A DNA stretch of 42,545 bases, taken from IMG/VR virus record IMGVR_UViG_3300037067_027672, positions 1 to 42,545 of that record. One strand, 5' to 3'. Positions 1 through 42,545 of the stretch are shown in pieces. Source of the DNA: a virus. The position numbers and the translations under genes were made by a program. The notes below the pieces were generated by a model. The model saw only the letters and a list, made by a program, of their open reading frames with translations, had not been told where the DNA came from and did no database searches. Position 1 is the stretch's first letter, and the number at the start of each line of letters is the position of its first letter.

Positions 1-174
1 GATGCTTATACCGATCCAGATACCGGATTGCCTTTGTTGGAATATATGGATCCATTCACCGGCAAGAAGACCTACACCTACCTGAATCCAGACACCCAGC
101 ATCCTATATTCACCTACTACAGCTATCCGGATGATAAAACGGGAAGGACGGCATATTCCTATATCGATTCGTAA
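1..174 (+). CDS. 3' end of a truncated protein with Y-x-D/N-P-x-T-G repeats
   Basis: Frame 1 is open from the window start: DAYTDPDTGLPLLEYMDPFTGKKTYTYLNPDTQHPIFTYYSYPDDKTGRTAYSYIDS*, stop TAA at 172-174. Confidence 0.55.
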   Translation, partial: DAYTDPDTGLPLLEYMDPFTGKKTYTYLNPDTQHPIFTYYSYPDDKTGRTAYSYIDS

Positions 175-215
175 ATACCGGTACAAATATATAGCTGGTT
201 TATCAACTATATAGC

Positions 216-710
216 ATGGCCCGGAAGGATTATCACGGAAGAATAGGAGAGGTTTATTTCGACTCCGTAGAACAGAAAAACAAGTTTTTTGGATTGGCTG
301 CAGCGAGGGGCTGCACTTTCTCGCGATATGCAATCAATATTTTGGAGGAAGCGGTAGGCCATGAGCAGCCAGCTATCCCTGCAACGGACTATGGACACCT
401 GGAGGACGAGAACAGGGAGCTGAGGCGGAGGATCGCGGAACTGTCGCGAGAGATCGAAACGATCAACGCAGAGCTGCAACGCCAGCGATACGCCGCTTTC
501 AATGAGGACACGGGCATCAATATCCAGTTTGATCCCGATCTCCTGGCAATCCTGCAGGCCGGACCGATCCACAGCCATGCTCTCTTGACAGCTTTGAAGA
601 TCAATCCCTCGGACACAACGCGAATGAGGGCTCTAGCTCAGCAGTTGGAGATTCTGGAAAGCACCAGGTTCATAGCTAAATCCAAGAACGGCTGGAGATG
701 GTTAAAGTGA
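216..710 (+). CDS. Integrase-associated regulator (RHH-like N-terminus, coiled coil, C-terminal winged-helix-like)
   Basis: Central coiled coil LEDENRELRRRIAELSREIETINAELQRQR; overlaps the integrase start by 13 nt; TATA-like elements at ~185-215. Confidence 0.6.
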   Translation: MARKDYHGRIGEVYFDSVEQKNKFFGLAAARGCTFSRYAINILEEAVGHEQPAIPATDYGHLEDENRELRRRIAELSREIETINAELQRQRYAAFNEDTGINIQFDPDLLAILQAGPIHSHALLTALKINPSDTTRMRALAQQLEILESTRFIAKSKNGWRWLK

Positions 711-1615
711 CCCTGCTGGAGGCTTGGGCCACTGATGCAGAGATTCGCGGGATGAGCCCCAGGACTATCCGGAATTATAGGTATCGCATAGCCAATTTTA
801 TGAGGTTCCTGGATGGCAAGGACATATTTGCAGTCAATAAAATAGATATCAGAGATTTTATAGAAGAGGCCCGAAAAAAGGGGCATTATACCGGATCAAT
901 CGCGTTCAGCCTCGCTAGTATAAGCAATTTCTATGATTGGGCCATTTTCGAGGAATTGACCGATAAGAATCCGGTGAAAGAGGTACGCTCGCGGTATTTG
1001 CATAGCTATAAGAAAGACAACGAGAAGCGAGACAGGCAGTTGATCAGCATAAAACAGGCAGCCAATATGATCGACTATATGGTCGATATCCGAGACAAGG
1101 CCATGATGACCGTCCTCTTCAAGACGGGCGTAAGGAGGAATGAGTTATTGAGCATGGAAGTCGATGATATCAATTGGAATGATTGGAGCATCACCCTGAA
1201 GCCAACCGCGAAACGTTCCAATAGAGTAGTCTTTTTCGACCAAGAGGCGGCCACTATACTGTCTCGTTGGCTAGCAGTTCGTGAAGAACGGAACAGAAAT
1301 GGAATCAAGGCATTATGGATATCAACGATTGGCCGCCCCGCAACAGAAAAAACAGTTATCTATATGATCAGTAAGGCGGGCATTGCCCTTGGTGTCCATA
1401 ACCCCAAATCCTCCAAGCTGGAAGAACATTTTAGCGCCCATTGCTGCCGTCATTGGTTCACCACCCACCTTCGCAGATCTGGGATGCCCCGTGAATTCAT
1501 CCAGGAGTTGAGGGGCGATGTTCGCAAAGAGGCAATCGATATCTATGATCACATTGATAGAGAAGAGCTGAGGAGAAGTTACCTGAGCCATATACCAAAA
1601 CTAGGCATAGCGTAA
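698..1615 (+). CDS. int: Tyrosine recombinase/integrase (archaeal XerA-like)
   Basis: Catalytic motifs KTGVRRNELL (R), HCCRHWF (HxxR) and ELRGD...IYDH (Y); N-terminal SAM-like domain (SPRTIRNYRYRIANF). Confidence 0.95.
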   Translation: MVKVTLLEAWATDAEIRGMSPRTIRNYRYRIANFMRFLDGKDIFAVNKIDIRDFIEEARKKGHYTGSIAFSLASISNFYDWAIFEELTDKNPVKEVRSRYLHSYKKDNEKRDRQLISIKQAANMIDYMVDIRDKAMMTVLFKTGVRRNELLSMEVDDINWNDWSITLKPTAKRSNRVVFFDQEAATILSRWLAVREERNRNGIKALWISTIGRPATEKTVIYMISKAGIALGVHNPKSSKLEEHFSAHCCRHWFTTHLRRSGMPREFIQELRGDVRKEAIDIYDHIDREELRRSYLSHIPKLGIA

Positions 1616-1900
1616 GCTACCCCTCCCCTTAAGGAGAGGGGCTTTCAGCAGCCCTGAGCAGATCTGTTTCAGAATCAGAGATCTACCCGGACCTCCAGGC
1701 CAGCCTACATGCGCCGACGAATCGCAGAGGTCCCCGTCTTGCGGGAACATTGGCCTCAGATCTGCCAAAGACGGCTTCAAATCGTGTTTCAGCCGTTCCC
1801 TTTCGGGCAAGAGTCTGGCAGAGCCGTACAGGATCAGCATCGAGCGGTTTACCGCGAGGGTGCCTAAGATGCCCAAGTACATACAGGAGATGGTTTGACA
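1612..1900 (+). ncRNA. Putative omega-RNA/HEARO-like scaffold (orphan)
   Basis: ~290 nt between the left-end hairpin and a GGAGA...ATG stub; several stems (CAGATCTG twice, CCC-TTTC-GGG, GCGG-TTTA-CCGC); position matches the omega-RNA of IscB elements; the 3' boundary is approximate. Confidence 0.5.
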
Positions 1901-1998
1901 TGTTAAATAGTTATGCAGAGCACCGCGAAAGTAAACTGGGAAGTGTACCCAATTCCTCCCACCCCCTAAAGGAGGCGGGCCTCCTTGGTGATTTACCG
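1612..1998 (+). mobile_element. Non-autonomous IS200/IS605-superfamily (IscB-type) miniature element
   Basis: Left end GTAAGCTACCCCTCCCCTTAAGGAGAGGGGC hairpin; right end TTCCTCCCACCCCCTAAAGGAGGCGGGCCTCCTTGG; no TSD; removing 1612-1998 restores the integrase end GGC ATA GCG TGA. Confidence 0.75.
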
Positions 1999-2041
1999 GT
2001 GACTACTCCCCTGCCTACGAAAATGGGATACAACCTGAGTT

Positions 2042-2106
2042 CCTGCAAATTAAGTCTGATAGCTGCAAAGAAAGTCACTCATTTTAGGGACTTTACATGC
2101 AAAGCC
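2042..2106 (+). repeat. Orphan copy of the transposon right end (direct repeat of 5900-5964)
   Basis: 65-bp alignment with 5900-5964 has 6 mismatches; the last 18 bp are a perfect inverted repeat of 2122-2139. Confidence 0.85.
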
Positions 2107-2324
2107 ACTAGGACTAGGACCGGCTTTGCATGTAAAGTCGGTTCTGCAACTAAAGTCTCGATCTTGCAACTAAAGTGACAGATATGTTCAGTAGATTGAT
2201 TATATTTCTAAGTAAGCAATTTTGGTTACTGAGGTCATACTTATGTATAAATCTATGGATGATAGTTGCATGTTGAGTTAGTTAGTCGCGTTTAAATAAT
2301 AAAACAATTAAAAATTTTGGCATA

Positions 2325-3254
2325 TTATCTCTGAACCCCTTGAACAGCGATTACGGCATTTGTACTTTGAATGGAGGCAATTCCATTATGATTTTCAACA
2401 ATCTTGAACGCCGGAGTATCTGTTAACGCTTGGATGCATGCATGATGGACGCTTAACACAGCATCTTGAAGCTTATCATCTGTTTCGAGGTATGATATAT
2501 TGATTTTTAGTTCATCTTTAGCTTTCTTTGCTGAAATATGACGCGCGTGGGATTTTGTCAGGGCGTGATCGGTGAGATCTTCTACAATCTTGTTTGCCTT
2601 GGTCGATGCATCGGCATCCCCGAGAAACATGCCACTTATTAACCAGTCTTTCACCATTTCCCGAGACCACGTTATTGCTTTTTCGCATTCGCCTATGAGT
2701 GTTGGGTGATATTTTGCGATGATTGGCTGCCAAAGATGGATCTTCGATGGAGTCGCCTGGATTTCAATACCTGCACGAGTAAATTCCTCGATTATCCCAT
2801 GTGCCGGAATTCCGTTGATCTGTGGGTCGATCGGGCCCAAGCTCGAATGCTTTCCCATAATAATTTCTTTGCAGGATAGTGCGATCATTGTTCCAGCGGA
2901 CATCGATATTTGGGGGACAATCGCACGGATGTCAGTGCCAAACATAGACCTGAGATAATCAACAATGGACTCGGTGGCTGCTGTGTCTCCGCCAGGAGTA
3001 TGAAGCAAAAGATCTAGGCCCTTGTCGCGGTTAAGTCCATGAATCACCGACATAAAGGATTCTTTATCACCATCATTAATCCCAAAATCCATGCCTTTTG
3101 ATCCAAGTAATGGCTTCTGAAGCCACCCCGAATAGTAGACTATGACATTTCTGTCTGTGGTTTCACTCAAATTTTTAAGATACTTTCGCCTAATCCCATC
3201 ATAAGGACTTCCAGCTGCTTTAGTTTCTTCGAGAATCTCTTTCCAATTCGGCAC
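2325..3254 (-). CDS. SDH-family (DUF114) ClpP/SppA-fold serine protease
   Basis: Motifs LLLHTPGGD, SMSAGTMIALSC, SSLGPIDPQI and late H (LTKSHARHIS). Confidence 0.85.
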   Translation of the reverse strand: MPNWKEILEETKAAGSPYDGIRRKYLKNLSETTDRNVIVYYSGWLQKPLLGSKGMDFGINDGDKESFMSVIHGLNRDKGLDLLLHTPGGDTAATESIVDYLRSMFGTDIRAIVPQISMSAGTMIALSCKEIIMGKHSSLGPIDPQINGIPAHGIIEEFTRAGIEIQATPSKIHLWQPIIAKYHPTLIGECEKAITWSREMVKDWLISGMFLGDADASTKANKIVEDLTDHALTKSHARHISAKKAKDELKINISYLETDDKLQDAVLSVHHACIQALTDTPAFKIVENHNGIASIQSTNAVIAVQGVQR

Positions 3255-3462
3255 CGTGATCGCTCTCCGTCAAGCCAATTCTGGTGTTGGCAGATAACTG
3301 GATAGTATAATAATCTTTGTCTTGATATTCTGACTCGTTCGTCAAATAATTTTGACCACGAAAAAGCAATCTTGCTCGATCTTCTTCGTTTTTAAGACCA
3401 AGTTTTTCAAAGATTTCAATTATTTCCATCTCAGATAGCATCTTCATTTTAATTACTCCCAT
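3220..3462 (-). CDS. Small acidic hypothetical protein, overlapping the protease start
   Basis: 80-aa ORF with upstream GGGAG; overlaps the protease gene by 35 nt. Confidence 0.55.
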   Translation of the reverse strand: MGVIKMKMLSEMEIIEIFEKLGLKNEEDRARLLFRGQNYLTNESEYQDKDYYTIQLSANTRIGLTESDHGAELERDSRRN

Positions 3463-3495
3463 TAAATTTATCTACCTATTGGATTTAATTGGATA

Positions 3496-3717
3496 TCAAT
3501 CTTCGCCTTGAGTTTTATGGTTTTCTTCACTAATAGATTTTTCTCTCTTCTTCGAACGTCGTTCGCGATCCCAATAAGGCGACTTACATTTTGGATTCGG
3601 GCAAACTTTCGGCGGCTTGTGTAGATCTCTCGGATACCACTCATGTCCACATCTCAAGCATCTTAATTTCATTGGTTCAAAATCGTGGCCGCACTGAGGA
3701 CATGTTACCATTATCAA
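3496..3717 (-). CDS. Small zinc-finger protein (probable transposase regulator)
   Basis: CPQC, CLRC and CPNPKC motifs with a basic tail; divergent from the transposase. Confidence 0.75.
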   Translation of the reverse strand: MIMVTCPQCGHDFEPMKLRCLRCGHEWYPRDLHKPPKVCPNPKCKSPYWDRERRSKKREKSISEENHKTQGED

Positions 3718-3759
3718 TACCTTATTTCAATCATTATAGTATATCACGTAAATCACTCA

Positions 3760-3830
3760 TCAAAAGTATATAATCCTATTGGTATATATACCACTAGGGA
3801 TATATACCTTGAATTACATAGTACAGGTGG
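3760..3830. promoter_or_regulatory. Divergent promoter/operator between Zn-finger gene and transposase
   Basis: Perfect palindrome GGTATATATACC (3781-3792), near-copy GATATATACC (3799-3808), TATA-like AGTATATAA nearby. Confidence 0.5.
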
Positions 3831-3836
3831 TAAATT

Positions 3837-5048
3837 GTGATGACCGATATGCGAGACCTGCGAGGAAAAGCAATAGCAGACCAAGGCGATCAAATCAAGA
3901 AGGTCAACGACCATTCTTTCAAGGTGAAATCCCAATCAGGAAGCAAGGTCTACGAAGTCAAAACAACGCCAAACGGCATGACTTGCACCTGCCCCAATTT
4001 CGTCTATCGCGGCGGAAAGTGTAAACACACACAGGCGACTCGCTATTACCTCGAAATCGAGAAAGATACACCCCAGGGCGTCGTTACTGAAAAGGTCCAC
4101 CTAACCTATAAACAGGCATGGGATGCCTACAACGCCGCGCAAATGGCAGAGGTCAAGCTATTTGATGAGCTGTTGAAAGACCTGGTAAAGACCATTCCAG
4201 AACCGGAGCAGACAATGGGAAGGCCACGCATACCCCTTCATGAATCCCTGTTCTGCGCGATCCAAAAGGTCTATTCGCAGCTTTCCAGCCGCCGCGCGCA
4301 TGGCCTATTCCAGAACGCGACCGAAAAAGGCCAAATCGAGCATGCCCCCAACTTCAACCAACCATCAATCCTCTTTAGGAACCCCGAGATAACGCCAATC
4401 CTACATGAACTTGTCACTCTATCCGCCTTGCCAGTTGCGGGAATCGAGGTTGATTTTGCTGTAGATTCTACTGGATTTCGTACAACCACATTCAACGCCT
4501 ATAATGGCGTTAAACATGGGCAAAAGAAAGAACATCAATGGGTAAAAGCTCACCTTTGCGCTGGGGTCAAAACTAACATCGTCGCGGCTGTGGCAATCAC
4601 AGATAGCAATGGAGGCGATTCACCTCAGTTTGGGCATCTGGTTAAGAAGACGGCGGAAGGCTTCAAGATCAACGAGGTATCTGCTGACTTGGCTTACTCC
4701 TCGCGCCTCAATTTGCAATTAGCAGCAAACGCAGGCGGTAAGGCATACATCCCATTCAAGAAAAGCGCGACTGGAAGGGCAGGCGGATCAGCTCTTTGGA
4801 AGAAGATGTTCCATTACTTCCAGCTCAACTGTGATAATTTTATGGACCACTATCATAAGAGGAGCAACATCGAGGCTACCAATGCGGCCACAAAGAGGAA
4901 GTTCGGTGAGACACTGAAGTCCAAGAATCCTGTTGCTCAGGTAAACGAGCTGTTGGCTAAGATCATTGCATACAACCTGACTGTAGTGATTCATGAGATG
5001 TACGAGAACGGGATTGATCCAGAGTTCTTACATCCACGCCAAGATTGA
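3837..5048 (+). CDS. SWIM-zinc-finger + DDE transposase (IS5/IS903-like)
   Basis: SWIM motif CTCPNF...KCKH; DDE motifs AVDSTGF, WVKAH, SADLAYSS, YHKRSNIEAT..TKRKFG. Confidence 0.9.
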   Translation: MMTDMRDLRGKAIADQGDQIKKVNDHSFKVKSQSGSKVYEVKTTPNGMTCTCPNFVYRGGKCKHTQATRYYLEIEKDTPQGVVTEKVHLTYKQAWDAYNAAQMAEVKLFDELLKDLVKTIPEPEQTMGRPRIPLHESLFCAIQKVYSQLSSRRAHGLFQNATEKGQIEHAPNFNQPSILFRNPEITPILHELVTLSALPVAGIEVDFAVDSTGFRTTTFNAYNGVKHGQKKEHQWVKAHLCAGVKTNIVAAVAITDSNGGDSPQFGHLVKKTAEGFKINEVSADLAYSSRLNLQLAANAGGKAYIPFKKSATGRAGGSALWKKMFHYFQLNCDNFMDHYHKRSNIEATNAATKRKFGETLKSKNPVAQVNELLAKIIAYNLTVVIHEMYENGIDPEFLHPRQD

Positions 5049-5055
5049 ATATTAA

Positions 5056-5436
5056 TCAAGCAGCAACGCACCGAGACAACATGGCATTTCTAATAACTTG
5101 CCTCTCTGTCTCTGGTTTTTCTGGCTTATATGATGTGGTTCGCATAAACCATCTCAGCAACGGATGGAATAATAGAACCGTTATGTTAAGCCCAGGCGCA
5201 TATACCCCGCGATTGAATTTAAACAGAACCAATTCTATAGTTAGGAGGCCTATTGCAACAAGCAAGGCTATAACGCCAGATCCCCACGCCGCCAGGCTTA
5301 CATAAATCGCCGAACCTGTAATCAATGCAAGAACCAGTCCATAGAGAGTTAATGCCAATAGCTTCTCCAGTAATCTTGCTGCCCTACATGTTCGCCCACG
5401 AATTCTGCACGAATTACAAGCTGGCATTTCTCTCAC
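5056..5436 (-). CDS. Two-TM membrane protein with N-terminal CxxC (transposon passenger)
   Basis: Two hydrophobic helices; likely start at MPACNSC after a GGGGTGA RBS. Confidence 0.5.
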   Translation of the reverse strand: MREMPACNSCRIRGRTCRAARLLEKLLALTLYGLVLALITGSAIYVSLAAWGSGVIALLVAIGLLTIELVLFKFNRGVYAPGLNITVLLFHPLLRWFMRTTSYKPEKPETERQVIRNAMLSRCVAA

Positions 5437-5476
5437 CCCACTAATAACAAGCTAATTACTAGTTAATTAAAGTTAC

Positions 5477-5755
5477 TCATTTGCCGTTTACCCGGTCTTT
5501 TAAAAAACTTGATATGTGTATAATCGTGAAAAACAGGAATATTATTAACGTAGCAACATGTGAATATTCTAATATTAATCTTATTATATTTCCTTCGGCC
5601 ATACCCATGCAAATAATTACTCTAGTTAATATATATAGTATACCTAAGATAACTAATACAGAGATCCCATCTAATATTAGAGTAGTAATAAGCTCAATAG
5701 TAAACTCCGCTTTCTTTCTTAAATTCGATCTCAAATTACTTGGAGCAGGCTCCAT
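5477..5755 (-). CDS. Two-TM membrane protein (transposon passenger)
   Basis: Two hydrophobic helices; E-x2-H-x3-L-x-IFL motif resembles that of 33574-33885. Confidence 0.65.
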   Translation of the reverse strand: MEPAPSNLRSNLRKKAEFTIELITTLILDGISVLVILGILYILTRVIICMGMAEGNIIRLILEYSHVATLIIFLFFTIIHISSFLKDRVNGK

Positions 5756-5964
5756 GGTCCAGAAATCCCAACTCAGTTGGTAAATACTTTGCGCCCCCGG
5801 TTCAATCCGTCCTGGCTAAAGAGAACTTCACCCAATTGTTTTGCAATCCATGCAGATGATGGCAACCAAATTTATCTCAAATTACTGATATTAGTACGCC
5901 CTGCAAATTAAGTCTGATGTCTGCAAAGGAAGTCCCTCATTTTAGGGACTTTCTATGCAAAGCC

Positions 5965-6041
5965 GGTAGGCAGAAACGTGGGCAAAGGACTCCGCTTTCA
6001 TCCCCACCCTGAAGGATGGGGACTTCCCGCTTCGTCCTTCG
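5965..6041 (+). mobile_element. Right-end remnant of a second IS200/IS605 (IscB/TnpB-type) element
   Basis: Hairpin CCCCACCCTGAAGGATGGGG (6002-6021) read as AFIPTLKDGDFPLRP, the kind of peptide that overlaps IscB-type right ends. Confidence 0.55.
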
Positions 6042-6117
6042 CAATCCTACAAGTTAACCAGATGCAGGATGTCGCATTAGCTAAGCCCAAATAAAAAATA
6101 CAGAAAAGATGTACTAG

Positions 6118-6684
6118 CTAATATGTTAACTCGTAGAATGTTAATCTACGTATTCCCATATAGCTGGTGTCACCATGATTATTTGCGCATTTTAGAGCGT
6201 AATAACGATATGGTGTTATTGGTGATGTTACTGCTATTTCATAGAATAGAGCACCATCATAAGCCTGGGTATGTCGTGTCATCGAAGCAGGAGACTTCTC
6301 GATAGTCGTCCACCCGGTATCTGTTGCGTATGTGAGATTTGAAAAGCTACTGGAGCTATTAGAGCCCTGAAGAGTAAAACCGTTTACTCCGCGTATTGTA
6401 TTGTATCCAGCATTGTGATAGTTGCAATAGACTATCTTTCCAATTACCTTTGCAGAACCCAAATCCACATGAAATCGTTGGCTCGTTGGATTTCCAACAT
6501 CGCTCATCCAGCAGTAAGGATATGCGTCTCCAGATAGCGGTTGGCTTGGATCTAAAGCTTTATGTGGCTCCATTTCAAAAGTGTTTGTAGTGGCCTTCAC
6601 GTAAGTACTGTTATATGCTGGGGGATAGACCGCCTTATAACTCGTTGGTATTAAAGGTATTCGCCTTAATATTCGCATACTCAT
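6118..6684 (-). CDS. Discoidin/F5-8 type C-like carbohydrate-binding protein (receptor-binding accessory)
   Basis: CWMS...QRFHVDLGSAKVIGKIVYCNY...GFTLQGSN...YRYYAL pattern; ATGA overlap with the tail fibre gene. Confidence 0.7.
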   Translation of the reverse strand: MSMRILRRIPLIPTSYKAVYPPAYNSTYVKATTNTFEMEPHKALDPSQPLSGDAYPYCWMSDVGNPTSQRFHVDLGSAKVIGKIVYCNYHNAGYNTIRGVNGFTLQGSNSSSSFSNLTYATDTGWTTIEKSPASMTRHTQAYDGALFYEIAVTSPITPYRYYALKCANNHGDTSYMGIRRLTFYELTY

Positions 6685-9125
6685 CTCTCCGACACAAATA
6701 TTAGAGATACTGTGAGAAATGTAGAATCGCCACTTCCGCCTTGTGTGGTTCTCAGCTCAATGGCATCATTCAGGTCTATCCTGTAATTGCTGGCATTTAT
6801 GCCGGTGGTGGTATGTGTCCAACTTGTGGCAACTGGCAGTCCGGTGTTGGAATTGTCGGTTCCGACTATGTTGCCCTCGATGGAAGCGGTCACTTTCGGA
6901 GCAGTGCCGCTATCAGCAGCCAGCGCTCGGTGGCTGATCCTCACCAGGTATGCAGGCGGCCCATGCCAGGGAGAGAAAGATTTTTGGAATGTTTGAATCA
7001 GGTTGGTCTTTGCTTCTGTGGCATAGGCCCCTGGAATAAGATAATCCACCTGGCAGACCATTTCGGGTGGCCCAGTCCATATCATATAGATAGTTCCTGA
7101 CAGCGGCGGGCCTGCGATGGTTAGCAGATTAGACGTTATAGCTGTGACAATCCCAAAATATGGTCCGCCTGCACTGGTCAGGTATTTTATTGGCGTGCCT
7201 ATCGGTATTGCATTTACCATGTTATATAGCATGGTTATGCTGGAAGAGCTGGCAGGAGTGGAGTAGAACACGCCCCATTGTGCAACCCATCTGCTGTTAT
7301 ATGCTACCAGGCCCGGTCCGGTGCAATCATATGTAAATAGACCACCGCCGATCGACATTGCCCCGACTTTTGGGGCGCTGCATTTCTCAGAGATTACTGT
7401 GGAATGTGGCGGTATATAAAATATATATGTGTCATAAGCATCGGCCACAAATTCGCAGCCTGTAAATTTCAATTCAGCAGTTATTGTCTCTTCAAACTCT
7501 TTCAGATATACGCACGCACCCGGAACCCTCACTTCCTGTTGCTGCTCGTTCAGGTAAGAGTAGGTATATGCATGGAACGTACAGTTATATGCCTCGACTA
7601 CCGCGGAGCCAAACACTTTCAGAGCCTGGAAAGCATCGAAGGTGCAATCTCTGAATTTGACCTGATCATAGCTTCCATCTTGTATATACCCGCCGCCATC
7701 GATGTAGGTCACATACTGTGAGGTCTTATTTGCAGTGAACCTGCACCCCACGATATCGATGTTTCGACTGCAATGTACCTGTAGTCCGTAGGAATGGACG
7801 ATAGCTCCAGTTATGTCCATGGTGCAACCGGAAACGACGCATCCATTGATGCACCAGATAGTGATTCCAGCGCGTTTGCAGGTTACTCCGGTGATGGAAA
7901 TATTATCATATTCGCGAGTAGCGTAATCAGTGTTACCCAATACCTCCAAACCTATGCTGCCATCGTAGATGACAGAATTAGATATGGAAACATCAGCCGT
8001 AGTATCCAAGCATATTGCAGATTTATAGCAATTCTTCGCATATATTCCAGAAATTATAACACCTTTCGTTGGCCCGCTACCATTATTACCAAGATAAGCC
8101 CCATAGCCAAAGGAATCTTTCAGCTCGACATTCAATATTTTCTCGTTGGTTCGAACGCTTCCAGAGAGGTATAGGCCCGGCCCATCTATTGCTGAGACTA
8201 TCTCCTGATTAGCTCGATTCCCATCCAACGTCAGATTCGCCAGAGTGAAGGACGTAAATCCATTATTCATATCGCCGGTAGTTCGATTCAGAATCAGAAC
8301 TGCCAGGTGGCCGGAATAGTGCTGGTTATTGGCCATTTTCAGGATGGTTACACCAGGACCAGACCCGTACACATGGCAATTCTTTCCTTCCATTGCCGGG
8401 CCAAAGGCATAGTAAAATGGGTTGGTCGTACTATTATTTGATAGATAGAAGAGCTTGTTAGCTTCCAGGATGTAGGTTCCTGGACCTATGCCTATGCTTC
8501 CATTATTCGGGCATCCAGCAGCAGCGGCATCGAATACGTCGGTATCATCAACACCCGCTATACCGCTTTCAAGAATGGTGCCGTCCGCTTTCCTGGCTAT
8601 GATCTCAGTGCCTCTCTGAAAGATCTCAACAGAATGTATAATGTTGAAATCTGCAGGAATAGCAGGCACCACAATGTTCCGGATATGTTCATTTCGGATG
8701 CTGGCTGCATTGGCTGGGACCATGATCTCAGCCAGAAGCAGCCCGTCATTGGTGCTGAAATCAGCCGGATAGGGCTCTTCCCATTTCTGCCAAATATCCT
8801 CCATCATGGGCTTCTTTGCGCTGGCAGCGCCTTTCAGAATGGCTAGATTACCGTCAGGTGCTAAATAGAGCAAATCGATTCTAGGGTTGGAGTCCGAAGC
8901 AGCTATTGGGACATTGGTTGTGCTCGTTTTCGCTCCGACGATCCCATTTAAGACATAGCTGAACGGCCCTACATCAATGCTCATATTAGCGCCTGCTGCT
9001 CTTTCGGTGATCGCTGGCGGCTTGTCAGGTATCACATGGCTGCCAGCGTGGGCTCCCAACAAGCTAGCAAGATGAGGATAACGAAATACATGATCCCTAA
9101 GCACATCAGTTTTCATCGAAGGCAT
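6681..9125 (-). CDS. Tail fibre/spike with parallel beta-helix (pectate-lyase-like) domain
   Basis: N-terminal virion-anchor segment (PRIDLLYL); DDTDVFDAA...IGPGTYIL, VYGSGPGVTILK, LTLDGNRANQ and repeated ISGxxxxNC beta-helix rungs. Confidence 0.8.
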   Translation of the reverse strand: MPSMKTDVLRDHVFRYPHLASLLGAHAGSHVIPDKPPAITERAAGANMSIDVGPFSYVLNGIVGAKTSTTNVPIAASDSNPRIDLLYLAPDGNLAILKGAASAKKPMMEDIWQKWEEPYPADFSTNDGLLLAEIMVPANAASIRNEHIRNIVVPAIPADFNIIHSVEIFQRGTEIIARKADGTILESGIAGVDDTDVFDAAAAGCPNNGSIGIGPGTYILEANKLFYLSNNSTTNPFYYAFGPAMEGKNCHVYGSGPGVTILKMANNQHYSGHLAVLILNRTTGDMNNGFTSFTLANLTLDGNRANQEIVSAIDGPGLYLSGSVRTNEKILNVELKDSFGYGAYLGNNGSGPTKGVIISGIYAKNCYKSAICLDTTADVSISNSVIYDGSIGLEVLGNTDYATREYDNISITGVTCKRAGITIWCINGCVVSGCTMDITGAIVHSYGLQVHCSRNIDIVGCRFTANKTSQYVTYIDGGGYIQDGSYDQVKFRDCTFDAFQALKVFGSAVVEAYNCTFHAYTYSYLNEQQQEVRVPGACVYLKEFEETITAELKFTGCEFVADAYDTYIFYIPPHSTVISEKCSAPKVGAMSIGGGLFTYDCTGPGLVAYNSRWVAQWGVFYSTPASSSSITMLYNMVNAIPIGTPIKYLTSAGGPYFGIVTAITSNLLTIAGPPLSGTIYMIWTGPPEMVCQVDYLIPGAYATEAKTNLIQTFQKSFSPWHGPPAYLVRISHRALAADSGTAPKVTASIEGNIVGTDNSNTGLPVATSWTHTTTGINASNYRIDLNDAIELRTTQGGSGDSTFLTVSLIFVSER

Positions 9126-9389
9126 TTACATCTCCCTGAGTTTTATAATATTTTTTCTCTTAAGAACTTCAATTAGACTCATGGCCCGCCCTCTTCGATC
9201 GACCTTCCCGGCCAGCAGATCCTCATGAAGAGCTTCGCAGTTAGCCATGGCCTCCTCCCAGATCACAGCCCCCGCTGGAAGATCAAGGCAGTGAATATCA
9301 AAATTGGCTTCCAGCATGAAAGTATGCTGATCCACAGTCTCTCTGAGCCCTGGGAATAGCCAGTCAACCAGTCTATCCCTGACGCTCAT
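9126..9389 (-). CDS. Hypothetical tail-region protein
   Basis: 87-aa ORF abutting the fibre gene within the tail operon. Confidence 0.55.
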   Translation of the reverse strand: MSVRDRLVDWLFPGLRETVDQHTFMLEANFDIHCLDLPAGAVIWEEAMANCEALHEDLLAGKVDRRGRAMSLIEVLKRKNIIKLREM

Positions 9390-9894
9390 CTATTCGCCTC
9401 CTGGCAGCCAATGGAGCCATTAGAGTGGGAATTTTGATTTTGATATCGTTCGCCAATCGAGGATCTTTCTTTCTCATCCTCTCCTGCCGTTCCGCCTCCA
9501 ATTGGGCTGCCTTGATCTGCTTTTCAGCTTGGGCTAGGGTCTGGAGAGGCACAGCCGGAAGCTCTTTTCCTGAATTAGTCTTCATCGCCGGTCGCTCGGG
9601 CCGGTAACGGCAAATTAAGAGTCTTCCCTCGGGCGATTCTGGATCTAGATCATAAACCGATATCAGAGGATAATCTCCATGGATCTCATGGTGCCCCTCC
9701 GAAGTCGTCACCCAATACCGATTTCTCCCGCGGTATTTAGCAGGTATCTCTCCGCCTGTGCTATCATATTTCTCATAAAGCCTGCAAGCCAGGTTGTACT
9801 CTGCAATCTCCTGGATAATCTCCCTGAGGCGGTAAGGATTGATAGGCACCTCATCTACCTCGGGCACATATTTAGTGTTCAGCCCAAAATCCAT
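9373..9894 (-). CDS. Hypothetical tail-region protein
   Basis: 173-aa ORF with a C-terminal coiled coil; overlaps the next gene. Confidence 0.6.
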   Translation of the reverse strand: MDFGLNTKYVPEVDEVPINPYRLREIIQEIAEYNLACRLYEKYDSTGGEIPAKYRGRNRYWVTTSEGHHEIHGDYPLISVYDLDPESPEGRLLICRYRPERPAMKTNSGKELPAVPLQTLAQAEKQIKAAQLEAERQERMRKKDPRLANDIKIKIPTLMAPLAARRRIDERQG

Positions 9895-9935
9895 ATCATC
9901 ACCTTAACATAATTTTTATTCGCTAAAAATGCATA

Positions 9936-12173
9936 TCAGAAAGCAGATATTATGGCACTGACTGACACATTACCAGATATGGAGCATTTCACCGGACCTT
10001 GGCCCATGTATTCAGATACTTCAAAAGTTAGGGTGTTCCTTGATCCTACCGAAACCAGCTCGGATATGTCTATATTATCCAGCGAATCCCCTATGTATAG
10101 CCCGCCCGAGCCTGCGAAAGGTGAACCAGGCACATGTTTGCTGTTGCATTTCACGCTCAGAACCAGCAAGGCAGCCGATCCGGTAGAGAGGCAGTTCACC
10201 GCGAAATTGATTTTATCGCCGATCTCATCTAGGATCTGATCCAGATGCTGAGGAGAACCGGCGCGTGTTTGGGCACCTTCCCATGCTGTCTCATGTGACT
10301 GCGATCCGGCTTCATTCGTATAATGATAAGGCAGGGTGTGCTTATGGGAACCTACACAAACACTTGGGAATCTTGAAGTAGGGCCAAAATAGGTTGAAGC
10401 AGAGTCAGTGCCGTCATTGATTGTCACAACGACATCAGCATAGCCGAATTGGGATACATATGCTACACCATAGGCGAAAAAGTACATGTTATGATAGTGT
10501 CCCCAAGCCCCAATGCTGCTTTGAGAATATGGCCCCCATCCGCTATAGCCATAGATATCAGCCAGCCCCTCATAAACCCCGGTAACATCCTGAGCCGGAA
10601 CGCCGTGAGCAGTCATTGGCTTTGAGCTGGTGGACCTTCCGCCATAGCCGCCGTGCGATCCTACATTACCATGGCCCGCGCCCGTTACGGTGGCAGATTT
10701 CACTGAAGACTTGAACCAATCTAACCTCACATCCAGAAGCACCTGGAAAGGAAAATTAGGATCTATCTCTCCGTTCTCCTCGGAGCTGCGCAAATCAAAT
10801 TCGACTACTAGAGGCGTGCTGCTATCAACATTCTGTGGGCTGATCTGCCAGGTCCAAGCGTTTTTGCTGTGGATACCATAGAAGCTGGAGAGTGTTCGCT
10901 GGATTTCATCTCCAGCCCTGAGAAGTTCTTTGATAGTCCTAAGCCTTTGGCCCACCTCCATGAACATAGCGCCATCCGGTTTCATCTGGATGTGCTTGAT
11001 CCTTCGGACGACTGGCATATGTCGATCCCGGCGGATCTCAACATAATTGCCCACGGACTGAGCCCAATCCTGATCCAGAGTCTGAATATTGTATATTGTT
11101 GGATCAGCATAATCCTGGAAGGCTTTTTCTGTGGCCGTTCGCAGCATGTCTCCATATAAGCCCGGTGCTTGATAGACTGCTTCTCTCCACACGCCAGGAG
11201 CCGTGGCCTGTCCCATAGCTGTAGCAGCCTGTCTGGTCATGCCGCTACCTGCTCCTTGCCCTATCAATGCCTGGATTTCACCCAGGCCGTCGATGGTGTC
11301 GGTGGATATCTCAGCATTCTTGCCATCGATATACGTTGCTGTCGGCGAATTATCACTCCCTTTCCCGAGCACGGTTTTTCCATCAATATACACAAGCTCG
11401 TCTTTCCCGTATCTGGGTTGATACTCCAACCCCCCGGCCAATATCAGAGACTTGATCGTTGGGAGAAGTTCAGTCTCCCCCACCTCAAAACATACCTGGA
11501 AGGTTTGGTTGCCGTTCTCCAGGGCACCCAACCTCAGCATAGTGTCCTTGAAGCTCGGGATGAGTATGAGATGATAATCCGGGCTCCTGTTGTCAGTCGT
11601 CCAAAGATACAGATCGTTTGAGGATTGATACCATGTTCCTGGGGATGTCGGGATGTCCGAGACTTTGGTTAGCAATGTTGTACCCTGGAAGAGCTGGCTG
11701 ATAGCCCCGAGATGAGATGAAGTCCCTCTTCCAGCCCACCGATAGACAGCTCCTGAGTGGCGGATGAAAGATCCCTTGGGAACCAGGCTATTTGCCATAG
11801 CAAGCAGGCCCACAACGCTTCCCCCGAGATTTTCCGAAAGCATAGCATTCAAGGTGGTCCCTGCTGGATACCTATAGAAAGCCCCTATCCGGTCCTCTAA
11901 TAGAGCCTCCGCTGAATCCAAGGTCAGAGTATCATATTCTGGCTTGCTCTGATCGAACTTCTTGACGTGCCCTAAAAGAATGGTCTTGCCGCGCCGAACT
12001 ACCTTTACCGTCCCCCTGGGATGGACCGCAGAGCCTTTCTCTATTTTGGCAACCATCCTTCTGGGGCGATCCATGAATTCATCATAAATCGGCAGGTCTG
12101 CCAAGGTAGGGTAGACTTTCCCGCCGTCTGGATTGGTGATGATGATATCGAGGTCTTTCATTGAGCGTGCCAC
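9936..12173 (-). CDS. Tail tip/hub (Tal-like) protein
   Basis: Position after the Dit-like gene; hub-like features (LLGHVKKFD...LTLDSAEALL; IQALIGQGAG; DQDWAQSVGNYVEI); C-terminal His-rich segment. Confidence 0.65.
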   Translation of the reverse strand: MARSMKDLDIIITNPDGGKVYPTLADLPIYDEFMDRPRRMVAKIEKGSAVHPRGTVKVVRRGKTILLGHVKKFDQSKPEYDTLTLDSAEALLEDRIGAFYRYPAGTTLNAMLSENLGGSVVGLLAMANSLVPKGSFIRHSGAVYRWAGRGTSSHLGAISQLFQGTTLLTKVSDIPTSPGTWYQSSNDLYLWTTDNRSPDYHLILIPSFKDTMLRLGALENGNQTFQVCFEVGETELLPTIKSLILAGGLEYQPRYGKDELVYIDGKTVLGKGSDNSPTATYIDGKNAEISTDTIDGLGEIQALIGQGAGSGMTRQAATAMGQATAPGVWREAVYQAPGLYGDMLRTATEKAFQDYADPTIYNIQTLDQDWAQSVGNYVEIRRDRHMPVVRRIKHIQMKPDGAMFMEVGQRLRTIKELLRAGDEIQRTLSSFYGIHSKNAWTWQISPQNVDSSTPLVVEFDLRSSEENGEIDPNFPFQVLLDVRLDWFKSSVKSATVTGAGHGNVGSHGGYGGRSTSSKPMTAHGVPAQDVTGVYEGLADIYGYSGWGPYSQSSIGAWGHYHNMYFFAYGVAYVSQFGYADVVVTINDGTDSASTYFGPTSRFPSVCVGSHKHTLPYHYTNEAGSQSHETAWEGAQTRAGSPQHLDQILDEIGDKINFAVNCLSTGSAALLVLSVKCNSKHVPGSPFAGSGGLYIGDSLDNIDISELVSVGSRNTLTFEVSEYMGQGPVKCSISGNVSVSAIISAF

Positions 12174-13846
12174 CTGGATCTAAAAGAGGTCTGGATTTTC
12201 GCTCTAGACGATCCCGAGCCCTCTATTCTTAGCTTCCGGTATTCTTGGGTCGGGCAAACCGGAAGTTGATCATACTGGCTGCTGATGTCTCGGTCGAACG
12301 CGAAAGCAACATCCTGGATAGTCATGCTCGATCCAGAGGGAGAATAGAACCGCACATAGACTGTCTGGAGCTTTTCAGTGCCCGTAAGGTAATACTTTTT
12401 TGTGCCGTTTTCAATTTCTTCGGCATCGACAGCTGTCTGCCAGTTTGCTCCATCTATTGAGAACTGGATCTGAGGCGATCCGGACTTTGAGATTGTGGCT
12501 ATCAGTTCTATATCATCTTTTAGGGGGTGCCCCTGGAATTTGTAATAGAACCATCTGCCAGCCGGTACGCTCACTTGCCCATTCGCAAGAACACAACCTT
12601 CCTGGATAACGTCGTATTGCCAATAGTTGTTGGTACTGTAATCATCGGCATAAGTATGTCTAAGATATCGTTTATGCCAGCCGTCCAACGTGAGTTCTAC
12701 GTATTCATTGGAAAGCAAACCGGGACCGATATATAGATTGCTCTCCTCTGATCCGTTCAGGGCTTTGATACTGGGATGGGTGAGCTGCAACCCTCCGGAG
12801 TGGAACCCACCGATCTTGAACAAAATCGGTGCCGGTGCCGTACCATGATTGAATTTGTAGGCATCTTCCCAGGGCAGAGCACTAACACCAAATAACAGCC
12901 CCTGATCCCATGAATCATACATGCAGGGATCTTCCATCCAGCAGGTTACCCTCTGCACCGGCCCCCTGGCATTCTTAATCTTCTCTGGGTTCGTAGCTAT
13001 CTTTTTCACATAATAGAACCTGTCAGATCGGCCTATATGGAGCACATAGTTCTCTGCATCATTATTCACGATCCGCTGGAAGGCTAAACGCTCAGTGTCA
13101 TTATTGAAATAGACATGGAACATGTATTCGCCTCCCTTGATGCCTTTGTCCTTGATGCTCACCCTTCGGCCTTCTGGCAACCCCAACCTGGCTGTCTCGA
13201 TCCCAAAACCATCCGGCTTAGGATCGGCCACTTTACCGGACAAGTCCAAGACCGCACCCTCCGGGCCGATAGCCCAGTAATGCTTGTCCAAAATCGTCAT
13301 GCTCGCAGGCATCGTACAAGCCCTCAGATCGGATATATTTATGTTAGTTGATGTATATATATCCAAGCTGTCTGATATGCTGATGGATGCATCGGCAAAT
13401 AATTCTCCATATTCTGCTATATTGATATTAGAGAATATGCTGTGATCGACATCGCCCGAAATGGTCATACCGGCAAGAGTGGATTTGGTCGCATACCCGA
13501 GGATGGACATGGCTGCCAAAGTCTGATGATATCGAACGGCTATAATGGACAGGTTTGTGGAGACGCTTCGTACTTCTCTGTCTGATATGCTCATGTTGGC
13601 AAGAGTCTGGATAGGTATCCTGCCAATAATGGACATGTTTGCCAGGATCTGCCTGTGGTTGTATGGATCGATGTCCATATTAGCGTGAGTGTAGAGCATA
13701 TGAACACCAACTATGTTCATATTGGCCTGCATCCATAGGCTTCTCCTATCCAGAATGGTTATGTTTGCCAGGGCTGCCAGCTCTTCAGCGCCGGTGCTAG
13801 CTATACCCAAGCGACCAATACCTATCCGACTCTTGCCAATTATCAT
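12158..13846 (-). CDS. Distal tail (Dit-like) protein with N-terminal 14-aa repeats
   Basis: C-terminal Dit-like pattern (RVTCWMEDPCMY...FNHGTAPAPILFKI); 12 repeats of (A/T/S)-x-(M/I/L)-x-I at 14-aa spacing. Confidence 0.65.
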   Translation of the reverse strand: MIIGKSRIGIGRLGIASTGAEELAALANITILDRRSLWMQANMNIVGVHMLYTHANMDIDPYNHRQILANMSIIGRIPIQTLANMSISDREVRSVSTNLSIIAVRYHQTLAAMSILGYATKSTLAGMTISGDVDHSIFSNINIAEYGELFADASISISDSLDIYTSTNINISDLRACTMPASMTILDKHYWAIGPEGAVLDLSGKVADPKPDGFGIETARLGLPEGRRVSIKDKGIKGGEYMFHVYFNNDTERLAFQRIVNNDAENYVLHIGRSDRFYYVKKIATNPEKIKNARGPVQRVTCWMEDPCMYDSWDQGLLFGVSALPWEDAYKFNHGTAPAPILFKIGGFHSGGLQLTHPSIKALNGSEESNLYIGPGLLSNEYVELTLDGWHKRYLRHTYADDYSTNNYWQYDVIQEGCVLANGQVSVPAGRWFYYKFQGHPLKDDIELIATISKSGSPQIQFSIDGANWQTAVDAEEIENGTKKYYLTGTEKLQTVYVRFYSPSGSSMTIQDVAFAFDRDISSQYDQLPVCPTQEYRKLRIEGSGSSRAKIQTSFRSRWHAQ

Positions 13847-13865
13847 GGTTCCTCAGCTAGTTTCC

Positions 13866-14480
13866 TTAGCTAGTGACAGAATACCTCATGTAGATTGTAG
13901 CGGGCACGGTGGAACCTGCTGAACAATTAGTCCCCAGGGTGCCCTGGAGCCGCACGAATTTGGATATTCTTTGTGCGGATGACAGTGGGCCAATAGAACT
14001 CGCTCCACCAACCAGGCCAATGTTTTTCATATTCGCAGCGTTGTAGGTGGCCAGAAGATCGGTCTTGGATGAAGTCAATCCCTGAGCGACCATCTCAGTT
14101 CCGCTGTCATCGGTCACGCCCGTTGCCCGCACATATGTATCATCGGTATCGTCAGCAATGAATATCTGAGCCCCGGTCCATGGAACATAGCCTTGAGGAT
14201 TAGGTTCAGGTACGGACGGAACACCACCAGAATAGATTTTGGGATCGCTGTATATTTCGCTGCCTAACACATCGCTATAGAGCGCTATTGTGGCCGTAAA
14301 GCTGTGTTTATTGCCAATCGTAGGTTTTGGCACTGGATGCGTGGCATTGAACAGATAGGTCTCAGTCGAGTCCCCGTCATATGTTTTCAGTTTCAATCCT
14401 ATTGGATTCGCCCCGCCTGAGATATCGACCTCGGACGGCCCGGAACCATAGTATCGCCTGATATGAACTGACATTTTCAC
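13866..14480 (-). CDS. Tail-associated beta-rich protein
   Basis: 204-aa G/S/T-rich ORF between tape measure and Dit-like genes. Confidence 0.55.
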   Translation of the reverse strand: MKMSVHIRRYYGSGPSEVDISGGANPIGLKLKTYDGDSTETYLFNATHPVPKPTIGNKHSFTATIALYSDVLGSEIYSDPKIYSGGVPSVPEPNPQGYVPWTGAQIFIADDTDDTYVRATGVTDDSGTEMVAQGLTSSKTDLLATYNAANMKNIGLVGGASSIGPLSSAQRISKFVRLQGTLGTNCSAGSTVPATIYMRYSVTS

Positions 14481-14935
14481 ACCTTTATAAATCTATATAA
14501 ATCGTATTTGATCGTGTTCTTTACCTCGCTAATAAAATAACCAGAAGAACTGAAATCCACTTCTCCATGACCGTCTGGAAAGATCTGAAGTTCAGCCCGG
14601 AAGCCATCCAGCAAGGGCACGGTTGAAAGTGCCACTCTGCCAGGATCGGGCCAATATCCTCGTTCTAATGCCATCACATAGATCAGTTTAGGCGTATTAT
14701 CCGCATCCGGGCCTTTCATCACTATTTCTACTCGATCTGTGCGGAGAAATGCAGTATAACCGTCTGGAACTTCTGCTTCAAGCACCGCCTGAGCAGATAG
14801 AGAAGATAGAGGTTCTATCCTGATCTTGGTAGCAGTCTGGAAAATCGGTTCAAAGCTGCTGTGGTTAGCAGCGCTGATCCATTTGCCGGATGGCAGTTTT
14901 GCCATCCAGTAATGAGAATCCCAATCATGAATCAT
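14477..14935 (-). CDS. Hypothetical tail-region protein
   Basis: 152-aa ORF with ATGA overlaps to both neighbours. Confidence 0.6.
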   Translation of the reverse strand: MIHDWDSHYWMAKLPSGKWISAANHSSFEPIFQTATKIRIEPLSSLSAQAVLEAEVPDGYTAFLRTDRVEIVMKGPDADNTPKLIYVMALERGYWPDPGRVALSTVPLLDGFRAELQIFPDGHGEVDFSSSGYFISEVKNTIKYDLYRFIKV

Positions 14936-17538
14936 ACCACCATCGCCCTCAATTCGTCTGCGATAATCGCTCTGATGTCATCGGCATAAACTTGGACATC
15001 CAATACGACGGGCATCCTCACGACCAGTCCCTCGATATCTCTCACTAAAAGATCCCAATCGGCTCGGGCCTGGTCTGTCTGGAGAGCTACTGTCATATTG
15101 ACTGGCTCAATAGACATCTCCTCAAAGGTCGAATCGATCTCTTTCAGACCCTCTGCTAACCCTGCTATTTCGGCTTCTATCTCAGTGATATTGGCCCGGA
15201 GAGTATCCAGGTCCAGTGATGAAAGCTCTTTCAACCTGGCTTCGGTGGTTATTCCGACATCCACCACACCGGCTTGGATCTTCAGAGATTCTGCCTTTAC
15301 CACATCCCCAGCAAACTCAGCCTGCTCTAATTCAGTGAGTCCACCGAAAACTTCCGGATGTGCCCGAACCATGTCCATGATCGCGGCCTGTGGATCGCCG
15401 TTAAACTCACCGCCGTATATGCCCCGACGATCTATCTCCTGACCGCTCTCGGTTTTTAGTACGACATCGGAGGATTTGTTTGTCACTTCCATTTCGGCAG
15501 CTATTCCCACGCCACCGACGCTCACGGTGCCAACAATCTCACCGTGGCTGCCCTTCCATTTTGCTCCCCGCTGGTCATAGACCCTGCCTGTGATCGCATC
15601 TATTGACTGTGATATGGGTAGGTCTTTCCAGTAAATAGGATCGGAGACTATATCCCCCAAATCCCTAGCCGCTTCTTCGACCGCCGCTCTGGCTTCCTGG
15701 CTGCTCAAGGCTTCGCCCGGTGCCCTGGGAAGATCAGAATCCTTGATCCCGTCTGCGATCTTCTTACCGGCATCTTTCCCGAGCTTTTCAGCCGCGTTTT
15801 TATCAACCTCCTGGAAGAAGCTGACAATACCGCCCACGGCATCGGTCACCCCGCCTAGACCAGCTTCATCCAGCAATCCGCCTATGGCGCTGGCTGTACC
15901 TGATATGGCCGTGGGAATAGCTTCGGCGAAACCGGCCACCACCGTATCGAATACTTCCAAAGCCTCGTCCTTCAGGTCGGAGACGGCCGATGTGATTCCA
16001 TCCACACGGTCGCTTACAGTCTTGAAGGCGGTGGTGTTTGTAACAATCTCACCGAACTCTTCCCGGAAAGCTTCCACATAGGCCGAACCAGTCTCAAAGG
16101 CAGAGTTAATTGATTGTGATGCCAGGACCAGGCCATCCAGTTGGATGCTGGCCATTGTTCCTATGCCATCTGCGATCAATGAGACCGAGGTGGTCATCGG
16201 AGTGAGAACTGTTGTGAGCGGTTCCCAGAGGTTCTCACCTATGGTTCTAATGTCATTCAGACCGTCGGCAAGCCCTTGGATAACGGGCGTAAAGGCATCC
16301 AGAGCGGGTTGGCCTATGTCAATCAGGATGGTCTCGACGGAGTTTTTCAGCTCTTGGATGGCGGCTTTGGCATTATCCGATCCAGCGGCGAAGGATTCAC
16401 CGATAGATGTGCCCTTTTCGCCCGCTTCGACCGCGCCCTCGATGGCTTCTCTCCACTCCTCCGTATGGCCTACCATTTTGTTGAGCGTGTCCATGCCATA
16501 CGTTCCGCCCAAGGTTTTGGTCGTTTCCATCAGCTTTTCTGATGGCAGGGCTTCCAGTGCGGAGCCTATCCTGAGCAGAGTATCGGTGGGATCGGTAGTC
16601 ATAGCCCGCATGAAATCCTCGGTATTAGTACCGAGGAGTTCAGCGGCTACGGCCTGGCTTTCGGTGTTGGTAGTGAGCTGGTTCAGAAGAGCGTCAAAGC
16701 TTCCCGCGGCTCGTTCTGCTGATGGGAACACGCTGGAGAGCATTCCACCCCATCCAGCGATCTCATAGGCAGAACTTCCCAGGGCTGAAAGAGAACCGGA
16801 CACTCGGGTTGAGAAGTCCAGAACGTCCTTTTCTGTGGCGTTAAAATTGTTGCCTATATAATCGACAGCAGAGCCGAAATTTCGGGCGAACTGAGCCGAA
16901 TCCAAACCATCCAGGCTTTTGAGCTGTCCCTGGACTTTTCCGACAGCAACCGCAGCTTCTTCTGCAGGAATATCGAAAGCTGAGCCCATCTCCAAGGCAA
17001 CCTGGGTGAACCCGGCGATGGAGTCTTTTTCTATACCCAGGCTGCCCGCTGCTTTGGCTACATTTTGGATCTCCGATGCGGTCGTTGGCATCGTGGAATA
17101 GAGATCCTTAAGCTCTGCATTGAGTTGTGAGAAATCGCTTGTGCCCTTTTCAATCCCGGTGGTTTTGCTGATTTGGGCCATCCCTGCTTCCCAGGCTGAG
17201 GAAGCATCCCAGGCAGCTTTGGCGATCACAGCGCTGCCAGCTATGGCAGCAGTAGCTACCAAGCCCGTAGGCCCCAACGCGGTTGCTGCCCCTTCCAGAG
17301 CGGTCCCTAGTGGCCCGAGACCGGCAGTTATGCCAGATACATAGTCAGTGGCAGTTTGTTTCCCGAGCCCGGCCCAATCGACCACTCCGGATACACCGGA
17401 GCCGATTTGCCCTTTAATGCCCTTCTCAATCCCAGATACGGCATCCGTTGCCTGGGTTTTAGCACGGTTCAATGCGGCAGTCAGAGCTGATATATCGCCG
17501 TCTATTACGGCTGTGACTCGTCCAACTTCAACAGTCAT
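14932..17538 (-). CDS. Tail tape measure protein (TP901-family core)
   Basis: MAQISKTTG...MPTTASEIQNVAKAAGSLGI...FTQVALEMGSAFDIPAEEAA core; A/G-rich helical, 868 aa. Confidence 0.92.
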   Translation of the reverse strand: MTVEVGRVTAVIDGDISALTAALNRAKTQATDAVSGIEKGIKGQIGSGVSGVVDWAGLGKQTATDYVSGITAGLGPLGTALEGAATALGPTGLVATAAIAGSAVIAKAAWDASSAWEAGMAQISKTTGIEKGTSDFSQLNAELKDLYSTMPTTASEIQNVAKAAGSLGIEKDSIAGFTQVALEMGSAFDIPAEEAAVAVGKVQGQLKSLDGLDSAQFARNFGSAVDYIGNNFNATEKDVLDFSTRVSGSLSALGSSAYEIAGWGGMLSSVFPSAERAAGSFDALLNQLTTNTESQAVAAELLGTNTEDFMRAMTTDPTDTLLRIGSALEALPSEKLMETTKTLGGTYGMDTLNKMVGHTEEWREAIEGAVEAGEKGTSIGESFAAGSDNAKAAIQELKNSVETILIDIGQPALDAFTPVIQGLADGLNDIRTIGENLWEPLTTVLTPMTTSVSLIADGIGTMASIQLDGLVLASQSINSAFETGSAYVEAFREEFGEIVTNTTAFKTVSDRVDGITSAVSDLKDEALEVFDTVVAGFAEAIPTAISGTASAIGGLLDEAGLGGVTDAVGGIVSFFQEVDKNAAEKLGKDAGKKIADGIKDSDLPRAPGEALSSQEARAAVEEAARDLGDIVSDPIYWKDLPISQSIDAITGRVYDQRGAKWKGSHGEIVGTVSVGGVGIAAEMEVTNKSSDVVLKTESGQEIDRRGIYGGEFNGDPQAAIMDMVRAHPEVFGGLTELEQAEFAGDVVKAESLKIQAGVVDVGITTEARLKELSSLDLDTLRANITEIEAEIAGLAEGLKEIDSTFEEMSIEPVNMTVALQTDQARADWDLLVRDIEGLVVRMPVVLDVQVYADDIRAIIADELRAMVV

Positions 17539-17541
17539 TTC

Positions 17542-18030
17542 TCAGCTCCATGAATTGTAACGTTCGATATAGTCCTCAGAGGGACTGTCGTTATTTTGTT
17601 TGGATGTGCTAAAGAAATCAGAGAACTTTCCGAGGTTTCCATTGAAAGCTAAAGCGATCGCCGCTCCAGCGCAATAGCCGATAAACGCCGATTTCTCGCG
17701 TTCCCATGCTCTTTGTTCTATATGATGCGAATAAAGTGCTATGAGTTCATTAACAGAAAGAGAATAGAGTTGATCGGGGAGGAGCCCCAGATCTATGTAC
17801 CCGATGCGATGGACTGTTTGCCAGAAAGCTTCAGTTCCTTGATCTTCTGCTGATCTGCTTCCAGCTCCAGCCTGGCTACTTCTAGCTTTGCCTCCTCCTT
17901 CATCTGGTTGATCTTCATGGCTTCCTCGTTCCGGGCGATGTTTTCCAACCAGATGGAGATAAAAGAAGGGTCGTTCTTCTCTAAATAAGCCATATATACG
18001 GCCTTTTGGAGTTCTTCCAGTGCCCCTCCT
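17542..18030 (-). CDS. Start-less -1 frame encoding the tail chaperone extension (gpGT-like)
   Basis: Frame is open from 18030 to TGA at 17542-17544 with no ATG/GTG/TTG; the distal part reads AFWQTVHRIGYIDLGLLPDQLYSLSVNELIALY...SWS*. Confidence 0.7.
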   Translation of the reverse strand, partial: RRGTGRTPKGRIYGLFREERPFFYLHLVGKHRPERGSHEDQPDEGGGKARSSQAGAGSRSAEDQGTEAFWQTVHRIGYIDLGLLPDQLYSLSVNELIALYSHHIEQRAWEREKSAFIGYCAGAAIALAFNGNLGKFSDFFSTSKQNNDSPSEDYIERYNSWS

Positions 18031-18302
18031 TCATCGAGGTATTGATCAACAGCCTGGCTGGCTTCGGACGGTTCGCCTTTCTTGCCTTCCACCCCGCTCA
18101 GGCCGGTCGAAGCAGCCACAGCAGCCTCAAGGATCTCGGAGACTTTGAGGTACTTTGTGAGAATGGCACCAGTCGAATAATTATCAAGCCGAATATCCAT
18201 CTTCTTCAGTATAGATCTTGCCCGAGCTTCGAAGGTTCGCATAGCTCCGAAGGTCCACTTTATCTCCTTATCCCCTATCATAATATTATTAATATCTTCC
18301 AT
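17793..18302 (-). CDS. Tail assembly chaperone (gpG-like)
   Basis: Lies between tail tube and tape measure; IKWTFGAMRTFE N-terminus; C-terminal coiled coil. Confidence 0.8.
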   Translation of the reverse strand: MEDINNIMIGDKEIKWTFGAMRTFEARARSILKKMDIRLDNYSTGAILTKYLKVSEILEAAVAASTGLSGVEGKKGEPSEASQAVDQYLDEGGALEELQKAVYMAYLEKNDPSFISIWLENIARNEEAMKINQMKEEAKLEVARLELEADQQKIKELKLSGKQSIASGT

Positions 18303-18308
18303 GCGTTA

Positions 18309-19229
18309 TCACTCTATATACAGTTCGCCAACACCGCGCACAGTTATGCTAGTTTTCTGTACGTCGGTCATGCTGACTAGCAGATTGTCCATATTCTGCA
18401 CAATGCCCTTCCCAATAGCAAATGGGGTTTGGTTGGATAGCACAGCATAAAATTTCCAGATATATTTCGTGGTCAGAGCTTCGATGGGAAGTTTCCCGTC
18501 ATAGTAATAGAATCCCGAAGTTATTTCGAAACGCCTGATGCCTTGGGTTGTGCTTCCCCAACCGTCATCATCCACCGAGCTAGAATCAATATCCGTACCT
18601 ATTATCCTCAGCTTGCCATCAAAGACACCGAGGATCTTCTGGAAAGCTAGCTCACTTCTTCGGGTTCCTACGACGGATATCGTGTGTCCTTCCATCGAGC
18701 TGTCAAAAACCACCATGCCCCGAAGGAAGCTCACCTTAAAACCTGAAGTTACGGCCGTACCATCAGATTTCACCACCAGCGTCTTGGTGTCATCCCAATA
18801 GCGCAAGCCAACCGGTGCTTGATACTTCCGATGGTCACCCAAGTCGTCCAGAGTCAGGCTAGTGAAAGCTATGCCATCAGCAGCGGTCATTTCTGCCAGG
18901 GCTCCAGTTATACCGTCTCCCTTAGAGCCCGGCGGCAACCTGGCTGTGAATAGAGCTGATGCCTGTGGATGTCCATTAACAGCTTGGATTATATCCGCCG
19001 CGGTGCTCCTTGGTTCACCATCTTCATTAGCACTGGCGATGGTTAGTTTTGTGCCTGAGACATCTAGCGAGAGAGGAGCGGTGGTTGAGCCCACCACGAT
19101 CTCAACCTTGGTTCCGCCCTTGCTCACAAAACAAATATCCCTGGCAGAACCAAGCGCCGGAGTTACGATATAGTCCGCGGTCTCATCACGAAAAAGAGCA
19201 GCTGAAAGGCCGCTCACTGCATTGGTCAT
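18309..19229 (-). CDS. Second tail-tube paralog with a large inserted domain
   Basis: Shares MTNA(V/I)SG and IDxSxVDDDGWGS with 19238-19663; ~180-aa insertion after the first strand. Confidence 0.75.
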   Translation of the reverse strand: MTNAVSGLSAALFRDETADYIVTPALGSARDICFVSKGGTKVEIVVGSTTAPLSLDVSGTKLTIASANEDGEPRSTAADIIQAVNGHPQASALFTARLPPGSKGDGITGALAEMTAADGIAFTSLTLDDLGDHRKYQAPVGLRYWDDTKTLVVKSDGTAVTSGFKVSFLRGMVVFDSSMEGHTISVVGTRRSELAFQKILGVFDGKLRIIGTDIDSSSVDDDGWGSTTQGIRRFEITSGFYYYDGKLPIEALTTKYIWKFYAVLSNQTPFAIGKGIVQNMDNLLVSMTDVQKTSITVRGVGELYIE

Positions 19230-19237
19230 GGTTCACC

Positions 19238-19663
19238 TCAGTCTATTTTGCTCATAGCCCCGCTACCCTTGATTACCCAATCCGCCGTCTGCTGCGAAGT
19301 CGTGCTGGCCAATAGCAGATCCGAGCTTTGCACTGTCGCTTTGCCTTGGAATCCCTTGGGGTTTGTGGTGGGAGTGCCTTGGGACAGGGCCTTGACATAA
19401 ATGCTATCGCCTGAGATTATGGCATCTATGATGATACTGTATGCTTGATCTGTTATGATCAGGTTGTTCTTGGCGCTAATTTCCCATCCGCGCTTCCCGG
19501 CTATCTCCGATCCCCATCCATCATCATCCACATTAGATGTATCAATAGGATCTCCGGACAATTTGAGTCTCAGTTCGGAAAGTTCAGCCAGCTTTACATA
19601 ATTCCCCTCCGATGTCTCTGAAATCCAGAGGGTGCCTTTCATTCCGCTGATTGCGTTAGTCAT
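19238..19663 (-). CDS. Major tail tube protein
   Basis: Tube fold pattern IDTSNVDDDGWGSEIAGKRGWEISA...FQGKATV...IKGSGAM. Confidence 0.85.
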   Translation of the reverse strand: MTNAISGMKGTLWISETSEGNYVKLAELSELRLKLSGDPIDTSNVDDDGWGSEIAGKRGWEISAKNNLIITDQAYSIIIDAIISGDSIYVKALSQGTPTTNPKGFQGKATVQSSDLLLASTTSQQTADWVIKGSGAMSKID

Positions 19664-19768
19664 TTCATACCTCCGAGTAAAAGGTTGCAGTATCAGAAAA
19701 TATTTAATAAAAATGTATAGATACTAATCTTCTATCCGCTCATCAAGGACTGTCAATGTCTGCCCGCC

Positions 19769-20137
19769 CTAAATTACTTGAAACTCGACTACTATCTTGT
19801 GTCGCCCATCATCCAGCTCCCCCAGATAGATAGGAGAAGAACGGGCGGCCCAAATAGCCTGTCGGATTACTCCTTTCAGATTATTGTAATGGTTATGGAT
19901 ATTGTTGGCTTTCGACCATGCAGCCGAAAGATCGGAGTTTATCACGTAAACCTGAACCCCCGGCTGATCTGTGGCACTATCTACCGATAGGATAGGAAGC
20001 CGCCCGCCTGCTGGGATCACTATCAGCTGAGCGTCAGGCTCGGGCCGGATGTGCATGGCAAAGAGATCTATCCCCGAAGCCGTAACGAATTTATTGGATA
20101 CTAGCGAATTCATCATCTCGGTGACGATATCGGCCAT
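19769..20137 (-). CDS. Tail terminator/minor capsid-family protein
   Basis: DQPGVQVYV...AWSKANNIHN...SSPIYLGELDDGRHKIVVEF pattern; position. Confidence 0.75.
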   Translation of the reverse strand: MADIVTEMMNSLVSNKFVTASGIDLFAMHIRPEPDAQLIVIPAGGRLPILSVDSATDQPGVQVYVINSDLSAAWSKANNIHNHYNNLKGVIRQAIWAARSSPIYLGELDDGRHKIVVEFQVI

Positions 20138-20478
20138 TACAAAACCTTCCTCAAACGATCCCCCACTCTTTCAGGCAGCATAGGCAACCGCCAGTTAAAG
20201 GCGTTTTCAAGCCATTTGGCCTGACCCGTCGGATGATCCAGGGTCAGATCTTCATGCTGTCTGACTGTATAGGGCACAGACGGTCCGCCGAATCCAATTT
20301 CTATTGTCTTGCCTTCTCGGACGACTGACCCAGTCCCCCTCATAGTCCCCGAATCGACCGGGCAATTCTCCTGGGAGAGTGGCAGGACATCCGCCCGCGC
20401 CCATTCTTCAGCTCCGTTTAAGGCGTTCTCCTCAACCTGCCTGAGAATAGCATCCGCCCGCCAGACTACTTTAGGCAT
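20137..20478 (-). CDS. HK97 gp10-like neck protein
   Basis: CPVDSGTMRGT...IEIGFG...YTVRQHE...GQAKWLENA. Confidence 0.85.
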   Translation of the reverse strand: MPKVVWRADAILRQVEENALNGAEEWARADVLPLSQENCPVDSGTMRGTGSVVREGKTIEIGFGGPSVPYTVRQHEDLTLDHPTGQAKWLENAFNWRLPMLPERVGDRLRKVL

Positions 20479-20791
20479 AAATCACCCTAGCATAGATCTC
20501 TGAAGGCTCTTCTATATCGTATTCTGTGCTAACGTCCAAGACCACAAGGATTTCTCCATCGAACTCCACTTTATCCCTGGCAGATACTGCAACAGATTTA
20601 TCGAGATGTATCTGCAAGGAAGATACGAAGCTATCGCCGCCCTTTCTCTTAACTTCTATTTTGCGATGGCATACAGCGCACGGATAAGAAGCCCCATCCC
20701 CATATTGGTCCCCCCAACCATTATTGGATTGATAGGGATAGATGGTCACGGTCTGGGCCATTTCGTCCTTGAAGTCATCGATCAAAGACAT
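20471..20791 (-). CDS. Head closure/adaptor protein (SPP1 gp16-like)
   Basis: QTVTIY...NGWG...YPCAV...VSARDKVEFDG pattern; position. Confidence 0.75.
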   Translation of the reverse strand: MSLIDDFKDEMAQTVTIYPYQSNNGWGDQYGDGASYPCAVCHRKIEVKRKGGDSFVSSLQIHLDKSVAVSARDKVEFDGEILVVLDVSTEYDIEEPSEIYARVIYA

Positions 20792-20797
20792 TAAATA

Positions 20798-21079
20798 TCA
20801 CTTAAACATTATATTATTGAGTAATAATCCTATTGCAGCTATAGCCAGGATTGCCCACTCACGAACTGTAAGATATGCTATACTTTTTCCTTTGGAACTG
20901 TGAACAAATACACTGAGCGTCTTGATCTCTTGCTGGATGCCTTTCAACGATTCCTTGATATCGGGGAGGCTGGAGGCACAAACCTCCAGCGATGATACCT
21001 TCCCGTAGAGCTGGTTGATGTCTTCTTCGTGGCGCTTGGAATCGGATTCAAGCACACATACCCTGGCATGAAGATCCAC
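20798..21079 (-). CDS. XhlA-like coiled-coil + C-terminal TM protein (holin-like)
   Basis: ARVCVLESDSKRHEEDINQL coiled coil and a single C-terminal TM helix. Confidence 0.55.
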   Translation of the reverse strand: MDLHARVCVLESDSKRHEEDINQLYGKVSSLEVCASSLPDIKESLKGIQQEIKTLSVFVHSSKGKSIAYLTVREWAILAIAAIGLLLNNIMFK

Positions 21080-21101
21080 TGACAGATCACCTGGAATGGA
21101 C

Positions 21102-21299
21102 TCAGATCTTAGCAGGAGTATCGGTCAGCTTCCGGAGAATACCGAAAACGGCACCGCATGCCATCAGGATGATAGATCCTTCCAGGCCGATATACCCCCC
21201 TATATAATCAGCCGCTGCAACCTCATCGACAAACTCTAACAGGCCGGTGACGAACACCAGCGTTGCAGCGATGTATGTTCTCCAACCTTTCAAACTCAT
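21102..21299 (-). CDS. Small two-TM holin-like protein
   Basis: MSLKGWRTY N-terminus, two TM helices, basic C-terminus. Confidence 0.55.
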   Translation of the reverse strand: MSLKGWRTYIAATLVFVTGLLEFVDEVAAADYIGGYIGLEGSIILMACGAVFGILRKLTDTPAKI

Positions 21300-21386
21300 T
21301 GCGTTTCACCTCTTATAATCGATCTCATCTATCCCGTAGCGGGAAGCCGTATCATTATGCATAATAAAAAAAGTGTCCGGAGAATT

Positions 21387-21746
21387 TCACTCCGGATAGG
21401 TCTTGATGGCAGCCTGGTCCTTGGATAACCTCATGTATCCAGCCGCTTCCAGCGTGACCTTTGCGCTGTCGCTCAGGCCCTTTATGGCACTTCCGAGTAC
21501 AGCCAGGTTCTTATCGACTTCCTCCACGATTTCATCCAGGGACTTGATGATATCGTGGTCGTCGTCTGGCAGGTATCCGGCCTGGATGTCGGTGGACTGG
21601 AGCTTATTGATCATCGTCTGAAGCTCCTCGATCTCGCCCTTGAGGTAGCCCATCATCCTGGCGTTCTTCTCAACAAACGATTCATATCCACCGACAATAA
21701 CGGTGGACACAAATTTCACATCCGTGTTGATTCTCTCATCTACCAT
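21387..21746 (-). CDS. Hypothetical coiled-coil protein
   Basis: 119-aa helical ORF with a GGAGG RBS. Confidence 0.6.
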   Translation of the reverse strand: MVDERINTDVKFVSTVIVGGYESFVEKNARMMGYLKGEIEELQTMINKLQSTDIQAGYLPDDDHDIIKSLDEIVEEVDKNLAVLGSAIKGLSDSAKVTLEAAGYMRLSKDQAAIKTYPE

Positions 21747-21767
21747 TTCGTTTGCCTCCTAAAATTT

Positions 21768-22124
21768 TCATTTTCCGATCTCGAAGGATTTGGTTTCCTC
21801 TTCACCCTTGTTCAGTTCTCGGATGATAGCCAGCCTCAGGCCATCCGATTTGTTGAACTGTCTATACCACTCCTCCCGAGTGATCCGGCCACCACCGGCG
21901 GTGGCAATCAGAATCTGCTTTGGACCATAGGTCTCTACCAGGGCTTCATAGACCTCCTCGTCTATCTCCAGTTTGAGAATCCCACCGGACCTGGTCCTTT
22001 TCACGCTGCCTTCCTTCAGCAAGTCCAGCACGCTAATGCCAGGTGGCAGATGGGCCATGCCCGTGGGCCACTGCGATTCCGGACCCTCAAAAGGAACGCA
22101 TTCAAGCCAGTCGATATCTCCCAT
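21768..22124 (-). CDS. Hypothetical protein
   Basis: 118-aa ORF with an AGGTGAG RBS in the late operon. Confidence 0.6.
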   Translation of the reverse strand: MGDIDWLECVPFEGPESQWPTGMAHLPPGISVLDLLKEGSVKRTRSGGILKLEIDEEVYEALVETYGPKQILIATAGGGRITREEWYRQFNKSDGLRLAIIRELNKGEEETKSFEIGK

Positions 22125-22136
22125 AGCCTCACCTTT

Positions 22137-22778
22137 TTAATTTGCATCTGAATATAAAAATTTGATAGGATATTTGTCTTCGACTCTTCCGCCCCGGTAA
22201 GTTCCATGGCTGAAATCTCGTTGCTGTATCTTGGCTTGCAGGACTTCGACCAGGGCCTGATAATGCCCCAGCAGGTCAGAATAGTTGATCTGTCGATCTC
22301 CTATCTTCTTGGAGACCTTATGTGCTCCCCTGGCAACCAGGGCTTCAGCACAAGCCAGGGAAGCGGCAAGGGTATCGCCCCCGGAAGCTGCTAAGGAATC
22401 ATAAATCTCTTCATCGCTCAGTAGTGGCCGGTCAGGGTTTTTATCCTGGATCGTTCGGCGCACTTCATTGATAGGAACGACGTATGAGATATCTAGACAA
22501 TGAACCAGAACCGGCTTGCCTAAGTACGAATGAAGCTCTTCCCATTCGACATAGGCCCGGACAATATAGATGCCCTCATCAACCATCTCCCCTTCCAGGG
22601 TTGTATGGACAATGTGCTCAGGAGTTGTATGAGCCACAGCATCCCATACCTCATTTGAGCCGGATGGTGTTATCACACGCATCTCGATCTTGGTGGCATC
22701 TTCCAGGTCGCGCCCGGTATTCAGGATAATCTCATCGCCCACTGATCCCTTAAATATGATCACGAAAAATCGCCTCAC
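22137..22778 (-). CDS. Head-tail connector with an N-terminal BppU-like Ig domain
   Basis: C-terminal VRRTIQD...LLSDEEI...SKKIGDRQINYS adaptor pattern; N-terminal DLEDATKIEMRVITPSG...GEMVDEGIYIVRAYVEW. Confidence 0.65.
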   Translation of the reverse strand: MRRFFVIIFKGSVGDEIILNTGRDLEDATKIEMRVITPSGSNEVWDAVAHTTPEHIVHTTLEGEMVDEGIYIVRAYVEWEELHSYLGKPVLVHCLDISYVVPINEVRRTIQDKNPDRPLLSDEEIYDSLAASGGDTLAASLACAEALVARGAHKVSKKIGDRQINYSDLLGHYQALVEVLQAKIQQRDFSHGTYRGGRVEDKYPIKFLYSDAN

Positions 22779-22825
22779 TGGCAGCCCGAGGTATTATTCT
22801 AGAAATTATATCAGATCGGACGAAT

Positions 22826-23158
22826 TCATGTCAGATCCAGATATATGATGATAAGCTGGTTGTTTGTCTCATCAGCGCCCGCCGCCTTCACCAGCTTTCC
22901 TGCACCGACGGTATATTCCGAAGTCCGGTTCTCCAAGGTCTTGATATCGGCCTTGGTGGACAGGGACAAGACCGCTACCAGCTCATCGCCCAGGGCAATG
23001 CCAGTAACGGTCACGTCGGTCGCAGCTGCCGTACCGTCCGCCAGCGTGGTTTTGAGGAAGCCGCCCGTCAGCTTATCCTTAGTTATGGAATTTTTTCGGA
23101 CATTGCCACCATCTAGCCGTGACCATGTCCTCAAAAACCCTCTTGGATTCATTCCCAT
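22826..23158 (-). CDS. Capsid decoration/head fibre-like protein
   Basis: Directly after the MCP; NSITKDKL trimer-type motif; beta-rich. Confidence 0.5.
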   Translation of the reverse strand: MGMNPRGFLRTWSRLDGGNVRKNSITKDKLTGGFLKTTLADGTAAATDVTVTGIALGDELVAVLSLSTKADIKTLENRTSEYTVGAGKLVKAAGADETNNQLIIIYLDLT

Positions 23159-23167
23159 GGTCGCCCC

Positions 23168-24103
23168 TCAGTTAATGGCTACCTGCACAAAACCAGATGG
23201 ATCGTGGATCTCGAAACCAACCCAGCCGCCGATCTCAGCGTAGCGGTTCTTGCCCTTCTGTCTGGGATAGTCCGCGTCCACATCGTAATCTTGGGCGATT
23301 ACAATCTCACCGGCATTCATGTGCTTTGCTACTACGTAAACCGTATTGGCGGGCATATAGTCGCAGGGAATGAGAAAGTCGGTGGACCCATCGGCCCGGC
23401 CAAATAATCCCGCGATCTCAGAGACATACGTCTCTCTGAACTCGTTCTTGGACCAGAGGTAGTTCAGAGATTCGGGCCGACCCAGAAGGTTGAGCGAGGA
23501 TCTCGGGAACTCGGGATTGACCATGCCGGTTGCCAGCCTCAGATCCTCATAGGGGTCCATCTTTCCGTCTTGTTCAGAGCCATCCCAGGCTCCAGAATTA
23601 TTCTCCTGGTTACCCGAGGCACCAGAGGCCACTATGCTACCCCTGGGATTGGCCTGAGCAGCTCCGACAATGCCAGTGATGTTGTGATTGGCATCTCCAT
23701 TGATGGCCGTATAATTCTCTCTTCTCTGGCATTCCAGCATAGCCACTCTGACATCCAGATCCCATCTGGTTGGATCAATGCTGATCTCCGCTTCATTCAT
23801 TATGACGGCATCGGCGATCCACCAGATAGGATGGATGTCTTCCTTAGCGCCGGTCGTGATCTCATCCGGGATAGTGCCTCCAGCAGAGATCTGAGCCCGA
23901 GATATGCCATCTGGAGCGGCGGCCATATCCACCCTCCGGACCACATCCCGGCGGATGTTTGGATTGTTCAGAGTCCGGACGTATAGAGCGTTCCTGGCTA
24001 TGTAGCCGTCGATGTTCACATTCTGGAATTCCTCAATGGACTTCCTCATGTTGGTAATGATCTCCATAGGGAGACCTGCACCCCAATTTAACTCCCCTAC
24101 CAT
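23168..24103 (-). CDS. Major capsid protein (HK97 fold)
   Basis: 311 aa; position after protease/scaffold and cement genes; ENYTAINGDANHNITGIV...DPYEDLRLA pattern. Confidence 0.85.
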   Translation of the reverse strand: MVGELNWGAGLPMEIITNMRKSIEEFQNVNIDGYIARNALYVRTLNNPNIRRDVVRRVDMAAAPDGISRAQISAGGTIPDEITTGAKEDIHPIWWIADAVIMNEAEISIDPTRWDLDVRVAMLECQRRENYTAINGDANHNITGIVGAAQANPRGSIVASGASGNQENNSGAWDGSEQDGKMDPYEDLRLATGMVNPEFPRSSLNLLGRPESLNYLWSKNEFRETYVSEIAGLFGRADGSTDFLIPCDYMPANTVYVVAKHMNAGEIVIAQDYDVDADYPRQKGKNRYAEIGGWVGFEIHDPSGFVQVAIN

Positions 24104-24115
24104 GAATAAAACACC

Positions 24116-24802
24116 TCAGAGAATCTTAACTTTGATCTGAGCAACCCGGTGCACAAGATCGTTATCTGCCACAGTCAGAGCTACCGTGGAAGGTTCCTGC
24201 AAGGTGATCACAGTCGCTGTCAGAGACTTGACCCTATTGAGCTGGGTGTCGCCATCTGCATCCCTGAGCATAACATAATCACCTTCGACCAGTCCCATGG
24301 TTGCGATAGCACCAGCAGCCATTGTGATCTGAGCATCGCCGATTGCTACGCCAGCCGCGGGAGTTGCCATGGAAGCCGCCAGGGTAACGCTCTCTGCGGC
24401 CTGAGCAACGGACGTTATAGTCTTGGTAGCTCCTGCCAGGTTGCCAGCCTCAGCCAGTACCCCCCAGGCACCAGAACCACCCGCACCACCCAAAGCGGCC
24501 ACTTCAAGGAAGTCGCCCTTGATGATATTTGTGGCACCGAGTGCGATCGCCAGAGCATTGATCTCCCCGCTGTTGGCGTAAGGCACATCATCGTACTGCT
24601 GATAGAATCCGTCGCTTCTCAGGACCACGTTATTGGCTGGCTGTACTGCGAACCCTAGAATCTCATCCGTGTCAGCTGCAGAGGCATATACGGCCTGATC
24701 CGTTCCATTGTTGATAATCGCAGCACCAAAAGCTATCTTGCCAGCTGCAGGGATAGAACTGAGCGGCCCGGTCTTGGGCGTGGTCACTTTTCTCAGAACC
24801 AT
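24116..24802 (-). CDS. Capsid cement/decoration protein
   Basis: A/G/V-rich; KIAFGAAI...ILGFAV...KGDFLEVAA pattern; lies between scaffold and MCP. Confidence 0.65.
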   Translation of the reverse strand: MVLRKVTTPKTGPLSSIPAAGKIAFGAAIINNGTDQAVYASAADTDEILGFAVQPANNVVLRSDGFYQQYDDVPYANSGEINALAIALGATNIIKGDFLEVAALGGAGGSGAWGVLAEAGNLAGATKTITSVAQAAESVTLAASMATPAAGVAIGDAQITMAAGAIATMGLVEGDYVMLRDADGDTQLNRVKSLTATVITLQEPSTVALTVADNDLVHRVAQIKVKIL

Positions 24803-24804
24803 CT

Positions 24805-26637
24805 CTATCTCCTCCTCATATTGAATTTCTTGTTCCTTTCCGCCTGCTTAGCAGCCAGGTTGAAGGACTCGGGCTCTTCTGTCATGGACTGTCCTTTTAG
24901 AACCCGAGACTGGAAGGAAGCGATCATCTCAGGATGGTTAGCCTCAAAATCGAGGTACCCCGTCTGTTTGCACTCCTGCCAGAGTTCATCCCCCTGTTCC
25001 AAGAATGCAGGCTTGAGCTTGGACAGGAACCGCTCCTTCTGTTCGGCCTCGATCCTGGCTTCCAGGGTGGCCTGGATATTCTTCTGTTCGCCCTCAAGAG
25101 CCGCGTTCTTCTGCTCCAGGGCATCGATTCTGTTTAACAAAGCATTAATCGCTGTCTGGATTTCCTCTATCTCCATAGTAGCTCCTCCTCCTGGAGCATA
25201 TGACAATGATTTGCAGTCCTTACACTGCACGTTGAACCCGGCACCGTCTTTGGTGCTGACTACGCCTTGTTTCACAAATGAGTACTCATGGAAGACGTAA
25301 GGCCCGACTTCCTTTACATCATACTCCTTGACCTCCCCGGTCCTGGGATCTGTCCAAGTGCCCGGCTCATCGACCAGGTAGCATTCCCATCTGAGAGAGC
25401 CGTCATGAGGTTCGCCGGAAAGAAGAGCTTCTAGCTCTCTCCGAGTGAGATCGATCTCAAAGAATCGGGTTGTGGCAGAGGTTTTCCTACCTTCTGGTTT
25501 GTTTGTGATATCAAACAGCTGTCCTACCCTCCGGGCCTCCGGGGTGACATCTTCATGGTTCACAACTACAGGCAGGCCGTGCAGCCAGTGGCTGTGTGGT
25601 GAGAATTCCTCATAGTCCCTAAAAACCCGTACACCCCACTGCTCGTAAACTCCTTCGATCAGCGGAACAGTTGGGATGTATAGAATCCCGTCTTTTCTCT
25701 TGACCTTCTGGCAGTCGAAAATGATAGTAGCGCTTCCCATGCCAGAGGCCCGTTTAGTCTGCTTCGTTCCTATTCCTTGCACCCCCTTTTCCGCTCCTGT
25801 TTCCTGGATTCCTTCAACACAACGACACAAAACGTGAACTTTTGGAGTATGTGACCCGGTCGATCTGTAAACACCATCAGGCAGTTCCCGAGTCTCACCC
25901 GCTAATGCAGAGCATTGGGGACACAACCGTTCGTCCCCGGTCACTATCCTATAGCCAGCGTATTTCTGAGGATCTAAGATGCCCCGGCCTACTGCGCCTT
26001 TGGTAGTCTCATAGAATCCCTGAGCAGCAGCCGTCACAGCTTCCTGTACGGCAATGGTCCGGGCACGTTGGTTCAAAAGACGCTTAGCATACTTTGCAGA
26101 TTTCTTCGCTATCTGGTCCTCGGAGAACTTGCCTTTCTTCCTCAGCCTGTTCTCCAGGTTCGTTACTGCTATCGCCCGTCTGGGATCTAGCCCTACGATC
26201 TGCTTGATCATCCGGGCCTGTTCCTGATACGTGATCCCATCCCGATAACCAGCCAGTACGATCTCTTTTACCGCTTCTCTCTGGCTGTCGGAAATGGCAA
26301 CGATCTCATCAGCCGCGTACTGTTCAATCCATTTCAGAGCGTTGGGATCGGTGAGCACAAAGCTAACTTCGGTGCTGGTGGTGATGACCTCAGCCAGGTA
26401 CTCAGCCGCTATGCCCGAGGCTGCCCAAAATCCGCCCTCCAGCAAGTCCGAAGGATCGTAATTGCCCCATGATAGGGCACCTACCACCATATCCGGCGCG
26501 TTTCCGGCCATTAGTCGCCGTTCTACGTCGCTCCAGTCGGTGCTCTGGATCGTGTTCTTTACTGAGTCCAAGAACCTGGCTTCCAGCTCTCTGATCCTGG
26601 AGTCCTCTGCGCTACGTAGCGCCTTAATATGATCCAT
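24805..26637 (-). CDS. MuF/gp7-like head morphogenesis + DUF2213-like prohead protease + scaffold fusion
   Basis: RARTIAVQE...DERLCPQC...PKVHVLCRC (MuF); IPTVPLIEGVY...LHGLPVVVNHE (protease); acidic coiled-coil C-terminus. Confidence 0.8.
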   Translation of the reverse strand: MDHIKALRSAEDSRIRELEARFLDSVKNTIQSTDWSDVERRLMAGNAPDMVVGALSWGNYDPSDLLEGGFWAASGIAAEYLAEVITTSTEVSFVLTDPNALKWIEQYAADEIVAISDSQREAVKEIVLAGYRDGITYQEQARMIKQIVGLDPRRAIAVTNLENRLRKKGKFSEDQIAKKSAKYAKRLLNQRARTIAVQEAVTAAAQGFYETTKGAVGRGILDPQKYAGYRIVTGDERLCPQCSALAGETRELPDGVYRSTGSHTPKVHVLCRCVEGIQETGAEKGVQGIGTKQTKRASGMGSATIIFDCQKVKRKDGILYIPTVPLIEGVYEQWGVRVFRDYEEFSPHSHWLHGLPVVVNHEDVTPEARRVGQLFDITNKPEGRKTSATTRFFEIDLTRRELEALLSGEPHDGSLRWECYLVDEPGTWTDPRTGEVKEYDVKEVGPYVFHEYSFVKQGVVSTKDGAGFNVQCKDCKSLSYAPGGGATMEIEEIQTAINALLNRIDALEQKNAALEGEQKNIQATLEARIEAEQKERFLSKLKPAFLEQGDELWQECKQTGYLDFEANHPEMIASFQSRVLKGQSMTEEPESFNLAAKQAERNKKFNMRRR

Positions 26638-26641
26638 CGGC

Positions 26642-28039
26642 CTACACCGTCGTGTTGGAGCGGCTCAAGACGTTGTCTTTGCCAAAAAGCAGGGCGTGCT
26701 GAGCCGCGATTTCTTTCAGCTCCTCATCGTTCGGAATAGGCAGTCCTTCCAGTTCGCAGAAGGTCTGGATGGTCATAGCATGGGATCTGAAGTTCTCCAG
26801 GTTCCTCTTATGCTGCTTATCCTGGTCTTCCGGAGACCAATCCCACCAGGCAAACTCATCCACCAGCTCAAAACCGTTCCATTCCAGCCAGGTATTCCAC
26901 AAGCTCTCAAAGGGTTTGCCCCAAAGCTCTCTCTCGCTGGATACGTGGATATCAATGAGGGCCTTGGCGCCGGAGTCTGAAGAACTGACCGCCTGCTCAA
27001 CCCGCTTTATCACATTCCTCTTAAAAAAGAAATCACAGATTTCTTCCTTGAGGTACTGATCAGCATCCCAAGGGTTAAGCGGCATGTCGATCTTGGGATA
27101 TTCGATCTTGGTTCCTGCCAGAGCGACTTTCTTGCTTTCATGAGACTGCCTTTCTGCCAGGTCGTCGCAATGGTCAATCAGATCCTGCATTTTAACCGGG
27201 ATTTTGGCCTCGATCATAGCCACAACGTCTTTGGCATTGATCGAGGCTACTTCATCAGGCACGCCTACCCGGTGCTCAGCCAGCATGCCATAACGCCTAA
27301 CCTCTTTCCAAGCCTCAATGGTTGGATTCAAGACTTTCATGAAGCTCAGGTCGTCCGGGATCGTCATGTCCTCGATATATATAATATTGTCAGGATCTAG
27401 CTCCCGTGGCAGGGCGTTATCCCCCGCCTGGAAGAATCGAGTAATGTCTTGGTTGATATCATATACAATACCAGGCAGAATTTTGTCCGCGATGCAAGAG
27501 CTATAAGGCAAGTTGCCCGGAGCGGTTCCGAAGCTCTGAGCAGGCAGCAGCTGGATTTCAGCAAAATTCTGCCAGTTGCCCTCCTGGATGGTGGAGTATT
27601 CGGCTACCGCCTGCCTGAAGCTCCAGCCATCCAGTGCGGTGGCCCGGACCAGCCCTAGGGTTCCGTTGCGTCGGGATTTCCCGATTCTTCCTATTCTCTT
27701 CTCCTGGATATGGATCTGCTGCAGGGCCTTCTTGATATTGGCCTCCTGGGTGTCATCGGATGGATCGAGAGGCTTTAGGACGTGATCAAATCCGGTGAAA
27801 CAAAGCCTTGATAGACCTGATAGGGATTCCAGCACCACCGGGATAGAACGGTTGGCAGCAATGCGTTCCGGAGAGACAACAACGCTCCGGTCCACATAGC
27901 CAAGCGAAAACCTCTGACGCATCACCGGAGAGCCTGACATGATGGGTGCTGCTGCTTGCTTCTTAGGGAAAAGCCGTTCCAAGAATTTCATCCAATCCAC
28001 TCTATGAGAATTTTTGCTTCTGTACTGCGTACCTTGCAT
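26642..28039 (-). CDS. Portal protein
   Basis: 465 aa directly after terL; helical pattern (ALDGWSFRQAV...LDPDNIIYI...RELWGKPFE). Confidence 0.75.
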   Translation of the reverse strand: MQGTQYRSKNSHRVDWMKFLERLFPKKQAAAPIMSGSPVMRQRFSLGYVDRSVVVSPERIAANRSIPVVLESLSGLSRLCFTGFDHVLKPLDPSDDTQEANIKKALQQIHIQEKRIGRIGKSRRNGTLGLVRATALDGWSFRQAVAEYSTIQEGNWQNFAEIQLLPAQSFGTAPGNLPYSSCIADKILPGIVYDINQDITRFFQAGDNALPRELDPDNIIYIEDMTIPDDLSFMKVLNPTIEAWKEVRRYGMLAEHRVGVPDEVASINAKDVVAMIEAKIPVKMQDLIDHCDDLAERQSHESKKVALAGTKIEYPKIDMPLNPWDADQYLKEEICDFFFKRNVIKRVEQAVSSSDSGAKALIDIHVSSERELWGKPFESLWNTWLEWNGFELVDEFAWWDWSPEDQDKQHKRNLENFRSHAMTIQTFCELEGLPIPNDEELKEIAAQHALLFGKDNVLSRSNTTV

Positions 28040-28120
28040 ACTCTACCGGATCTGTAGATTCCAAGAAACGTTCAAGCAATAGCCTGATCAGGCATAGCTC
28101 CGTAGCGATTCGTTGCTCCA

Positions 28121-29611
28121 TCATCTTCTCTTACCTGTTAATCTGGAAGTTCCCCAGCCCACCGGAGACATTTCTTCTACTGGCGCAAATGTTAGCATCA
28201 GAGCGTCCCCGGAATCGGGGCTTCGGCCTAGCCTCTTCTTGGTGTCTTCCTTTGCTTCGATCTGAATCCAACCCTTTCGAAAACTGTACTGAGGAGCAGC
28301 CAGATCTGCCAGCAGGTTATCGTCATCTGGCAGGGTCAAAGGCTCGGGATTTTTAGGATCTATGGCTTCTCGGAGTGTCCACCATAGCTCTGATCTCAGG
28401 TTCTGATAAACTCGATTTCCTTTCTCATCCTTAACGTCTGAAGCCACCGCCACATTAACGCCCTGAACCTCGATATCTCCATAGGATTTCAGAGAATCAT
28501 AAACGGAAGATCCAACGCCAATAATATCGACATTCACCAGGTCTGCATTGAGCTTCCTGTATCTAACGGCCACCTCTCCGGCCAACTCCGGCCCATCCAA
28601 ACCGGCGAAAGTCTCGATGAAGAGGAGCTTATTCCCGCGGCGTATAGCGATGGCCGACAGGTCCATCCCGCCCCGAGCTACATCCACCCCGATGATGATT
28701 CTATCATTCGTTGGCTCAGTATCCGGCCATGCTGCTATTGCCGCCTCGATCCAGGCCAACGGAATAACGTTGTATTCGCCCTGCTCCGGGAATTCCCCCT
28801 CCACCCTGGCAGAATATGCCGGATGGTTGGGCTTCCAGCGCTTGAACTTGTCCGATACCCAGGCTGGAGTAATCAAGTATGGGGCAGGCCAATCATAATC
28901 CCCACTCACCTTCCTGGGAACCTTGGCCTCCCAGGTGTCATTCTCTATGTCCTCCCTGGTTATTCCCAGCTCGGTGAAATTGGGAGTATCCCAGGCACTA
29001 GTATGGCCTGTTACCCAATTAGCTTCTCGGAAAGCCCGGTAAAATTGCCCACCGATGTTAGTTGGGTTGCCAATCAGAACCAACCTACAATGGGCCGAGG
29101 TCAACACGCCCTCGACGGCCTCGAATATGTCCTCCTGCACGCCCGCCGCTTCATCAACCACCACCAAGAGATATTCGGCGTGATATCCCTGGAACCTATC
29201 CGGATCATTGGTGGAGAGGCCCATAGCGACCCATTCATCCCCCACCAGCGAGAGTTCGGTGGCCTTTGGTGCCAAATTGCCGCCCAAAGGTATCTTAGAC
29301 CTGGAATAACAGGCCCGAATCTCCTTCCAAACCAGCTTTTCAACCTGCCTCCAGGTTGGTGCGGTGGTGATTACGATGGAATATGGGAAGGAAAACAAAA
29401 ACCAGAGAACCAACCTGGCAACGACATAAGTCTTACCGATGCCGTGACAAGACCTCCAGGCCACCCTGGGGTGATCCCGGACATACTCCATGATGGTTCC
29501 CTGGTCCTTCCAGAGCTTAGACCCAAATATGTCAGTAGCGACCATAACAGGGTCGCTTTGCATTAATTCAGGTGCCAGAAGATCCAGACTTTTCTTTTTT
29601 GGCCGCGGCAT
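28121..29611 (-). CDS. terL: Terminase large subunit
   Basis: Walker A SCHGIGKT, Walker B LVVVDEAAG, nuclease IIIGVDVARGGMD and SPDSGDAL. Confidence 0.95.
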   Translation of the reverse strand: MPRPKKKSLDLLAPELMQSDPVMVATDIFGSKLWKDQGTIMEYVRDHPRVAWRSCHGIGKTYVVARLVLWFLFSFPYSIVITTAPTWRQVEKLVWKEIRACYSRSKIPLGGNLAPKATELSLVGDEWVAMGLSTNDPDRFQGYHAEYLLVVVDEAAGVQEDIFEAVEGVLTSAHCRLVLIGNPTNIGGQFYRAFREANWVTGHTSAWDTPNFTELGITREDIENDTWEAKVPRKVSGDYDWPAPYLITPAWVSDKFKRWKPNHPAYSARVEGEFPEQGEYNVIPLAWIEAAIAAWPDTEPTNDRIIIGVDVARGGMDLSAIAIRRGNKLLFIETFAGLDGPELAGEVAVRYRKLNADLVNVDIIGVGSSVYDSLKSYGDIEVQGVNVAVASDVKDEKGNRVYQNLRSELWWTLREAIDPKNPEPLTLPDDDNLLADLAAPQYSFRKGWIQIEAKEDTKKRLGRSPDSGDALMLTFAPVEEMSPVGWGTSRLTGKRR

Positions 29612-29963
29612 TTTTCACAAAGTCCGCTAGGGTGTTCACTACCAGGGGTTCTTCTTCATCTCCAGAAAGTTTTAAGTGGTCACTCTGTCGCAGGTATTGC
29701 TTACCAAGCCAGATCAGCATGGACACATTGCCGTTGTAATCGCCTTCAGGCAGTGCCACCTTTAATTGAGCCCGGCGAATGGCTACCTTGATGGTGTTTG
29801 AACCCCGGTCTATCGCTTCCCGGAGGAGCTGATCTTTCTTCTTTATAGTCGAGAAATGCTGAGGAGTATATCCTATCGCATATGCGATCTCATATTCAGT
29901 GCACCCCAAACTAGCAAGTTTCTCTATCATAACATAATCCAAAACCGCCTTCTTTCTAGCCAT
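29568..29963 (-). CDS. terS: Terminase small subunit
   Basis: HTH (IEKLASLGCTEYEIAYAIG), SMLIWLGKQYLRQ motif; overlaps terL. Confidence 0.85.
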   Translation of the reverse strand: MARKKAVLDYVMIEKLASLGCTEYEIAYAIGYTPQHFSTIKKKDQLLREAIDRGSNTIKVAIRRAQLKVALPEGDYNGNVSMLIWLGKQYLRQSDHLKLSGDEEEPLVVNTLADFVKNAAAKKEKSGSSGT

Positions 29964-30039
29964 TTACATCACAGCGTGCGTTTTATAAGATAAGCGTGAG
30001 TAGGTATATCCGGGCGGCTTATTATGCCCGGAGAATAAC

Positions 30040-30486
30040 ATGCAAACTAGATTGGTGGAACATAAACCCAAAGCGCTCATCTCGTTATGCGCCTGTGGGG
30101 TGCCCTGCAGATATCACGGTCAAACGCATAAAATGGGCCATCGGCTCTACAAAGAGAAGACCGTACAGGAACTCAAAGAGAAGTATGAGCTTGTCCCTAT
30201 CTGCCCTGAACAGCTAGGAGGGCTACCAGTGCCCCGGTGCCCTTGCGCCGTGACCTGGGAGGGCGATGTACCGCACGTAGTTGAGCGAGGGACGGGCAAG
30301 GGGGAGTATAGGGGCCGGAACTTGACAGAGGCGTACCTAGAAGGCGCTAAGTGGGCCGTATGGATGGCCGAGGTATTCGGTGCCGAGCGTGCCTTTATGC
30401 TCAAGCAAAGCCCCGCGTGTGATCCCTCCAATGGTATAGCCTCCCGCGCATTAAGGAAAGCCGGATTATACGTTAAAGGCTTATAG
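30040..30486 (+). CDS. DUF523/TudS-family 2-thiouracil desulfurase-like Fe-S protein
   Basis: SLCACGVPCRYHG, PICPEQLGGLPVPR, LTEAYLEGA and LKQSPAC match the DUF523 SACLLG..CRYDG / CPE / SPSCG motifs. Confidence 0.85.
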   Translation: MQTRLVEHKPKALISLCACGVPCRYHGQTHKMGHRLYKEKTVQELKEKYELVPICPEQLGGLPVPRCPCAVTWEGDVPHVVERGTGKGEYRGRNLTEAYLEGAKWAVWMAEVFGAERAFMLKQSPACDPSNGIASRALRKAGLYVKGL

Positions 30487-30584
30487 ACTATTTTTCGCTA
30501 TCAGTAGACCGATAGTAAAACGTCGCAAACGGGCCTATAAGGTACTAGGGGCGGCGTGTAAGCCGCTCTGGGATGTGAAGTAAA

Positions 30585-30755
30585 ATGCAATATCTGTGGA
30601 AGTTCGAGGTTACTACCCTGGAAAGAGGCGTGTTTATGGAATCCGCTCCGGCAGAGACCGAGAGAATGGCCGAGCTTATGGTTGTCGGAGATCTGGCAGA
30701 GGCCGAGCAAACTGTAGTTGAGATAGTGCTTATGGATTGCGTGGAGGTAGCTTAA
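30585..30755 (+). CDS. Small acidic hypothetical protein (56 aa, not in ORF track)
   Basis: MQYLWKFEVTTLERG...DCVEVA*; TAAATG coupling to the next ORF. Confidence 0.5.
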   Translation: MQYLWKFEVTTLERGVFMESAPAETERMAELMVVGDLAEAEQTVVEIVLMDCVEVA

Positions 30756-30875
30756 ATGTCTCGCAAAGCGAAGAAGTGCTCCAAGCCCCTGGACAGAGAC
30801 AGTCCAGCTTACAAAGCCCTGGTGAAGATCGTACTAGAGAGACAGCGCCGATGGCTACCCAAGGAGGTGCAGTAA
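30756..30875 (+). CDS. Small basic hypothetical protein (39 aa, not in ORF track)
   Basis: MSRKAKKCSKPLDRDSPAYKALVKIVLERQRRWLPKEVQ*; GGAGGT RBS upstream; TAAATG coupling on both sides. Confidence 0.55.
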   Translation: MSRKAKKCSKPLDRDSPAYKALVKIVLERQRRWLPKEVQ

Positions 30876-31265
30876 ATGCCCTCCTGTATATTCTGTGGCA
30901 AACACGTATTGCCCGCAAATGCCGTCAAAGGCGAACCTTCCGTGTGCTCGGTCTGCCGGGATGTATTGGATCAGTATATGGAATCCCGAGCGGTCGAGTA
31001 TATGCAAGAGAAGCTTAAGGAGGATCTGCCTGGGCTCGTTGAAGATACAATATCCCATTGGAATGGCAGGGCCTTCGTGGTCAAGTTCGAGGATAAGTGG
31101 AATAAGCGTATTGAAGGGCAAATCAAAGAGATTATAGCCGATTCCCTAGCCGATATAGTGAAAGAGCAAGTAGCGGAAGCCCTGAGAGATGGGTTAGCCT
31201 CTCTTGTATCCGGTGCAAGACCTCTCTCGCGTGGTAAGAAGACTGCAAAGAAGGAGGCGGAATAA
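30876..31265 (+). CDS. Zn-finger + helical hypothetical protein
   Basis: CIFC...CSVC N-terminus; GGAGGT RBS. Confidence 0.65.
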   Translation: MPSCIFCGKHVLPANAVKGEPSVCSVCRDVLDQYMESRAVEYMQEKLKEDLPGLVEDTISHWNGRAFVVKFEDKWNKRIEGQIKEIIADSLADIVKEQVAEALRDGLASLVSGARPLSRGKKTAKKEAE

Positions 31266-31272
31266 CCGCCTC
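31254..31272. terminator. Hairpin between convergent genes
   Basis: GAGGCGG-AATAA-CCGCCTC, 7-bp perfect stem at the junction of convergent stops. Confidence 0.45.
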
Positions 31273-31274
31273 TG

Positions 31275-32054
31275 TTACCGATCATACATGTAGTAATCTA
31301 TACGATCATACATGTAGTAATCTATAGAACCATTTTGGCAATCTTTATAAAATTCAAGATAGTCGAAAATATTCTTCATAATTTCGCTTAGTTTTTTGAG
31401 ATTAATTTGGGGAATATCAAGATGATGAAGTTCACCATTCGTATTCCCAGGATATCTAAAAGTATATGAACTTCCATCTAAATTTTTGTATTCCTCTATG
31501 TACTCCTCCATAACATTCAATTCTATTTCATCATTAGTATCAATGCCCTGTTCGTTATAATTCTTTTTTATTATTTCTTTGCATTTTTTCCATAAAACAT
31601 CAAGTTTATGATTAGTATCCTTTTTACTTAATAACAGATTTATATCAATAGCTTCCCCAGATTCTAGTTTGTTTATTATATTGTCTTTAATTATCATTGT
31701 TTTTAACCTAGTCTCTAGATACTGCCTGTAAAGGAAAATGACGGGAAAAACTACAATATCGATTCTATCAATAAGAATATGATATTTTTCAACATTTATA
31801 CGCTGCCGATCCTCACCTCTAAGAGTTGCATCTAAAGCATTATTGACGATTAGATCAGCGGCATAATAATAGCCAACGGCATAATAATCCCATTGATAAT
31901 AAAGGAACGCCACTTCATCCATTGATCGAGCTTCAAACAGAGTAGAATTAGCGCTCTCTGGATCGTAACCAAATAACATCTCCTTTTTTAATAGACGTTC
32001 TCTGGGATAAAATTCTCTTTTAGGCATAACCCAAAATGTAATTCCTTTCTTCAT
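31275..32054 (-). CDS. HEPN-like protein (AT-rich moron)
   Basis: YAVGYYYAA...PVIFLYRQYLETRLK...HKLDVLW...TFRYP pattern. Confidence 0.6.
   Translation of the reverse strand: MKKGITFWVMPKREFYPRERLLKKEMLFGYDPESANSTLFEARSMDEVAFLYYQWDYYAVGYYYAADLIVNNALDATLRGEDRQRINVEKYHILIDRIDIVVFPVIFLYRQYLETRLKTMIIKDNIINKLESGEAIDINLLLSKKDTNHKLDVLWKKCKEIIKKNYNEQGIDTNDEIELNVMEEYIEEYKNLDGSSYTFRYPGNTNGELHHLDIPQINLKKLSEIMKNIFDYLEFYKDCQNGSIDYYMYDRIDYYMYDR
31279..31326. repeat. Perfect 24-bp tandem duplication
   Basis: CGATCATACATGTAGTAATCTATA x2, encoding IDYYMYDR twice. Confidence 0.95.
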
Positions 32055-32071
32055 TAACTTAGCGATTGGGC

Positions 32072-33442
32072 TTAGCTATCCTGCGCGTCAGCCACTATCT
32101 TATAATCTTCCTCTGCCTCCAGTGCTTCGCCTTTGGCGCGTCGGGCCGCCTGTCTCTTTCCGATCTCGACCTTCATATCAAAGCTCTTGTCATTCATCTG
32201 CTCTAGGGGCTTTCCCATGTACTTCTCCATCTTGCGGACATAATCAGCCAGCCCTGGGAAACGCTCCTGGATGAACAAAGCCTGCTCTCCTTTCATGCCA
32301 GGGCACATCCAGCAGGCGGTTCTCTTAGCGCCCATCTCATAGCCCCACCAGAATGGTACACCGGCATGCTTCAGGATCTTCTCGGATGCTTCCCTTGAGA
32401 CGTCATAGCGAGGATGATAATATGCGTACTCATGCATCCTTTTCTCGGTGCTCTTGGAGGTCTTGGTTTTCTTGGATAGCCTGGTGACCTGATCACCAGA
32501 GCTGCCATCCATGACTACGGTCTCATGCGCTTCCAGGTTGGCTAGAATCCAGTCATTGATAGGACCATAAACGAAATCGCTCTGGCACCACGGGAATATG
32601 GTGCTAGGCCATCCCCCTCTCTTAACCATCTCAATGAACATATCGCTCTTGGGCTTGACCAGGACGAACTCAACCTCCAGGTGCATGCAGACCTGATAAG
32701 CATGCAAAGCCGCACCTGGCAGCTCTACGCCAGGGTCTGAGAAGATCCCTATCACCCTGCGATCACCGAAGTTCAGTTTGGCCCAAAACAATGAAAAGGT
32801 GCTATCTATGCCGCCCGAGAAGATGACCACCACATTCTTCTTACCTTCGAATAGGTGGGCATCTTCTGCAGGCACCTCAAGGGCCTTCTTCTCGTCCTCT
32901 ATGAAATCGATCTTGGGACGGCTATTGGTCTCCCCAGGTCTGAATTTATCATCATGCTTCTTAATGTCCTTAAGGAGCTGGTCCATTTGGACGCCTGCAT
33001 AGCCGGTAAGGTCCAGGTCAATATCGCCCCTGATCTCATCCAGTATCTCCTTGATGAGCTTGTTATCTGGTGTAGCCAGCTCTGCTATCTTGTTATCTGC
33101 TATGATATCGGCCCATTCTGCCGCAGGATTGGCATAGTCCTGGTAATCGACTGGTATTTGCTTAACTCCCAGCTTCTGAGCAGCCAGGAGGCGGCCATGG
33201 CCCTTGGTGATGAATCCCGAGAGCTTGCTGATAACTATGGGATTCCTCCAGCCCTGGGCTTTGATTATCCTAGCCAGCAGCTCTATTTGGGAATCAGGGT
33301 GCTGATTAGGGTTCCTGGGATTGGGGATAGCCTCTATTATATCTATAATTTTATCATGGGCACAATATACAGGGATACCACTAGCTAAGGCTCTGCCTGG
33401 ATTAATCAGCTCAGAAGATGGTAATGTCAAAATAATACTCAC
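32072..33442 (-). CDS. ParB-like N-terminal domain fused to a PAPS-reductase/DndC-like PP-loop domain
   Basis: PNPRNPNQH...GWRNPIVI...KGHGRLLAA...IADNK (ParBc); FSGGIDS, SDPGVELP, WPSTIFPWC and KRTACWMCP (PAPS reductase family). Confidence 0.85.
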   Translation of the reverse strand: MSIILTLPSSELINPGRALASGIPVYCAHDKIIDIIEAIPNPRNPNQHPDSQIELLARIIKAQGWRNPIVISKLSGFITKGHGRLLAAQKLGVKQIPVDYQDYANPAAEWADIIADNKIAELATPDNKLIKEILDEIRGDIDLDLTGYAGVQMDQLLKDIKKHDDKFRPGETNSRPKIDFIEDEKKALEVPAEDAHLFEGKKNVVVIFSGGIDSTFSLFWAKLNFGDRRVIGIFSDPGVELPGAALHAYQVCMHLEVEFVLVKPKSDMFIEMVKRGGWPSTIFPWCQSDFVYGPINDWILANLEAHETVVMDGSSGDQVTRLSKKTKTSKSTEKRMHEYAYYHPRYDVSREASEKILKHAGVPFWWGYEMGAKRTACWMCPGMKGEQALFIQERFPGLADYVRKMEKYMGKPLEQMNDKSFDMKVEIGKRQAARRAKGEALEAEEDYKIVADAQDS

Positions 33443-33573
33443 CTTTTTAAGGATTAAGATTTAAAAATTGAGCTTTCTAATACTGTGATGCACGGGCAAC
33501 ATCACAAGCTGCTGACGAAACATATCACTATTAAGATCCGACGACACAAAGCAGTTTAGGAAAACCTTTTTAA

Positions 33574-33885
33574 GTGGGATATGACATATTTCAACTGAAT
33601 CTAATGAGTCTAATAGATTTCCTTCGTGAAATAATAGATAACGAAAAGGATTTCATAACCATCATATTAGCTCATACTTTTGAATGCATAGTTACTTTGC
33701 TAGTACTTCGTGTTATCATCTTCGCGGTCGATATTTTGTTTACCGAGGAAAACATATTAGTATATTGCGCTGAAACGGGAGCGCACATTGGTGTATTGGC
33801 CATTTTTTTAATCCAAACAATCGTTGATATTATAAAGATATGGAAAAAAAGGATGTATGGATCTAGAGAGGACAATGCGCTATGA
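33574..33885 (+). CDS. Two-TM membrane protein (AT-rich moron)
   Basis: Two hydrophobic helices; resembles 5477-5755. Confidence 0.6.
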   Translation: MGYDIFQLNLMSLIDFLREIIDNEKDFITIILAHTFECIVTLLVLRVIIFAVDILFTEENILVYCAETGAHIGVLAIFLIQTIVDIIKIWKKRMYGSREDNAL

Positions 33886-34388
33886 GTATGCATGATTCTA
33901 TTGTGAAATCGACCTTAAATATTATTAGGAACATTGTTCTATTACTCATACTTGCGTTTGTGCTCTACATGCTTGGCCCAGACCGACTTGATTATATTGA
34001 GAATATATTAATAAATATGGGCTCGATGGTATTTATACTCACAATATTTATATTGGTTGCTGCCATTCTAGTCCTACGATATATTGATTGGGAATCCATT
34101 CAATATTTGAAAATGTCAGTAAATTGGGTTGCAATAGCGCTTATAATATTCACTTGTTTGATATTTTTTGTTAGTTTCTCTTTTATTTATAATAATCATA
34201 CTAATCAAGTAGCAAGTAATAATGACTTTAATCCCCTTGTTATTTTAAATAATTATACACACGACGAGGATGAGCATTTTAGTCTCGGTAGGTCAAGTTA
34301 TTGTAAAATAAATGTAACCGATATTAATTGTAGAATAAATGTAACCAATAATAGGTCCATTTCTAATGGAACAAAAATCCCAGATTAA
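33882..34388 (+). CDS. Three-TM membrane protein with an Asn-rich C-terminus
   Basis: Three hydrophobic helices; ATGA overlap with the upstream gene. Confidence 0.6.
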   Translation: MSMHDSIVKSTLNIIRNIVLLLILAFVLYMLGPDRLDYIENILINMGSMVFILTIFILVAAILVLRYIDWESIQYLKMSVNWVAIALIIFTCLIFFVSFSFIYNNHTNQVASNNDFNPLVILNNYTHDEDEHFSLGRSSYCKINVTDINCRINVTNNRSISNGTKIPD

Positions 34389-34703
34389 GCCGGTCTGCTC
34401 CGTTTACATGCCTTAACGAATTCCTTAGGCATGTTGGTTCTATCGGGCGGTCCTTCTCCCTCTGCCACTCGCTTCTGTCTAGGAACACCGTTATTCCAGA
34501 TAGTGCACCTATACGCCTGGTATCCCCAAGGGTCTAATTGAGGAGGATTCCGATTAGCTTGAAGTCGATGGTCCCTATAACGAATTTTGTTAGAGTTTTA
34601 ACGCTTTCGCTAGGACTCGGTAAAGGGCGAGCAGGCCCGGCCAGAATGGGCGGTTCTGTATCCGCCCTCCTCTCCGGTGGATACCCTTTGAATAGCATGC
34701 TCC

Positions 34704-35057
34704 TTAACCAAAGATTTCATTCGCCCACTTACGATAACGATCAATCTTCAAGGATCTTGGTATCGGTCGCATTTTTCTACGTGGCGTTTCCTTGATACTT
34801 AGCCCGCACTTTGGACATACCCGAGAATGCCCTGTAAGCCTCTTGCACATAGGACAGATCCAATCAATAACTATAGGTCTGCTATGCGATTGAGCTTTTA
34901 GAAGAACGGGCACCCAACCCCCTCTGGTTGGCGTGCCCGGATAGGTCGATACCCCTGGCATCTGGTCTGCGAGTTCATCCTTTTCGGATGCTTGCTCAGA
35001 CGCCAGGACAAACCTCGTCGGACTAAGCTTTGCGAGACTTTTATCCAACCCGGCCAT
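34704..35057 (-). CDS. Zinc-ribbon protein
   Basis: CPMC...CPKC with a basic C-terminus. Confidence 0.6.
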   Translation of the reverse strand: MAGLDKSLAKLSPTRFVLASEQASEKDELADQMPGVSTYPGTPTRGGWVPVLLKAQSHSRPIVIDWICPMCKRLTGHSRVCPKCGLSIKETPRRKMRPIPRSLKIDRYRKWANEIFG

Positions 35058-35115
35058 CCTTCATACCCACAATTATATTATACTATTAAACACCTTTTGG
35101 TCTGTATTTGATCCA

Positions 35116-35334
35116 TTATATTTGACGGATATAGGCCACCCGGAGACGACTGCCTTTTTTGCCTGTCTCATCTATGTTTATCTTCTTGATAATCTTCAGC
35201 TCCAAAAGGTCATCAAGAACCCGTCTCAGATTAGAGCCGTATCGACCTGTTCTATATTCCAGTTCAGGCACTGTAATGGTTCTACCCACTGGCATGTACT
35301 TCAGCGTATCCATCAACAATTTTGTGCTCGCCAT
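35116..35334 (-). CDS. Winged-helix DNA-binding protein
   Basis: ITVPELEYRTG...NLRRVLDDLLELKIIKK...AYIR wHTH pattern. Confidence 0.7.
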   Translation of the reverse strand: MASTKLLMDTLKYMPVGRTITVPELEYRTGRYGSNLRRVLDDLLELKIIKKINIDETGKKGSRLRVAYIRQI

Positions 35335-35552
35335 GCTCCTCGCCTCTTATGCCATTTCCCGATATCTGTTAACCTCCAAATCCAATATCGCTTTTTAATG
35401 CCGCCCCGACCCACCGGAGCAATACAACCCTTTTCCATCAGATACCGGAGAGTAGCTCCTGGAACAGGAGTTTCCAGTTCTGATGCCAGAAAGGGCTTTT
35501 CCGGGAGCAATTTCAACACTTCCAAGGCGGTATATCTCAATCTGCCGCGCAT
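35313..35552 (-). CDS. Winged-helix-like protein
   Basis: FLASEL...GATLRYLMEKGCI...WIWRLT pattern. Confidence 0.55.
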   Translation of the reverse strand: MRGRLRYTALEVLKLLPEKPFLASELETPVPGATLRYLMEKGCIAPVGRGGIKKRYWIWRLTDIGKWHKRRGAWRAQNC

Positions 35553-35887
35553 ATTACCAAAAGATCCATAAAATCTTCCAGTGGTAGCGATACATAGACG
35601 TCTTCCCTATTGCGTGTGAATACTACCAGCGGGGTCAAGCAAGTATTGTCACCATGCTTCTTGGCTTGCTTGATCGCTTCCCATATGTTCAAACGTTCTT
35701 GATTCTTGCACTCCACCGCAAAGGGAAATATCAGTCTAGCTCGATTAGAGAGCTGGATATCCGCTCCCTCGCTACTCATTGGAACTGGTCGTACATCCTC
35801 CTCAGGAAGACTGAACTTCTCCCTGATCATAGCGGCCACCATGTTCTGAAGGCGGCGGCCTTTAGCTTTACATGATGCCGTTTTCAC
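35537..35887 (-). CDS. PD-(D/E)xK Holliday junction resolvase
   Basis: KAKGRRLQ...GADIQL...FAVECKNQERLNIW...VVFTRNR. Confidence 0.85.
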   Translation of the reverse strand: MKTASCKAKGRRLQNMVAAMIREKFSLPEEDVRPVPMSSEGADIQLSNRARLIFPFAVECKNQERLNIWEAIKQAKKHGDNTCLTPLVVFTRNREDVYVSLPLEDFMDLLVICAAD

Positions 35888-36089
35888 GCCTCCACGTCCT
35901 GATTATCCTTGCTGCTGTATCCCTGCATATCCCGAATTCTTTAGCTATTTCCGAATAAAAATGTCCTGCGTCGGCCATAGCAACCAGCTTTGGATAGTCC
36001 TCTCTGCTCACCTTAACACGCGGTTCACCCTTCTTATGACCAGGAATCCTGACTTTGCATTTCCTGCCACTTCGAACGTTCCGCACCAT
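35868..36089 (-). CDS. HTH DNA-binding protein
   Basis: YSEIAKEFGICRDTAARII helix-turn-helix. Confidence 0.75.
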   Translation of the reverse strand: MVRNVRSGRKCKVRIPGHKKGEPRVKVSREDYPKLVAMADAGHFYSEIAKEFGICRDTAARIIRTWRRENGIM

Positions 36090-36146
36090 TCCCTTGTTTA
36101 GACCTCCTTATTTTGGGATTAGGTAGCTCAGAGAAGGTGAGGGGCC

Positions 36147-36638
36147 TTACAGAGCCCCCACCCTCTGAGATTCCAGCCAGTTCTGCCCCTCTGGCAGCAC
36201 CGAAGCCGGAGAAGGTGCTTGCGCAGGTGCAGCCTGTGGTGGGCTGGTCATCATCAAGAACCAAGCCCGGTTCTTGTTATCCGTCCCCGAGGTCTTGACC
36301 AGGAGATGAGCACCCCGGAAGGTTTGCAGGCGATTCTGCTTGGCTATAGCGACCAGCTGTTGCATAATCGATCTGTGACCAAACTCCCAAATCAGCTCAT
36401 CCTTAGTTCCTTCCACCATCACCTTCATCCTGAATATGGTTCTAGGCGGTCTCTTCTTGCCGTCTGGCGTGGTGATCATCCCATCCGCACCAGGTCTATC
36501 GAAGTTGCTGATGCCTTTCTCCGGATCGGTTAGAATCACGATCCGCTTCTCGTCAGTCGGTTCCATCTTGAAGAAGGCCCCGCCTTTCTTGCTTTCGGCT
36601 TCCATCTCTTCCAGCATTGACACAAATGCATCTGCCAT
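36147..36638 (-). CDS. Putative ssDNA-binding/annealing (OB-like) protein
   Basis: GGAFFKMEP...KRIVIL beta pattern with a low-complexity P/A tail; next to the replicase and resolvase. Confidence 0.45.
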   Translation of the reverse strand: MADAFVSMLEEMEAESKKGGAFFKMEPTDEKRIVILTDPEKGISNFDRPGADGMITTPDGKKRPPRTIFRMKVMVEGTKDELIWEFGHRSIMQQLVAIAKQNRLQTFRGAHLLVKTSGTDNKNRAWFLMMTSPPQAAPAQAPSPASVLPEGQNWLESQRVGAL

Positions 36639-36699
36639 TTCTCTTTCACTTCCTTAATCCTCCAGTCGGGCCGGAGGATACTTTTTCGTTCACCTCCAT

Positions 36700-39600
36700 C
36701 TAAGCCAATCCATAAGCCCGGAGAACCTTCTCAGGTGCCCACCAGATCTTCAAGCCGCTGGCTTCCGCCTCGCTGCTTTCCCATCCAGTCGCTCTCAGAA
36801 GCTCTTCTGCTCTCCGGGCGTCCAGCCCTGCGCTGATAACGTCATCAAGAATTATGCCTGTCCTATTGCTCTCTTTGTCCTTCCTCGGGCACTTCTTCAG
36901 AGCATAACCTACGTTTTCCCATATTTTCATTTTAATAGATTGCGATAAATCGCTACCTTTAGCCTCATCGTTATCTTCTGTAGGCTCGATTGATATCGAT
37001 TTTTCTTCCGTTGGGACTAATGAGACCGAAGCGGGACAGGTAGTGGTACTATTATAATCAGTATCTATAGATGTATTATTACTATATTCTATTCTATTAG
37101 ACCCACTGTCCCACACATTTCTATCATATGTTTTTTCCTCGTTTCCTCCCCCCACCCCCCTATAAGTTTTGCTTTTCTCTGAAAATGTGGGTTTTTTGGG
37201 ACTGCCGCCTAATGATATCGATTTTGGTTCCCATGGGGAGGGCTCCGTCCCACGAGATTTGTGGGACGCTTCATCTACTTCAGGAAGATCATCATCCCAA
37301 TCCGGTTTCAGCCACCAACCGGAGACCTTGATACCATTAATCTTGGTGATGTTCAGCCTACGACGGTCTTTGATCTCTCTGAGATATCCCTCCTCCTTCA
37401 GAGCCTTGGTGATGCTGTTCTCAGAGGGAACCTGGGTGAACACACCCATCTGCTTCAGCAGCCCCAAAGTCTCTTCTGGCAGAAGAAATAGCCCGAGTTC
37501 GTTCTCCCTGCCTATAATCCGATCCGAGCTGTTTGGCAACCCCCCGATCATGAACAAATCGGGCCTAGAAGCCCGTAAATTCCGCACAGCGTTTAGAAAT
37601 CTAGCTAGCTCGGTCTCTGATGTCACCTCTAGCCCTTGGGCCTCTATTGCCTCATTAAGGGCATTTAGGAATTCATCATGAAATTCTTTAGCCTCTTCAC
37701 CAAAAGGCCCGTTCTCAATCAAGGTCCATATGCCTCTGAGCAAGCAGTAGATGTTAGCCAGCCTGCCTGGATTGACATAGCCTTTGGCAGCATAACTGGT
37801 TGCCATCTCCGATCTCTTCTGTTCAAAACCCTGCCTCAGATCATGGGTATTAGCTGCAAGGTATCTGAGCCAATGATAACCAATCACTGGCAGATATTTT
37901 ACCCTCGATTGGATACTCGTTAGATTGGCCATATCCTGGCTTTTTTCCCAGGTCAAATTGAGTATCCTGGCTGATGTGCTTGCCTCAGATACTTTGATCT
38001 CCCCTGTCACTATGGGGGTGACTAGGAACTCGTTTGTTGTCCGAAGGCCCCCTTCCCTTTTACCCCGGAGCTTTTCCCCTCCCTCCATGATGGCCTGGAT
38101 GATGGCTATATAGGCCAAAGCGTCCTTCGCATCCGTGGCTTTGACATTATCCAATATGCGCGGCAAAATCCCGGCGTTCAACAGAGCTTCCATAGCCCCA
38201 ACCTGGGTGCCTCCAAGCTTGCCATGCTTCAGAAGGGTCCGATCATCCAGGTATCCAAGGCCATATATGGCCGTGAACAATTGAGCGATAGTGGTTTTGT
38301 TGCTGCCAGTCTTGCCCCATAGGGCGATCCCGATCCGATCGTTCTTGAACCACCGGGCAAAGACCGGAGCCCCCAGGATGGTGGTAAGAAGCAATGACGA
38401 ATACCGGCGTAGCTTCAGCATATCTCTGAAAAGCTCTTTGGCCGCGCCAATATCACCATCACAAACCATGGCTGGTGTTTGTTGAGCCAGCCTGAATACC
38501 ACATCACCAGCCAGTCCAACACCCGGCACCAAGGGTATATTTTGCCGCCACCTGGGGATAGTCACTCGTTCTCTCAGGATGGTGTTGCGACTGAGACGTT
38601 GTGCTGTTTCAAAATCGAGTTTCCCTAGCCGGTTCCTAGCTCCAAAGTAATTGATCATCAGGGCTCGGAATTTCCGGGATTCGGACACAACATCAGCATC
38701 TGCAGTAAATTCGACTGGGCGGCCATCTTTAGCGCCTTTCCCTCTGAAAACAAACTCAGTACGTCTGTCTTCCTGAGTTTCCATGTATATGCCAATAGCG
38801 CAATCGGATACCCACTTAAGTTCTTTATTGCCTTTGGGGTCAGTGGTCACCGTTTGTACCGTGCCGTCTGGTGCAATACCTATGGCCCCCGGCTCATCGT
38901 CCGGCCTGAGCAATCTTATCTCAGGTTCCCGGATTACGTCCTCTGCATTAACTAGCTGCCTGCTCACTGCATATGCAATCGTCTTTTCGACAATTGTCTT
39001 ATCTTTGAGTTTGCCCGCTCCGGCCTCCTCCCAGGGCACCGCCCCGCACTCACAAGCCAGCCATAACCAGGCATCTCCACCGCTATTGATGCCGTTGTGC
39101 ATGTAGGCCCACAATCCGGCCTCTGGATCGACTACCAGGTTATGCCCGGTGGAACTCCCCAGGGTTGGATGAGGCCCGCGCAACTGATGTCCGCACTGTT
39201 CCCACCCCCGAGTATCAATGACATCCAAGATGTTCAAGGGAGGGAGCCTCTTACCAGCGGCCACTTTTGCCATTTCGACCGCCCATTCCGGTAAACCTGA
39301 ATCACCCGAAGGCCCGGCGCTGCACCTGCACAATCCGAGCATCTCAGAAAGAACTTCGGGCCGATATTCTGCGTCAGCCGAATAATCAGTTACCCGGCTT
39401 CCGGTCATAGCGAAATGCCGCGGCCCGTCCTCATAGATCTCTATGGTGTTGCACCTGGCAGCGTTCTTCTTAATCGCTTTGATGAAAGCCCATACATCAG
39501 GTGGTAATGTGATAGGCTCCATCCCCTCGCTTTCGGCGCTGTCCATGCCTTCTGGCAGTTTCCCGAGAATCCAAACATGGAAGCCAGTGCCTGATAAGGA

Positions 39601-39924
39601 TAATTCGGTATAGCTGTTAAGCTTCCGTAAGATCTCAGCAGCCCAAGGGCTTACCCATCCGGTCCTCGGATCACGGCAAGCATCCAGATCAATCCCTATC
39701 AGCTGCTTATCACCCCTCTCTGGATGCCTGGCTATGACAAATCCCAGCCCCGAGAACATCCCTGGGTTGGATTCTATACCCGCCTTAGCTTCTTCGAAGC
39801 TTATCCAGAAATCTGAATTCTGCCATCCGCCTGACCGCCCCTGCAGGTCACAAGGCTTCTTTTCTTTCCTGGCTACCCACTGTTTAGCGTCCCTAAGCAT
39901 AGCGGGCACGTCATCAAAGCTCAT
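36700..39924 (-). CDS. Primase-polymerase (AEP) fused to an SF3/DUF927-like helicase
   Basis: GLGFVI...IGIDLD...SYTELSLSGTGFHVW (prim-pol); LWGKTGSNKTT Walker A; ILDNVK Walker B; IVTGE. Confidence 0.9.
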   Translation of the reverse strand: MSFDDVPAMLRDAKQWVARKEKKPCDLQGRSGGWQNSDFWISFEEAKAGIESNPGMFSGLGFVIARHPERGDKQLIGIDLDACRDPRTGWVSPWAAEILRKLNSYTELSLSGTGFHVWILGKLPEGMDSAESEGMEPITLPPDVWAFIKAIKKNAARCNTIEIYEDGPRHFAMTGSRVTDYSADAEYRPEVLSEMLGLCRCSAGPSGDSGLPEWAVEMAKVAAGKRLPPLNILDVIDTRGWEQCGHQLRGPHPTLGSSTGHNLVVDPEAGLWAYMHNGINSGGDAWLWLACECGAVPWEEAGAGKLKDKTIVEKTIAYAVSRQLVNAEDVIREPEIRLLRPDDEPGAIGIAPDGTVQTVTTDPKGNKELKWVSDCAIGIYMETQEDRRTEFVFRGKGAKDGRPVEFTADADVVSESRKFRALMINYFGARNRLGKLDFETAQRLSRNTILRERVTIPRWRQNIPLVPGVGLAGDVVFRLAQQTPAMVCDGDIGAAKELFRDMLKLRRYSSLLLTTILGAPVFARWFKNDRIGIALWGKTGSNKTTIAQLFTAIYGLGYLDDRTLLKHGKLGGTQVGAMEALLNAGILPRILDNVKATDAKDALAYIAIIQAIMEGGEKLRGKREGGLRTTNEFLVTPIVTGEIKVSEASTSARILNLTWEKSQDMANLTSIQSRVKYLPVIGYHWLRYLAANTHDLRQGFEQKRSEMATSYAAKGYVNPGRLANIYCLLRGIWTLIENGPFGEEAKEFHDEFLNALNEAIEAQGLEVTSETELARFLNAVRNLRASRPDLFMIGGLPNSSDRIIGRENELGLFLLPEETLGLLKQMGVFTQVPSENSITKALKEEGYLREIKDRRRLNITKINGIKVSGWWLKPDWDDDLPEVDEASHKSRGTEPSPWEPKSISLGGSPKKPTFSEKSKTYRGVGGGNEEKTYDRNVWDSGSNRIEYSNNTSIDTDYNSTTTCPASVSLVPTEEKSISIEPTEDNDEAKGSDLSQSIKMKIWENVGYALKKCPRKDKESNRTGIILDDVISAGLDARRAEELLRATGWESSEAEASGLKIWWAPEKVLRAYGLA

Positions 39925-39936
39925 GCTGCCACCGTC

Positions 39937-40143
39937 TTAGTTCCGTTCCGACGTTCCCCCTATCTCCAGCAGGGCGGCTAGATACGAATCGAATAATCTC
40001 CACAGCTCCAGCGTCCGGAGAAAAGCGCGCCTCTCTTGGGCATCTTTCAGAACCAGCGGAAGGGCTTTGTGATCAGATTTGGGCGGCTGGATGAGGTTGG
40101 ACTTGTTTCGTCTGCGTCTAATCCCCATGGGCATCCACCTCAA
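39937..40143 (-). CDS. Hypothetical protein
   Basis: Probable start at 40128 (MGIRRRRNK) after a GAGGTG RBS. Confidence 0.5.
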   Translation of the reverse strand: MRWMPMGIRRRRNKSNLIQPPKSDHKALPLVLKDAQERRAFLRTLELWRLFDSYLAALLEIGGTSERN

Positions 40144-40246
40144 AATCCTTCAGTTGGCTTTGCCTCGGTTCAGCTTGGAGAACCCTGCCAGCTCGGTTGT
40201 AGATATGCTCAAGCCTCTCCTGAAAATGGCTATCATCGAGCCTCAT
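40118..40246 (-). CDS. Small hypothetical protein (42 aa, not in ORF track)
   Basis: MRLDDSHFQERLEHIYNRAG...GD*; TGATG overlap with the upstream gene. Confidence 0.45.
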   Translation of the reverse strand: MRLDDSHFQERLEHIYNRAGRVLQAEPRQSQLKDFEVDAHGD

Positions 40247-40542
40247 CAGCTCACCACCCTAGCTTCCCGAGCGCATTCCAGCCTGATGCTTCGGCTACCA
40301 TCGATCTTCTTATAGGGTTGGAGGTCAGCCCAGAACTGGATGCGATCCCCCCTTTTAACAGGTGGAAGCATGGCCGTGCATCGATAATTCAGCCAGGCAT
40401 GATGCTCGACACCGAATTTGGTTCTCACGTCCCTCAGAATGACATGGCCGTGCTGGTCTACACCATCAAACACGGCTTCCAGCTTCGCCGATTCGATTCC
40501 CTTCCTCAATAGGGTCTCAAAAACAGGTTTCATGGGGACCAC
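40246..40542 (-). CDS. Hypothetical beta-rich (OB-like) protein
   Basis: HVILRDV...HHAWL...GDRIQFWADLQPY; probable start at 40533. Confidence 0.55.
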   Translation of the reverse strand: MVPMKPVFETLLRKGIESAKLEAVFDGVDQHGHVILRDVRTKFGVEHHAWLNYRCTAMLPPVKRGDRIQFWADLQPYKKIDGSRSIRLECAREARVVS

Positions 40543-40670
40543 CCCAGAAAGTGAATTAACAGTATGCCCATTGTTATTAATGTAATGAGCAATATAAATA
40601 GGAATAAAATACCACCAGGCTTGATCATATCATAGATATCCCTAGCTTGAGCTAGCAGCCTCTCGCGCAT
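40530..40670 (-). CDS. Small single-TM membrane protein (46 aa, not in ORF track)
   Basis: MRERLLAQARDIYDMIKPGGILFLFILLITLITMGILLIHFLGWSP*; fills the gap and has an ATGA overlap. Confidence 0.55.
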   Translation of the reverse strand: MRERLLAQARDIYDMIKPGGILFLFILLITLITMGILLIHFLGWSP

Positions 40671-40673
40671 GGT

Positions 40674-40997
40674 TCAAGCCCCCAGTTTTCCTACTCCCCA
40701 GATTCCGTTTATATGCGATACGGCTACCCGATGGCCTTTCAGGCTCACCAGGGCGCTATAAAGAGACTCATCAACCAGGCATTCTTTGCCGCTCAGAGTA
40801 ATCCTGATCAACCCATCTGAATGGCGGGATATATTTTGAAGAATCCCCCATGCAGCGGCCCCGTCTGCCAAAATTTTATTTAACTCTAAGCCCGGCAAAA
40901 TGATAGAAAATTCGTTGGTCGATCCACTTATCGCAGCACCTGATTCTATAGGTGCAGTGCTAATATAATTCTGCCCACCTGCTTTTGACATTCCCAA
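40674..40997 (-). CDS. Hypothetical protein
   Basis: Probable start at 40991 (MSKAGG) after a GGAG RBS. Confidence 0.55.
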   Translation of the reverse strand: MGMSKAGGQNYISTAPIESGAAISGSTNEFSIILPGLELNKILADGAAAWGILQNISRHSDGLIRITLSGKECLVDESLYSALVSLKGHRVAVSHINGIWGVGKLGA

Positions 40998-41119
40998 CTC
41001 CTAGGAGTTGGCCTATGTCAATGCCGCTACCTACCGCAAGATTCAATACCGAATGGGAGATAGTGGCATTGACCGGCTGTGATTCGTTCGTTTGCGAGAC
41101 TTACCGAATCGCAGCCCGG
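40994..41119 (-). other. Three consecutive stem-loops in an intergenic leader
   Basis: Arms 41073-41086/41105-41119, arms 41019-41029/41061-41071, and a perfect 18-bp palindrome at 40994-41011. Confidence 0.7.
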
Positions 41120-41213
41120 CCATCCTTATTGTATTTCCTGATTTTTCGTCCTCCTCATTTAGAGTTCGCTTTGATATACCTTTCCATTCCACCCTGAAAG
41201 TGATGATTTTTAT

Positions 41214-41606
41214 CTACTCCACCCATGGCCCGTTGTAGCCACCCGGCCACTTCCCTGTTGGTCTAAGGCTATACCCGTCCTCTGGCGGCCTGGCTAGCCT
41301 CTTTTGGGTTTTATGATGAGCATCGAGGATCGCTTCCCCTTCGGCTTCCAGCTCTTCTCTGGTTTTTTTCTGACCAGGGAAGTATTTCCTTCGATGCTTG
41401 CACGGCCCCTGGAAATAGACTGAAGCAGGGCAGCTGCAACCGCGAGGTGTCACGGTATAGTAGGCGTCTCTTTTGGCATTGAGCACCAAGATCTCTTCCT
41501 GATTCAAAGCTATACTAACAGGCGGATTTTTTGCCTTTGCCAATAGCTGCCGGACCTCATCCAGAGAGCGCGTAACGGGCGCACAACGCAGCAGTTCGCT
41601 CAACAT
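41214..41606 (-). CDS. SWIM zinc-finger early protein
   Basis: YYTVTPRGCSCPA...GPCKH (CxC...CxH). Confidence 0.75.
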   Translation of the reverse strand: MLSELLRCAPVTRSLDEVRQLLAKAKNPPVSIALNQEEILVLNAKRDAYYTVTPRGCSCPASVYFQGPCKHRRKYFPGQKKTREELEAEGEAILDAHHKTQKRLARPPEDGYSLRPTGKWPGGYNGPWVE

Positions 41607-41709
41607 GCTATACCACCCAGTACTTATACGTTTAATACGTATATAAAACTAACGTCTAAAATGATTATGACGTAAACTATTTATATACAGACTACGTTTA
41701 ATGCTAAGC
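41607..41709. promoter_or_regulatory. Divergent early promoters with repeated operator-like boxes
   Basis: TATA-like elements at ~41638-41648 and ~41680-41688; TACGTTTAAT at 41627 and 41693; ACGT core at 41628, 41637, 41652, 41670, 41694. Confidence 0.6.
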
Positions 41710-41859
41710 ATGCAGAGAATTAATGTCATGGTATCGGACGAAGCTTGGCAATACTTGAAGGACTTCCAGGAAACGGGTGGATATCGGAACCGCGACGAAG
41801 CCGCCAACGCACTGCTGTTAGATCATAAGAAAATTGCCGCGAAGGTTGATCAGAAATAA
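41710..41859 (+). CDS. Ribbon-helix-helix regulator (49 aa, not in ORF track)
   Basis: MQRINVMVSDEAWQYLKDFQETGGYRNRDEAANALL; RHH strand-helix-helix pattern; ~25 nt downstream of a TATA-like element. Confidence 0.75.
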   Translation: MQRINVMVSDEAWQYLKDFQETGGYRNRDEAANALLLDHKKIAAKVDQK

Positions 41860-41951
41860 TAATACTCTTATGCATCAAGAAGCTTCGCTAAAAACAATAT
41901 TGGAAAGCCTTGAAGCCTGATGCATTCAATTATTGAAAGGACGTCTTTATT

Positions 41952-42545
41952 ATGAAATTACGAGGTTTAATTAATCTAATATATATAGTTGTAGTTCTAG
42001 CATTATCCGGCTGTATTGGAAACGAAGATAATATCTCAGAAGAAAAGATTATCCGACCTCCCGGAGCAACAGATGAAGATGTAATCAAGAACGAGATTAA
42101 ATCGATTAGTCAAAGCGATGGACCGAGAGGTGTTGTATTATTCTTCAACAGCATGAATGAGAAAGGCGATGTGGTTATTGATGCCAAGGCTGACGAACCA
42201 TCGGATTTCGTTGATGCAATAGCAGCAATTGCCATAATTGACAAACGGTTAATTGCACAAAACATCAATGTAAAAGAGTACACAATAAAATATTCTGGTA
42301 TATATATGCCAAATAAAGGAACATTCAAAATAACTTCTGCTCACCTAGATCAGATTGCTGAAGACGCTGAGAATTTGGGGCTAGTGGATTCTGTAATCAC
42401 CAGAATGTCCAGTGGCGATTTGGGTGAACAGTTAAAGATTCACGGCATGGCGACAGAGAAGCACTATACACCAAGCAGTGAGAAAACCGATATGTATATG
42501 GGATATGAACGTGTTCCAGATTTAACAATTCGAATTGTGAGATAG
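41952..42545 (+). CDS. Archaeal lipoprotein
   Basis: Signal peptide with lipobox LALSGC; AT-rich. Confidence 0.75.
   Translation: MKLRGLINLIYIVVVLALSGCIGNEDNISEEKIIRPPGATDEDVIKNEIKSISQSDGPRGVVLFFNSMNEKGDVVIDAKADEPSDFVDAIAAIAIIDKRLIAQNINVKEYTIKYSGIYMPNKGTFKITSAHLDQIAEDAENLGLVDSVITRMSSGDLGEQLKIHGMATEKHYTPSSEKTDMYMGYERVPDLTIRIVR

Follow-up and report, generated by a model that had tools for sequence, protein, structure and literature searches.

IS200/IS605 elements that have lost their genes but retained a guide RNA have been described before. The closest described ones are the PATEs of Geobacillus stearothermophilus (Meers et al., PMC10055086), which carry a hairpin near each end, lack inverted repeats, insert after a TAM without target duplication, retain an omega-RNA region and need both TnpA and TnpB in trans; PATEs often encode omega-RNAs that are used in trans (PMC10055086). 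In the TnpB elements of the IS1341 group, among them those of ISDra2 TnpB and AmaTnpB (PMC10278001), the RNA region lies at the 3′ side, the TAM stands 5′ of the left end and the guide is taken from the flank beyond the right end; the TAM of AmaTnpB is TCAC (PMC10278001). IscB/HEARO elements belong to the same transposon superfamily and share the TnpA-dependent mobility, but in them the RNA occupies the left end and precedes an HNH-RuvC gene. IStrons, which combine an IS200/IS605 or IS607 element with a group I intron (PMC4227781), also spare the genes that they enter or adjoin, in their case by RNA splicing.

Here we analysed a 387-bp miniature at positions 1612–1998 (minus strand) of an IMG/VR provirus record of 42.5 kb, the whole 42,545-nt stretch being referred to as the window. 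The miniature has the structural and insertional properties of PATEs listed above, would likewise need TnpA and TnpB in trans, and is a virus-borne PATE of that class; it differs from the described PATEs in that its host is archaeal (Methanotrichaceae), most copies were found in virus or provirus contigs, its RNA is expanded compared with the related full-length elements, and it sits on a stop codon. With the IS1341 group it shares a homologous right end, a 3′ RNA region, a TAM 5′ of the left end that is identical to the TCAC of AmaTnpB, and a guide that would be supplied by the sequence flanking the right end, but it has no tnpB gene. Neither the left-end RNA nor the HNH-RuvC gene of IscB/HEARO elements was found in it, and unlike the IStrons it has no intron and swaps stop codons. 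As a whole, the locus is most likely a gene-less TnpB-type element with an omega-RNA-like scaffold that would be moved and used in trans by host proteins.

The element adjoins the 3′-end of a tyrosine integrase ORF of 305 aa (698–1615, plus strand; PF00589 and PF02899). The relatives of this integrase occur mostly in Methanothrix/Methanotrichaceae genomes, which points to a host of the virus in this group. The integrase ends GCG TAA; the GTAA at 1612–1615, made up of the last base of its Ala305 codon and the stop TAA, consists of element bases and opens a stretch that has a hairpin close to either end. When the C-terminus was compared with about 100 related integrases, nearly all were found to end ...PQLGI* or one residue longer, so that LGIA* represents a natural length and not a truncation.

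By searching with a pattern in which the final codons of the integrase run straight into the bases that follow 1998, we found the empty site in a single contig of the metagenome collection, Ga0123334_1013448 (L128, minus strand), and none in IMG/VR. L128 contains ...GGCATAGCGTGACTAC..., in which window position 1611 is joined exactly to 1999, and reads ...CATATACCAAAACTAGGCATAGCGTGACTACTCCCCTGCCTACG..., namely window 1590–1611 directly followed by 1999 onward, the junction read being given also as ...CCAAAACTAGGCATAGCGTGACTACTCCCCTGCC.... The contig is 98.5% identical to the window over 47–1611 and 84.5% identical over 1999–2205, with the bases nearest the junction matching. The filled and empty alleles differ by exactly 387 bp (1612–1998), target-site duplication is absent (the flanks being ...CATAGC on the left and GTGACT on the right), and both alleles give an integrase with the LGIA* ending, through GCG TGA in the empty one, whose TGA (2000–2002) lies within the TAM, and through GCG TAA in the filled one. 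This polymorphism shows that the element is mobile. The preliminary description had proposed a 387-bp insertion at 1612–1998, next to a short motif, without target duplication and without altering the integrase protein; L128 and the family-defined ends confirm these limits to the base, and the comparison of the two alleles bears out the rest. The empty site predicted there, ...GGCATAGCGTGA, exists in L128, in which the expected GGC ATA GCG TGA with the same LGIA* ending is seen.

The junction leaves an ambiguity of 2 nt (GT), a 2-nt microhomology, which is settled by the family alignment, since each copy ends ...GTAG(C/A/T)TTAC and is then followed by variable flank. Boundaries shifted by 1–2 nt (TAM TCA, 388-nt element) were rejected, given that the flank after TTAC varies among copies and that only 1612–1998 gives the empty allele without extra indels. 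An explanation of the insertion by a tRNA or att site was also set aside: the sole tRNA call lies at 8402, and the empty allele shows a discrete insertion.

Around the integrase gene itself, two further observations were made. Many relatives have a second copy of the last ~100–200 nt of the integrase, 0.5–3 kb downstream of the intact gene and in frame through ...PQLGI* (L020, L022, L028, L029, L035, L044 and L093, all Methanothrix genomes), which suggests either tandem integrations or an att site overlapping the 3′-end of the integrase gene; a search of the window with its first 2.3 kb showed no duplicate of this kind. In a distant integrase relative (L072:3909-3925), TGACTACCCCC directly follows the last codon and resembles the downstream flank of the window, TGACTACTCCCC, a likeness that may be due to chance.

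The origin of the element was evident from its relatives in host genomes. BLAST searching with the 387 bp matched the two ends in 22 of 105 Methanotrichaceae genomes. In genome G070 the two ends are separated by 1.28 kb and flank a 406-aa TnpB ORF (L104:1545-2765) having the PF01385 OrfB_IS605 and PF07282 Cas12f1-like TNB domains and no HNH, and genome G038 has at least 12 copies of the full-length tnpB subfamily. The multi-copy end homologs that the preliminary description had suggested looking for in Methanosarcinales genomes exist, flanking tnpB genes in Methanotrichaceae; the iscB-bearing full-length copies that it had expected did not appear, the only full-length elements sharing both ends being those that encode TnpB without HNH. 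Projected onto the window, the enclosed tnpB runs from right to left, in the sense of the minus strand, which places the element on the minus strand with its right end at 1612 and its left end at 1998. Empty sites of these host copies, which would have fixed the TAM independently, were not recovered: the exact pattern for the G070 copy had no match in the 105 genomes, and flank searches for one G038 copy gave orthologous genes with diverged intergenic DNA.

Three parts make up the miniature: the left end (~75 nt), a brief AT-rich segment that contains a TATA-like box, and ~270 nt ending at the right end. Its last ~125 nt align plainly to the 3′-end of full-length tnpB and the right end, and upstream of these a degenerate, gapped similarity to the DPAYTSQ/zinc-finger/RuvC-III coding region is found; BLASTX of the element recovers only the last 23 TnpB residues. 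Near the left end lies an imperfect hairpin, CCCGCCTCC-TTTA-GGGGGTGGG in element sense (1958–1979, minus strand; hairpin pairs 35–54 with compensatory changes), and near the right end lies hairpin H14 (1619–1642, minus strand; 5 of 10 pairs changed on both sides), followed by GTAGCTTAC, the last four bases of which, TTAC (1615–1612), are the right cleavage motif. The two end hairpins change together between subfamilies. Terminal inverted repeats are absent, the ends being different (CGGTAAATCACC... at the left and ...GGGTAGCTTAC at the right). The TATA-like box, CTATTTAAC in element sense (1902–1910, minus strand), stands ~25–30 nt upstream of the structured RNA described below and is conserved as ATTTAAC or ATTTAT in the alignments; it is a candidate archaeal promoter.

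The flanks were equally regular. The trinucleotide TCA 5′ of the left end is invariant in more than 20 copies; with its fourth base this flank reads TCAC at each of the eight independent insertions of miniatures and TCAT for the full-length family. At the right end TTAC is constant, with TGAC as the single exception, and all copies read ...GGGTAG(C/A/T)TTAC and then continue into unrelated flank. Because the right end is fixed at TTAC, the empty allele puts the C of TCAC in the flank, and the TAM is therefore 5′-TCAC (1999–2002, minus strand; GTGA on the plus strand). Reverse-complemented, the GTGA noted earlier is accordingly this 5′ TAM, which precedes the left end, and the RTGA expected next to other copies was found as GTGA in the miniatures and ATGA in the full-length family.

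These results bear directly on the class of the element, which had first been described as an internally deleted IS200/IS605 element of IscB type, which would put its omega-RNA on the plus strand, at a left (5′) end, and the motif in the flank on the 3′ side. The IS200/IS605-like ends, the missing target duplication and the short flanking motif fit that reading, and the assignment to IS200/IS605 and the internal deletion both stand. As regards IscB, all full-length elements sharing the ends encode TnpB with no HNH, the conserved structure forms on the minus strand, and Rfam gave no significant family over window 1400–2400, its only listed match being a chance miRNA (E 0.25). The orientation turned out to be the opposite, with the RNA at the right end (1612) and the TAM 5′ of the left end, and an IscB-type miniature is now highly improbable. 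In the best explanation, which we regard as probable, the minus-strand element derives from a Methanotrichaceae IS200/IS605 transposon of the IS1341-like (tnpB-only) kind and has lost its gene.

Copies of the miniature were found in both viruses and hosts. A sibling virus record of 55 kb (L002/L148), with an overall identity of 98.4% to the window, carries the insertion at the identical position, its element copy being 98.45% identical. Copies of 85–94% identity occupy other sites in virus contigs (L147, L149, L151 and L152/L153), fragments occur in L150/L154 and L155, and related miniatures in total were found in at least seven other virus contigs; in host genomes, the identities were 88% in G038 (three copies) and 71% in G045. 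The fragment in L154 and L150 (IMGVR_UViG_3300049644_000061 and 3300049806_000017) is a solo 131-nt right end, 92% identical to window 1612–1742, with neither a left end nor an upstream tnpB. In G038, one miniature (L098:1275-1500) lies within the 3′-end of a gene for a HicA-like toxin and disrupts it; a HicB-like gene is adjacent, and the HicA-like ORF now reads through into the miniature. Genome G047 holds a 288-bp miniature of the full-length subfamily (L105:1499-1787; TAM TCAT, right end ending CTGAC), whose internal sequence is unrelated to the RNA of the window, and gene-less derivatives therefore arose more than once.

To the right-end ~269 nt of the element (1612–1880, minus strand) we assign a structured RNA gene of 14 helices, homologous to the TnpB omega-RNA scaffold, on the basis of RNAalifold, pair counts and a covariance model. 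The alignment comprised ten miniatures, those of the window, its sibling and four other virus contigs, three copies from G038 and one from G045. Across these ten, 99.0% of the cells of the 88 pairs in the 14 helices are paired, and 18 pairs have changed on both sides, compared with 7.6 ± 1.4 in shuffles (0 of 500 reaching this) and 1–4 in slid controls, in which the partners were moved by 1–3 columns. G-U pairs account for 16% of the cells and the complementarity of the same pairs on the opposite strand is only 83%, which assigns the structure to the minus-strand RNA. Between the window and its sibling the element differs by 6 nt, three of which keep one stem paired (CCCG/CGGG to CCTG/CAGG), as one compensatory pair and one G-U to A-U change. 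This substitution pattern shows an RNA structure evidently held under selection on the minus strand.

Coding capacity is a very poor alternative source of this conservation. A minus-strand frame is indeed open over nearly the whole element, for instance as a 93-aa ORF at 1601–1882, and it stays open over 117–224 codons in most copies, as a small protein would require; but its ATG is not conserved, the G038 copies are frame-shifted near the C-terminus, and substitutions at paired sites give P/L/Q and G/R/W replacements. The open frame is most likely a survival of the ancestral tnpB reading frame (...SGLLKAPLL*), and a small protein as the product of the element has hardly any probability. The ancestral coding sequence has been cut to ~270 nt, and what remains now evolves under RNA constraints only.

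It is likewise unlikely, though less so, that the element is an inert, decaying remnant that TnpA can still move and whose RNA has no role with TnpB, the pairing reflecting shared descent or single-stranded DNA signals for transposition. A modest folding z-score (only −1.7 for single-sequence folding), the truncated 131-nt right-end remnants in other virus contigs, and the failure to find in the 105 genomes a cognate TnpB with the expanded RNA would agree with decay. The compensatory changes, however, also fall in internal helices (H5, H9 and H12), far from the end hairpins needed by TnpA; the invariant G-U pairs and the G-C to G-U changes fit only an RNA made from one strand; and since the amino-acid changes at paired sites are non-conservative, coding does not explain them.

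The relationship of this RNA to the omega-RNA of full-length elements was quantified using the covariance model R1, built from the miniatures. R1 scored 323.7 bits at the window and 250–324 bits on the miniatures, and the 3′-ends of full-length tnpB elements reached 37–63 bits (E 1e-10 to 1e-17), making the distribution bimodal. In the alignment fitted by the model, helices H1, H8, H12, H13 and H14 are present in the full-length elements, at least H1, H8, H12 and H14 covary there, and helices H9–H11 (1704–1748) are extra in the miniatures and missing from the full-length elements, as is much of the 5′ domain. Compared with full-length tnpB elements, the miniature RNA therefore has a 46-nt insertion and a remodelled 5′ domain, and by these scores and shared helices it is an expanded relative of the omega-RNA of the family. 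Among the 105 Methanotrichaceae genomes, no full-length tnpB element turned up with the expanded RNA (H9–H11 and the larger 5′ domain), and, given the bimodal scores, no cognate TnpB was found. As it evolves without coding constraint and has gained helices, such an RNA reveals the parts that a TnpB guide scaffold cannot do without.

The gained helices could also mark a new function, the element being a mobile non-coding RNA with another job, for example regulating the 3′-end of the integrase mRNA in antisense or serving the virus. The insertion and the remodelled 5′ domain that full-length tnpB elements lack, the occurrence of copies mostly in virus contigs and the antisense orientation of a read-through transcript to the integrase agree with this. 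Nevertheless, the copies lie at unrelated sites, next to different genes and in intergenic DNA, and so share no common antisense target, and the helices conserved with tnpB elements are precisely the guide-proximal ones. We consider such another job quite improbable and retain the omega-RNA-like guide scaffold as the preferred reading.

Such a scaffold would depend on proteins supplied in trans. Searches of the window and of its 55-kb sibling record gave no match to TnpB or Y1 TnpA. Genome G038 has 49 TnpB and 7 TnpA (PF01797) matches, and G070 and G045 also have both. Two Methanothrix-type virus records, one of them a complete genome that has terminal repeats, carry miniatures together with intact TnpB genes of other subfamilies (L216, G118:C1:1982-3037, and L217, G120:C1:60165-61265), whose identities to the TnpB of G070 are 39% and 34%. 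These virus-encoded TnpBs were rejected as partners, as their 3′-ends do not match R1 and are unrelated to the miniature RNA. That host TnpA and TnpB are used is what we infer from the virus having neither gene and from the PATE precedent (PMC10055086).

The element inserted as a unit 3′ of TCAC, turning the stop TGA into TAA. For its movement and action, the following course may be proposed, in which a host Y1 TnpA would move it as single-stranded DNA. Its RNA would continue for ~16–20 nt into the flank, where it is antisense to the 3′-end of the integrase gene; judging from TnpB biology (PMC10055086, PMC10278001), the predicted guide segment is GCUAUGCCUAGUUUUGGUAU (1592–1611, minus strand), antisense to the last integrase codons, and this segment together with TCAC matches the empty allele. 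Loaded in trans onto a host TnpB, the extended RNA would direct cutting of TCAC + GCTATGCCTAG... (the target also being written TCAC + GCTATGCC...), that is, of the empty allele carried by sibling viruses and seen in L128. Recombinational repair after the cut could then keep or spread the element. The filled and empty allele pair in close Methanothrix viruses offers a substrate on which to test whether an orphan guide RNA and a host TnpB bias inheritance.

The end sequences of the family explain how an element can sit on a stop codon without cost. Read on the opposite strand, the TAM TCAY is RTGA and the right end TTAC is GTAA, so that insertion at the TGA stop of a convergent gene is silent (NNR TGA to NNG TAA). 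The same landing was observed at genes in several genomes. Among 34 independent right-end flanks, the frame ending in the TAA of the element is open over at least 90 codons at nine, against 5 of 68 control frames (Fisher p = 0.013), and seven of the eight ORFs tested have Pfam domains running to their C-termini, the domains being ribonucleotide reductase, periplasmic binding protein, bifunctional nuclease, HxlR, rubrerythrin-like, zinc-finger-like and DUF2551. For three full-length copies having both flanks, the inferred changes were GGA TGA to GGG TAA, TTA to TTG and CTA to CTG. Most miniatures themselves are not on stop codons, in what is a small sample. Tolerance by selection is the simplest explanation of this landing. 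A further-reaching proposal has two parts: that the ends evolved to mimic stop codons, with TGA sites occupied above what chance or simple tolerance would give, and that the virus miniatures act as a gene drive or weapon against rival viruses, their guide RNA programming host TnpB to cut co-infecting siblings with the empty integrase-stop allele. That allele does exist in nature (L128); taken jointly, we put the two parts forward as a tentative and rather doubtful suggestion. In the literature searched, no description of stop-codon targeting by IS605/TnpB elements was found.

Just downstream of the miniature, the window shows what fits a second mobile insertion with cargo, at 2073–6080. The sibling virus record lacks this segment altogether, and an 89% direct repeat (window 2042–2112 and 5900–5970) brackets a ClpP-like SDH protease (2325–3254) and a SWIM + DDE transposase (3837–5048). 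Farther on, ARAGORN called a 96-nt tRNA-Ile (GAT) at window 8402–8497 (plus strand), inside an 814-aa minus-strand ORF (6681–9125); this may be a false call or a tRNA with an intron.

What the first reader, a model, noticed from the sequence alone, without database searches (positions are those of the whole stretch)
1590..1900. Virus-borne orphan omega-RNA whose guide would be the integrase's own 3' end
The element keeps ~290 nt of structured sequence but only a stub of ORF (MLNSYAEH...NSSHPLKEAGLL). In IscB loci the guide is the flanking DNA just 5' of the scaffold; here that is ...CATATACCAAAACTAGGCATAGC. Integrase read-through transcription would supply the RNA. Inference: with a host IscB in trans, this RNA would cut element-free sibling viruses (target followed by GTGA) and spare this genome, where the target is followed by GTAA. 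That would be RNA-guided superinfection exclusion or homing between archaeal viruses.
Basis: inference. Interest (0 to 1): 0.8.

Follow-up and report, generated by a model that had tools for sequence, protein, structure and literature searches.

The report
Gene-less mini-transposon with TnpB-type guide RNA
This is one of dozens of copies of a protein-free jumping element in the methane-making archaeon Methanothrix and its viruses; it carries a folded RNA that most likely guides a borrowed TnpB nuclease to cut the element's own empty landing site, a known selfish trick rather than a dedicated viral immunity system.

Summary
A real 387-bp protein-free IS200/IS605 element (1612-1998) sits in the integrase stop codon of a Methanothrix soehngenii provirus. 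The exact empty site (target then GTGA) exists. The family has 40 distinct left flanks beside viral and cellular genes, none with a long ORF. Its ~270-nt interior covaries as RNA (29 pairs with double changes), but on the MINUS strand: interior G-U 90 versus A-C 4 cells, a TATA-like box upstream, and the terminal pseudoknot motif of TnpB omega-RNAs (42/20000 shuffles). So the guide is probably 3' and antisense to the integrase end, made from the element's own promoter, with a TCAC TnpB as partner, not IscB by read-through. An intact-looking TCAC TnpB with the same left end occurs in related viruses. No coding parent was found, and without the transposon end the scaffold has no significant match to any known RNA, so the partner is inferred. 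Cutting empty siblings is standard transposon homing that every copy would do; five of six element-free integrase records read have GTAA and should escape a TCAC-specific nuclease. Gene-less omega-RNA elements are published, and this scan noted similar ones in other genomes. Expression and cleavage untested.

The parts
1612..1998 (-). Protein-free IS200/IS605 element (PATE-like), 387 bp, top strand = minus
   Evidence: Boundaries from empty allele L104 and from 40 distinct left flanks / 29 right flanks
1999..2002 (-). Target tetranucleotide / TAM TCAC (GTGA on +), outside the left end
   Evidence: GTGA directly follows in 23 of 29 distinct right flanks as cut by my pattern (3 more show it 1-2 nt off because of small end variants), GTAA in 2; background GTGA frequency 0.0028 per position
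1951..1998 (-). Left end with subterminal hairpin (TnpA site); same type as the left end of TnpB element P0016
   Evidence: blastn 80% over 50 nt to L017:1908-1954
1902..1909 (-). TATA-like box TATTTAAC, about 22-29 nt upstream of the first RNA helix (candidate archaeal promoter)
   Evidence: AT-rich box at the same spacing in three divergent subfamilies; inference, not measured
1612..1880 (-). About 269-nt structured RNA scaffold: ~175-nt 5' multi-helix domain plus TnpB-like 3' core
   Evidence: 99.4% of cells paired, 29 pairs with double changes, 0/500 shuffles; interior G-U 90 vs A-C 4
1702..1708 (-). 5' arm of the predicted pseudoknot (GTAGGCT), pairing with the last 7 nt of the element (1612-1618)
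   Evidence: Invariant in 34/34; the same pairing covaries across tnpB loci; motif in 42/20000 shuffles
1612..1645 (-). Right end: subterminal hairpin and terminal TTAC (transposon-encoded motif, GTAA on +)
   Evidence: Covarying hairpin, 6 of 9 pairs with double changes; nhmmer match to tnpB right ends E 3.5e-5
1592..1611 (-). Predicted 3' guide, antisense to the last codons of the integrase
   Evidence: Flank immediately past the right end; matches the empty allele next to TCAC; inference
698..1615 (+). Tyrosine integrase, 305 aa; stop codon supplied by the element
   Evidence: Pfam PF00589 E 1e-25; the same protein is encoded by filled, empty-GTGA and GTAA alleles

Best explanation
A non-autonomous, gene-less IS200/IS605 element of Methanothrix soehngenii and its viruses. 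A Y1 transposase encoded elsewhere moves it as single-stranded DNA into sites 3' of TCAC (specificity and mobility shown by flanks; the transposase is inferred). A promoter inside the left end drives a ~270-nt RNA on the minus strand that runs out through the right end into flanking DNA (structure and strand shown by covariation; transcription inferred). The 3' ~100 nt fold like a TnpB omega-RNA core (terminal pseudoknot, right-end hairpin) and the next 16-20 nt, antisense to the integrase end, act as guide. A TCAC-specific TnpB from a full-length element binds it in trans (inferred; best candidate the P0016 family) and cuts the empty allele, where TCAC abuts the target, but not the filled allele, where TTAC does; repair from the filled copy restores or spreads the element. 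The integrase site is one of many, tolerated because the element's TAA replaces the TGA stop. Any cutting of an element-free sibling virus is a by-product of homing.
For: Empty allele exact. 72 metagenome stretches plus viral copies, none with a long ORF; 40 left flanks; cellular neighbours such as ABC transporters, a GTPase and acylphosphatase. Covariation. Strand: interior G-U 90 vs A-C 4 with the right-end hairpin excluded; consensus energy -175 vs -155. A pattern built from this element and the ORF-less L140 retrieved the 3' end of a real tnpB gene in the same orientation (L159); terminal 6-nt pairing holds with five different hexamer pairs in tnpB loci. TnpB P0016: same left-end type, TCAC at all insertion sites where the end was read, RuvC D171/E253/D337 present; it lies 1.5 kb from a family copy in virus L017, and virus contig L180 carries it 135 bp from the empty site of copy L052. 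Precedent: PATEs encoding omega-RNAs (bioRxiv 10.1101/2023.03.14.532601); standalone omega-RNAs acting in trans (PMC10691335); pseudoknot and 3' guide of ISDra2 omega-RNA (PMC10097598).
Against: With the right end removed, the interior shows no significant similarity to tnpB omega-RNAs or to L140 (pairwise z 0.7-1.7; model R2 best relevant hit E 0.88; nhmmer none), so the TnpB link rests on a short motif, strand and geometry. The pseudoknot is invariant within the family, so it is not itself covarying there. P0016's own scaffold is much shorter and differs in sequence. No coding parent, no TnpA and no TnpB in this virus record. Many double changes come from one three-sequence subfamily, so cells overcount events.
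Confidence: 0.62

Rival explanations
1. One reading: plus-strand IscB/IsrB omega-RNA with a 5' guide, made by integrase read-through and used by a host IscB or IsrB.
For: IscB and TnpB elements share ends in opposite gene orientation, and GT|GA-targeting IscB elements exist in Methanosarcina lacustris (PMC4810608). IsrB uses a ~284-nt RNA and an NTGA TAM (PMC9581776). A GGAG followed by an ATG lies on the plus strand after the conserved block in several subfamilies. HEARO missed 1 of 3 control loci, and I had no IsrB RNA model.
Against: Plus-strand folding needs A-C at pairs that are G-U in 7-34 copies, including the helix that would be the guide adaptor. No HEARO hit. Stub has no IscB similarity. 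Only HNH-domain-length IscB matches in 1.02 Mb (redundant) of fetched, mostly Methanothrix loci, which did hold several tnpB genes; this is not a whole-genome search.
Confidence: 0.1
2. The RNA is a distinct large scaffold whose partner is not a standard short-scaffold TnpB (for example a large TnpB with a non-overlapping ~290-nt RNA, or another protein), or whose 5' domain has its own activity.
For: The ~175-nt 5' domain covaries (helices 1, 2, 5, 7), is not a tnpB coding remnant and matches nothing in Rfam. 579-aa TnpBs with the same left-end type carry ~290-nt downstream non-coding regions. An ORF-less element of similar size and similar hairpin order exists in an unrelated high-GC phage (L140).
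Against: No significant similarity to the RNAs of the 579-aa TnpBs or to the L140 5' part (z 0.9). The ISDra2 RNA also has a long dispensable 5' region.
Confidence: 0.18
3. The element was recruited by the provirus as an RNA-guided superinfection-exclusion device aimed at the integrase.
For: The filled allele is common among records of this integrase and a cleavable empty allele exists; several family copies sit in virus records.
Against: 40 unrelated left flanks; in 8 of 40 the element's TAA closes an upstream frame of 80 aa or more, so stop-codon insertion is not special. Five of six element-free integrase records have GTAA and should escape. The integrase also heads non-viral islands. Both ends are intact, so it is not immobilised.
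Confidence: 0.05
4. A purely DNA-level miniature; interior pairing reflects single-stranded DNA folding or decayed inheritance and no RNA functions.
For: The top strand of these elements is the minus strand, so G-T wobble in ssDNA gives the same asymmetry; single-copy folding is not exceptional.
Against: Long-range covarying helices and invariant loops far from the TnpA hairpins; interior kept while three different left-end types are swapped; promoter-like box at the right spacing.
Confidence: 0.05

Closest known systems
PATE-like protein-less IS200/IS605 elements encoding omega-RNAs (Geobacillus stearothermophilus; Meers et al., bioRxiv 10.1101/2023.03.14.532601)
   Same: No ORF, both subterminal hairpins, TAM outside the left end and a near-identical motif inside the right end, guide from flanking DNA, needs TnpA and TnpB in trans; homing by cutting the empty site.
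   Different: Archaeal host and viruses; TCAC/TTAC motifs; ~270-nt scaffold with a covarying non-coding 5' domain; no sequence-matched coding parent found.
Standalone omega-RNAs acting in trans with IscB (as summarised in PMC10691335)
   Same: Mobilised, effector-less guide-RNA loci in many copies.
   Different: Here the evidence points to the opposite strand and a 3' guide; HEARO model not hit.
TnpB omega-RNA (ISDra2 structure, PMC10097598; P0016/L159 family found here)
   Same: 3' guide, terminal pseudoknot with an upstream arm about 100 nt away, right-end hairpin, long 5' region.
   Different: Does not overlap a coding sequence; two extra hairpins inserted before the pseudoknot arm; interior not alignable to these RNAs above chance.
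ISC (IscB) transposons with GT|GA targets in Methanosarcina lacustris (PMC4810608) and IsrB omega-RNA (PMC9581776)
   Same: Same kind of ends, compatible target tetranucleotide, similar RNA length.
   Different: Their RNA is read from the right end inwards with a 5' guide and precedes an ORF; neither feature is supported here.

Membership tests
PATE / non-autonomous IS200/IS605 element | Subterminal hairpins at both ends, no terminal inverted repeats | tested here: met
   Right-end hairpin covaries; left end homologous to a tnpB element's left end
PATE / non-autonomous IS200/IS605 element | Insertion next to a fixed 4-5 nt motif without target duplication | tested here: met
   GTGA in 23 of 29 right flanks; clean empty sites L104 and L180
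PATE / non-autonomous IS200/IS605 element | No protein gene; multiple dispersed copies | tested here: met
PATE / non-autonomous IS200/IS605 element | Mobilised by a Y1 TnpA in trans | not testable with these tools
   No TnpA in five virus records; host genome not searchable
TnpB omega-RNA | RNA on the top strand ending at the right end, guide 3' | tested here: met
   Strand asymmetry G-U 90 vs A-C 4; by covariation, not by transcript data
TnpB omega-RNA | Terminal pseudoknot with an upstream arm | tested here: met
   7-bp pairing, family rule met, 42/20000 shuffles; invariant within the family
TnpB omega-RNA | Scaffold homologous to that of a cognate tnpB locus | tested here: inconclusive
   Motif match to L159 tnpB tails; not significant once the right end is removed
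TnpB omega-RNA | Expressed, bound by TnpB, directs TAM-dependent cleavage | not testable with these tools
IscB omega-RNA (HEARO) | Match to the HEARO covariance model upstream of an ORF position | tested here: not met
   No hit at E<=1; control 2 of 3
IscB omega-RNA (HEARO) | RNA read from the right end inward with a 5' guide and guide-adaptor helix | tested here: not met
   Requires A-C mismatches, one invariant in the adaptor-like helix
IscB omega-RNA (HEARO) | iscB or isrB available in the host | tested here: inconclusive
   None in 1.02 Mb of redundant fetched loci; whole genome not searchable
IsrB omega-RNA | Match to an IsrB RNA model | not testable with these tools
   No such model on hand

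The most novel reading that the evidence does not exclude
A lineage of protein-free IS200/IS605 elements whose ~270-nt RNA is a purpose-built stand-alone guide scaffold: a TnpB-like 3' core plus a conserved 5' domain not derived from coding sequence, with an unidentified effector or its own activity, retargeted by right-end deletions and used in competition between Methanothrix viruses that carry either the mini-element or the nuclease.
Probability: 0.15. Interest if true: 0.6.

Novelty: new member of a known kind. Interest (0 to 1): 0.3.

Why it matters
The kind of element is published, so the conceptual gain is small. What is useful: an apparently undescribed, mobile ~270-nt RNA family in a dominant biogas methanogen, with natural covariation, exact filled and empty alleles and a candidate partner nuclease in the same viruses. 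That makes in-trans use of orphan omega-RNAs by TnpB, and homing between archaeal viruses, directly testable. The covarying 5' domain is unexplained.

Tried and rejected
Rfam on both strands: nothing. blastn against plasmids and phages: nothing useful. Stub and all other frames against NCBIfam and a home-made TnpB profile: nothing. Search for longer proteins holding the minus-strand frame: only 164-211 aa read-through calls without TnpB domains. RNA model and motif over 61 and 401 bacterial genomes reachable from G001: only G001's own virus-like contig. Two RNA-model searches failed internally and were rerun on fewer sources. Model R1 hits to L140 (E 0.0024) and L159 (E 0.00044) vanished when the right end was removed (model R2), so I do not count them as proof of interior homology. 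IStron (group I intron) rejected: no Rfam hit and the top strand ends in C, not G (the requirement is from my own knowledge). Group II intron domain V and hammerhead look-alike motifs rejected by eye: not conserved in the divergent subfamily. A HEARO-like motif order on the minus strand is lost in that subfamily and was treated as chance. The sigma-70 scan is not informative for an archaeon.

Full report
Context. The window is a provirus record. Genes next to the same integrase in other assemblies are named from Methanothrix soehngenii. Comparison with a chromosome lacking the island puts the host junction at about window 168, so the 305-aa tyrosine integrase (698-1615) is near the left edge of the integrated element. 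The same integrase also heads islands with transposase, methylase and restriction genes (L099, L128).

The element. Exact look-up of the integrase gave three alleles at its stop codon: filled; empty, with the integrase end joined straight to GTGA at window 1999 (L104); and a third allele continuing with GTAA into unrelated sequence (L099, L101, L128, L134, L135). The insertion is therefore 1612-1998, 387 bp, without target duplication, and it swaps a TGA stop for TAA. A core motif found 72 metagenome stretches and further viral copies. There are 40 distinct left flanks and 29 right flanks; 23 right flanks start with GTGA, 2 with GTAA, and 3 more show GTGA one or two bases off. No copy holds a long ORF. 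Neighbours include cellular genes and about a quarter of the sites are in virus records. In 8 of 40 sites the element's TAA closes an upstream frame of at least 80 aa. This is a mobile, gene-less IS200/IS605 element with a TCAC target on the minus strand.

The RNA and its strand. One copy folds no better than shuffles, but 34 distinct copies support a structure of 80 pairs: 99.4% of cells paired, 29 pairs with changes on both sides, no shuffle reaching this, and slid controls far lower. Caveat: many double changes come from one three-member subfamily, and the structure was derived from these sequences. Complementarity alone cannot tell the strand; wobble can. In pairs lying inside helices, right-end hairpin excluded, the minus strand has 90 G-U cells and 4 A-C cells, the latter all singletons (all pairs 198 vs 5). 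Conservation starts at the first helix (1880), and an AT-rich box lies about 22-30 nt upstream in three divergent subfamilies, as expected of an archaeal promoter (established knowledge; not measured).

TnpB or IscB. IscB and TnpB elements share ends with opposite gene orientation, and GT|GA-targeting IscB elements are known in Methanosarcina lacustris (PMC4810608), so ends and target cannot decide. Rfam HEARO does not hit either strand though it found 2 of 3 control iscB loci. A pattern made from this element and ORF-less L140 retrieved the 3' end of a real tnpB gene in the minus-strand orientation (L159). In that TnpB family the last six bases pair with a hexamer about 70-100 nt upstream, followed by GCC, with five different hexamer pairs across loci; this element has the same arrangement 97 nt from its end, seen in 42 of 20000 shuffles. 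A terminal pseudoknot and 3' guide are the defining architecture of the ISDra2 omega-RNA (PMC10097598). L140 is clearly a TnpB-type scaffold (z 7.8 to the L159 tail). However, once the right end is removed, this element's interior is not significantly similar to L140 or to tnpB tails by alignment, nucleotide profile or covariance model. The TnpB assignment is thus an inference from strand, promoter, motif and geometry.

Candidate partner. TnpB P0016 (370 aa; NF040570 above cut-off; RuvC acidic residues present) has the same left-end type, follows TCAC at each site where the end was read, lies 1.5 kb from a family copy in virus L017, and in contig L180 lies 135 bp from the empty site occupied by copy L052 in a sibling that lacks the tnpB element. 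Its own scaffold is shorter and different, so compatibility is unproven. The window's virus encodes no TnpB, IscB or TnpA. No full-length iscB was seen in 1.02 Mb of redundant fetched loci that did contain tnpB genes; the host genome itself could not be searched.

Mechanism. Shown: boundaries, target motif, mobility, lack of ORF, covarying structure, strand bias, empty allele. Inferred: transcription from the internal promoter, a guide antisense to the integrase end (1592-1611), binding by a TCAC TnpB in trans, cleavage of the empty allele and copy-back. The filled allele presents TTAC instead of TCAC, the usual TAM/TEM difference of these elements (bioRxiv 10.1101/2023.03.14.532601).

Superinfection exclusion. 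Every copy of the family would target its own empty site, so nothing singles out the integrase. Five of six element-free integrase records read carry GTAA and should escape a TCAC-specific nuclease (similar places not shown by the tool were not read). Homing onto a co-infecting empty sibling is plausible, but it is the known selfish function.

Known systems. Gene-less PATEs that encode omega-RNAs for TnpB in trans are described, as are standalone omega-RNAs working in trans (PMC10691335). Earlier notes of this scan list similar minis in other genomes (unchecked leads). I found no paper on this family in Methanothrix. What remains unexplained is the covarying ~175-nt 5' domain, which is not a tnpB coding remnant and has no Rfam match.

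Verdict.

Noticed in passing
L016 vs L019; L045/L046 vs L063; L043 vs L095: Pairs of copies (two with the same right flank, one with no right flank available) in which the right end is joined to a different, more distant GTGA site with loss of the DNA between (about 69 bp in L016/L019). Looks like transposase-mediated adjacent deletion that swaps the guide without a new insertion.
   Followed up: partly
L052:225-630 and L180:1145-2493: Sibling contigs: one has the mini-element and lacks the tnpB element, the other has tnpB P0016 and the empty mini-element site 135 bp away. A natural test pair for in-trans cutting.
   Followed up: partly
L140:10850-11195: ORF-less element of about 350 bp in a complete high-GC phage without tnpB, same left-end type, clear TnpB-type 3' scaffold and a long 5' region; resemblance to this family is suggestive but not significant.
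   Followed up: partly
L139:10273-12012 and L141, L145-L157: 579-aa TnpB-like proteins (below the NCBIfam cut-off) in many phage records, with the same left-end type and a ~290-nt non-coding region after the stop, likely a large non-overlapping omega-RNA.
   Followed up: partly
window 2042-2112 and 5900-5970, also 2122-2180: 71-bp direct repeat (89%) built from short inverted motifs, flanking a protease and a DDE transposase; related motifs follow the integrase in other alleles with different cargo (L002, L099, L101).
   Followed up: no
window 5990-6045: Orphan IS200/IS605-type hairpin end; its outer flank also appears beside copies L055 and L064.
   Followed up: no
window 1-168: Host junction (attL) lies at about position 168, inside a 199-aa host gene that is cut to 161 aa; the site hosts either this provirus or non-viral islands with the same integrase.
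   Followed up: partly
L067:1607-2144: A copy with the window's right flank but an unrelated left flank: recombination between copies, a large adjacent deletion or an assembly chimera.
   Followed up: partly
L018 (G001 contig 13): The only species-genome hit is a small contig in a Syntrophaceae bin that is 85% identical to Methanothrix-type virus L017; probably mis-binned.
   Followed up: partly
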